Origin: Mobula hypostoma
Lineage: Eukaryota
Assembly: GCF_963921235.1 (NCBI RefSeq)
Contig: NC_086108.1
Location: forward strand, 90,646,001-90,710,000
Direction of reading: 5' to 3'
DNA: 64,000 nt
Shown: positions 1 through 64,000 of the stretch, in pieces
Numbering within the stretch: position 1 is the stretch's first letter
Layout: each line of letters opens with the position of its first letter
Notes under the pieces: generated by a model
What the model was told of the DNA's origin: nothing
The model's input: only the letters and a program-made list of their open reading frames with translations
Databases searched by the model: none
Made by a program: the position numbers and the translations under genes

Positions 1-280
1 AGGGGGTAGTTTCAAGGGGGATGTGAGGGGTAATTTTTTTACTTAGAGAGTCGTAGATTCCTGGAATGCACTGCTTGGTATGATAGAGACAAATACATTA
101 GAGGCTTTTAAGAGATGTTTGTATAGGTACATGGTTGTAAGAAAGTTGGAAGGATATGGATATTGTGTAGGTAGGAGAGATTAGTGTTTGGGTGTTTCTG
201 AATTGCTTTTTAGCTGATTTGACACATCATTTTGGGTCGAATGGCCTGCTCCTGTGCTGTTCTGTTCTATGTTCTATGTT
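1..280 (+). mobile_element. CR1 LINE 3' end fragment
   Basis: Degenerate ORF2 C-terminus/3' UTR ending in ttctatgttctatgtt, like the other CR1 copies in the window. Confidence 0.75.
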
Positions 281-1611
281 TAAAATATGTTGTGACATGT
301 AATAAATTCTACAGCTTTTTTCAAATTTGTATGGTTTATACAACAGTGCAATTGGTTGTCTATCTATGATGACAGGAAACCTGTAAGCAGGATAGTCTAG
401 TAAAGGGGAAAAGCCATTGTATCTCGCTGTTGATCTCATCCACCCAGCCACTGGACAGGCATGTCTCTGTCTTACTGGGGTATGAGGTCTGCCGGCTGGC
501 TTCATCCGGTTTAGCCTGCCTTTTGAAGCGGTGTACCAGGGTGTCACTGCCATCACATGCAGACAGCTACTTGGAGCCACAGCTGAGAGCTGAGCATCCG
601 GTGGGGACCAAAGATGAGTGAGCTGCCCCAGAATGGACATAGAAAATCCATTCACCAGAGATGCTAGCCCTCCCTGGATACTCTAACCCCCTATGCAATA
701 TTAATGAAATAAGAAATGAGTATTTTTTTTTAACTTGAGTGTCTATTCCCTTGAAAACTCCAGTTGTAAATGGGAACATTCTTATGGCTCACAAGTTGAT
801 TATATTTTCTTTGCAAAATCCTGCAATTCCACTGGAGGGTTAAGTGACCCAGGATCAGCGTCGTCTCCCAAGCCAACATCCCATCTTCAAATTGTCCTCA
901 GCTGATTCCAGTAGATGAACTGCACTGTCTGCATGCTGGACATCAGACATTCAAAGCGGTTCAGAAAGTCACTCTACTCTGAGTTTGATTGTGGCAAAGG
1001 ATTGGCTTACCAGGTGGCTAGAGAAAATCATTCAAAGATCTTCTGAAAGAATCCTTGGATAAAATGTGAGATTCTCACCAGCTTCTGCCAATCTATTCCT
1101 TGTGGCCACTCAAAACGAAAGAGCATCTATAGTGTACTTGAAACCCCTGGCACTCTTTGTCAAGTAAAAATGCACACCATCTTCCTTACCTGCCATCCAC
1201 TCACCCCATAAAAAATGTTAATTATGGATGGATACCTTTCTGACCAGAGCAATCCCCTGTGCAGTTTGCTCTGTCTAGAGTTTGCTGCACAGCTATATCA
1301 AAACACAGAGAAGGAAAATGAGTCAAGAGAGTAAATTGCTCAGTTTACTGTCTCTACTCACTTCCCTTTGTTTTTTTTGGTGGCACTTTCCTAAACCAAG
1401 GGGTGATATGCAGTTCACCTCTTTTAGATGTGGGAGTAAACTGGCTCATGCAGCAGACACTTACGCAGTCTTGAAGAGAATGTACTAATCCTTGTGAACT
1501 GCACGTGTGCTCGGGTTCAATCCCAGTTTCCTGGATCTGTGCCACTGTGAAGCCTCTGGTAGAATTGCCAGACTCAAAGGCAGCTTCTGCCTCACTGTTA
1601 TCATACTCTTG

Positions 1612-1730
1612 GATTGAATGCTGGAGGAACTCAGCAGGCCAGGCAGCATCTATGGAAAAGAGTACAGTCAACATTTCAGGCTGAGACCCTTCATCAGGAC
1701 TGATTTCTGGCATCTGCAGATTTTCTCTTG
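1612..1730 (-). mobile_element. Penelope-like pseudo-LTR fragment
   Basis: Similar to the terminus of the GIY-YIG element at 19448-20412; carries a hammerhead motif. Confidence 0.75.
1665..1702 (-). ncRNA. Minimal type I hammerhead ribozyme motif (CpG-decayed)
   Basis: Minus strand reads CAGTC-CTGATGA-AGG-gtctcag-CCT-GAAA-TGTT-GACTG. Confidence 0.7.
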
Positions 1731-1924
1731 TTTGCCCTTGAATTGCCCCCTCATCTGCTAAAGAATGATTTCCTGATCTCCCAATCTGCATTCTCGTGGC
1801 CCTTACACTTCATTTTTCCTCTTGCATTGCACTTTCTCTGTATCCCTTTCTTTTTATTTCCTTATTGTAATTATGTGTGGCATGAACTGTCTGGATGGCA
1901 CACAAAAGAAAAGCTTTTCGCAAG

Positions 1925-2225
1925 GGCAGCGGGGTAGCCTAATGGCTACGGCAATGCTTTACAGTCCCAGGGATCAGAAGATCTCTCTACCTTCCTTTGT
2001 ATGTTTTCCCTATGACCGCTTGGGTTTCTTCTGGGTGCTCCGGTTTCCTTCCTCATTCCAACGACATACAGCTTCGGGTTAGTAAGTTGTGGGCACGCTG
2101 TGTTGGCACCAGAAGCACAGTGACACTTGCGGGCTGTCCCCAGCATGATCCTTGGACTGTGTTGGTTGTTGACACAAGCATCACATTCCATTGTATGGTT
2201 TGATGTACAAGTAACAAATAAAGGT
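1925..2225 (+). mobile_element. tRNA-derived SINE (HE1/V-SINE-like)
   Basis: tRNA-like head and central tgggtttcttctgggtgctccggtttcct motif, shared with 48774-49070 and 55793-56360. Confidence 0.65.
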
Positions 2226-5200
2226 AATTTTAACTTATCTCAGTACATGTGATAATGATAAACTAATGCCAATACCAGTGAACTTATCTGTCTCCTCCAC
2301 CACCTCAGAACTCACAGAAATTGCGAAGGAAGTAATCATCTTGCACCTTAAGGGTCTGTCTACAAGAGGGTTGATGTTCTGATGTTGGCATTGAGAATCA
2401 CCATTGACCAATTCAAACAAAGTACTTAGATGAAGGCTTCTGTAGTTTATATAATTATGTTTTGGTCTTGAGTGAAGCAAATATAAACGTGTTACTATCG
2501 TGACTTTTACACAATCATTTGACATGTATATGGTTGACTGAAAAGTTATATGAAGTGCAAAGTGAATGCAGTAAAATCGTACGTTGTCGGAACACACATC
2601 ATTGTGGAGCAGACTCAATGGACCAAATTCTGCTTCTTTGTCTTGTGTTAGACTTTCTCCCTTCTCTTTGTTTTGCACAGCTGTGAGTGTGCAGGTAACT
2701 GGGCATCTTGTACCTTGGTGTCAAAAAGGTTCACAACCAGTTAAGATTATAGATGGAATTAAACCAAGTCAGCGGTGACTTTTCCCTTTAAAAAATGCTC
2801 TTCCTGAGTTGGAATGTTCTGCCAAACATAACTCTTTGAGGACGGGTAGCTGTTTTTTCTTGGCTCGTGATGAACTAGTATAAATAGCCCTTCAATTTAT
2901 GTAATAAGCTTGCTGCCATTTTAGCAAACAATTCAAGGGTGTTGTATCACCGATTTTCCCCTTGATAAAACTCGCCATCTCTGTCCAATAATATTTGTTC
3001 CTTTGCAGCAAATGATCCCTTCATCATCACTGTTCTTTTCTCCCAGAGAAGAGAAGATCCTGACCCCTCTACACAGAGCGACATTTCACTCAGGTGCTCA
3101 TTCTGTTTGGGAAATATTAATAACAGAGCACAAAATTCTAACATATTAATTACAAACACCAATTGGGCTACTGAGAAAGAAAATCCAATTAACTAGTCGT
3201 GCTTCAAAGTCTGAATATTTATTAGGCATAAATGCCACATTCATACCAGCAGACTAAATTTGAACTTGTTTAATATGTCATTATTGAAATTAGTATGCAT
3301 ATCATCCTGAGGAATATTTGCGTAGAAATTCAGTGGAATGATCTTGGCGTTCGAGTGCATTGTACCACATTTCATGCTACTAAGGGGAGATGAATTTCTG
3401 CACAAGTGTGTGTTACTACCAGTGAATAAATCAGTGCTATTATGGAAAATAGTGTGGGGGAAAAATCTCTTTTATGGTTGAATGAACAGTGTTCTGAATT
3501 CATACGTCGATAGATGCTGGATGTTTGAATTCTACAGGACTTTGTTACATCTCGGCAGCACATTATAATAATGTGCAATGAACAGAAGAAACTCACTAAC
3601 CTCAAGCCTCTTCTTCCTTTGAGTTGGTTCATGGGTGGTTTAACATTTAATTCCATTTATCTGCCCATAGCCTGTATCACCTGATGCCTTGTAATGATAT
3701 CTTTCTTGAAAATTTCAATTTCTGAATTCCTTAATGAAAAAGTTCTAGAGTTTCACTATCCCATTTGGGAAAACTGTTTCCCAGCTTCACTCCTAAATAA
3801 CCTAGATTGAATTTTAAGTTTATATTCCCCTACTTTTAATTTTATCCACCAGAGGAAGTTGCCAAACTGTCAATCCTTTTGTTCATTTCAGTTAGATAAT
3901 GCTTACCTTTCTAAATTCAAGAAACTAGAAGTCAAATATATGGAACAGTCATTATAATATAAAACTGCAGAGGCAGGCTATGCTTCAATGGGGAGGCATT
4001 GTAAGTTTAGAAGGGTGAGTTGCAATTATAAGGATACATAATTTTAATTCACTTTTTTTTTTAGCTTTTGTGGAAAATGGAGGGAGGAATAAAGAAATCT
4101 CTGAAATGGAGCATAACAAATGAAGGGGAACCTCTGCCTTAAAACGAGGTTTCATTCCCAGCAATCTGGCAACCTGTTGTTTCAGAATTTGTTTTTTACA
4201 GCAAGCAATTCTAGTTTTCTGGGAAAAACGAAGTCCTAAGGTACAATAAAACTTCAAAATACTGTTTAAAGCTTTGCTATAATAATGCATTTTCTTGGTG
4301 AAAATATATATTAAGCACTGTTTCAAAACTTACCTTGTTTGATTTAAACTTTGGTAAATTAAGTTGGTAAATTGGTTTATTGTCACATGTTCTGAGATTC
4401 AGTGAAAAATTTTGGTTTGAATGACATGCATACAAATTGTTTCATCACATCATTGCATTGAGATAGTACAAGGAAAAGCAATAATAGAATGCAGAATGAA
4501 GTGTTACAATTATAAAGAAAGCGCAGTACAGATAGATAATAAGATGGAAGGGCATAACAAGGTAGACTGTGAGGTCAAGAGTCTAGGGGACCATTCAATA
4601 GATTTGCAACAGCAGGGTCGAAGCTGTCCTTATGCCTGGTGAGACAAGCTTTCAGGCTTTTGTATCTTTTGCCTGACAGGAGGTGGGGTGAGGGAGAGAG
4701 CTTGTCCGGGGTTGTTGGGTCTTTGATTATGCTGGCTGCTTTACCGAAGCAATGAGAAGTGTAGACAAAGCCCTATTGACAAAAATATCTAGCAAATGTT
4801 CTTTATTAAGCATAAAAGGGTTCCTGAAGTTTACAGAAAATGCTGGAAATGCATATGTTTTGCTTTGGATGGCATGGTGTAATGACAGGATTTTCCGAAT
4901 CAAATCATTCATTTATTTCTCTTTGAAATTCACCTGGATCAGCTTCCATATATATTCACTAAACTGGCTTCTGAGCTTCTATGTGTCCACGAACATACTT
5001 TTGTAATCCTTGTACAGTTTACAACTTGCTGGCTGAATATGCAGACCAACTATTCATGATTTGAGTTTATGAGACAAACTCATATACTGTTATACAGAGA
5101 GGAGTGACAATGTACAAAAGCAGAGAAATTAGGTTTAAGCTCAATGAGACACTGGTTGTGCCACCATTAAAAAGATATGAATGTCCTAGAGAGGGGCTGG

Positions 5201-6719
5201 ACAAATGAATGGAAATGATTACAGGGCTGAATGAATGAACAAAATTAGGCAAGAAGATCTGGAGATTGTTTACCTTTGGGCAAAGAAGGATGAGAGGAGA
5301 TTGATCAAAGTGTACAATATCATAATAGATTTAGATGTGGTTAAAAGTAGGAAATGCTTCCCATTCATTTCTATACAGACCTGGAATAGTAGTGGTGGAA
5401 ACAGATACAACAGTGGTATTTATTGTTAGATAGACACATAAATATGCAGGAAATAGACATTTACAGATCATGTACAGGAAGAAGAGATTTAGTTTAATTC
5501 AGAATTGTATTTGACACAGTTGTTTTTAGCCAGAGAATGGTAAATCTGTGGAATTCATTGCCACAAGTGACTATGGAGGCCAAGTCATTGGGAATATTTA
5601 AGGCAGAGCTTAATAGATTCTTGATTAGACAGGGCATGAAGAGTTAAGGAGGGAAGGCAGGAGATCGGGGCTGAGAGGAAAATTGGATCAGCCATGATGA
5701 AATGGCAGGGCAGAACAGATGGGACAAGTGGCCTAATTCTGTTCCTATATCTATATCTTACCTTAGGCTAAAGGGCATGTTCCTGTGCTGTACTATTCTA
5801 TGTTCTATGATAAGAGAAGGACCAGGCAACATTCAAAAGCAATAGTTACAGCGGACATGAAAAGAAAATTGTTTGTACAGAGAGTATCTTAGTGATATGA
5901 AACTCACTGTCAGGTGGGTTGGAGGAAGAAGAGTCAATCAGGACTCTCAAATGAGAATTGAACTGCTCTGAGGGATACAAATTTGCAGGACCAGGTGGAA
6001 AGAGTGGAAGAATGCAATTGAATAGAAACTCTCATAAACCGTACTGTGACAGTTCTATGATTCAATGATTTAAACCAAGTCAAGATAACATGATTAAATT
6101 TGAAAGCATGATCAATATTTTATGTGACCAGTCTGAGTAAATTTTAAATGTATATTGGAAGTACTAGAACTTGAACCCCTGAATCGCTAACTTACTAAAC
6201 CAGGAAATGGTTCCCTGAAAGTTTACAGGAAGTCAGTCATACAAGTCGATTATAATGCCATATTTTGGTGGAGATTGACAAAGTTTAGGTGGTTGGTAGC
6301 TTAAGTCCATTGGTACAATGCCTAACTGTAATCAGATTTGGATGTAAAATTTGCAAGACTTCAGGAAAAATATTCTGCACCTAATTGTGGCATAGTGTAA
6401 TATCCACCAGAGCTACTGTTTCACAGCACCAGCAACCCAGGTTCAGTCCTGATCTTCAATGCTCTCTGTGTGGAGTTCGCACGTTCGATCTATGATAGAG
6501 TTTATGGAAGCTCCAATTACATCCTGCATCCCAAAATATGTGTTGCTTGGCACACATGTGAATTTCCCTTTTTATGGACGAATCTGGAGGAAGTTGATGA
6601 GAAGGTGAACAAATTAAAGAATCAGTATCAGGCTTCAAATCACTAACGTGTCATGAGATTTATTGTTTAGTGGCAGCATACAGTGCAATATATAAAAATA
6701 CTCAACATTACACACACAC

Positions 6720-7268
6720 ACACAGTGCAAAAGTTTTAGGCACTTATATATAGCTAAGGTGCCTGAGACTTTTGCACAGTACTGTATTTGTCAACATGAA
6801 GTGGAGAGCGAGTGAGCGAGTTTGTAAATCCAGTGGGAGCAAAGGATGTTGGAAATGACGAGGGTGGAGCACTGTGGGAGGAGTGTGGGACAGGTGGCAG
6901 AGAAGGGGTGCTAGGGGTGTGGAGATAGAGCGGGTGCAGACACGTCCAGCCCTGAAAGACCAGGCAAGGTTATTTGATTCCAAACACTTGGCTTATTGAT
7001 CATGACAGAATGTCTTTCTTGTCCTTCTCTCTCCCTTCCCCCTTTTTACAACTATGATTTCCCTCTCCCTGCCCCCTTCCCACTTTCAGTCCATAATATA
7101 GATCCATATCAGAATCAGGTTTATCATCACTCACATATACCATGGAATTTGTTTTGCAGTACAGTGCAATACATAAAATAACTATAGTATTGTGCAATTT
7201 CTTAGGCACTCTAACTATATATATATATTATGTGTGTTTGTGTGTGTGTAAGATTTTTCACAGTACTG
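6720..7268. mobile_element. Tc1/mariner-derived MITE
   Basis: Repeated gtgcaaaagt(c/t)ttaggcac / ttttgcacagtactg terminal motifs in inverted and direct arrangement, in a TA/CA-rich site. Confidence 0.55.
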
Positions 7269-7279
7269 CGTATATACAG

Positions 7280-8010
7280 TATATGTATAATAAGTAGTGC
7301 AACAGAGAGCAAAAATAGTGAGGAAGTGTTGATGGGTTGGTTTATTCACGGTTCAGAAATCTGATAGTGAAGGCAAAGAAATGTTGAGTGTGTCACTTCA
7401 TGTTCCTTTACCTCCTCCCTGATGGTAGTAATAAGAAGAGAGCATATCCTGGTTAATGGAGATCCTTAATGATGGATGCCATCTTCTTGAGGCATTATCT
7501 TTTTAAGGTGTCCTTGTCGCTGGGGGGGACTCGTGCCCATGATGGAGCTGGCTGAGATTGTAATCCTCTGCAGCTTTATCCAATCCTGTGCAGTGGCTCC
7601 TCCATAGCCGATGGTGATGCAACCTGTCAGAATGCTGTCTACACCCATCTGTAGAAATTTGCTCGTGTCTTTGTTGACATACTAAATCTCCTCAAACCCC
7701 TGATGAAGTATAGCTTCTGGTAGAGCCTCCTTCACAATTGCATCGATATATTGGGCCCAGGATAGATCTTCAGAGATGTTGACACCCAGGAAATTGAAAC
7801 TGCTCACCTTTTCCATTGCTGACCTCTCAATGCGAACTGGTGTGTGTTCACTCGACTTCCCCTTCCTAACGTCCACAGTCAGTTCATTGGTTTTACTGAC
7901 TTGAATGAAATGGTAATGTTGTGATACCACTCAACCATCCAGACTATTTCACTCTTGTGCACCTTGTCAATATCTGAGATTCTGCCATAAATCATTGTGT
8001 CGTTGGCAGA
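7280..8010 (-). mobile_element. Rex1/Babar-like LINE 3' remnant
   Basis: Degenerate ORF pieces (SILTGCITI, FNFLGVNISEDLSW) homologous to 53925-55790. Confidence 0.7.
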
Positions 8011-8568
8011 TTGGTTTAGTTTTGTATTAATGTAAATGGGTGCTTGATGGTTAGGGTCACAACTGTAGAGCCATTATTGTTTATGTTGCTATTCGGCTGC
8101 ATTTCACTGGTTCCTTGGTATTTGAGTATAATTTGCAAACAGCTGGTTTGTTGTAAACTAAGCCGTAATAGTTGTCAAATTATTGCTTATGACTTATCAA
8201 AATATTCTGGGCTTTTACATTTGATTTTTTAAAATGCTTTATTACAGAAGTATAATGAAATCAAATTAATCTATATTCTTTGATCTGATATATTGGTCAC
8301 GTTAATTATTGGAATTGTTTTTAATAATATGTTTCAGTTTAACACATACAAGATTGAAAGAATATTCTCCTGATTTGCTCCTAGGAGCTGTTTTCTTGTT
8401 GCTACATGTTAAGGATACAGATGTAGCTGGTTTTAGGCCAAGGTGAAATTTGTTGTCTGTTGGGATTTTTTTCATGCTTCACAGAAATGTGAATTCACTT
8501 CTTCGTCTTGTTCATTTGGTGGGAGGAGTCATTTTTTATCTCAGCTGGATTCAAACAATTTTTTGTAA

Positions 8569-8730
<162 letters not shown>

Positions 8731-9214
8731 TAAAGCTTACCAAAATTAAATTCCTGAAGCGAAGCCGCAAGAACCTAACCAGTTCAAGAGGTTGACTTTT
8801 GGATGCCATGGGATTAGTAATGGGGTGGTAAACCTCAGGTCAAACACATCCATTTTATTTCTGTTCTGTTGAGGATTGAAAATTTTTCTCAAGATGTGCA
8901 CAGCTCCCATTGACCTGTGAGCTTTGTGGCATTAAGGAATTTGCTTCTGGATGAAAATCTAACCAGAAATGATTCCTCATTTACATCAGAAATGTTGAAT
9001 GTACTATTTATTTGTCCAAAAGAGCAAGCTGATAAAACAAAACACCCAGGAATCCACTAAGGATAACAATCTAATATATATATTTTCTTTAATTCAGTTT
9101 GTTCTAATTTAAAACAGAACAAATTCTTTCAAAATAGCTGGTATCTTAACCAATAGAAGCAGCAATAAAATAAGAGATTAGAACTAGTCCACTTGCATAT
9201 CATAAGTATAACCG

Positions 9215-9440
9215 ATTCTACAGATACCGGAAATCCAGAGTAACACTTATAAAATATATACACAGCATTTATAGATAGGAATAAAGAGCTGATGTTTCTG
9301 GCTGAGACCCTTCATCAGAATGTGATGATCAGTCATCAGGAGTACTGATAAAGGGTCTTGGTCCAAATTATTGGCTCTTTATTCCGCTTCATAGATGATC
9401 CCTGATCTGATGAGTTCCTCCAGCATTTTGTGTGTTTTAC
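9215..9440. mobile_element. Inverted pair of Penelope pseudo-LTR fragments
   Basis: gagacccttcatcag on the left arm and ctgataaagggtctt on the right arm, followed by gagttcctccagcattttgtgtgtt. Confidence 0.65.
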
Positions 9441-10142
9441 GTGATTTGCATATGTTTTTATGCACTGGTTGCACACTAACGCATGTTTCCCCAAGTTATG
9501 CTATAGGTATGACCACTTCTGAGTGAAACTGAACCCATCAGAATATGGCTCCAAGCAGTCTTAGCATGGCTGATGCATTCATGACATCAATCATGCATCA
9601 AATGATATCAGAGGTGATGCAGCATTCATTTCCATTATTAATGGCATAAATTGGAGCACTTAGGTGCAACTTATGTTGTTTGTACACCTATAAAAAATAA
9701 CAAATGCAGTGATCATCAATAACATGTCAATTGAAACATCCATGATATAGACGAGTGGTGTGTTGCAGCGGCAGGTTCTGTGTTTATTGTTGTTTGTCAT
9801 TTACATCAATGATTTGGATAAAAATGTACATTGCATGGTGAGTAAACCTACAGATCACACTAACGTACGTGGTATGGTAGATGAAGAAGGTTATCAAAAA
9901 TTACAGGAGCATCTTGATGAGCTGAGTTAAGTAGGCCAAGAAATGGCAAGTGGAGTTTAATTCGGATAAGTATGAGGCATAACATCATTGAAAATCAAAT
10001 CCAGGTAGGACTTCCTCAGTGAATGGCAGTTCCTGGGGATTGTTGTAGGACAGAGGGACCTTGGAGTAGAAGTGCCTGTTCCCTGCAAGTGGAATCACAG
10101 GTGGGAACGGTGGTGAAAAAGGCTTTGGGAATGCTGACCTTC

Positions 10143-10371
10143 TGAAGCTCCTTCAATTACTCCAAAAGACTGAGGTTTGGTAAAATACTGAAAGGCTTTT
10201 ATTCGCTGTACAATACGACCTCCACAGTGAGTGTCTGCCCCCGGACAGAGGGGGAGGGGCAAGGCGAACACCTTTATACAGGACTCTGTGGGAGGAGCCA
10301 CAGGGGCAGTCAGCAGAGGGGTGTGCCCAGACAGTTAACCCAGTTACAACATATATACATGGTTTACCACA
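10143..10371 (-). mobile_element. Solo LTR, 229 bp
   Basis: TG...CA termini; perfect 5-bp TSD CCTTC (10138-10142, 10372-10376); TATAAA then AATAAA on the minus strand. Removing it restores the CR1 sequence. Confidence 0.85.
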
Positions 10372-10887
10372 CCTTCATAAGCTGGGATGTTGAGTATAAA
10401 AATTTGGAGGTAATGGTGAGGTTGTGTAGGATACTGGGGAGGTTGCATTTTTGTCACCTTGCTATAGGAGAACTGTTGTTAAAGTGGAGAGAGTACAAAA
10501 AGATTTACAAAGATGTTGCCAGTACTTAAGGCACTGAGTTATAGAGAGAAGTTAGACGGGCTAGTGCTTTATTCCTTAGAGAGTAGGAGACTGAGAGGTA
10601 TATAAAATCATGAGAGGAATAGATGGGGTGAATGTACTCAAGTCTTTTTCTCAGCATCAGGATACCAGGAACTAGTGGTCATGGGTTTAAGGTGAGAGAG
10701 GGAAGATTTACTAGGAAGTTGAGGGGCAGATTTTTTACACAAAGGGTAGTACCGTTGTGGAATCAGCAGCCTGGGGAAGTGGTTAAAGTAGGTGCAATAC
10801 CAAATTTGAAAAGATAGCCGGACAGCTACAGTACATTGATTGGAAAGGTTTAGAAAGGCCAAACATTGGGAAATGGGACTAGTGCAT

Positions 10888-12120
10888 CTTCTTCAGCAGT
10901 ATAGTGACTCAAGTGACCCGAAGGTGGCTAGAGCAGGGATCCAAGTAAGTACTGGCAGGAAGTGGAGGGCAGAGGAAGCTGTTCAGGAGGCAGAGGCGAG
11001 GCTGCGTCACAGGAGGCTGGTGGGAGTGGTCACATGAGGCCGAGCTGGGCTAGGATCCTTTCCAACTCCCCAAATGGACACCAGAGGGAAGGAAAGGCGT
11101 CGTCCAGTTCAGGAGGAGGTGAGGGCAGTAGTGGAGGAGATGAGAGCCTGCAAGGCGGTGGGAATGAAGCAACAGGGAGCTTGGACAAGATGGGAGAATG
11201 CGGTTGAGAGGGAAGTGACCTAGGCTGATCTTTGGAAAGCCGAACCACACCACATCCAATTTCTCATCCAGGCAGTGTACGATGTGCTTCCAAGCCCATC
11301 AAACCTGCACACATGGGGCGTGCCCACTGTGCTCCAAGCGAGGAACCCTGGAGCACATCCTCAGCGGCTGCGCAAGGGCACTTGGTGAGGGACAGTACAG
11401 GTGGAGGCATGATCAGGTCCTGAAGACCATCGCTGAAGCCGTCAGCGCAGGAGTTGAGTGGGCGAAGCGGTCCCGACCCTCCAACCAGACCGTTACCTTT
11501 GTCAGAGCTGGGGAGCAGCCAATACCCGCCAATAGAACATCTGCAGGCATCCTGACCTCTGCAAGGGACTGGCAGCTGTTGGTAGACCTCGAAGGGCAGC
11601 TGAAGTTCCCCAGCCATATCGCAGCCACCACCCTGCGACCAGACATTGTCCTAGTGTCTGAGTCTACTAAGCAAGTGGTGCTGCTGGAGCTGACAGTCCC
11701 ATGGGAAGATCGCTTGGAAGAGGCCTTTGAAAGGAAGCTCTCCAAGTACGCAGGACTGGTCAGCAACTGTCAGCAGGCTGGATGGAGAGCGAGGTGTCTC
11801 CCAGTGGAGGTTGGTTGTAGGGGATTCGTAGCCCGTTCTTTAGTTAGAGCCTTCAGCATTTTGGGCATCGAGGGAGAGAGGAAGAGGAGAGCCATCCGCA
11901 GTACCACCGATGTGGCAGAGAGGGCCTCAAGATGGCTGTGGCTCAAAAGAGGGGAGCCATGGAGTCATAAGTAGCTAGCCATCTGGACACAAGCTGGGGT
12001 CTGATCAGCCCCGGCTGGGTCACCTGGAGGAGGTTGTATGATGTTGAAAGTCCTGAAACACCCGATGATTCCAGGAACATCACTGAAGATGTGTCCAGAA
12101 GCATCAATAGATGTATGTAC
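10888..12120 (+). mobile_element. 5'-truncated HERO-type non-LTR retrotransposon (restriction-like endonuclease)
   Basis: ORF 11282-11974 has a CCHC knuckle (CPLC...HILSGC), then YRWRHDQVL, RPDIVL, ELTVPWE, KLSKY and PVEVGCRG, the PD-(D/E)xK RLE motifs. The upstream frame has stop codons. Clade assigned from recalled motif similarity. Confidence 0.85.
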
Positions 12121-13364
12121 ACAGCATGGTCCAGTTGGGCCGAAGGACCTGTTTCTGCACTTATCTGCATATCATTCTTCCTGCCTCATTTTTCAGTGTT
12201 CAGGGTAATGGAGATTTCATCACTGGCTCTCGCTTCTCTGTTTGCAGCTCATGCATTCATATAACGTCTGAGCCCCATGCTGCATGACCTGCCTCCTTTA
12301 TTGTGTCATTCCACACAGCATGGTGCTCAACTGGGGCAAATGATTTGAAATGAAAATACCTATGCACACGAGTTTACCGAGTTCCCCTTCCTGTGTTTTC
12401 CTCACCTCCATGGCTGCCTTTTGTCCATCTTGTGGCTACCCCAGGGAGATTACTTGGTACCTCCTACTAACAATGACACAGCAGTTGTGAGTTCCTCATG
12501 CAGACATCAATATTCAAACTAAATGTATATCAAAGTACACGTATGTCACCATATACAACCCTGAGATTCACTTTCTTGCATGCATATTCAATAAAGCCAA
12601 TAACCATAACAGAGTCAATGAAAGACTGTGCCGAGAGGGCAGACAACCAATGTGCAAAAGACAGCAAACTGTGCAAATACAAAATGAAAGAGAAACAAAA
12701 GAAATAATAATTATCGGAAGAAGTAAATAAGCGATAAATATTGAGAACATGAGATGAAGAGTTCTTGATAGTGAGTCCATAGGTTGTGGGAACAGTTCAG
12801 AGATGGAGCAAGTGAAGTTATCCCCTTGGAGCCTGATGGTTGAGGGGCTTGATAGAAACCCACAATTTTAGTGCCCACCACAGTGCAGCCAGCATTCAAC
12901 ATACTTTTGAAAATGTGGGTGGCTGAACTCCAATCAATCAAGAGAAGTTTCATAAAGATGGCCATCTCGTTTCGTCTCTTTTTCTTCAGCAGCTTGAATT
13001 TCTTAACTCATCGGGTTCAGTGAGCGCAGTAGCACAGCCAACTTCGTTGACCAACCTCTCTTATACTCTCTATAACAACAGGCTACTTGCCTGATATCTG
13101 ATGCTGGATGAGGCAAAGTAATTAAATACTGAGTGGACCAAACCTGTTGATTCCAAACCCCAACATAGAACCCACCCCTTGGTCACAAGCCTCGCCATTT
13201 TCTTGACTGCTGTCGGCAGCTGAACCGGACTGTTTGCTGTCTTATTATCTGAATCTGAGATTAGCTTTACGCACCATAACCACTTTATCACCAAGACATA
13301 TTGTATTATTACTCATCGCTGCCCCTGTCTCACTCCACCTGTTGCTAACTCATCAGGGCTTTTA

Positions 13365-13720
13365 TAGAGTCACAGAAAAGTACAGCACCGAAACAGGCCC
13401 TTCGGCCCATCTATTCCATGCCAAACTATTTAAACCGCCTACTCCCATCAACCTGGACTGGGACCGTAGCTGTCCATAGCCCTACCCTACTATCCATCCA
13501 CCTATCCAAATGTCTCCTAAACATTGAAATTGAGCTTGCACACCCCACTTCTGCTGGCATCTCATTCCACACTCTCACGACCCTTTGAGTGAAGAAGTTT
13601 CCCCTCATATTCCCTTTAAATGTTTCACCTTTCACCCTTAACCTATGACCTCAGGTTGTAGACCCTCACCACCTTAGTGGAAAAAGCCTGCTTGCATTTA
13701 TCTGTATGCCTCATAATTCA
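13365..13720 (-). mobile_element. CR1 LINE 3' end fragment
   Basis: ORF 13426-13635 reads FKGNMRGNFFTQRVVRVWNEMP. Confidence 0.8.
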
Positions 13721-13997
13721 TTGCAGTAGAACTGGACTATTCATTCCCTTGTTCTCCTAACTAGCCCATCATCTCTCTCTTTCTATAAATTTGAGTACAT
13801 TCAGAATCTTTTCCTATAGCCTAACTTCTGTTCTCGAATAGCCTTCTGCACGGTCACCTGAATTGGTTTTCGTTGCTCTAAAGCATTGAAATCTCTTCAC
13901 TGTTAATGAACAGCACGCTAATATGATTTTAGTTAGTGTGAAATAAGGAACTCTTATTATGTTGTGCACTGTTTCTGAGTTGTTTTTAATTGGTTGA

Positions 13998-14177
<180 letters not shown>

Positions 14178-15868
14178 TAGAGCATTACAAATATCAATAT
14201 TCAATGAAGAGTTTTATAAACATGAATCATTATATATTTATATTGTTATCACTTAAGAATTTACTTTTTTAGAGAATTATTCATTATATCACTAGTTCTT
14301 TCATCTAGTAATAAAGCTCTTGCATTTATTTTGTCTTTTATGTGCACTATTTGATGTGCCAAAATATTTTATTGTCAATCTATTCCTGTCAAAATATTGT
14401 CATTGCTACTTCTTAGCAAATGCAGCATTAAAATTTACCTCGTGAGCAAAGTTCAAAGTACATTTATTATCAAAGTATGTATGCAATATACAATCCTGAT
14501 TTCTTCCACTCCAGACAGCCTGGAAACAGAGAAACCCTTGAAACCCTGACAAAGAAAATTATCAATTCCACCCCACCCCAAACATGCAAAAAAAGCAAAT
14601 TGCACAAAAGGCAACAAGAACATCAACCCCCACGCGCGAAAAGCAAGCCACGCAAAAAGCAACAAGAAAGAATGGGTGATAACATAGAGTATGAAAGCAC
14701 AAAACTGAATGAGTCCAATCGAGCCACAGCCCAGTCCACAAACTGCAGACCTAGATTTTCGGTACCATCCTTCAGAAGCATCGGGGGGGGGGGGCGGTGG
14801 GGTGGTGAGGGAGCAAGGGAGATCATTCCAACACAGGAGCCTTGCCTTTCCTCTGAAGCAGTGAGCGAGGGGGAGAGGGGGAGAGGGAGAGGGAGACCAT
14901 CACATGCAGATTCCTCCCTACAGCAGCAGCAGCAGCAAGCGAGTGGCTGGTAGATGGCTCTGAACACTCGCTCGATGGCGCCATCTTGACCACAAAAATT
15001 ATATCTTAACCCCTGATATTCTATTGCGGTATTTTGTGTGAAAGGTAAATGTTCATGGTGAGGATAACCATCTATCTCATCACTGAAATGATTTCATGGG
15101 ATCTTTGAACTGAAAAGACAGACTTAAAGTTTCCTCTGAAGGAAAAATTATTTCCAACAGTGAAACACTTCCCTCTGGGAAGACTTTCTACTCTTCTAAG
15201 GCAGACATTAATGGTCAAGGATAACTTTTTCCACTCCATTCTGTGAGTTCAGAGGCTGCTGCTAAGTCCATTGAGAAGACGATGAGGCAGGAGATGTGTG
15301 ATGGGGTGGACAAATGGATCCATTGCTAGGAGATGCATTCCTTCTGCCTTTTGTGCCAGAACTTCTATGTGTTCGTAGGCATGAAGCTTTTGATACCATT
15401 TTGAAAGCTCCTTCTCCTGTTTGAGCAGGCATGGGCTGGAATTCCCAGAAGTCAAAGAAGGATACAGTGGACAAATGGGATGAGTGTAGAGGGGATGAAA
15501 GGGTGGCTTGGCCATGGTGTCCCAAAGGATCTGCACCTGTTGTGTACATCTCTATTGCTCTAATTCAGTGACTATATTCCATTTCTTCAAGGAAGCTTTG
15601 AACACAGCCATAAACCCTTTCCTTTGTCTAGTTGGCATTTTCTTGCGGTGATGAACGATGAAAGAAACTGTTCTTTCCCACAACCATCAGGTTTTAGAAC
15701 TGACCTCTAGAATCCTAACCCTACCTCAGCAATGGAACACAGCAAACAACCCTTGCACTACTGTGGACTTGCATCTGCCTCTTGAGTTCTTGTTTTGCAG
15801 TAACTTATTTTTCTCTTACTTCTCAGTCTTGTGTAATTTATGCATGATTTGTGTTCTCTGTGCTGTCT

Positions 15869-16276
15869 GAAACTCATTCGTAAGGCCAGTGATGTTGTGG
15901 GGATGGAACTGGAGTCTCTCACGGTGGTGTCTGAAAAGAGGATGCTGTCTAAGTTGCATGTCATCTTGGTCAATGTCTCCCATCCACTACATAATGTACT
16001 GGGTGGGCACAGGAGTACATTCAGCCAGAGACTCATTCCACCGAGATGCAGCACAGAGCATCATAGGAAGTCATCACTGCCTGTGGCCATCAAACTTTAC
16101 AACTCCTCCCTTGGAGGGTCAGACACCCTGAGCCAATAGGCTGGTCCTGGACTTATTTCCTGGCATAATATACATATTACTATTTAATTATTTATGGTTT
16201 TATTACTATTTATGGTGCAACTGTAATGAAAACCAATTTCCACCGGGATCAATAAAGTATGATTATGACTATGACT
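15869..16276 (+). mobile_element. Rex1/Babar-like LINE 3' end
   Basis: KLIRKASDVVG...HPLH...RLIPPRCSTE...LPVAIKLYN, then AATAAA and an (ATGACT)n tail; near-identical to 59164-59344. Confidence 0.75.
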
Positions 16277-16369
16277 GTACCTACGTACCTGCTGTAAGCA
16301 AGTTTACCTCACCATACTTGGGCACATGAAAATAAGCTCAATTTGACTTGACTTGCTTTAGGAGTTTTA

Positions 16370-16760
16370 TGCTGGGCATGTGAATGACTCGGCCTGCCCA
16401 ACATAACTGAGTGTTTTCAAGATCACAGTACTGGGGAAGATGGCCTGGGAATTATTGGTATTCCCATAATTCCATTGTGAATTAGTGGATTTTGCAAAGA
16501 AAGTATTGGTGGTGTCTTTCAGTTCCTTGACATGCTTGCTGTAGGGTAATATAAAAACATCCAGGAGGACATGAATCACTGCAGCCTGGTATACCACAAG
16601 TTTTCTGTCATGCCTGAGATCTGACCTTCAGTTACCTTTTACCTTAGTCGACTATATACTATGCTGGTATATAGTATTGTGCAATCTGGCTAGGTCAGCA
16701 GAGGACCTTCGTCTTGTGGATGTTGAATATAAGGCCCAATAACAAGGTAGGTGCACTGCA
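16370..16760 (-). mobile_element. Degenerate RTE-like LINE remnant
   Basis: VYQAAVIHVLL resembles the RTE thumb-region motif; heavily mutated. Confidence 0.45.
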
Positions 16761-16886
16761 GTGTCAACCAAGTGTTTTGTGGAAGTGATCTTGATCTTAC
16801 AGCAATCTCGCTCATATTGTAAGGTCGCTAAGAAAATGTGAACATATAAGGCATTTATTTATTAAGAGGTACAGTAAGGTAGTATG

Positions 16887-17197
16887 GGCACGTGGCCAAG
16901 TGGTTAAGGCATTCAACTAGCGATCTGAAGGTTGTGAATTCAAGCCCCAGCCGAGGCAGCATGTTGTGTCATTGAGCAAGGCACATAACCATACAGTGCT
17001 CTGTAATGACACTGGTGCCAAGCTGTATCGGCCCTTGCACTTCCCTTGGACAACATCAGTGTCATGGAGAGGGGAGACTTGCAGCATGGGCAACTGCCGG
17101 TCTTCAATACAACCTTGCCCACAACCTTGCCCAGGCCTGTGCCCCGGAGAGTGAAGACTTTCCAGGTGCAGGTCCATGGTCTTGCAAGACTAACAGC
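16887..17197 (+). mobile_element. tRNA-derived SINE with CORE-like segment and structured 3' domain
   Basis: A box TGGCCAAGTGG, degenerate B box gaattcaagcc, CORE-like gtgtcattgagcaaggcacataacc. Confidence 0.7.
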
Positions 17198-19447
17198 CAG
17201 GTAATAGGCTCTTCCCGCCCAATGATCCTGTGCCTTCCAATTACACCCATGTAACTAATTAACCTATTAACCTGTACATTTTTGGGATGTGGGAGGAAAC
17301 TGAACACCCAGAGGAAACCCACGCAGTCACAGGGAGAATATACAAATTCCTTGCAGTCAGCAGCAGAATTGAACCTGGCTTGCTGGCACACTAACAGCTT
17401 CAGCAACCTCTGTGAGAAGTTTGCCTGCCCCCTCAGTAGAAGGTTGAGAGTATTTTGTGAGAAAATTTTCTTACATTGGTCTTAATGGGATAGCACTAAA
17501 ATGTGAAGAAGCACTGCAGTATTTATTAAAACATTGCATTGTAGACAGTGTTCACCAATACTTATTCCATAGCTTTCCTACACAGTTCACGTGGTGAATG
17601 AAGCATTTATGACACAACACAAGTTATGTCAGTTGCCTTATTGGAACATTTTTATTTATAACAGTGCTTCCCAAACTTTTTGGGTTACCACCCCATTGGC
17701 TCTGAGACCATTTCTGCAGGCCATCCCTCTACTTTTCTGGCCATTACCTAATGAAGAATTTTGATTCACGATGCACAGTGAAAGAAAATAGGAACTGCAA
17801 TTTCAAAGCAGTGACAAATAATTGCAAACATTATTCAAATCTATTTAATAAAGTTACAAATAAAATTATTTTGTTATTTAATTACAGAGAAAACAATCAT
17901 CAACAATTTTAGAGTATTCTTTAGTAGTCCAACTATTCACTACTTCATTGTTGTTTTCACCTTTCAATGAGATAGATGGGCTTGGTGTAGTGATAATAGC
18001 TTCTCAAAATCAGGCTGAACATCATTTAGAAGGACTCTCAGATACCCATATTGAGTGATTTGCAGTCTGTTTCATTCTTTTGAAAGAAGTTAGGCAACTG
18101 CACAGAAACTGTGCTCCACTACATTTGATGTTGGAAAGACAAGAGTATCTCAACCTTTTTCCACAGTGCAGGATAGTGTTAAAAGATTTCTTTCTGCAAC
18201 TAAAAGTCTTGATATGATTTTTTGAAGCTCAAAGTCAATTTGTGGCAAGAGCAGTTCTTACTGCACCTTCCTGATAATTCCTCATTGCAAGTGTTCAGGA
18301 ATGGATTTATTACCAAATCCGGAATCTGGATTGAGAGAAGATCCTGAAATCTCTCTGCCATCTCTTTCTGCAGCTCACACAGGTGTGCACGATATACTTG
18401 AACATCATCAGATAATATTCTTTCTTTCGCTTCCAACTCGGAGAGAATTGTAAATTGGAAAAGATAGTGCCTGCTAAGGTTGCACTGAAATAGGGTTAAC
18501 TTGAGCAGAAATGTGGAGACAATTAATAACCCTACAGTGGTGTCCTGTCATTCATGGTGCCACATCTGTTGCACAAACAAGAATGTTGCTGAGTGGAATG
18601 ACCTTCACTTTGACAAATTGCTCAACAACCCGAAATAATGACTCTGTCTTTGTATCTGTTTCTACTCCGCTTGTATAACAACTCTTGAACCATACTTTCA
18701 TCTTTTATGAAGCAAACATAAGCACGAAGCAAAAACTGATTGTCTAGCAAAGTTGACTCATCCAACTGCAGAGAAAATTCTATTTTCAGAAGTATGTTGA
18801 ACAATGTGTCTTCCGCATTCTCAGATATTTCATTTATTCATCTTTGAACAGAGTTATCACTGAATGGAATCATTTTAGTTACTTAGTCTGGTGACTTATT
18901 CATAAGTCTACTACTGACAGAGCCAGTTCTTCCCCAATTGTATGGGGCTTCCAGATTCAGCAATGAGCAATGAAGTTCTGTATGAAGCACGCAAAGCATG
19001 ACTGTTTTGTTGTGAAGTGTTTGAACATATTTTGAAGTGTTTACCATTTCTGAAGTTTTTCAGCAAGTGACTGAAAAGTAGCCAAGTTCTTGTTTCAGTT
19101 AGCAGAGTGTATGCTCTTCAAATTTTCAAGGAGCCTGGGTGGTTTCACGGCCTCATTTGTCACACAACAGATACATGGGCTGCAGTTGTTTGCTTGGTGC
19201 TGGTATAAATCCAATTTCAGGTTATCCACAATACTTCTTTTTCGTTTGGTTTTCTTCTGCCATTTTCATTATGGATTAACAATCACTATCAATCACTTAT
19301 TGCTTAAGTCCAATCTCAAGTGCCATGATCCCTAAAGGGGAAAGTTATAATGTCATCATTGCTCAGGCAAAACCTGACTCTCTGCCTGAAGGTACAGTAC
19401 CCCGAAAAAGTATTCAGCCTCCATGACTATTTTCACATTTTACTGCA

Positions 19448-20412
19448 AACACGAGAAAATCTGCAGATGCTAGAATTTCAAACAACACACACAAAATGCT
19501 GGTGGAAGGCAACAGGCCAGGCAGCATCTATAGGAAGAAGTACAGTCGACGTTTTGGGTCGAGACCCTTCATCAAGACTGACTGAAAGAAGAGATAGTAA
19601 GAGAGTTGAAAGTAGGAGGGGGAGGGAAAGACCCAAAATTATAGGAGAAGACAGGAGGGGGAGGGATGAAGCTATGAGCTGGGAAGTTCATTGGAAAAAG
19701 GGATACAAGGCTGGAAAAGGGGAAGTATCATAGGACAGAAGGCCTTGGAAGAATGAAGGGGGGAGGGGAGCACCAGAGGAAGATGGAGAACAGGCAATGA
19801 GTTATTGTGAGAGGGAAAGAGAAAAAAAAATTACCGATGGGGTAAGTTGGGGAGGAGGGGCATTAACAGAAGTTAGAGAAGCCAATGTTCATGCCATCAG
19901 GTTGGAGGCTACCCAGACGGAATATAAGGTGTTGTTCCTCCAACCTATGTGTGGCTTCATTTCGACAGTAGAGGAGGCCATGGATTGACATATCGGAATG
20001 GGAATGGAACGTGGAGTTTAAATGTGTGGCCACTGGGAGATCCTGCTTCTTCTGGTGGACAGAGCGTAGGTGTTCAGCGAAGTGGTCTCCCAATCTGCGT
20101 CGGGTCTCACCAATATATAGAAGGCCACACCGGGGGCACCAGACACAATATATCACACCAGCAGACTCACAGGTGAAGTGTCGCCTCAGCTGGAAGGACT
20201 GTCAGTGGCCTGAATGGTGGTGAGGGAGGAGGTGTAAAGGCAGGTGTAGCACTTGTTCCGCTTACAAGGGTAAATGCTGGGGGGAGATCAGTGGGAAGGG
20301 ATGGGGAGGATGAATGGACAAGGGAGTCGTGTAGGGAGTGATCCCTGCAGAAAGCAGAAAGTGGGGGGGCGGGAGGGAAAGATGTGCTTGGTGATGGGAC
20401 CTGTTGGAGATG
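19448..20412 (-). mobile_element. Penelope-like element 3' part with GIY-YIG endonuclease
   Basis: ORF 19863-20156 reads IYCVWCPRCGLLYIGETRRRLGDHFAEH...EQHLIFRL...GMN; 8-bp TSD TTACTGCA. Confidence 0.9.
19543..19580 (-). ncRNA. Minimal hammerhead motif, probably inactive
   Basis: CAGTC-TTGATGA-A-GGG-tctcga-CCC-AAAA-CGTC-GACTG; G12 is replaced by A. Confidence 0.6.
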
Positions 20413-21122
20413 TTACTGCATTATTTTCTAAATTTAAAATTTATTGATGTAGGATTTTTGAGCTAACCTACAAAACATTATGCATCATATCAGGTCTAAA
20501 GGAGATGTCCAAAACCTGTCAACAATTTAGTAAAAATAAAAAATAAAATTGTGAGGCTGAAAAAGTATTTATTCCCTTTATAATTATGATGCTAACTTTC
20601 CTCAGGCGCGATACACTCTATATTACCTTACCCAATTTTTTTACATAGAAAATTGAACAATCACAAGTTTTCAATGAATTCATAAGAATAAATACCCCCT
20701 CTCTCTGGAAGGTGCAACAGCATAAAAGATTTTCAACAGACCAAACCAAAATGAAGACAAAAGAGCATCCAAGACAAGGCCAGAAAGTGATAACGGAGAA
20801 ACACAAGTTTAGGGAAAGGTACAAGACCATTTCAAAGGCATTGAACATACCTTGGAGCTCAGAGTAGACCATCATGAAAAAGTGGAAAAAATATTGCACT
20901 ACAGCCACAGTGTCTAGGTCAGGCCACCCCACTAAACCAAGTCGCTGGAGAAGAATAGCACATGTAAGAGAGGCTATGTGATTCCAACAGTCACTCTGTC
21001 AGTGGCTGCAACTGAAGAAATTGTTCACGGCTCCCCAATCTCCCAGGCCTTGCAGAGAAAGGGTATTTATGGAAGAATGACAAGGAAGAAGCCCTGACTA
21101 AAAAAAACTTTTCCTTGCTTGT

Positions 21123-21481
21123 ACACGCAAGGAAATCTGCAGATGCTGGAATTTCAAGCGACACACATAAGAGTTGCTGGTGAACACAGCAGGCCAGGCA
21201 GCATCTCTAGGAAGAGGTACAGTCGACGTTTCGGGCTGAGACCCTTCGTCAAGACTAACTGAATGAAGAGCTAGTAATAGATTTGAAAGTGGGAGGGGGA
21301 GGGGAGATCCGAAATGATAGGATAAGAGAGGAGGGGGAAGGATGGAGCCAAAAGCTGGACAGTCGATTGGCAAAAGGGATATGAGATGATCATGGGACAG
21401 GAGGCCTAGGGAGAAAGAAAAGAGGGAGGGGGAAAAAACCAGAGAATGGGCAAGGGGTATAGTGAGGGGGACAGAGGGAGA
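21123..21481 (-). mobile_element. Penelope-like 3' terminal fragment
   Basis: Homologous to 19448-19800; 10-bp TSD CCTTGCTTGT (21113-21122, 21482-21491). Confidence 0.85.
21220..21257 (-). ncRNA. Minimal type I hammerhead motif (U3 variant)
   Basis: TAGTC-TTGACGA-A-GGG-tctcag-CCC-GAAA-CGTC-GACTG. Confidence 0.72.
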
Positions 21482-22908
21482 CCTTGCTTGTGAAAACTTT
21501 ACAAAGCATCACTGAGAAGATACTGTAAAGATGTGGAAGGAGGTCTTGTGGTTGGCAATGAGAACAAAGTGTAACTTTTGGCCTCAACACTAAGCAGTAT
21601 GTGTGGCGTAAATCTAATACTGCACACCAGCCAGGTAACACCATCCCGACTGTAAAGTATGGTGGAGACAGCTTCATTCTATGGGGATGATAGGACAGCA
21701 GGAACTGGAAATCTGATCAGGATTGATGGGAAGATGAATGCTGCTAAATACAGAGAGATTCTGGATCAAAACCTGCTCACCTCTGCCAGAAAGCAGGACA
21801 ATGACCCAAATGTGGCTTCAAATGAAGAAAACTGATATCCTTGGGTGGCCCAGTCAGAGCTCTGTCCTTAAACCAATTGAACATCTCTGGCAGGACTTCA
21901 AGATTGCTGTTCATTGCTGCACTCCAACTAACCTGGCACAGCTTGAGCAATTTTGTAAGGAGAAATGGGCAAATCTTGCTCCATCACATTGTGGAAAGCT
22001 GTTGGAGACTTATCCAAAAAGATTACTGGTTGTAAGACAGTCCAACTAGGTAGGAAGGAAAGGGGGATGAATTCTTTTGAACTGCTGACATTTCAGTTTT
22101 GGAATTTTTAGTTTGCCATGCTTTACAATTTTTTTCTGATTTTTGGGCTACACTGTGAAAGGGGTGCAAGTGATTCACAAATAAAAATTCTTAGTTAAAT
22201 TGCTCAAAATCCTTGGCTGTAATACTCATTTACGTGAACAAAAGGATGGGGGCTGAATATTTTTTCAAGGCACTGTATGTAGCGTGAGACAGCAATATCA
22301 CATTTGGGCTATGGGCTAGAGAAATTCGGTCAAGAAGGGCGTAATCTGAACTTTACCCTATTGACTACCATACCCTAATTCACAGGAATTGTATCACTGT
22401 GCAATTAAAGTATGGAACTCATAGTAGCTAAAACAGTTCTACAGTACTGAATAACAATAATACACGGTCTGGACCCAATAAAAAGCATAATTTCTTCAGT
22501 ACAGATTCCTCCTGAAATGCCAAATACAGAAGTGTCACATTGCTTTTCAACAGCTATAACATGCTTCAAGCAAAGTCTAAGAGAATGGTGAGTTAGCAAA
22601 AAATGAGGTGATTATCTGATCATTGTAATCAATTATGAGGTTTTGAGGATCAAATGCTTAAGATAAGTAATTCATTTTTAAATTAAGCCCATATTCCTTT
22701 ATTTGTCCCTCTTGCGACTGAGTACCTTCCCCACTGCCCCCTTTATCTCTATTTGCCCTTGGAGACATCCACCCAGGAGGCAATATCACCCACTTTGGGA
22801 ACCCATTGATTTATAGACTAGTTTGTAGTGATGATGTATTGCCTTTGGAAAATCATGTACCTTTTCCAGGAAAGGTAGCACATGGATCCTAGCACATTTT
22901 CTTGATTA

Positions 22909-25652
22909 CAGAGACTCGGCTGGCACCAGGGCAGGAATGGATTCTCAATATTCCTGGATTTCAGTGCTTTAAAAGGGATAGAGAGGGCGGAAAAAGGGGA
23001 GGAGGGGTGGCATTACTGGTCAGGGATACTATTACAGCTACAGAAAGGGTGGGTAATGTAGCAGGATCCTCTTTTGAGTCAGTATGGGTGGAAGTCAGGA
23101 ACAGGAAGGGAGTAGTTACTCTATTGGGGGTATTCTGTAGGCCCCCTGGTAGCAGCAGAGATACAGAGGAGCAGAATGGGAGGCAGATTTTGGAAAGGTG
23201 CAAAAATAACAGGGTTGTTATCATGGGTGACTTTAACTTCCCTAATATTGATTGGCACCTGATTAGTTCCAAGGGTTTAGATAGGGCAGAGTTTGTTAAG
23301 TGTGTCCAGGATGGATTCCTGTTACAGTATGTGGACAGGCCAACTAGGGGGAATGCCATACTAGATCTAGTACTAGGTAATGAACCGGGTCAGGTCACAG
23401 ATCGCTCAGTGGGTGAGCATCTGGGGGACAATGACCACCGCTCCCTGGCCTTCAGCAATATCACGGAAAAGGATAGAATCAGAGAGGACAGGAAAATTTT
23501 TAATTGGCCAAGGGCAAATTATGAGGCTATAAGGCTAGAACTTGCGGGTGTGAATTGGGATGATGTTTTTGCAGGGAAATGTACTATGGACATGTGATCG
23601 ATGTTTAGAGATGTTAGGGATGTTAGGGATAAATTTGTCCTGGTGAGGAAGATAAAGAATGGTGGGGTGAAGGAACCATGGGTGACAGCTGAGGTGAAAA
23701 ATCTAGTCAGGTGGAAGAAGGCAGCATACATGAGGTTTAGGAAGCAAGGATCAGATGGGTTTATTGATGAATATAGGGAAGCAAGAAAGGAGCTTAAGAA
23801 GGGGCTGAGAAGAGCAAGAAGGGGGCATGAGAAGGCCTTGGCGAGTAGGGTAAAGGAAAACCCTAAGGCATTCTTCAATTTTGTGAAGAAAAAAAGGATG
23901 ACAGGAGTGAAGGTAGGCCCGATTAGAGATAAAGGTGGGAAGATGTGCCTGGAGGCTGTGGAAGTGAACGAGGTCCTCGATGAATACTTCTCTTCGGTAT
24001 TCACTAATGAGAGGGAACTTGATGATGGTGAGGACAATATGAGTGAGGTTGATGTTCTGGAGTATGTTGATATTAAGGGAGAGGAGGTGTTGGAGTTGTT
24101 AAAATACATTAGGATGGATATGTCTCCAGGGCCTGACGGAATATTCCCCAGGCTGCTCCATGGGGCGAGGGAAGAGATTGCTGAGCCTCCGGCTAGGATC
24201 TTTATGTCCTCATTGTCCACGGGAATGGTACCGTAGGACTGGAGGGAGGCAAATGTTGTCTCCTTGTTCAAAAAAGGTAGTAGGGATAGTCTGGGTAATT
24301 ATAGACCAATGAACCTTACGTCTGTGGTGGGAAAACTGTTGGAAAAGATTCTTAGAGATAGGATCTATAGGCATTTAGAGAATCATGGTCTGATCAGGGA
24401 CAGTCAGCATGGCTTTGTGAAGGGCAGATCTTGTCTAACAAGCCCGATAGAGTTCTTTGAGGAGGTGACTAGGCATATAGTGCAGTGGATGTGATCTATA
24501 TGGATTTTAGTAAGGCATTTGACAAGGTTCCACATGGTAGGCTTATTCAGAAAGTCAGAAGGCATGGGATCCAGGGAAGTTTGGCTAGGTGGATTCAGAA
24601 TTGGCTTGCCTGCAGAAGGCAGAGGGTTGTGGTGGAGGGAGTACATTCAGATTGGAGGATTATGACTAATGGTGTCCCACAAGGATCTGTTCTGGGACCT
24701 CTACTTTTCGTGATTTTTATTAATGACCTGGATGTGGGGGTAGAGGGGTGGGTTGGCAAATTTGCAGACGACACAAAGGTTGATGGTGTTGTAGATAGCG
24801 TAGAGGATTGTCGAAGATTGTAGAGAAACATTGATAGGATGCAGAAGTGGGCTGAGAAGTGGCAGATGGAGTTCAACCCGGAGAAGTGTGAGGTGGGACA
24901 CTTTGGAAGGACAAATTCCAAGGCAGAGTACAAATTAAATGGCAGGATACTTGGTAGTGTGGAGGAGCAGAGGGATCTGGGGATACATGTCCATAGATCC
25001 CTGAAAGTTGCCTCACAGGTGGATAGGGTATTTAAGAAAGCTTATGGGGTGTTAGCTTTCATAAGTCGAGGGATAGAGTTTAAGAGTCACGATGTAATGA
25101 TGCAGCTCTATAAAACTCTGGTTAGGCCACACTAGGAGTACTGTGTCCAGTTCTGGTCGCCTCACTATAGGAAGGATGTGGAAGCATTGGAAAGGGTACA
25201 GAGGAGATTTACCAGGACGCTGCCTGGTCTAGAGAGTATGCATTATGATCCGAGATTAAGGGAGCTAGGGCTTTACTCTTTGGAGAGCAGGAGGATGAGA
25301 GGAGATATGATAGTGGTGTACAAGATAATAAGAGGAATAGATAGAGTGGATAGCCAGCGCCTCTTCCCCAGGGCACCACTGCTCAATACAAGAGGACATG
25401 GCTTTAAGGTAAGGGGTGGGAAGTTCAAAGGGGATATTAGAGGAAGGTTTTTTACTCAGAGAGTGGTTGGTGTGTGGAATGCACTGCCTGAGTCAGTGGT
25501 GGAGGCAGATACACTAGTGAAGTTTAAGAGACTATTAGACAGGCATATGGAGGAATTTATGGTAGGGGGGTTATATGGGAGGCAGGGTTTGAGGGTCAGC
25601 ACAACATTGTGGGCCGAAGGGCCTGTAATGTGCTGTACTATTCTATGTTCCA
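22909..25652 (+). mobile_element. CR1 LINE, nearly complete ORF2 (APE endonuclease + RT), disrupted
   Basis: [52 protein letters not shown]; several stops and frameshifts; 7-bp flanking repeat TTGATTA. Confidence 0.95.
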
Positions 25653-26074
25653 TTGATTAGTTTACTGTATAAGGTAAATGACATGCGGTGATTGTTTTCC
25701 TCACTGACCTATTGAAGAAGCAGAAGACCTGAAAATAAAGGAGGAGGAAGAGACAGTGTGTTATGCAGCACTGAAACAGGCCCCGTTGCCCACAATACAC
25801 ATGGTGCCCTTGTGCCTATTAATATTAATCCTGTTTATCCGCATTGTTTCTGCTACGCTCTGCAGTGCCTGCATACTTGTGTTATTTTCTGGTTCACTTC
25901 CAGTCACTCTAACCTCTCTGCTCCATCATGCACTCACCCCTTCTGGTCCTTTTGAGGTCTGCGTTGCCTTCACCCTTCATATTTGCTGGACTAGTGCCCT
26001 GATGTGTCCCTCTCAGGTCTGCCTGAGCTTTATCAGTCTAACCAGAGACACCACACACACCCGGCTACTCCCTG

Positions 26075-26441
26075 TGTGACCCGCTGCCCTCCAGCAAAAG
26101 GTTCAGGACACTAAAAGCCAGGACTAATAGACAGAGGAACAGCTTCTATCCCAGAGCTGTGGCCTCCATCACACCACTCCCACAGAACAATGACTGAAAC
26201 TGTGAGCACACACATGCACACACAGGACTCAAATACTTGCACTAACGGCACTTTGTGCATTACTGTGATATTCTGGTACTGCTGCAACTTATTTTCTGCT
26301 ACTTATCTATTTAATACTGTTTTTCTATTACTGTCTTGTTTTAATCTACCGCTTTATTTAATTGCCTGAGAGGAAGCCAAACACAGTTTCATTGTACCTA
26401 TGTACGATGACAATAAAGATCATTCAATTCAGTTCAATTCA
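26075..26441 (+). mobile_element. Rex1-like LINE 3' end (different subfamily)
   Basis: LPSSKRFRTLKARTNRQRNSFYPRAV, AATAAA and an (ATTCA)n tail. Confidence 0.65.
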
Positions 26442-28336
26442 CTTGGTGGTCTGCCTGAATCCACACTATGGTCTCCCTTTAAGGTCTAATTTTCTTTCTA
26501 ACCTGCTCATGCTTCCCCCTAATGGCTGCGCTGAGTTGTCAGACAGCACCTTTTCACATTGCGTGCTCCACTTCCAATCACCCTGCTCTCCTTTCTTCAC
26601 CCTCCGATCATTACTGTTGTCCCCTTCGCGCTGTTCATCTTATTCCTGATTCACCTTATGCAGTCCACTAGGTCTCCTACCTTTCAGGTCCTCTTGGCCA
26701 TCGCCCTTTCAGGTCACTTGTGCACCACCTTGAAGTCTCCCTTTCAGGTCAGCTTGAGCTGCAGCCTGTCGGTTCCCTTTCAACAGAAATGTGTTTTCCT
26801 TTATAAGATCATAGAAGAAAATATTTTGAATGAAATGTAGTGAGTAAAACAGCAAAAGGTTGTGTTAAGTCACATGTTGGGAAATCATCCTAATGATTCT
26901 ATTGTTAAACAGTTGTTCAGATGCTCTGGCTTCACCTGCTAAGAAGTAATTGTGTACGTGTCCAATAATCTCAAAATGCTGCTGCTTTTCTCAAATTTGT
27001 GTGTGGTTGATATTGCCGGTAGATTGACATCACTGATGCGCTGTGATTAGTTTAAACAAGATGGAAACTGCTGACACCATGACTGATAGGTGCATATTGC
27101 ATTCATCTAAGTTTATTGCTCAACTTTAATGGGGGCTTTCTTTAATTAAAATAAACTGTTTACAGGTTGTTAATTCAACAACCCATGCCCATAAAACTAA
27201 AGGCCTGGCTGTTAATGACTCGGGTGATTAAAATGTGGTGAGTACACATCAGAAAGTTGAAGCACTGGAGGAGATATCAGTGATAGGGAGGGAGAAGAAA
27301 AAGAATTTAGAACAAGATAGAGGGACTTGAAAAGAAAGATGAGATTATAAAAATGCTTAATTGGTGGTCATCGTTGGTCAGTAAGAATGTGTGGCGGCCC
27401 AGTTAGGACAGAGATATAGGTGTTTTGGATGTCTTTACAGATGTAGAACAAGGTTGCCTGCCTGGGCTACACCAGACGATAACCAAAAAGGATTGGCACA
27501 AGTCAGAGTGCCAGCAGCAGAGAGACAGAAAGTAGCAATGTTACACTGCTGGCGGGAGCTGTTCATTTGGACATGAGGTCTTATCTTGTCGGATTCAAGT
27601 GGGTTAAGAAGATATTGAACTTTCATGCTCAGCTCGGCCTCAGACTGTGGACAGGGTCAGTGTAAGGGGTTACTGGTTTACCATAAGATTTAGAAACAGT
27701 ATTAGGACATTCATCCCTTCAAGCCTTGGCTGGAAATGAAGTCATGGGGCTGATCTGACCTACACCCAAATCTCAAGGGCTCACCAATATTTTCAAGCCC
27801 AGTGACCTGCAGGCCTCATTTCTCAGCTGTGTTGTGAGGTGGAGTGGGTTGAGAGTGGCAGTGAAGTGTCTGTTTTGGCGTCCTGTGGTCCCTGACACTC
27901 CAGCAATATTAAAAATTGGTGAAGTTGTTTGAATAATCTAAAAAGATGCTGATGATTAAAACATTAAACATAAAAGCCATGAATGAATATAAATCACTTC
28001 ATATAAATATAAATCACTTTATATGTGTAAGTTTAATTGAAATTTGAGTTAGAATTGGTTTATTATTAGCACACGTACTAAAGTACAGTGAAAAACTTGT
28101 CTTGCCTTTTGTTCGTGCAGGTTAATTCATTACACATCGAGGTAGTACAAAGTAAGCAAAAACAGAATGCAGGATAAAGTGTAACGGTAAACTGTGTGGA
28201 GAAGATACAGTGCAGGTCGATCATATGGTGCAAGATCATAATGACATACATATTATGAGGTTAAGAGTCCATTTTATCATACTAGAGAACCATTATAACA
28301 ACAGGGGAGACGCTGTCCTTGAACCTGGTTACTACA

Positions 28337-29160
28337 CTGGGCTGAGAAGTGGCAGATGGAGTTTAACCAGACAAGTGTGAGGTGCTTCATTTTGGTAGGT
28401 CAAATATGATGGCAGAATATAGTATTAATGGTAAGACTCTTGGCAGTGTGGAGGATCAGAGGGATCTTGGGGTCCGAGTCCACAGGACATCAAAGCTGCT
28501 ATGCAGGTTGACTCTGTGGTTAAGAAGGCATACGGTGCATTGGCCTTCATCAAGCGTGGGATTGAGTTTAAGAGCCGAGACGTAATATTGCAACTATATA
28601 GGACCCTGGTCAGACCCCACTTGGAGTACTGTGCTCAATTCTGGTCGCCTCACTACAGGAGGGATGTGGAAACCATAGTAGGGTGCAGAGGAGATTTACA
28701 AGGATGTTGCCTGGATTGGGGAGCGTGCCTTATGAGAATAGGTTGAGTGAACTCGGCCTTTTCTCCTTGGAGCGACGGAGGATGAGAAATGACCTGATAG
28801 AGGTGTTCAAGATAATGAGAGCAATTGATAGTGTGAAGAGACAGAGGCTTTTCCCCAGGGCTGAAATGACTAGCACGAGAGGGCATAGTTTTAAGGTGCT
28901 TGGATGTAGGTGCAGTGGAGATGTCAGGGGTAAGCTTTTATGCAGAGAGTGGTGAGTGTGTGGAATGGGCTGCCGGCGGCGGTGGTGGAGGCTCAAACAA
29001 TAATAGGGTCTTTTAAGAGACTCCTGGTTGGCTACATGGAGCTTAGAAAAATAGAGGGCTATGGGTAAAGCCTAGGTCGTTCTAAGGTAGGGACATGTTC
29101 GGCACAACTTTGTGGGCCGAAGGGCCTGTATTGTGCTGTAGGTTTTCTATGTTTCTGTGT
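28337..29160 (+). mobile_element. CR1 LINE 3' fragment
   Basis: LYRTLVRPHLEYCAQFWSP; CR1 3' UTR and tail. Confidence 0.9.
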
Positions 29161-30489
29161 GCTTTCAGGCTTTTGTATCTTTGGATGGGAAAGGGGAGAA
29201 GAGAGAATGGCCTTTATAACATAAATAAGGTATTAAGTACAGAAAATAAACTTTCAAAAAAATGCTAACCTTAACTTTTCAATGATGACCAACGATTGCA
29301 TTCTAAAGAATGGAGCCATGTCAGAGACACAAAGTGAATCTACCCTCTCAAATCAATACATTTATGAAGTGTCACTGGACTCATTGGTGAGCCTGGGGCT
29401 TTGCAAGAGGTCAGGCATGTTCCAGCTGGACTTGCTGGTGGTTGGCTACAGAATTGTCAGTTAGCAATCATTATACAGCTGGCCAATGGCTTTGGTTTTC
29501 CCAGTATTTAGCTGGAGGCAATTTCCAACCCTCCGCTACTAGGTGTTGGGCAAGCTGCCTGACAATTTAGAGGCAGCAGAGGGTCAAATAAGTTATAACT
29601 ATTATGCATTGATATTGTAATAATCGCCATATGCAATATATAAACTTTGACGGTAACACTTCACAAAGCAAATGCTAGGAAAAGACCTGATTAGTTTGTG
29701 TCAATTTTTTTTAATACTTTCTGCAACGACAGCAGAATTTCTACTGTTCAGAAAGCTGTGCACATTTAAACGAAGTTCATAATATAGTACGGTCTCAATA
29801 AAAACACCACGCATGAATTTTGCAGTAGTTTCTGGCAGGATTGAATATATTCATCCAGTTTATTATTGGTTATACTTGTGTTATTGATGGCTGACAAGAA
29901 AAGATAGCTTTCTGCAGGACGTGCTGACATTACGTGTGATGGAGTACCTTACACCAAAAGCAGTGATAGTATTAATGACAACTGTAAGGTGCTGTTATTG
30001 CAGTCGTGGTGCTTTTGACAGTGAGCGTCTGTCACCTAATACCGGTAAAGTAGTGATGATTGTGGTGCCTTTTGTACAGTCAATCCGCCTGCCTGATAAA
30101 TGTCAGATTCAGTATTAGAAATATAGACTTACATAAAGAAAGAAGATTAGGCTTATAATAGGTGTCACAGTTGTGATAAATCCAACAGCAAAATGATTAG
30201 TGTTTAGAGAACAACTATCTGGACAATGTACAACTTCAGTCACTTGTGTTAAGGACTGTATTTCGTTTAAAATTTAGGAATAAGGCGTCCCGATTTCACT
30301 TCTTGTTTCAAATAATTAAATTTGTTTCTTTATACTTGGTTTGCTAATTGTTCCTTTTTGTGACTATATTGTAAGAAGGTTGCCATCTACATGTGTCACT
30401 GCATCCAAGCCTCCTGAGCCTGCAGTGCACTGAACCAGACATCTTACTGCATCAAGGAGCATAGAAGATGCATGCCTTTGGGTCACCTG

Positions 30490-30862
30490 GAGAAATTGGC
30501 GGTAGCAGAACATTGCATACACAATGAACACAGGATTTACTTTAACGGCACAAAACAACTCGGCTATGCTTATGAGTTTTGGGACCGCTTGGTGAAGAAA
30601 GCCATTGAATAAGAGTAGAGAATAAGAGTTTCAACAAAGACAAAGGTTTTACTCTAAATAAGAACTGGAATACGATTTTAAACAGGGCAGGGCAGTGAAA
30701 ACCAGCTTGGTTAAGGAATGGATGACGAAAGTTAACTACATATACCACTGGATTAGACAGGCCTAGGCATCATCCCCGATGAAGATGGTGGAGTTTGTCA
30801 TCAAAATGTTGGTTAAAATAAATTCCTGGACCCAGCTGCTGGAAGCCTGAGAAGAGTTTATG
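30490..30862 (+). mobile_element. Penelope-like 3' remnant, second family
   Basis: FWDRLVKKAIE-like GIY-YIG tail; homologous to 36317-36720; degenerate hammerhead at 30772-30814. Confidence 0.7.
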
Positions 30863-31004
30863 CATCTTACTGCTTTGCTGCCTTACTAATTTGAGAAAAA
30901 AGGGTCCGACATAACAGGTAGACTGGCAGGAATTTTTATAACTAACGGCACAAGGTTGTATGGCATCCTCATAGTGAACTGTGGAGCCATTCACAACTTT
31001 TAGG

Positions 31005-31570
31005 CCTTCTGCAGGTCAGGGTCAATCATCGATATTAGATCCTAGCTGTTTATGTGATATGCAACCTAGGACAGTATGATATGGAGAGCAAGCTATTGCC
31101 TATGTAGCAGTCTCCCCCGCCTTCTCCACACAGCTGATAAACCAGAAAGAATGGTAGAGACTGGTACAGTTTGGCACCAGTGGCGCTGCAGGAGTTGCCA
31201 GTCAGTGTTGAACTCAACATGGGACTGCTTTAGGGACTCCAGCTCTGGATGTTTCCTTGGGATTTACTTCCAAAGCCTTTCTATGAATAGATATAGCTGC
31301 AAGGCAGAGGAGGTTTGAGGTCAGACCTTTCCTTTTCTGAGTTGCCAACCACGGCTAATGAAGCCCATCTGCCCAAAAGCAACTGAATTTAAGGTGCCAA
31401 TAACCTGCTTTTGCCCTTTCTTCTGTCAGTAGAAACAGTTCTGCAAGGCTTACCAAGGCTTAATATTGGCCAGGAGATGGACTTGATTATTAGAGGCTAT
31501 TTGAGACTGATGCCATTGCACGCATGTAATAGGTAGCAGGAGCTCATCCCCACTGTCATCTGCGTTAAGG
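31005..31570 (-). mobile_element. Probable RTE-related non-coding element
   Basis: The reverse complement of 31081-31140 aligns by eye with the SINE domain at 17054-17110. The RTE assignment is inference. Confidence 0.4.
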
Positions 31571-31714
31571 AACCAACTCACAACCATCATATCTACCCAT
31601 ATGTGAAGCACTAAGTATATGCTTGAATTTCAAAACCTTTAGTGAGACTGGAAGGCTTTCTTTTGAGACTGGCATCCTACCTAAGGACAGGCAGAAATCC
31701 TAGCATATACTGTA

Positions 31715-32440
31715 CACTCAGTGGCCACTTTATTAGGTACACCTGCTCATTAATGCAAATATCTAATTGGCCAAATCATGACCATTTTGATTAAGTTGCA
31801 CTTAAAGTGGACTTAATTTCTTTTGTTCTAATTGTATTCTTTCTGATAAAAATAGTGAATAATTTATGCTTGTTTTTCTTTTGAATGGTGCTTGCACACT
31901 CAGTAGCCACCTGTTTGTAAATGAAAATATCTAATCAGCCAATAATGTGGTAGCAACTCAATGCATAAAAGTATGCAGATATGGTCAAGAGATTCAGTTC
32001 TTTTTCAGACCAGACATTAGAATGGGGAAGAAATGGATCTGAGTGACTTTGACTGGAATGATTATTGGTGTCACATGGGGTGGTTTGAGTATCTCAGAAA
32101 CTGCTGATCTGAAGGCATTTTCACACACAACAGTCTCTAGTGTTTACAGAGAATGGTGCAAATCAAAAAAAAAAATCCAGTGGGCGGCAGTTCTTTGGGT
32201 GAAAACTGCTTTTGAGTGAGAGAAGACCAGAGGGGAATGGCCAGACTGGTTCAAGCTGATGGGAAAATGACAGTAACTTAGTAACCATGCATTTCAACAG
32301 CGGTGTGTAGAAGAGCACCTCTGATGCACAACATGTCAAAACTTGAAGTGGAGGGGCTACAGTGTCAGAAGCCCACAAATATACACTCAGTAGCCACTTT
32401 ATTAGGAACAGGAGATACCTAATAATATGGCCACTGAGTG
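31715..32440. mobile_element. Tc1-derived MITE
   Basis: TA-flanked TIR CACTCAGTGGCCA, with internal direct copies of the TIR. Confidence 0.85.
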
Positions 32441-32899
32441 TATACTGTATATGTGAAGCACTAAATTTCTGTTTGAATTTGGGAAAGCATTAGGAAGACT
32501 GGCGACCTACTCAATATCAGGCAGCAATCCAAATTCATATAATCACAAGTTTTCAGGAACCTTGTTAATGATCAGAGGGATATAGGGGTTAAAGTCCATC
32601 GATCCCTGAAAATGGCAACTAAGGGAGAGAGGGCGGTGAAGAAAGCAGACAGTAGTGTATATATGCTTGCATAGAATATAAGGGTTGGGGGATTGTGTTG
32701 CAACTTTACAAAACACTGGTAAGGCTACACCCAAAGTATTGCATGTAGTTCTGCTCACCACAGTGTAGGAAGAATGTGGTTGCATGGAAGAGAGTGCAGA
32801 GGAGATTCACCTGAATTTGCACAGATTGATGGATGAAAAATTGCTTGGGCTGGGCCTGTGTTTTCTGGAATGAAGGAAGTTGAGATGTGACTTGATATT

Positions 32900-35380
32900 A
32901 GCAGAATCAGAATCAGAATCAGTTTTAATATCACTGGCATATGTCATGAAATATGTTGTCTTGCAGCAACAGTACATTGCCTTAAGGAATATATATATGT
33001 AATTTAAAAAGTTGCGCAAAAAGTGAACAAAAAATAATAGCGAGGTAGTGTACATGGATTCATTGTCCGTTCACGAATCTGATGGTGGTGGGAAGCAGCT
33101 GTTCCTGAAATGTTGAATGTAAGTCTTCAGGCTCCTGCACCTACTCCTTGATGGTAGCAATGAGAAGGGGGCATGTGCTGGGTGATGGAGGTCCTTGATG
33201 ATGGATGCCACCTTTTTGAGGCATCACCTTTTTTGATGCCAGGGAGGCTAATGGCCATGTTGGAGCTGGCTGAGTTTGCAACTTTTTGAAGCTTTTTCCA
33301 ATCCTCTGCAGTGCCCCCCCCCCATACCAGATGGTGATGCAGCCAGTTAAAAAGCTGTCCATGGTACATCTGTAGAAATATGTGAGTGTCTTTGGCATTA
33401 TGCCAGGTCTCCTCAAACTCCCAATGAAGTACTACTGTTATCGTGCCTTCTTTTTAATTGCATCAATATGTTGGGCCCATGAATACTTTGCTTCAGTATT
33501 CACAAGTGAAAAGGACCTTGATCAGGGTGAGGTCGAAATGGAAGAGGCCTGTGTGCTGGATAATGTGGAGATTAAGGAAGAAGAAGTGTTGGGTCTTATA
33601 AGTTCCCAGGGCCGGACGTGATATATCCCAGGTTGCTGTGGGAAGTGAGAGAAGAGATCGCTGGAGCAGTAGCTATGATCTTTGAATCCTCTTTAGCTGC
33701 AGAGGAGGTGCCGGAGGATTGGAGAATGGCAAATGTAGTTCCCTTGTTTAAAAAAGGTAATGGGGGAATCCTGGGAACTATAGACCGGTGAGTCTTACGT
33801 CGGTGGTCTGCAAACTATTGGAAAGGATTCCTAAGAATAGGATTTACTAGCACTTGGAGAAGTACAGTCTACTGGAGGATAGTCAACATGGCTTTGTGAA
33901 GGGAAGGTCGTGCCTCACGAGCCTAATTGAGTTTTTTGAAGAGGTAACAAAAGAAATTGATGAGGGTAGGGTGGTAGATGTGGTCTATATGAATTTTAGC
34001 AAGGCATTTGACAAGGTCCCCCATGAGAGACTCATCCAGAAAGTCATGAGGCATGGGATCAGTGGAACCTTGGCTGTTTGGATAAAAAATTGGCTTAAAG
34101 GAAGTAAACAGAGGGTAGTGGAAGGAAAGTATTCTGCCTGGAGGTCAGTGACTAGTGGAGTGCGGCAAGGATCTGTCCTGGGACCCCTGCTGTTTGTGAT
34201 TTTTATAAATGAACTGGATGAAGAGGCAGAAGGATGGGTGAGTAAGTTTGTGGATGACACAACGATTGGAGGAGTTGTGGATGGAGGTGTAGGTTGTTGA
34301 AGGTTACAAGAGGATTTCGACAGGATGCAGAGTTGGGTGGAAAAGTGGCAGATGGGGTTCAATCCGGATAAGTGTGAGGTGATGCATTTTGGAAGGACAA
34401 AGTAGAAGACTGAGTACAGGGTTAATGGTCGGATACTTAAGAGTGTGGATGAACAGAGGGACCTTGGGGTTCAAATCCATACATTAGAGAGGTCATGTTG
34501 CAACTCTACAAACCTCTGGTGAGACTACACTTAGAGTATTGTGTCCAGTTCTGGTCACCTCATTATAGGAAGGATGTGGAAGCTATGAAAAGGGTGCAGA
34601 GGAGATTTACCAGGACGTTGCCTGGATTGGAAAACAAGTCTTATTAGGAAAGGTTAGCAGAGCTGGGACTTTTCTCTTTGGAGCATAGAAGGATGAGAGG
34701 GGACTTGATAGAGGTCTACAAGGTTATAAGAGGCATAGATAGGGTGGATAGCCAGTACCTGTTTCCCAGGACACGAATAGCAAACACCAGAGGGCATATG
34801 TACAAAGTTAAGGGAGGGAAGTTTTGGGGAGACATCAGGGGTAAGTTTTTTACACAGAAGGTTGTGGGTGCCTGGATTGGCTTTCCAGGGATGGTGGTGG
34901 AGGCTAAAGCATTAGAGGTATTTAAGAGCCTCTTGGACAGGCACATGGATGAAAGAAAAATAGAGGGTTACGGGGTAGTGTGGGTTTAGTACGTTTTTTT
35001 TTAAAGGACTATATGGGTTGGCACAACATCGAGGGCCGAAGGGCCTGTACTGTGCTGTAGTATTCTAGTGTCTAGTGTGTAATGATAGATCTTCAATGAT
35101 TTTGACACCCAAGAACTTGAAACTGCTCTTCCGTTCCATTGCTGACTCATCGATGAGGACTGGTGAATGGTACCTGAATTTTCCCTTCCTGAACACCACA
35201 ATCAATCCCTTGGTCTTACTGCCGTTGAGCGCAAGGTTATTGCAGTGACACCACTCAACCAACTGATCTGTCTAGCTCCTGTATGCCTTCTCGTCACTAT
35301 CTGATATTCTGTGAGCAATAGAGCAATAATTGATAAGTTTATAGATGGCATTTAAGCTGTGCCTAGCCACATAGTATAAA
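32900..35380 (-). mobile_element. Rex1/Babar-like LINE remnant split by a CR1 insertion
   Basis: FYRCTMDSFLTGCITIWYG on the left and WCHCNNLALN...FKFLGVKI on the right of the CR1; (AGAATC)n tail. Confidence 0.75.
33479..35080 (+). mobile_element. CR1 LINE RT/3' fragment
   Basis: [37 protein letters not shown]; tctagtg tail. Confidence 0.92.
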
Positions 35381-36041
35381 GAATGTTAGAGGCATAAAAA
35401 GGCTAGGTAGTAACAATTTTTCCCCATGGTGTGGGTTTCATAAACAAGAGGGCATGGATTTATGTTATGAAGAAGGAATTTTCAAGACAATCTGCGTGGT
35501 AATTTTTTTTACACAGAGACTGGTGGAGCTGGTTCAATCAGATACAATCATTCTGTTTAAGTGGCACTTCATCACTTAAATAGACAAGGGGGAGAAGGAA
35601 TCAGTCTAAATTTGGGCAAATGGGATGAGAGTAGATGAGCAATAAAGTTGGCATGGATGTGATGGGTCAAAATGACAGTTTGTGTGTCATAAGAATTTAT
35701 AGCTCATTAATCCTAATTAGCCCTCTCTCTAAGATCAATAAATTGCCTTGCTCTTATGAAAAGAGTATTTGATGCAAATTATCTGATAAAATGTCATGTT
35801 ACTCTCATGCTGTACAAACAGCATTGTATACAATTATTTGTTTCTGTAATGAAACAAGACGGTAAAGATTAACTTTATTTGTCATATGTACATTAAAAAT
35901 GTGCCATTTGCGTCAATGACCATCGCAGTCTGAGGATTGAGCTGAGAAGAACTGCAAGTGTCACCAGGCTTCTGGCACCAGCATAGCATACCCACAACTT
36001 ATGAACCCTTATTAACCTTTTCCAGTGTATATATGATCAAT

Positions 36042-36304
36042 GGACACAGCTGGTGGCATAGTGGCATCGGTACCGGACTTAGGGACGAAAGATCCCGAGT
36101 TCGAATCCAGCCGGCTCCCCTCACGCTTTCCATCTGTGCTGGGTTATGAGCTGGTGATCTCTTTGGAAACTCACTCGGCAGAAGGCAATGGCAAACCACT
36201 GCTGTAACTTGCCTCGTACGCGGTTCCCCACTACGTCAGAGAGGCGTGGAAGGAAATTGTCCGCTAACCGGAGAAACTCCAGATGCAACGTACCTTTTCT
36301 TTTT
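36042..36304 (+). mobile_element. tRNA-derived SINE with RTE-type motif
   Basis: A box TGGCATAGTGG, B box GAGTTCGAATCC, GAAGGCAATGGCAAACCAC motif; 12-bp TSD TATATG(A/T)TCAAT. Confidence 0.8.
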
Positions 36305-36316
36305 TATATGTTCAAT

Positions 36317-36720
36317 AAACTCTTCTCGGGCTTCCAGCCGGATGTAGCTAATCGATTTTAACCAACGTTTCGATGACAATCTCTGTCATCTTCATCAGGG
36401 ATGATGCCTGGGCAAGTCTAGTCTGGTAGTATTTATATTCCCGTAGTCTATCCCTCCTGATTGGTTAGTCCTCATCCAATCAGGTTGGCAATGTCCAATC
36501 TTATTTGCAATCAAATTCCAGTTCTTACATAAAGCAAGATCTTCGTCTTTGTTAAAATTCTTTTCCTCTAGTTTTATTTCAATGGCTTCCGTCACCAGGC
36601 GGTCCCAAAAACCATTGGCATGGCACAGGGGTTTTTTGCCGTCTAAGTCAATACTATGGCTATTGCAAATGATTAGCGGCAGCATAATATTCTTCTGCCA
36701 ACACAATGTTCATATCCTTC
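36317..36720 (-). mobile_element. Penelope-like 3' part, second family
   Basis: ORF 36395-36706 includes RLVTEAIEIKLEEKNFNKDED (GIY-YIG C-terminus), followed by a hammerhead. Confidence 0.8.
36360..36402 (-). ncRNA. Minimal type I hammerhead ribozyme, intact core
   Basis: ATCC-CTGATGA-A-GATGACA-gagat-TGTCATC-GAAA-CGTT-GGTT; perfect 7-bp stem II. Confidence 0.8.
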
Positions 36721-36775
36721 CATTTTACTCTCATTTGTGTGCCTATGTAAACATCTCTGAGAAGTCCTTGATGTA

Positions 36776-36967
36776 CAGCTCTATAAAATGTATTCACCCC
36801 CATTGGATGTTTTCATGTTTTATTGATTTACAACATTGAATCACAGTGGATTTAATTTGGCTTTTAATGACAGTGATCAACCAAAAAAGATGTTTTCATG
36901 TCAAAGTGAAAACAGATCTCCACAAAGTGATCTAAGTTAATTATAGATATAAAACACAAAATAATTA
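36776..36967 (+). mobile_element. Tc1 terminal fragment
   Basis: TA-CAG...aaatgtattcaccccc resembles the Tc1 TIR at 19395; no partner TIR found. Confidence 0.5.
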
Positions 36968-38330
36968 GACCATAAGGTCATAAGACATAGGAGCAGAATT
37001 AAGCCATTCACACATTGAATCTGCTCTGCAATTCCAGCATGGCTGATTCCGGATCCCACTCAATCCCATACACCTGCCTTCTCACCATATCATTTTATGT
37101 CCTGCCCGATTAGGAATCGATTAACTTCCATCTTAATTATACCCATGGACTTGGCCTCCACCGCAGTCTGTGGCAAAGCATTCCACAGATTCACCATTTT
37201 CTGGCTAAAATAAATTCTTCTTTACCTCTGTTTTAAAGGATCGCCCCTCAATTTTGAGGCTGTGCCCTCTAGTTCTGGATACCTTCACCATAAGAAACCC
37301 TATCAAGTCCTTTCAACATTCCACACCAACCCTATCTAATCCTTTCAACATTTGGTAGGTTTCAATGAGTTCCCCTCACACTTTTCTAAATTCCAGTGAG
37401 TACAAGCCCAAAGCTGTCAAACAACCCTCATATGTAAGCCCCTGCTCTCCGGGAATTATCCTCATGAACCTCCTCTGGACTCTCTCCAATGACAACACAT
37501 CCTTTCTGAGATACGGGGCCCAAAACTGTTGACAATTCTCCAAGTGCAGCCTGGCTAGTGTCTTACAAAGGCTCAGCATTATCTCCTTGCTTTTATATTA
37601 TATTCTCCCTAAAATAAGTGCCAACTTTGCATTTCCCTTCCTTACCACAGACTCAACCTCTAAGTTAGCCTTCTGAGAGTCTTTCACGAGGTCCCCTAAG
37701 TCCCTCTGCACCTCTGATGTTTGAACTTTCTCCCTATTTAAATAATAGTCTGCACTATTGTTCCTTTTCCAAAATGCATTGTCATGCATTTCCCAACACT
37801 CTATTCCATCTGTCATTTTTTTTCCCATTCTTCTAATTTGTCTGAGTCATGCTGACTTTGACTTGTTTTATCATTAGTCTGCAAGTACCTTGAAACCTCA
37901 TCCTTAATAATAGACTCCATCACTTTCCCAACCACTAAGGTTAGGCTAACTGGCCTATGATTTCCTTGCTTATGCCTTCTTAAAGAGTGGAGTGACATTT
38001 GCAATCTTCCAGTCATCCAGGGCCATGCCAGAGTCAAGTGATTCTTGAAAGATCCTGACCAATGCATTTGTTATCTCGTCAGCAACCTCTCTCAAACACC
38101 GTGATGTAATCCATCAGGCCCAGGTGACTTATCCACCTTATGACCTTTGACTTTGCCTAGTACTTTTTCCTTTGTAATAGCAATGACACTCACTCCTGTT
38201 CCCTGACACTTATGGACCTCTGGCACACTGCTAGTGTCTTCCACAATGAAGGCAGATGCAAAGTACCCATTAAGTTCATCTGCCATTTCTTTGTCCCCTG
38301 CTACTATCTCACCGGCATCATTTTCCCACT
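36968..38330 (-). mobile_element. CR1 LINE fragment with internal deletion
   Basis: KSPGPDG and NHRPVSLT; SQHD is joined directly to DKLEEW; 3' UTR and tail present. Confidence 0.85.
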
Positions 38331-38413
38331 CACTTTTGTTGCCTTATATGCCCTTTCCTTGGACGAAGTCAGCATGGTTTCTGTAAAAGGAAATCTTGCG
38401 AGGAAGTAACAAA

Positions 38414-38511
38414 TCTTGACGAAGGGTCTCAGCCTGAAACGTCGACTGCACCTCTTCCTAGAGATGCTGCCTCGCCTGCTGCGTTCACCAGCAGCTTTGA
38501 TGTGTGTTGCT
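38414..38511 (+). mobile_element. Penelope pseudo-LTR fragment starting at its hammerhead
   Basis: TC-TTGACGA-AGG-gtctcag-CCT-GAAA-CGTC-GACTG at 38414-38448; the 5' strand of stem I is truncated. Confidence 0.75.
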
Positions 38512-40300
38512 GGACAAAGGAGAGGCAGTGGATGTCATTTACATGGATTTTCAGAAGGCATTTGATAAGGTACCACACATGAGCCTGCTTAACAAGATAA
38601 AATCCTATGGTGTTACAGGAAAGATACTGACATGGATAGCGGAATGGCTGACAGACAGGATCAGCAGGTGGGAATAAAGGGGCCTTTTCTGGTTGGTTGC
38701 CGGTGGCTAGTGGTGTTCCTCAGGGGTCAGTATTAGGACCGCTGCTTTTCACATTGTCAATGATTTAGATAATTAAAATTGATGGCTTTGTGGCAAAGTT
38801 TGCTGATGATACGACGATAGGTGGAGGGGTGGGTAATTACAGTAGGACTTAGACAAATTGGAAGAATGAGCAAAGAAGTGGCAGATGGAATACAGTGTTG
38901 GGAATTTTATAATAAAGCATTTTGGTAAAAGGAACAAAAGTGTGGACTATTACCTAAATGGGAAGAAAATTCAAACATTAGAGGTGCATAGGGAATTTGG
39001 AGTCCTCGTACAAGACTCCCAGAAAGTTGATTTACATGTTGAGTCTGGCATTTAATTCAAGGGGAATAGAATATAAAAAGCAAAGAGATAATACTGAGGC
39101 TTTGTAAGACACTGGTCGGGCTGCACTTGGAATATTGTCAACAGTTTTGGGCCCCATGTCTCAGAAAGGATGTGTTGTCATCGGAGAGAGTCCAGAGGAT
39201 GTTCACAAGGATGATTCCCAGAATGAAGGGGTTAACATTTGAGGACCATTTGGCAGCTTTGGGCCTGTACTCACTGGAATTTAGAAGAATACGGGGAGAT
39301 CTCTTTGAAACCCACTGAATGTTGGAAAGAGTAGATAGGTGGATGCAGAGAGAATGTTTCCTGTGGTGGGGGTATCCAGAACTAGAGGACACCACCTCAA
39401 AATTGAGGGGTGACCCTTTAGAACAGAGGTAAGGAGGAACCGTTTAGCCAAAGAGTAGTAAATCTGTGGAATGCTCTGCCACAGACTGTGGTAGAGGCCA
39501 ATTCCATGTGTATATTTAAGGTGGAAGTTGATCATTTCTTGATCGATCAGGGCATCAAAGGATATAGCAGGAAGGCAGGTGTATGGGATCTGGAATCAAC
39601 CATAATGTAATGGCAGAGCAGAATCGATGGGCTGAATTGGTACATTGACCTTTATTAATCAAAGTATTGAGTGTAAGAGCTGGAATGTTATGATGAGGTT
39701 GTATAAGGCATTGGTGAGGCCGAATCTGGAGTATTGTGTTCAGTTTTGGTCACCAAATTACAGGAAGGATATAAATAAGGTTGAAAGAGTGCAGAGAAGG
39801 TTTACAAGGATGTTGCCGGGACTTGAGAAACTCAGTTACAGAGAAAGGTTGAATAGATTAGGACTTTATTCCCTGGAGCGTAGAAGAATGAGGGGAGATT
39901 TGATAGAGGTATATAAAATTATGATGGGTATAGATAGAGTGAATGCAAGCAGGCTTTTTCCACTGAGGCAAGGGGAGAAAAAAACCAGAGGACATGGGTT
40001 AAGGGTGAGGGGGGAAAAGTTTAAAGGGAACATTAGAGGGGGCTTCTTCACACAGAGAGTGGTGGAAGTATGGAATGAGCTGCCAGACGAGGTGGTAAAT
40101 GTGGATTCTTTTTTAACATTTAAGAATAAATTGGACAGATACATGGATGGGAGGTGTATGGAGGGATATGGTCCGTGTGCAGTTCAGTGGGACTAGGCAG
40201 AAAATAGTTTGGCACAGCCAAGAAGGGCCAAAAGGCCTGTTTCTGTGCTGTAGTTTCTATGGTTTCTATGGAATGGTCTAATTCTGCTCCTATGTCTTAT
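38512..40300 (+). mobile_element. CR1 LINE 3' half, interrupted by a younger CR1
   Basis: MDFQKAFDKV, GVPQGSVLGP, KFADDT; the 3' UTR resumes at 40271. Confidence 0.85.
39638..40270 (+). mobile_element. Younger CR1 3' fragment
   Basis: Uninterrupted 183-codon ORF2 C-terminus; flanked by a GAAT repeat. Confidence 0.88.
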
Positions 40301-40304
40301 GGCC

Positions 40305-41360
40305 TTGCAGTCCTGAACTTCCTTTGTCAGCCACGGTTGCCTACCTGTGCCATTTGAGGACTTCTTCCTCTGTGGGATATATCTATCCTGCACCTTGTGA
40401 ACTATTCCCAGACACTTCAGCCATCTCTACTCTGTCATCATCTCTGCCAGTATCCTCCTCCAATACAGCTGGGTAAACTCCTCCCTCATTATTGATACAT
40501 GTGAATTATGCTTCCTACTGCATAAGCGCAATCATATTATGATCACTGCCTCCTAAGTGTTCCTGTGCGTTAAGCTTCCTAATAAGAACTGGGTTATTAC
40601 ACAACACCCAATCTAAGATAGTTTTTCCCTGAGTAGGTTCAAGCACAGGCTGCTCTAAAAAGCCATCTCTTAGGCATTCAACAAAATTCCCTCCCTTGCA
40701 ATCTGATACCAACCTGTTTTTCCCAATCCCCTTGAATATTGAAGTCCCCTATTATAGTTGTGTCATTACCCTTATTACATGCCTTTTCCAGCTCCCTTTG
40801 CAATCTTAACCCTATATCTTGTCTATCATTTGGTGTCTTATATATGATTCCTATATTTTTTTTACCCTTGCAATTTCTTAACTCCACCCACAAAGATTCA
40901 ACATTCTCTGATCCGCTGTCACCTCTTTCTAATTATGTAATTCCATCTCTTACCAACAGAGCCACACCACTGCCTATGCCTTCCTGCCTATCCTTTCGAT
41001 ACAACATATATCCTTTGATATTTAGCTCCCAACTATGACTTTCTTTCAGTTATGACTCAGTGATGCCCACAACATTGTACTGACCAATCTCTACTTCTAC
41101 CATGAGATGATCCACCTTTTTCTGAATACTATGTGCATTTAAATACAGCACCTTCGGTCCTGCATTCTTCGCTCTTTTAAAATTTGCCTCTGTGGTACAA
41201 TTTAACTCTGTACTGTCTGCATTTGCACCCAGTCATTGGCTTGTCCATCCTTACATTCTATTACATCCATCATCTAATTGTAAACCTGCTGGCTCCTTCT
41301 CAGCTCTATCATACTAGTTCCCATTCCCCTGCCATATTTGTTTAAACCACTACCAACAGG
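40305..41360 (-). mobile_element. CR1 LINE 5' / endonuclease fragment
   Basis: WVELRNCKG, IIGDFN, ILDWVL, LGGSDHN. Confidence 0.85.
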
Positions 41361-41380
41361 GGTATGGGAACCAGTATGAT

Positions 41381-42752
41381 TGTCACAAGGGGAGGCGGTG
41401 CTGGGAGCAAGGGTGGACCCAAATGCAAGACACATCTTGTGAGGTTAACTTAAATTAAGTTTATTGCTCGTTACAAGGAGAGCAAAGCAGAAGCAGGAAT
41501 AGCGTAATGGACAAGGACTCAGGCCTTGGACTAGGCTGGGACTAAGGGTCTGGGCTAGGACTCGGAATCATGGACCACCGGGGCCAGGACTTGAGACTTG
41601 GAGCTGCCGGGGCCAGGACTTGATACTTGGAACCTCTGGGGCCGGGACTTGATACTTGGAGCCTCCAGAGGCAGGACTTGAGACTTGGAGCCACCGGGGC
41701 CGGGACTTGAGACTTGGAGCCTCCGGAGCCAGGACTTGAGACTTGGAGCCTCCAGAGGCAGGACTTGAGACTTGGAGCCACCGGGGCCAGGACTTGATAC
41801 TTGGAGCCTCCAGAGGCAGGACTTGAGACTTGGAGCCTCCGGGGCCGGGACTTGAGACTTGGAGCCACCGGGGCCGGGACTTGAGACTTGGAGCCACCGG
41901 GGCCGGGACTTGAGACTTGGAGCCACCGGGGCCAGGACTTGAGACTTGGAGCCTCCGGAGGCAGGACTTGAGACTTGGAGCCTCCAGAGGCAGGACTTGA
42001 GACTTGGAGCCGCCGGGGCCAGGACTTGAGACTTGGAGCCACTGGGGCCGGGACTTGAGACTTGGAGCCTCCGGAGCCAGGACTTGAGACTTGGAGCCAC
42101 CGGGGCCAGGACTTGATACTTGGAGCCTCTGGGGCCAGGACTTGAGACTTGGAGCCGCCGGGGTCAGGACTTGAGACTTGGAGCCTCTGGAGCCAGGAAC
42201 TCTTCTTATTCACGGGACAAACTCAGACATAGGACATAAAACACTGAGCCGGGAATCCTCCTTAGACACAGGACGGAGTCGGGACTCTTCTTGACACAGG
42301 GTCAGGACCCTTCCAGGGTACAGGGCCGGGACCCCTTTTAGATGCACGACATGGATACGGAGACCACACATCGAAGGAGAGAATTATAACTGGGCTCAAG
42401 TACGCTCCAAGCCGCAGTGAGCTCTTGACTCACCCCCAGCGGGTTAACTTTGACTGATCCGTACTGACAAGGGAAGGTGGCTTGCTGGCTCTTGCTTTGG
42501 GAGGAGACTAGGCTTGCTCCGGCCAGATGACATTGGATCGCAGTACCTACAGTGACTCTGTTAACGCTCTCGCCCCGAATAGCTGAAAGCCGGAAACTAT
42601 AAACTGCCGGTTCAGCCGAGAGTAAATTGCCTCTAGTCACCAAGCCCGAGGGACACGGGAAAACAGGGAACCAAAGGGAAACAGGGAGTCAACGGTCCAG
42701 ATCGTAACATAAACAAAGTAAATTTAAAGGGACCCCGATCCGGACCATGACA
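41381..42752 (-). mobile_element. Probable solo LTR (Gypsy-like) carrying a minisatellite
   Basis: TGTCA...TGACA termini; flanks ATGAT / ATGAC; AATAAA and GCATTTGGGTCC near the minus-strand 3' end. Confidence 0.7.
41575..42197. repeat. 29-bp minisatellite, about 21 copies
   Basis: Unit AGGACTTGAGACTTGGAGCCACCGGGGCC, with variants confined mostly to the GC-rich part. Confidence 0.95.
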
Positions 42753-45700
42753 ATGACAAAGCTGAGGATGAGTCAGCAGGTTTACAAGTAGGTGATGGGT
42801 GTAATATGAATGTAAGGAAGGGCAAACCTATTGTGGCAGTAGGCAAACTGAAGTGGATTCAGGTCATCTTTGAGGAAGGAATTGATCTGTCACATAAGCA
42901 GTCTCTCAAAGCTCTTAATTATGGTTAATGTAAGTACTGTTGGACTGTGAGGCAGGTCACAATGCTCTTCTTTGGCATCGGTACAATAGATGCCTTTCTG
43001 ACACAGGTGGGACCCTCAGACCACATTACTGAGAGTATGGATATGTTTGTAAATACTCCAGCCAGTCAGTTCACACACTTCTTTAGTGCTTGGCCAGATA
43101 ATAGATACAAGATAAAACCTAAAATAAGCTATTGAATTCTATATAAACTAATTTTCAATGAAAATTATTATACTTTTGCTGTGTTTATTGGCTTTTTTTA
43201 TATTTTACTTACAGTGTTCTTTCGACTGTGAAGTTTACAGAAAGAGAATTCTAATGTTGAATATTTTTGGAAAGGGGCCAATACTTTATGTGATGAGTTG
43301 CTCAGGCTTGCAAATATCTTTTCATTGTTTAACCTCTGAAGAAAGGGTGCTGATGTTATATTTTATAAAAGTAACTAGAAGTGTGCCAAATACAATAGCT
43401 GTTAGTCATTTGCCTTTGTACATGTGACAATAATAAACCAATTTATCTATTTATCAACTGGGTCTTTTTTGGCAGTTGTCACTGTTTCTGATTTTCACTG
43501 ATTCTGGTTTCATGCAAGGAAATCAACTTAGAAATTCTAAATTTGCAATTGGAAGACCATTTAATGCTACTTCCTCTAAAAGTGGGTTTTAGAGGAATTC
43601 AAAATGTCCTTTACATAACTCAATCTAATTCAAAGCGTTTTGACTTCTGATATTCAAAACTTAGAAGAAATCAATAGGTTTGGTGATAAGCCAACACGAA
43701 AACACCTTGGAAGCTGTTCCTCCAATAGTACCAAGATTTTTTATATTCCCTAATTTCATAACAAAATGAGGCGATCCTGCCCTTCACCCTGTGCTGACTC
43801 AGGCCCCATTCATCAGTAACATTCCCACTTTACATTCCTATACCCCATTTTCTCTTCTATATCCAGCAACTCCTCCCTACCTCTCTTATCACTTTCCTAT
43901 TACAGTTTACCAGCATGTTTTTGGGATCTGGTTAAAAACCAGAACCACTGGCAGAAATCCGCAGGTAGAACTTGCAAACTCCACACAAACAGCACTGGAA
44001 GTTCGAATTGAACCCAAGTCACTGAGGCTATGTGGCAACGGCATCAAAACAAATCCAGTAATGGAAAAGAATGCAAAAGTTGAAAAGCGTAACATTCTGC
44101 TCTGAAATTTAACACCCCAGGTCCTTACCTGTTCACAGCTATGGCATGCCAGCCGGGCAGTACAACAGTCAAATCTGCTGCCCCACATCCTAGTGACACA
44201 GGTTTGATCCTGACTTCCGGCACTGCCTGTGTGGGGTTCGCACTTTTGCCATGACCATTCGGGTTTCACCTGGGTGTTATGCTTTCGTCCACATTCAAAA
44301 ATCAGCTGGCTGGTTATCACTGCTAGCCTGGTGTTTGTGCAAGAAAGTACCACAGGGAAGTTGATGGTCATGTGGGAGAGGATGAGTTACAGGGGAAGAA
44401 AAGAGGGAATGGATCTGATGGGAATAATGTGTTATAGTCGGTTTGGCTCTAAGTGGGGCTGGAAGGTCTCCATAAGTCAGACAAATTCTGTGGACTGTGG
44501 TGCCCTGGTTGTCTCCCATCTATGGCTGCAGACCCTTCCATGATAAGTCTTCATGTTATTTGATGAGGCATGGAGAACTGCTGCCGGTCATGAGCAGTCC
44601 TATACCTGCTGGCCGGACATAATGGAAAGAGTTCTCAGGGAATTATAGCTGTGGTGCATAGTTAACTGAACTGCCACAGTAACAGGAGAATTGTCATTAG
44701 AAGGGTAACTTCAATGGCATGAACCTGTACTACAGACCACATCCCAGGCCCATCACATTGATGCAACCATGAAAAAGCGGCTATAACTCATTAGGAATTT
44801 GAGGACCCGAGACTTGAGCAAAATGCTACAGATGTACCATGGAGAGCATTCTGATTCATTGCATCATTGCCTGGTGGCTGCAGTGCACAGCATCGAAAGA
44901 GGCTCAGCCAGATCCACCATGGACACCAGACTCCCCATCATCAAGGACATCTTCAGTAGGTACTGCCTCAAGAATGTGGCTTCCATCTTTCAGGCCCTCA
45001 CCATCCAGGACATGCCCGTTTCACATTATTACCATCAGGGAGGAGGTACAGGAACCTGAAGATCTACACTCAACAAGTGAGGAAAAGTTTTTTTTCCCCT
45101 TCGCCATCAGGCTTTCAACAGTCTTTGAAACCATGAAGAGTGCCTCATTATTCCTTGCTTCTACATTATTTACTTTTGTAATTTATAGATTTTTATGTTC
45201 TTCCTTGGACTCTAGTCCTGCTGCAAAACGACAGATTTCTCATAACAGGTTGAGGACCTCTTACACTGGCAGTGGTGGTAGAGGCAGATGCATTAGGGAC
45301 ATATAAGAAACTCTTAGATAGGAAATTGGATAAGCAAAAATAGAGGTTGGTGTGGCAGGAAAGGGTTAAATTGATCTCAGAGTAGGTTAAAAGATCCTCA
45401 CAACATTGTGGGCCAAAGGACCTGTACTGTGTTCTACTTTTCTATGTTTAATGATGCTAGTGAATGATGGAGGCTGGAAGGGCCAGACAGCTACTCCTGT
45501 TGCTATTTATTATGGAATTGTAGAATGGTTACAGCATAGGGGCCAACCCTGTTGGCCCATGTAAGAACGATTGCCTCAGCAGCCACTCAGACATCCCACC
45601 CATCTCCACCACACTCTTACCCTCTGCCAGTAAATTCATTCATTCCATATACTATCCAGTTCCCCTTTGAGTGCCATAGTTGATTCTACTTCTGTTTCTA

Positions 45701-45793
45701 CCGTGGCAGTGCACCCTAGACCCCAACCATGTCTTTGAGGCATTTTGGCTCTTTTGCCAATCTCTTCTATCAATAGAAATTTTCTATCCATGT

Positions 45794-45832
<39 letters not shown>

Positions 45833-45899
45833 CTTCTCCAAACTCTTAATGATTTTCAAGACACTCCCTCCGAACCACCTCTGTACCAAAGAGAATATA

Positions 45900-46682
45900 C
45901 ACTCAATAGTCACCTTATTAGGTACAACTGAACACTTTATCAATGCAAATATCTAATCAGCCATTTGGCAGCAGGTCAATGCATAAAAGCATGCAGGCAT
46001 GGTCAAAAGATTTAGTTGTTGTTCAGACCAAACATCAGCTTGGGGAAAAAAGTGATCTAAGAGACTTTGACTGTGAAATGATTGTTTGTGCCAAATGGGA
46101 TGGTTTAATTATCTCATAAACTGCTGATCTCCTAGGATTTTCATGCGCAGCAGACTCTACAGTTTACAGAGAATGCTGCAAAAAAAAGTAAAAATTGCCA
46201 GTAAGCAGCAGTTCCATGGGTGGAAATACCTTATTATTTGAGAAAAGTCAGAAGAGAATAGCCAGACTGGTTCAAGCTGATTGGCAGCGTGCATGAACCT
46301 CATGGTGGGCAGGCTGCAACTTGATGTTTGGCTACAGAGAGGGAACGGTCTGCCACCGAGCCCAGCTTTTCTGCATTTTGGATATGGACTATAGAATTTT
46401 TTTCAGTTTTACAGTTTTTTTATATTCTGTGTTTTTCACCTGATCTTTCTTTTCTTTTTGCGCGGGGTGGGAAGTTTAGGGTCGATGTGCCTATTCCGTT
46501 TTGTTCATTTTTTTGCGTGGCGAGGGAATTGGGGGGGGGTGTGATGATTGTGCTACCTTTCTTTTCTTTCTTGGCTACACTGAGAAGAAGAATTTCAAGT
46601 TGTATACCTTGATAATAAATGAACTTTTTGAACATACACTTTTGAACATACAGGAGATACCAAATAAAGTCCCCACTGAATG
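45900..46682. mobile_element. Tc1-derived MITE (same family as 31715), interrupted
   Basis: Shares atgcaaatatctaatcagcc and ccagactggttcaagctga; degenerate TIRs; foreign insert at about 46283-46650. Confidence 0.65.
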
Positions 46683-47744
46683 TAGAACATAGAAAATTAC
46701 AGCACAGTCCTGGCCACTTGGCCCATGGGGTTTTGCTGACCTTTTGACCAGCATGTTTGGTTTAATCTCAGAACCAGTACACCTTCTCCAGTTTATTCTC
46801 ACAGATGAAGTTCCTTGTCCCTGAAGTTATCTTACCAACTCCATTTTGTACACTCTTTACACCCTGCAGAACACAGGTATTTAGTGTCAGGAAAATTTTT
46901 ATATCTTTCTGAAAATATGGTGTCTGGAGGACACAGTTGTGACTGATTTTACAGAGTATACTACAAGAACTTTGGTCTTGTCATTGAACCTCTGTTTATA
47001 AATCCCAGGATGCCATATGCTGTTTTAAACAGCTTCTAAAGCTCTCCTGCCACTTTCGATGAACTTGCAGTAATACCCACAGATTGCAGCGTTGGTGCTG
47101 AAATTTGAATTGTTTCTTCTTCTCCATAAGCGCCTTTTATCTTTCATTCAACTAAAATGTAACATTTTGCACTTCTCAGCATGAGTGATCAGAGGTACCG
47201 CTGCTGATTTAATGAGCCATTGACTGTTCACCGTACCAGCATGTGTCCTTGGCTTAATCTTAGAAGGAAGCACGTTGTCCATGAATTCTTGCAAATAAGA
47301 GCGCATGATGTCCAGAGGAGGTTATAGCCCCAGACCAGCACACAAGCTTCTCTGAGACTGGAAGTGGACTCCTTCCCGTTCCTTGCCATCTCTTACTCTC
47401 AAGAGCCTCCACTTCAACATTGGCGTGTCAGCCTCCCATTAGTTGTCTTTGTCTGATGCTTGTGGGGCAGCAGCGAGGAGTGGATCCCCCAGCCCCTCCC
47501 AACAATGCCCAGAGCAGATTCACCAGCCCAGGTGTCAAACTGCAGCCCACTGCTAGGGATAAACGTCACATAGTAGTTCATGAGCGTCGGACTGTAGTCC
47601 ACTGGTTTCAGACAGTAGCCCACAATTATGATGTTGTAGTTCCCTCATGCCAGGTATCAGCCTGGAACCGAGTGGTACCGTGTAGCTTATTGGTCCCAAA
47701 TGTCAGACTGAAGCTCATTGGTTTCTAGTTTTTAAGCTCACTTT

Positions 47745-48735
47745 GACATCATGAAATCGAAGCTAAGCCCAGTGCTACTTTTAAGTTTGCTGACGATGGC
47801 ACTATTGTTGACCGAATAAAAGGTGGCGATGAACCAGCATACAGGAGGGAGAATCTAGATGAGTGGTGCTACAGCAACAACCTCTCACTCAATGTCAGCA
47901 AGAGCAAGGAGATAATTATTGACTTCAGGAGGGGGAAACCAGAGGTGCATGAACCAGTCTTCATTGGGGGATCAGATGTGAAGGGTGTCAGCAACTTTAA
48001 ATTCTTCATGTGATCATTTCAAAGGACCCGTCCTGGACCCAGCATGTTAGTGCAATGGCAAAGAAAGCACAGCAGCACCCCTACTTCCTTAGAAGTTTGC
48101 AAAAGTTTGGCTTGACATCTAAAAGTCTGGCAAACTTCTACAGATGTGTGGTAGAGAATATAATGACTGGTCGCATCACGACTTAGTGTGGAACACCAAT
48201 GCTCTTGAACAGGAAATTGTACGAGAAGTAGTGAATATAGCCCAGTCCATTACAGGAAAAACCCTCCCCACCATTGAGCACATTGATACAGAGTGCCTTT
48301 GCAGGAAAGCAGCATCAAAGACCCCCAGCACCCAAGTAATGTTCTTTTCTCACTGCTGCCATCAGGAGGAAGGTATGGGACCCTTAGGACTCACACTACC
48401 AGGTTCAGAAACAGTTATCACCCTGAACCATCAGGCTCTTGAAGCTGTGATGATAACTTTCCTGAACCTCACATGCCCTATCACTGAACTGTTCCCACAA
48501 CTTATGGACTCACTTTCAAGGACTCTTCATCTCATGTTCGCGATATTTATTGTTTATTTATTTATTATTAATATTTCCTTTGTATTTTTCAGTTTGTTGT
48601 TTCTAACATACTGGTTGCATACTGAAGTTGGTGTGGTCTTTCATTGATTCTATTATGGATTTATTGAAAATTCCCCCAAGAAAATGTATCTCAGGGTTGT
48701 ATATGGTGACATGTATTTAATTTGAACTTTGAACT
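47745..48735 (+). mobile_element. Rex1/Babar-like LINE 3' remnant
   Basis: KFADDGTIV and NNLSLNVSK motifs; tttgaactttgaac tail. Confidence 0.75.
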
Positions 48736-48773
48736 TAAGCAAAGGTCATGCTGCATTTGGTTCTTCTTGGAAA

Positions 48774-49070
48774 GGCAGCATGGTAGTGTAGCATTTAGTG
48801 CAATGCTTTACATGCCAGTGGTCCATGACCGGGGTTCAGTTCCTGCCACTTTCTGGAGTTTGTATCTCCCCAAGACTGCATGGTGCTCCTCCAGGTGATC
48901 CAGCCTCCAGTCACATTCCAAAGACATAGACTTCAGAGTTAGGTAGTTGTAGGCATGCTGTGTAGGTGCTGGAAGCATGGTGACATTTATGGGTTGCCAT
49001 CCACGGAATGTGTCAGTCATTGCATTTCAATGTATGTTTCAATGTACATATGACAAATGATGCTAATTCT
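48774..49070 (+). mobile_element. tRNA-derived SINE
   Basis: Head ggcagcatggtagtgtagc, B-box-like ggggttcagttcc; body similar to 1925-2225. Confidence 0.65.
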
Positions 49071-49562
49071 TGTCTTTATCTTTTAGCTTTGAATCTAGTT
49101 AAGTCACTCCTAGCCAACACCATGCCAGACATTTTCTGCCACATTTCTAATAGGGTCCGAGCAGGTTTTTAGTCACCGTCTTCTCAGTATATAAAACATC
49201 TCTCTTAGCAATTTCCTCCTGCACCATGACTTCAGTATTGCTATCATGGGTGTGTACTTTCATGGATGTTTTCTTTTCTGTTGTTGATTTCAATGGCTGC
49301 CCAAAATAAAGCATGCCCCATCAGAGTTGTTCAGGCTCTGCTCTGCTGCACACCTTTGGGTGTAAATCATCCTAACCCTGTTAGAATATCTCTTTGGTTC
49401 TCTCCACACATTCTTGCCCAGTCATTGCTAGGCATAACAACAGTTTAGCACCTTAGAAGTCCGATTCTGATTTTACTCCTGCTGGATAGTTCAAAATTCT
49501 TACTTTTTGTTTGGTGAACTCAAAGTAATAAGTTTCTGAATGCATTCTCATTTATACTTCAG

Positions 49563-49759
49563 GTGTTCAAAGAGATGAAAATGCCTCAGGTTCGGAATCC
49601 ATCCCTTCCACCCCCTGAAGAACTACCTGAGAGTTTCCATGCTAAAATCGCTCTGATTGGATGTGGGCCTGCCAGCATCAGTTGTGCTTCATTTTTGGCT
49701 CGATTAGGCTATTCGGACATCACAATATTTGAAAAGGAGGAGTACATTGGAGGCTTGAG
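49563..49759 (+). CDS. DPYD: Dihydropyrimidine dehydrogenase, internal coding exon (equivalent to human exon 6)
   Basis: Acceptor atacttcag| and donor |gtagat; 197 bp. Reads [65 protein letters not shown], with the FAD-binding GxGxxS motif. Phases join the previous exons in frame. Confidence 0.97.
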
Positions 49760-49873
49760 GTAGATTTTTCACTTTACTTCTGTAACAATGATTAAATAGA
49801 AATGGAATACAAAGCTGCACACTTAGACACCGCATTCCTGACATGGTCCTCCTATTGACTCGACTTTCTGCTA

Positions 49874-50366
49874 CACTTAGTGGCCACTTTATTAGGTACT
49901 CATGCACATTAATGTAAATATCTAATCAGCTAATCATAAGTAATAGGGAAGAAATGTGATCTAAGAGACTTTAACTGTGGAACGGTTGCTGGTACCAGAC
50001 GGGGTGATTTCGGTATCTCAGAAACTGCTGACCTCCTGGGATTGTCACACACAACATTCTCTAGGGCCTGCAGAGGATAGTGTGAAAAACAAAAATAACA
50101 TCCAGTCAGCGGCAGTTCTTTGGGCGAAAACGCCTTGTTAATGAGGGAGGTCAGAGGAGATGGGCCAGACTGGTTCAAGCTGACAAAAAGGTGACAGTAA
50201 CTTAGCTAACCACGTGTTATAACAGTAGTGTGCAGAAAAGCATCTCTGAATGCACCAAACAGCGTACCTTGAAGTAGATGCACTATAGCAACGGAAACCC
50301 ATAAACATATACGCAGTGAACACTTTTTTAGGTACAGGAGGTACATAATAAAATGGCCGCTGAGTG
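49874..50366. mobile_element. Tc1-derived MITE (same family as 31715)
   Basis: TIRs CACTTAGTGGCCA / TGGCCGCTGAGTG and a shared body. Confidence 0.8.
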
Positions 50367-51452
50367 CAATCAAACCTGACTTTCTTTGACTTCTTGTCTT
50401 TCTTAGACAAGAGAACTGACCAATGGCTATATGAGTAGTATTTGTTTAGAATGTGTTCATATCCACAAGTTGTACCAGGCCATCTATATAATAAACAAGT
50501 ACTTTAAGTCAAATTTTGGTAATCCATTTTTATAAAAAAAACTCCTAGAAATAGCTGTTAGGGGAATAATATATTAAATTCAGATTTTTTTGCTTGCCTT
50601 TTGACATGAAATTTACATTGTGCAGTACAGTATATTTGGAGAAATCAAAGCTCTGTGTAGACAGCATTGTCATCCATTCTACCAGTGCCAGTGATGTTTT
50701 GGAAGATTGAAAAGAACAGATGCACATGTTTTTTTCCCCAGTCACTTAAGACTGTAGTTATATAGCAGCCTCCAGTCTGAGACCCAAACTTGCCAGCTGC
50801 AATGCACAGATGGCAGAATAGATAAAGAAATCTGTGCATACGAGCTTCAGTACATGCGTTGGGCTCTACGTCTCCCATTGTTATGTTTTTAATATTGTGA
50901 AATGAGTGACCTACCTGCTAAACCAGACACAGAGAAAAAGTTTTGCAATGTTGCTAGGACATAAGTCAGGACTTATTTTTACATTTAAAATGCTCATGTC
51001 TCATCTGGGACTCAAAACAGAATAAAAACAGCCTCCATTTATTAATCCACTTTGACACCTGAGACATGTCATTCACTGAAAATTAGTTTTCATCGGTAAG
51101 AGAGTGTGAAATAACTGACCCTTTACTTGTAGGTTTAGTCAATTTTCTTTTGCAATGACATTTGCCTTTTTAGCAGTGTTTATTAATACCTGTTTATTTA
51201 ATGAAATCGTAGAACAGAGAATAGTACAGAACAGGAACACTTCAGCCCACAATGTCTGTACGGAACGTGATGCCAATTGAAGCTAAGTCTTTTTTGCCTT
51301 TACACGATCCGTATCCCTCCATTTCCTATATATTCATGCGTCTATTCAACAGCTTCTTAAGCACCACTATCGTATCTGCTTCCATTGCTACCCTGTCGCA
51401 GGCACTTACCACTCTCAGGGTAAAGAAACTTGCCCTGTGAACCTTCTTTAAA

Positions 51453-52404
51453 TAGATAGATAGATATACTTTATTGATCCCGAGGGAAATTGGGTTTCGT
51501 TACAGCCGCACCAACCAAGAATAGAGCATAAATATAGCAATACAAAAACCACAAACAATCGAACAACAAAATGCAAACTGTGCCAGATGGAAAAAAAGTC
51601 CAGGACCAGTCTATTGGCTCAGGGTGTCTGACCCTCCACCAGAGGAGCTGCAAATTTCGATGGCCACAGGCAGGAACGACCTCCCGTGCCGCCCAGTGTT
51701 GAATCTCGGTGGAATGTGACCGAAGTCCAACAGTAAAAAGTTCAATATCCGGTCTACAAACACATTCCTCGATCGTAATATGACTCGGATTGCAACATCT
51801 GTTGTTAACCAGAACAGTAAGCACCCAACTCCTTTACGCTTACTGCTCTCAGTGCACTTCCGGTCAGCCGGAACGGTCTGGAAGCCCTCCATGGAGAAGT
51901 TTTGATCAGGTATGTCCTCGTGCAGCCCCGTTCCGGTGAAACACATAACATTGCACTCCAGAAATGTTCTCTGACGCCTGGTTAGAGCCGTGAACTCGTC
52001 CATTTTATTACCCACCGAACTCCCCTTCTCCATAAGTCTCTGTTGTCTCGACCCGGTCCTCTTTCCTCAACTTTGTGATCCCCCTCTGCATCCTCTGTGT
52101 GTTTTCCTCCAGATTTCAGCAGGTGTGTCCTCCGCTCTGCTCGCTAAACCGGCCGGCATTAGCGCAAGCAGCTGGTCCCTGGAATGAACAACGCGACCGT
52201 GCTTCTGTCCCGCGTGTCGGGATGTAACTATCTCCAGCGCTAAAAACCCAAATAAAACTCTCTCTATCAGCATGTCAGAGAGGGTGCAGCTTTGACATGT
52301 TACCATGAAAAAAAAATACAAAAAATAACGTAAGTTAAAAAGTAAGAATCCAATCGGAACGGCTGTTCAGGCAGCATGGACGACCGGCGCATGCTCACTA
52401 TTTG
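51453..52404 (-). mobile_element. Internally deleted Rex1/Babar-like LINE (5' end fused to 3' end)
   Basis: 7-bp TSD CTTTAAA. The APE N-terminus (NKMDE...MCFTGTGL) is joined to the ORF C-terminus (PPRFNT...SFLPVAI), then AATAAA and a (TCTA)n tail. It sits inside a CR1 3' fragment. Confidence 0.8.
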
Positions 52405-53144
52405 CTTTAAACTTTCCTCCTTTACCTTAAATGCATGTTCTCCAGTACTTGACATTTCACTCTGGGGAAAGATTCTGACTGCCTACCCCATCTATGCCTC
52501 TCATAATCTTATGAACCTCTATCAGGTTGCTCCTCAGCTTCCAGTGCTCTAGAAAACATAACACAAGTTTGTACAAGCTCTTCTTATACCTCGTACTCTC
52601 TATTACAGGCAGCATCCTAGTGCAACTCTCCCGCACCCTTTCCTATCACAAAAATGTGGAAAGATAAAAAGCTTTAAGCAGAACGGTAATGATAGCAAGA
52701 TTCAATAATGTCATATACTTTTCAATGTAGAGTGCTTCACCTGGGTCTCATTGGTATTCTGCAAAAGCTATTCTGCTTCGTGATAAAGCCATGCCAAATA
52801 TGTTGGAGATCTATCAGTACACTGAAATGTTGAAATGATGACATTAGATTGTTCTAAATTTTAAATGACTGAAGTTTCTCTGAATCATTTGCAGAATTTA
52901 AGTTATTAAAGATATTCTGATTAAAAATATAAGTATCTTGTGTTCAGCACCCTTTAAATTTGTCTGTTGTTGTGTTAAATGAAATGAAAAATCAAATATG
53001 TCTTGTTTGAAACAGATAAAATGAGTCCTTAAATGTTTGGATAATTTAAAAAGATTTTGAAAAAAGGTAACTTTACTAATTTCATTTGACAGGTGTATTG
53101 ATAGGAGAGGTTTAGAGGATTATAGATCCAATTTGTGGTGCATA

Positions 53145-53918
53145 GACCATAAAACCATAAGACATGGGAGCAGAATTAGGCCATTTGGCCCGTCGAGTCT
53201 GCCCTGACATTCAATCATGGCTGATCCTTTTTTTCTCCTCCTCAACCGCATTTCCCGGCCTTCTCCCCGTAGCCTTTGATGCCATTTCCAATCAAGAACC
53301 TCTCAATTGCTGCCTTAAATACACCCAACGACCTGGCCTCCACAGCTGCACGTGGCAACAAATTCCACAAATTCACCACCCTCTGGCTAAAGAAATTTCT
53401 CTGCATCTCTGTTTCAAATGGACGCCCCTCTATCCTGAGACTGTGCCCTCTTGTCCTAGATGCTCCCATCATGGAAAACATCCTTTCTGCATCTACCATC
53501 TCTAGGCCTTTCAACATTCGAAAGGTTTCAATGAGATACCCCTCATCCTTCTAAATTCCAGCGAGTACAGACCCAGAGCCATTAAACATTCTTTGTATGA
53601 TAGCACTTTCATTCCTGGAATCATCCTTGCAAACCTCCTCTGGACCCTCTCCAATGCCAGCACATCTCTTCTAAGATGAGGAGCCCAAAACTGTTCACAA
53701 TACTCAAGATGATGCCTCACCAGTGCCTTATAAAGCCTCAGCATCACATTCCTGCTTTTGTATTCTAGACCTCTTGAAATGAATGCTAACATTGCATTTG
53801 CATTGCTCACCACCGACTCAACCTGCACGTTAACCTTGAGGGTGTTCCCAAGTCCCTTTGCATCTCAGATTATTGGATTTTCCCCCCATTTAGAAAATAG
53901 TCCGCACATTTATTTCTA
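53145..53918 (-). mobile_element. CR1 LINE 3' fragment
   Basis: LYKALVRHHLEYCEQFWAP and FFSQRVVNLWN. Confidence 0.9.
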
Positions 53919-53924
53919 CTACCA

Positions 53925-55790
53925 CCGTGCGTTTTCCAACAGTTCAGTGTAATACATAATAAAGAAGAAAAAACAAATTAAAATAATAATAATAAATGAA
54001 TAAATTACGGTATATGTATATTGAATAGATTGAAAATTGTGCAAAAACAGAAATAATACATATTTTAAAAGTGACTTAGTGTCCAAGGGTTCAATATCGG
54101 TAATGTGCATTTATGAATCGGATGGCAGAGGGGAAGAAGCTGTTCCTGAATCACTGAGTGTGTGCCTTCAGGCTTCTGTATCTCCTATCTAATGGTAACA
54201 GTGAGAAAAGTGCATGTCCTGGGTGCTGGAGGTCCTTAATAATGGACGCTGCCCTTCTGAGACACCGCTCCTTGAAGATGTCCTGGATACTTTGTTGGCT
54301 AGTACCCAAGATGGTGCTAATTAAATTTACAATCCTTTGCAGCTTTGTTCGATCCTGTGCAGTAGCCCACACCCCCCATACCAGACAGTGATGCAGCCTG
54401 TCAGAATGCTCTCCACGGTACATCTATAGAGGTTCTTGAGTGTATTTGTTGACATACCAAATCTCTTCAAACTCCTAATGAAATATAGTCACTGCCTTGC
54501 TTTCTTTATAACGGCATTGATATGTTGGGACTAGATTAGATCCTCAGAGATCTTGACATCCAGGAACTTGAAACTGCTCACTCTCTCCACTTCTGATCCC
54601 TCTGTGAGGATTGGTATGTGCTTCTTTGTCTTACTCTTCCTGAAGTCCACAGTCGGCTCTTTCATCTTACTGACGTTGAGTGCCAGGTTGTTGCTGCAGC
54701 ACCACTCCACTAGTTAGCATATCTCGCTCCTGTATGCCCTCTCATCACCATCTGAGATTCTGCCAACAATGGCTGTATCATCGACAAATTTATAGAAGGT
54801 ATTTGAGCTATGCCTAGCCACACAGTCAAGTGTATATAGAGAGTAGAGCGGTGGGCTAAGCACACACCCCTGAGGTGCACCAGTGTTGATCGTCAGTGGG
54901 GAGGAGATGTTATCACCAATCCACACAGATTGTGGTCTTCCAGTTAGGGAATCGAGGATCCAATTGCAGAGGGAGGTACAGAGGCCCAGGTTCTGCAACT
55001 TCTTAATCAGGATTCTGACAATGGTGGTATTAAATGCTGAGCTATAGTCGATGAACAGCATCCTGACATAGGTGTTTGTGTTGTCCAGGTGGTCTAAAGC
55101 CATATGGAGAGCCATTGAGGTTGCATCTGTCGTTGGCCTATTCTGGCGAAGGAGTTTAATCTAGTCATGACCATCCTCTCAAAGCATTTCATTACTGTAG
55201 ATGTGAGTGCTACTGAGCAATAGTTATTAAGGCAGCCCACATTATTCTTTTTAGGCATTGGTATAATTGTTGCCTTTTTGAAGCAAGTGGGAACTTCTGC
55301 CCATAGCAGTGAGAGGTTGAAAATGTCCTTGAATACTCCTGCCGGTTGGTTAGGACAGGTTTTCAGAGCCGTACCAGGTCCTCCATTGGGACCTTCCGCC
55401 TTGCAAGGGTTCACTCTCTTTAAAGACAGCCTAACATCGGCCTCTGAGACAGAGATCACAGGGTCACCTGGTGCAGCAGGGATCTTCACAGCTGTAGTTA
55501 TGTTCTCCCTTTCAAAGTGGGCATAGAAGGTGTTGAGTTCATCTGGTAGTGAAGCACCACTGTCATTCATGCTATTGGGTTTCGCTTTCTGAGAAGTATT
55601 GTCTTGCAAACCCTGCCAGAGTTGTCGTACACACAATGTCACCTCCGTCCTCATTCAAAATTGTCTTTTCGCTCTTGAAATAGCCCTCTGTAAATCATAC
55701 CTGGTTTTTTGGTACAGGCCTGGGTTGCCAGAGAATGCTGCCAATCTAGCCTTCAGCAGACGGCATACCTCCTTGTCAAAAGCCTTCTGA
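53925..55790 (-). mobile_element. Rex1/Babar-like LINE RT region, disrupted
   Basis: [45 protein letters not shown]. Confidence 0.9.
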
Positions 55791-55792
55791 AA

Positions 55793-56177
55793 GGCATGGT
55801 AGTGTAGTAGTTGCCATGGTAGTGTAGTGGTTGGCATGGTAGTGTAGTGGTTGCCATGGTAGTGTAGTGGTTGGCATGGTAGTGTAGTGGTTAGCATGGT
55901 AGTGTAGTGATTGGCATGGTAGTGTAGTGGGGGGCATGGTAGTGTAATAGTTGACACGGTAGTGTAGTGGTTGGCATGGTGGTGTAGTGGTTGGCATAGT
56001 AGTATAGTGGTTGGCATGGTAGTGTAGTGGTTGGCACAGTAGTGTAGTGGTTGGTATGGTAGTGTAGTGGTTAGCATGATAGTGTAGTGGTTAGCATGAT
56101 AGTGTAGTGGTTGGCATGGTAGTGTAGTGGTTAGCATAGTAGTGTAGTGTTCGGCATGGTTATGTAGTGGTTGGCAC
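55793..56177 (+). repeat. 20-bp minisatellite, about 19 copies, formed from a SINE head
   Basis: Unit GGCATGGTAGTGTAGTGGTT; runs directly into the SINE body (B-box-like gagttcaattcc), which extends to about 56360. Confidence 0.92.
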
Positions 56178-57454
56178 GCAGCACCAGCCACCAGAGTTCA
56201 ATTCCCACTGCTGTGTATAAGTAGACTGTATGTTCTCCATGTGGGTTTCCTCTGGGTGCTCCACATTTCAAAGATGTATGGGTTAGTAGGTTAATTGGTC
56301 ACGTGGTGTAATTGGGTGGTGTGGGCCCGTGAGCCAGAAGAAACTACCATTGTGCTGTATGTCTAATAATAATAAATAGCAAGATATTGCAGGTGCTGGA
56401 AATCTGAAATAAAATCAGAAAAAGTTGAAAATATTGACCGATTGAGTAACAAATGTAGAGAGGAACAAAGTTAGTGCTTGAGGTACTTTCCTTAGAAATA
56501 CCAACTATTGAGAAGTTTGAAGGTGCAGAGACGAGGGAAGGAAGCAAGGGCAATAAAGACTGAAAACTACAAAAGCAAATGTGCTAAAAAGAACAAGAAA
56601 AACCTCCTTGGTTTGTTTAAAAACAATCAGTTTCTGGTGAAGTTGAAGTGACTTGAATGATATTACTAAAACAAATTAATGCAACTGTTGAAGAAAATGC
56701 TGGAACAGAAAATTAGCTGGGGAGTTCTGTGGAAAAGGAAATAAATATATGGACTGCCAGTGGCTGGCAAACTGAGCTTTAGGCTAAAGGCTTGTCCGTA
56801 ACTAGGTCTCTCGCCTCATCATCGTATTTCTGGTGAGCTCTTCCTAAACCTTTAGAAGAAGTCAGTGGTGGACAGATAAATCCATTGTGTGTGATTTGGG
56901 GATGAGAAGAGTGGAAGAGGAACTAGCATGACAGTTGTGGTCAGTAATATTTCAGAAAGATAAGAGGGAAACTGCAAATACCTGCTGGGATTTGCCTTTG
57001 CAGTTGCACCTTAGTGTACAATAAAAAGTCTAGTGTAGCATGCTCCTTTTAAGTCCACCCAGTTTAGGAGTGAAATGTATAATTTCAAATTTGCTTATTA
57101 TTATCACATACTGATATGCAGTGAAAAAAGTGTGCCTTCCAGGAAAGTGAGTTGTGAGTACTTGAATGAACTGTCAGAGGGAGTGGTCAGGGTGGATATA
57201 AACACAACATTTAAGAGGTGTTGGATAGTTACATAGAGAGGAAGGGCTGGGGGGTGGGGTGGTGGTGGGCGGGGTTATGTGCTAAACATGGGCAACTGAG
57301 GCTAGCAGGTTGGCATAGACCAGTTGCGCTGAAGGTCCTCTTTTCCTGCTCTATGACTATGACGCTGAGATCATGCCATACATAAGTACATAGTGGTAAA
57401 AAGAAAACAATGTGAGAGGCTGAAATAAGATTTAAAAGAGTCCGTTCATTTGTC

Positions 57455-57840
57455 ATATGCTGTGTCGTATGGTGTTGGATGACTGTGTTCTTTCCGTGAC
57501 TATGATTGCTCTTGGCAAATTTTTCTACAGAAGTGGTTTGCCATCGCCACCTTCTCGGCAGGGTCTTTACAAGACAGGTGACCCCAGCCATTATCAATGC
57601 TCTTCAGAGATTGTCTGCTGGTGTCAAGGGGGTCACATAACCAGAACTTGTGTTATGCATCAGCTGCTCAAAGGACAGTCCACCACCTGCTGCCGTAGCT
57701 TCGCGTGACCATGATTGGGTGGGGGTGGGGGGGGGGCTAAACAGGTGCTTACACCTTGCCCAAGGGTGAGCTGCAGGTTAGCAAAGAGGAGGAGTGCCTT
57801 TCGCCTCCTTCAGTAGAGATGTATCTCCACCACGCCACCC
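57455..57840 (-). mobile_element. SINE-like element with RTE-type motif
   Basis: gtggtttgccatcgcc is the reverse complement of the GGCAATGGCAAACCAC-like motif seen in 36042-36304. Confidence 0.45.
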
Positions 57841-58384
57841 ATTTAAAAGAATAGGACCATCAGAACAGATGTAATGAGAACTGATTGGATCCACTTGCAA
57901 AGAGTAGCCATCCTCTGGCACCTTAGTCTCTTTTTTAAGTTTGGAAGGGGCCTAATTGCTTCTTTATGTCGCTACATCAGAGGAACTTCCCTGTATATTG
58001 TGCAGCAGTATGTGAAGTTGGAGAGAAAAGTAAACAAAACTGAAGGAGAAAATTAATTGGTTGAGCATCATCTGTGGAGGGAAATAGATTGTCAATATTT
58101 CAGGTCAAGACCCTGCCTTGGACATATTTAAAATTTCTTGGAGCCCGGAATCAAAGAGGAGAGAAATTGATCCTCTTTCCTGCCCCAATTTGCTGGGCTT
58201 TGGTTCCTGATCTGCCCTACTGCCAATGTGAAATCATGAATTTCACTGCAGTGATGTTAATGGGTTTCTGGCAGTCAGAGTCAAAGTGTTTTGGAGCACA
58301 GAACAGGCTTGATGGCCCAGCTCATTCATGCCGACCACGTTGGCTAACTGACATAATTCCACTTGCTTATACCTTTTCTATCCA

Positions 58385-60020
58385 TATAACAATTGCAGCA
58401 CAGAAACAGGCCAACTCAGCCCTTCTAGTCCGTGCCGAATGCTTACTCTCACCTAGTCCCACTGACCTGCACTCAGCCCATAACCCTCCATTCCTTTCCT
58501 GTCCATATAGCTATCTAATTTAACTTTAAACGACAATATCGAACCTGCCTCAACCACTTCTGCTGGAAGCTCGTTCCATACAGCTACCACTCTCTGAGTA
58601 AAGAAGTTCCCCCTCATGTTACCCCTAAACTTTTGCCCTTTAACTCTCAACTCATGTCCTCTTGTTTCAAATCTTCCCTACTCTCAATGGAAAAAGCCTA
58701 TCCACGTCAGTTCTATTTATCCCCCTCATAATTGTAAATACCTCTATCGAGTTTCCCCTCAACCTTCTTCCCTCCAAAGAATAAAGACCCAACTTGTTCA
58801 ACCTTTCTCTGTAACTTAGGTGCTGAAACCCAGATAGCATTCTAGTAAATCTTATCTGTACTCTCTCTATTTTGTTGACATCTTTCCTATAATTTGGTGA
58901 TCAGAACTGTACACAATACCCCAAAGTTGGCCTTAACAATGCCTTGTACAATTTTAACATTACATCCCAATTCCTATACTCAATACTTTGATTTATAAAG
59001 GCCAGCATACCAAAAGTTTTCTTCATCACCACCACCTATCCACATGAGATTCCACCTTCAGGGGACTATGCACCATTATTCCTAGATCCCTCTGTTCTAC
59101 TGCATTCTTCAATGCACTACCATTTACCATGTATGCCCTATTTTGATTAGTCCTACCAAAATGGTACAACTCCTCCCTTGGAGGGTCAGACACCCTGAGC
59201 CAATAGGCTGGTCCTGGACTTATTTCCTGGCATAATTTACATATTACTATTTAACTATTTATGGTTTTATTACTATTTATTATTTATGGTGCAACTGTAA
59301 CGAAAACCATTTTCCCCCGGGATCAATAAAGTATGACTATGACTATGTAGCACCTCACATTTATCAGCATTAAACTCCATCTGCCATCTTTCAGCCCACT
59401 CTTCTAACTGGCCTAAATCTCTCTGCAAACTTTGAAAACCTACTTCATTATCCACAACTCCACCTATCTTACTATCATCTGCATACTTACTAATCCAATT
59501 TACTACCCCATCATCCAGATCATTAATGTATATGACAAACAACATTTGACCCAGTACAGATCCCTGAGGCACACCACTAGTTACCGGCCTCCAATCTGAC
59601 AAACAGTTATCCACCACTGCTCTCTGGTGTCTCCCATCCAGCCACTGCTGAATCCATTTTACTACTTCAATATTAATACTTAATGATTGTAAGTATTCCT
59701 AACTAACCTTCTGTGTGGAACCTTGTCAAAGGCCTTACTGAAGTCCACATAGACAACATCCACCAGTTTACCCTCGTCAACTTTCCTAGTAACCTCTTCA
59801 AAAAATTCAATAGGATTTGTCAAACATGACTTTCCATGCACAAATCGACGTTGACTGTTCCTAATCAGACCCTGTCTATCCAGATAATTATATATACCAT
59901 CTCTAAGAATACTTTCCATCAATTTACCCACCACTGACGTCAAACTCACAGGCCGATAATTGCTAGGTTTACTCTTAGAACCCTTTTTAAACAATGGAAC
60001 GACATGAGCAATATGCCAAG
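58385..60020 (-). mobile_element. CR1 LINE RT/3' fragment
   Basis: [44 protein letters not shown]. Confidence 0.92.
59164..59344 (+). mobile_element. Short Rex1/Babar-like 3' end inserted in CR1
   Basis: Near-identical to about 16098-16275; removing it restores the CR1 sequence. Confidence 0.85.
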
Positions 60021-60099
60021 TAAAATATGGTCCATGTATCTTTTAAATATCATTACTGTACTCACCGCCACCTCTTCCTCTGGTAGCTTGTTACATCTA

Positions 60100-60410
60100 G
60101 AGAATCTAGGAGTAGGGGACATGGCCTCAGATTAGAGGTATGTCCATTTAGAACGGAGGTGAGGAGGAATTTCTTTAGCTAGAGAATGGTGAATTTATGA
60201 AATTCGTTGCCACAGCTGGCTGTGGAGGCTAAGTCACTAGGTATAGTTAAGGCAGGGTTTGAGAGATTCTTGGTTGTTCATAGCATGAAAGGATACGGGG
60301 AGAAGGCAGGAGATTGGGACTGAGAGGGAAATGGATCAGCCTCGATAAAATGGCAGAGCTGAGTCGAGGGGCCAGTTGATCCAATTCTGTTGCTATATCT
60401 TATAGCTTTA
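60100..60410 (+). mobile_element. CR1 3' end fragment
   Basis: Same 3' UTR subfamily as 53145-53918. Confidence 0.75.
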
Positions 60411-61704
60411 TATATTCACTAGGTGGAAAGTTGCCCCTCGGGTATCATTTTAAGTCTTACCTCTCTCACTTTATATCTCTGCCCCCGTAGTTCAGTTTCT
60501 GTCCTGCAAACAGTTTGACATTCATTAGGCATGAGATGATGGAGGGGTGAGGAACTTGACAGAATTCTGGCCTGTCAATTGGATATTCAGTTAATGCTCT
60601 GTAGAGTGTTTACATCAGTTCTGATGTCTGAATGCAAAAGAGAAAGGAAAGAGAGTGTCAAATTCCCCTGACCTATCTTTCGGCTGGGGCTTTCTGGAAA
60701 CAATAATGTAATCTGAAGTGGGAGACAACATGGATGGATGTGCACTGATAAGAGGATTGGAAAAGCAATTGCTTTAAGTATGTATGCAATTCTTGTTGTT
60801 ATGTTTGCTTCCAGCTGGCACTTAGACTTTCATGAGCTTTTGTGCCAGATGTAGATATGTATTTGTGTTTGTATGCCATTGTATCCTCTATTGGCATCAG
60901 GAATCAGTTACAGCAATATGTTTGGAGGGGGGGAAGTGGAGGAGAGGGTGGGGTGGCAAATGGAAAGAAGCCAGAAAGGTCAGGTGTCCTCCTGCCCACT
61001 CCTACGCCCCAACATCCGCAAAGAGAAGTAGCAAAGCTCACTTGGCATATGTTGTTGACAGAGGATTTTCATCTTGATGCCAGCTGTGCCTACAGGCCCT
61101 AAGTGACATTGTAATTAGATGTTAATACCTGTTTCACCTTTATGCTGGAAGCTCTTTAGTGGCATCACAATCACAGCATGTCATGTTTTACATGCTATTG
61201 CATGAAAGAAGGCGTGCCAAGGTGATCAGGAGCCCGCGTGGCCCTTTTGGTCCCACCTACCAAGCTGCCACAAACCAGTTCTGCAGCCTCTGCATACCCA
61301 GCTGGGACTGACTGCGGTAACTTGCCTTTCTCAGAATCTGAATCAGCGGAGAGGAGAATGCCAAGCTTTGCCATCTGCTGCAAGGTCGCCAGGAACACAG
61401 AACTTGCTCATGCCCACAGATTGGCACAAGCCAGTAAAAGCCTGAAACTTGGCTGCATTTCCTGCAGGCATGCTGCGGTGCTGACCAGTGGCATTGCGCT
61501 GTGAAGTGGCAGAAATGCATAAGACACAGGAACAGATTTAGGCCCTTCGGCCCATTGAGTGTGCTCCAAATTTCGAATATGGCTGATTTATTTTCCTGGC
61601 CTTCTCCCCATAACCTTTGACACCCTCACTAATCAAAATCCACTGCTTTAAATATACTCGATGACTTGGCCTCAACAGTCATCTGTACCAATATATTCCA
61701 CAGA

Positions 61705-63690
61705 TTCTCCTTATGGGGATAGGTTGGGCAAGCAAAGGCTTCTCTCTTTGGAGAGAAGGAGAATGAGAGATGTCTTGATAGAGGTGTACAAGATGATGAG
61801 AGACATTGATCAAGTGGACAGCCAGAGACTTTTTCTCAGGGCAGAAATGGCTAATACAAAGGGGCGTAACTTTATGGTATTAGGAAGAAAGAATAGATAT
61901 GAAAGAATAGAGATGTTTTTTTTTACTCAGACAATGGTGTGTGTATGGAAAGTGCTGCCAGGGGTGGCGGTTGAGACAAATACACTAAAGATATTTAAGG
62001 GAGTCTTATACAGGTGTCCCCCGCTTTTCGAACGTTCGCTTTATGAAACCTCACTGTTACGAAAGACCTACATTAGTACCATGTTTTCGCTTTCAGAAGG
62101 TGTTTTCACTGTTACGAAAAAAAATTCAGCGCGCGATAAAAGGCAGTGCGCGCCCCGAGCAGCTGCTCTCCCCTGGATTCGGAACTGCTTTGCTTAAACA
62201 CGTGCCTGTGAGCAGCCGTTTGCAAGATGAGTTCTATGGTATCGGAAAAGCCTGAAAGAGCTTGTAAGGGTGTTACTCTTAGCGTAAAACTAGACATAAT
62301 TAAGAGTTTTGATCGTGGTGAACGAAGTAAGGACAACGTGAGTTTGGCTTGTGGAAGCTGACAAACATGATGTTGAAGAGGTTTTGGCATCCCATGACCA
62401 AGAACTGATAGATGAAGAGCTGATGCAATTGGAAGAAAAAAGGATAACAATCAAAACCGAATGAGTAATGATAAAGTACGACTTTAATTTTGAAAGGGTA
62501 CGTCGGTTTAGGAGATATTTGCAGGATGGTTTGAGTCCTTATTAAAGAACTGTGTGATAGAAAAGTGTGCAGTCAAGCAAGCCTTCCACATCAGCCACAG
62601 CAGACGATGAACCTCGACCTTCGACATCAAGGCGGGCAGAGATAGAAGAAGATGAGCTGCCTGCTCTAATGGAAACAGACGACGAGATGACACCCCAGTG
62701 TCCCACCACCCCAACCCCCAGGCCACGGACAGATACCGATTCGCGGAGAATGCAACGGTAGCCGGGAGGCACACAGCACATCTTTAAGAAAAAAGCTGAA
62801 ATAAACATGCTAATTAATTAGGTGCCGCCAACACATAATTATCGGCCCAGATCAGAGACGACACAATCGGAAATCGGCACTAATCTGGGCCGACAATTAC
62901 ATGCTGCGCGGCACCCAATTAATTAGCTTGTTTATTTCGGCTTTTTTCTTAAAGATGTGCTGTGTACCTCCCAGCTACGGCTGCATTCCTGCGTGCTTCG
63001 CAGCAATGTATCGCTCGGCGGCCTGGAGGGTGGGGGCCACCCAACCTGCGACGACTCAGTCTAACACACCATCATCCGTGTGCTCGGCAAGCCATCTTCT
63101 CGATTCCCGTAAGTGATACTACACTGTACATACATTATTTCTACTTAATATAGGCTGTGTATTTTTACGTGTTATTTGGTATGATTTGGCAGCTTCATAG
63201 CTTAAAGGTTACTGGAGAGAGTGTTCTTGCCAACAGCGCTTGCGTGAGATTTTCTGCCGATGGCGCTTGCATGAGATTTTTGCTACGGAGAGCAGTTCAG
63301 TAATGATTGTGGAAAAGTATTTCTACTTTTGTATAGGCTGTGTATTTATCATATCATTCCTGCTTTTACTACATGTTACTGTTATTTTAGGTTTTATGTG
63401 TTATTTGGCAGTATCTGGTAGGTTATTTTTGGGTCTGCGAACGCTCACAAAATTTTCCCATATAAATAGATGGTAATTGCTTCTTCGCTTTACGACATTT
63501 CGGCTTACGAACCGTTTCATTGGAACGCTCTACTTTCGGATGGTGGGGGAAACCTGTACAGGCATATGGATGAAAGAAAAACAGAGGGCTGTGTGGGAGG
63601 GAAGGGTTAGATTGATCATGAAGTAGGCTAAAGCATCAGCACAACATTGTGGGCCAAAAGGCCAATATTGTGCTGTACTGTTCTATGTTC
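61705..63690 (+). mobile_element. CR1 3' fragment split by a Tigger element
   Basis: SLERRRMRDVLIEVYK and FFTQ; the 3' UTR resumes at 63559. Confidence 0.8.
62011..63556 (+). mobile_element. Tigger/pogo non-autonomous DNA transposon
   Basis: TA TSD; TIR CAGGT(G/T)TCCCCC. Transposase N-terminal (VTLSVKLDIIKSFDRGE) and C-terminal (DVEEVLASHDQELIDEELMQLE) remnants are present, but the DDE core is missing. Confidence 0.85.
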
Positions 63691-64000
63691 TTTGCTCCTT
63701 CTAAGGCTGTATGTAGTTCTGAGCAAGCCTTTTAATAAGAAAAGCGCACATTTGTCCGACATCACACAAAGGGTAAATTGTCTAGTTAGCCGACAATATC
63801 AAGGACTTAGCAGTCAGTTTACATTCACGATGAAGGTGAGCATTTGTCATTTTGTGTATTTTGTATGTATGAATGTACTTTCACTATTGATCATTAATCC
63901 TGTGTGCACAAACCCTTTCTTGCTGTGTATGTATGAGTCAACCTGCAGCCAATTAACCCAGTAACAGCTGAGGTGGCAGTGAATCTTAACACAGAATCAA

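Follow-up and report, generated by a model that had tools for sequence, protein, structure and literature searches.

The natural hammerhead ribozymes closest to the one described here are those of type SGC (HRIMA-1 and its variants). In the accessible text of Eckert 2023 (PMC10085705), this non-circular permutation is reported only from metatranscriptomes, hammerheads are sorted into six block orders, each block being assumed to be continuous, and the stem I-II helix of type SGC is shown by mutation to be needed for cleavage. Among autonomous retroelements, Penelope elements carry hammerheads in their repeated end and form head-to-tail partial tandems, and a circular RNA has been proposed as their template (Cervera and de la Pena 2014, PMC4209133, as far as its accessible text goes). 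The non-LTR retrotransposons R2 and L1Tc carry HDV-like ribozymes at the 5′ end, where these define a linear 5′ terminus (PMC6765202, accessible portion). Hammerhead-made RNA circles and tandem DNA copies in animals are also described in the available part of a preprint on non-LTR retrozymes (bioRxiv 10.64898/2026.07.22.740005).

The window analysed here is a stretch of 64,000 nucleotides from Mobula hypostoma (NC_086108.1, positions 90,646,001 to 90,710,000), in which the 3′ end of a HERO-type RLE non-LTR retrotransposon copy contains a permuted, doubly pseudoknotted hammerhead motif (window positions 11982..12099; all features are on the forward strand). HERO elements resemble Penelope in that the hammerhead lies in the repeated end of an autonomous retroelement found as head-to-tail partial tandems, in having U3-A8 core variants, and in the RNA circle proposed below as template. 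They differ in that their ribozyme is large, self-contained and pseudoknotted and the element is of the RLE type, whereas the Penelope hammerheads are minimal, of type I and thought to act as dimers, in GIY-YIG elements (PMC4209133, in the part available). R2 has the same endonuclease class, and HERO would be a further case of self-cleaving RNA in a non-LTR retrotransposon, its cleavage being predicted; however, the R2 and L1Tc ribozymes belong to another class and position, and HERO copies run past the cut (compare PMC6765202, accessible portion). The retrozymes, unlike HERO, are non-coding, of type I and linked to Penelope-like elements, according to the same part of the preprint.

No hammerhead in the tail of a HERO/RLE retrotransposon was found in the literature searched, most subscription journals and the Repbase reports lying outside it, and the examined parts of PMC13580325 and PMC2684134 contain nothing on ribozymes. 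Judged from its sequence, the motif is a new architectural hammerhead variant in a retrotransposon clade for which none was found reported. It would add an architecture that the published six-block-order scheme excludes, and would extend non-circularly permuted ribozymes to animal genomes, in which they escape both Rfam and standard descriptors.

The window copy and its family

The element copy (10897..12124) represents the last 1.25 kb of a 3.64-kb unit, as determined by blastn against the full-length unit L031 (95% identity), and belongs to a high-copy family. Its ORF remnant (11219..11974, ending in TAG) was recognized by translation and by its relative P0001, and encodes what we take to be a CCHC knuckle and a restriction-like endonuclease region (PD..E..K), the endonuclease motif being read by eye. 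The full-length P0001 contains RVT_1; a single ORF with a reverse transcriptase and a C-terminal CCHC and restriction-like endonuclease is the arrangement that characterizes the HERO clade, and it is present here. The ribozyme motif begins 7 nt past the stop of the ORF remnant, in agreement with the preliminary description, and all sequence stretches named there were found in place. Downstream of the motif, the element ends in a small terminal hairpin and a TGTAT-containing terminus without a poly(A) tail (12101..12124). Copies of the family end here and other families end similarly, and this terminus is a candidate start site of reverse transcription.

The copy lies in sense orientation within an intron of DPYD, as had been proposed. 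The downstream exon (14001..14162) matches dihydropyrimidine dehydrogenase by phmmer (E 1e-28), while the upstream exon (8604..8691) was identified by translation, its name resting on the downstream exon; the two are presumably exons 4 and 5. The copy is a decayed, 5′-truncated passenger in the DPYD intron. It was apparently inserted into the 3′ end of an older LINE (10380-10900 and 12125-12160), which we take to be CR1-like, with short microhomology at both ends of the insertion.

The family is abundant and its copies are unbroken at the predicted cut site, given 1,716 exact matches to a 29-letter pattern spanning this site in the 3.48-Gb genome. Mismatches in stems II and III of the window copy had been pointed out earlier, together with a predicted family consensus of A at 12051 and G at 12034. 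The two mismatched stems proved to differ in origin. The predicted A at 12051 is present in 48/49 other family copies and C at 12054 in 40/49, so that stem II is perfect (5/5) in the family and the window copy has decayed at both positions. The predicted G at 12034 did not hold, since T is found in 46/49 copies (by eye), and the stem III mismatch is therefore a trait of the whole family; at the corresponding strand of the nearest sister family, L099, stem III pairs 5/5. Older HERO families of the same genome (L089, L184, L186 and L187) carry the same ribozyme motif, in some cases decayed, and L089 also has a 208-bp partial copy upstream. Long target-site duplications were clear in just 3 of 22 truncated copies that could be measured, with rough mapping of the 5′ ends.

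Architecture of the motif

The motif as a whole was recovered by a descriptor, by covariation, by a covariance model and by a re-parse of the core. It is closed by helix P0, formed by 11982..11991 and 12090..12099, the 3′ strand beginning right after A9 in the junction parse. Hairpin P1 (11992..12016) lies between P0 and stem II. The 5′ strand of stem II (12017..12021, G10.1 at 12017) is displaced upstream of the cleavage block, and is followed by the 5′ strand of helix P4 (12023..12029) and by a non-bulged GA (12030..12031). The 3′ strand of stem III and the NUH triplet GUA (12032..12038) precede the predicted cut at 12038/12039, after which come the 5′ strand of stem I (12039..12045) and a few linker nucleotides that connect stem I to stem II at their tips (12046..12049); the spacing from N17 to G12 is 12-19 nt in 46 matches. 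The segment 12050..12063 comprises the 3′ strand of stem II, the GAAA core (G12 at 12055) and the 5′ strand of stem III, as supported by the family copies. A 3-nt bulge plus GA (12064..12068) then leads into the 3′ strand of P4 (12069..12075), and the 3′ strand of stem I runs into the CUGANGA core (12076..12089; C3 at 12083, A9 at 12089), whose letters were recovered although they were not required.

Pairing was evaluated in a sequence-only MAFFT alignment with the descriptor matches as rows, where stems I, II, III and P4 are jointly 90.4% paired compared with 63.2% in shuffles (0/500 shuffles as high), a value that for stems I-III is partly by construction, given how the rows were chosen. Two-sided changes in the same helices number 175 compared with 53 in shuffles, and pairing partners slid along the same alignment are 36-49% paired. 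Individually, stem I is 96% paired with two-sided changes in 4/4 counted pairs, stem II 90% with two-sided changes in 4/5 pairs, and P4 86%. P0 and P4, which both lie outside the descriptor, prefer their own partner over swapped ones among 34 distinct cores (P0, 8.2 versus 5.4 bp; P4, 6.2 versus 4.2; 0/5000 permutations for each). The pairing scheme first drawn for the single window copy, including its unusual upstream stem II strand, is thus borne out by the covariation analysis of HERO 3′ regions that had been recommended with it, in which stems I, II, III and P4 all covary. A canonical SGC fold with a downstream stem II strand was also considered and rejected, being only 53.6% paired, about like its own slid controls. 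Altogether, we consider it virtually certain that the fold is real.

The extra helices had been said to fit without spare bases, and the junction of A9, P0, P1 and stem II is indeed free of unpaired bases in 21/22 parsed rows (of 35). Stems I-III all border the core, with stem II reaching A9 through this junction rather than by a direct bond. P0 would be stacked on P1 in a perfect four-way junction, with A9 remaining stacked on G10.1. Kink-turns have a consensus of a 3-nt bulge followed by tandem G.A/A.G between two helices, and the loop between stem III and P4 has a 3-nt bulge and tandem GA/GA in 25/34 distinct cores. The loop therefore appears kink-turn-like, and with such a loop the P4 helix, for which it had been suggested that a dimer or a conformational switch may be needed, should require no dimer.

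The block order is unlike that of types I-III, as first noted: the circularly permuted three-way junction of those types, which lacks core pseudoknots, was not found, and Rfam gave no match to a hammerhead or any other ribozyme, either in 10 kb of the window or among 14 loci. When folded by nested energy minimization, the RNA forms the flanking helices P0 and P1 and not the core, as expected from its two pseudoknots. The further claim that no known hammerhead has such a topology stands in part only. The cyclic order is that of type SGC (PMC10085705, accessible text), while the motif at a HERO end was indeed not found in the literature searched. Both forms have the order cleavage, GAAA and CUGANGA block (S, G, C), a short linker from the tip of stem I to that of stem II, two pseudoknots and a full core, and P4, which flanks the 3′ strand of stem I and the 5′ strand of stem II and covaries, corresponds to the stem I-II helix of SGC (same text).

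The two forms differ in how the blocks are connected. In strict SGC, as defined in the accessible text of PMC10085705, the 5′ strand of stem II follows CUGANGA by 1-2 nt; in HERO elements the strand at this downstream position is 54% paired as against 90% upstream, block C is split, and its stem II strand comes first and is brought to A9 by the P0/P1 junction. SGC search patterns demand CUGAUGA followed directly by stem II, and consequently miss the HERO form. In addition, the kink-turn-like loop of HERO elements links stem III to the fourth helix on both strands, which suggests an answer to the puzzle of how stem III is linked to the stem I-II helix in SGC, namely by a kink-turn. From its sequence, the HERO motif would work like an SGC hammerhead permuted once more and opened between A9 and G10.1. 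The stem I-to-stem II linker of HERO families frequently has UAG, UAA or AAA at its end and resembles that of published SGC variants, a likeness that could reflect either a shared tertiary contact or shared ancestry.

Occurrence among relatives

A protein search returned 190 relatives, which among the 120 listed include proteins of fish, lancelets and bivalves. With an alignment of 36 proteins, 316 metagenome stretches were collected, the best 80 of which gave 79 loci with 40-88% identity; these were selected by protein alone, regardless of RNA. The descriptor, consisting of the cleavage block, the GAAA block, the CUGANGA block and the upstream stem II strand, was applied to 68 3′ regions, namely those of 66 metagenome loci for which 150 nt or more was available past the protein match, of the second family of the genome and of the window copy. 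It matched 46/68, as against 0/1,360 dinucleotide shuffles and 0/68 reverse complements, and the matches are not due to chance. From 34 sequences a covariance model was built, which found 78 matches in 85 sources; every match is in sense to the element. Among metagenome loci with at least 200 nt downstream, 55/63 score at least 30 bits, as do, by our own count, 25/32 of the loci outside model building. The low scorers include L157 and L161, which have a full core by the descriptor, L107, L143 and L169, which by eye are broken copies, and L155 and L166, which are short or fragmentary.

When 78 endonuclease regions were placed in a quick tree, the motif proved to be present on every main branch sampled (best 79 of 316 loci), and the four loci without a model match are scattered tips. 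Q7T1J8, Q76IN1 and Q76IN2 group with the elements at an SH-aLRT of 100 in a quick tree built without R2, R4, NeSL or CRE outgroups, and are 60-65% identical to them over the C-terminal region where measured. We take these three proteins to be those of pufferfish Zebulon/HEROTn and HEROFr, and the HERO label used here is based on them. No ribozyme in Zebulon, HEROTn or HEROFr was found reported in the literature searched; HEROTn is listed in the HERO clade in the available part of PMC7650587. The motif is, as far as sequence can tell, ancient and widespread, and was probably carried ancestrally by HERO-type RLE retrotransposons.

One tandem relative, L168, has no match to the ribozyme model or to Rfam, and no other ribozyme was found in it. 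It has the 5′ motif described below and the start of the next ORF, and its spacer, about 430 nt past the endonuclease match, forms long helices and could contain a ribozyme of another class. No relative was found in viral contigs. Contigs of prokaryote genomes yielded four loci, of which three are too short and one is eukaryote-like. In a contig filed as a bacterial genome bin, L181 is a broken RT-endonuclease element with AT-rich simple repeats and looks eukaryotic. A mussel protein shares 97% identity with L160 in the compared part.

Conservation of the catalytic core

Base choice in the core was examined by re-parsing 62/78 model matches by their helices and a relaxed GAAA anchor, all other core letters being left free; the window, L089 (twice), one duplicate and truncated or weak matches were omitted. 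A parse was obtained for 54/62, two of them out of register (L124 and L171). The hammerhead core (C3 U4 G5 A6 N7 G8 A9, G12 A13 A14 and A15.1-U16.1) was found with CUGANGA not required. Two established features of hammerhead chemistry are the NUH rule and the base pair 3-8 of the active conformation; the parsed cores conform to both. U16.1 is present in 54/54, and N17 is C in 21, U in 19, A in 14 and G in none of the 54, related copies not being independent. All four bases occur at N7. Positions 3 and 8 form C-G in 49/54 and U-G in two near-identical elements, while U-A has one true case, L127, the second count being the L124 misparse. The same U3-A8 covariation is described for Penelope hammerheads in the accessible text of PMC4209133. 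U3 and A8 are also present, by eye, in L169, a broken copy of the L127 clade. On these sequence signatures we are confident that the motif would be able to cleave, and such conservation of catalytic rules would not be expected of a mere protein-docking fold.

Genomic layout of copies

Full-length elements of the window family (unit length 3,642 bp) are arranged as partial tandems. In a sample of the 40 best-scoring full-length starts of 305 candidates, 37/40 are preceded by 21-1,027 bp of the element's own 3′ end, and the junction is exact in 37/37 tandems. The upstream piece runs past the cut site in 29/40 and holds a whole second ribozyme in 24/40, so that many full-length copies have a complete ribozyme on each side of the ORF. 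In three of the 40, the copy ends at precisely one unit length (post hoc P about 0.01). The head-to-tail layout recurs in L089, the second family of the genome, and in L128, and 11/38 loci continue from the ribozyme into a conserved 5′ motif. Partial tandems of pufferfish Zebulon were reportedly described by Bouneau et al. 2003. The contig start repeats the element 3′ end in the metagenome loci L101, L108, L119, L127 and L177, four of which are 3.8-4.0 kb long, as expected for a tandem unit assembled as a loop.

The upstream piece and the downstream end of the same locus share 10 non-CpG variants compared with 3.1 expected (26 loci; 3/10,000 permutations). Such sharing points to one copying event or one donor and speaks against a separate, later insertion, while being compatible with either a circle or a tandem transcript. 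At the cut site, 5′ ends are not in excess: two pattern searches gave 2 and 4 matches there, compared with 0 and 3 at control positions, and the 4 include no clean truncation. The ribozyme as a definer of a linear 5′ end was likewise rejected, given that only 1/40 full-length copies (L064) starts within 1-2 nt of the cut. The lack of a pile-up excludes a linear cut template but does not point directly to cutting in vivo. In L081, 10 nt are deleted up to the cut; this was discarded as a cleavage trace because similar deletions occur elsewhere. Since copies are seamless across the cut, the copied template must have been continuous there, either uncut or re-joined.

The 5′ end of the unit, which is absent from the window copy, contains three to four short hairpins with purine-rich loops and TGAC-containing linkers (L031:1540-1640). 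This array has 69% mean column identity in 10 sequences and two-sided changes in 8/22 predicted pairs. It is a candidate protein-binding or translation-start module, undescribed in the literature searched. In L031 (1508-5008), and not in L032, a reading frame that begins with an ATG in the upstream 3′ end continues uninterrupted through the tandem junction.

Possible roles in replication

The preliminary description suggested that the motif could process transcript ends. Simple 3′-end trimming cannot describe the RNA that is copied, as inserted copies are unbroken through the cut site. Taking a core that follows catalytic rules together with a template that is never broken, cutting and rejoining is the simplest explanation. 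We therefore favor, at somewhat better than an even chance, a catalytically competent hammerhead that is ancestral in HERO-type RLE retrotransposons and makes a circular RNA template, a model proposed earlier for Penelope (PMC4209133, accessible text). A read-through transcript would be cut at both tandem ribozymes. The halves of each cut ribozyme would remain held by P0, II, P4 and III, about 28 bp in total with estimated duplex energies of -15.8, -7.1, -9.6 and -2.3 kcal/mol, respectively, whereas in SGC the 5′ product is held by stem III alone (PMC10085705, accessible text). With the halves kept paired by four helices, the permutation would favor re-ligation over release. Exchange of the two identical 5′ halves would then join the ends of the 3.64-kb monomer into a circle. 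Reverse transcriptase, primed at the target nick, would begin about 86 nt 3′ of the cut, circle once and continue for a variable distance, and copying of more than a unit would regenerate the partial tandem and the second ribozyme in the daughter copy; a stop at one unit length would be the polymerase on a circle meeting its own start.

Several observations weigh against a circle. Seamless copies are equally expected from an uncut tandem transcript, and template jumping from end to end on a linear RNA would likewise account for the stop at unit length. Longer priming on a continuing template was looked for in the 3′ flanks and rejected, because the flank matches the unit start at base 1 only (39/57). 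The window family reached thousands of copies despite its fixed stem III mismatch, L168 is a tandem relative without a ribozyme-model match, and tightly held products would slow strand exchange unless a protein helps. One alternative is that the ribozyme serves messenger processing and the start of translation, the insertion template being uncut, or nicked but held, and the tandem being renewed by template jumping. The tandem ribozyme lies about 86 nt before the unit start, followed by the strongly conserved 5′ hairpin array, and precedents exist in R2 and L1Tc (PMC6765202, accessible portion) and in viral hammerheads that start translation (PMC13725137, accessible portion). This reading also fits the catalytic signatures and can coexist with a circle, but it leaves unexplained the exact junctions in 37/37 tandems and why the downstream ribozyme spares the template. 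Moreover, template jumps of the R2 type usually add bases. We consider this reading unlikely as the main explanation, although it is the most probable of the alternatives.

The motif could instead be a hammerhead-derived fold that is inactive or cuts rarely and docks the element protein at the RNA 3′ end. R2-like elements have a protein-binding 3′ UTR, to which the position of the HERO motif corresponds; the lack of breaks at the cut and nested energy folding without the core also agree with docking. It does not, however, predict the avoidance of G at N17 (54/54), the free N7 or the U3-A8 swap, and appears improbable. Still more improbable, and disfavored, is an active ribozyme that cuts 3′ read-through or limits expression in elements whose tandems arise from new copies inserting at old starts. 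A weak target bias resembling the unit junction is in keeping with such self-targeting, and Penelope elements are said to insert beside existing copies (PMC6765202, accessible portion), yet both ends of one locus share variants above chance, and a cut 86 nt before the end would remove a terminus that the copies keep.

Returning to the circular template, we entertain a more specific proposal tentatively, at slightly less than an even chance: HERO elements may be autonomous LINE-like elements that replicate through a self-ligated RNA circle, with a hammerhead that is split at A9/G10.1 and closed by a kink-turn and that clamps the cut ends, joining the RNA rather than releasing it. If this is true, fish, bivalve and other animal genomes hold thousands of copies of a natural hammerhead architecture that falls outside the six block orders of Eckert et al., and the HERO form may share ancestry with the SGC ribozymes of viroid-like circles. 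It would also supply a testable mechanism for the partial tandems of an R2-related clade of interest for genome engineering. The idea of a circular template, so far put forward for Penelope, could be tested with a compact ribozyme and dozens of natural variants.

Other observations

A long tandem repeat at window 41540-42220 has open frames in all three minus-strand phases. The endonuclease region of the window copy (11318-11974) is 85-88% identical to proteins of eel, flatfish and herring (P0003-P0009), while the window-family endonuclease has 58% identity to that of the second family of the same genome, far below the fish matches. These sequence identities are consistent with a possible horizontal transfer of the window HERO family.
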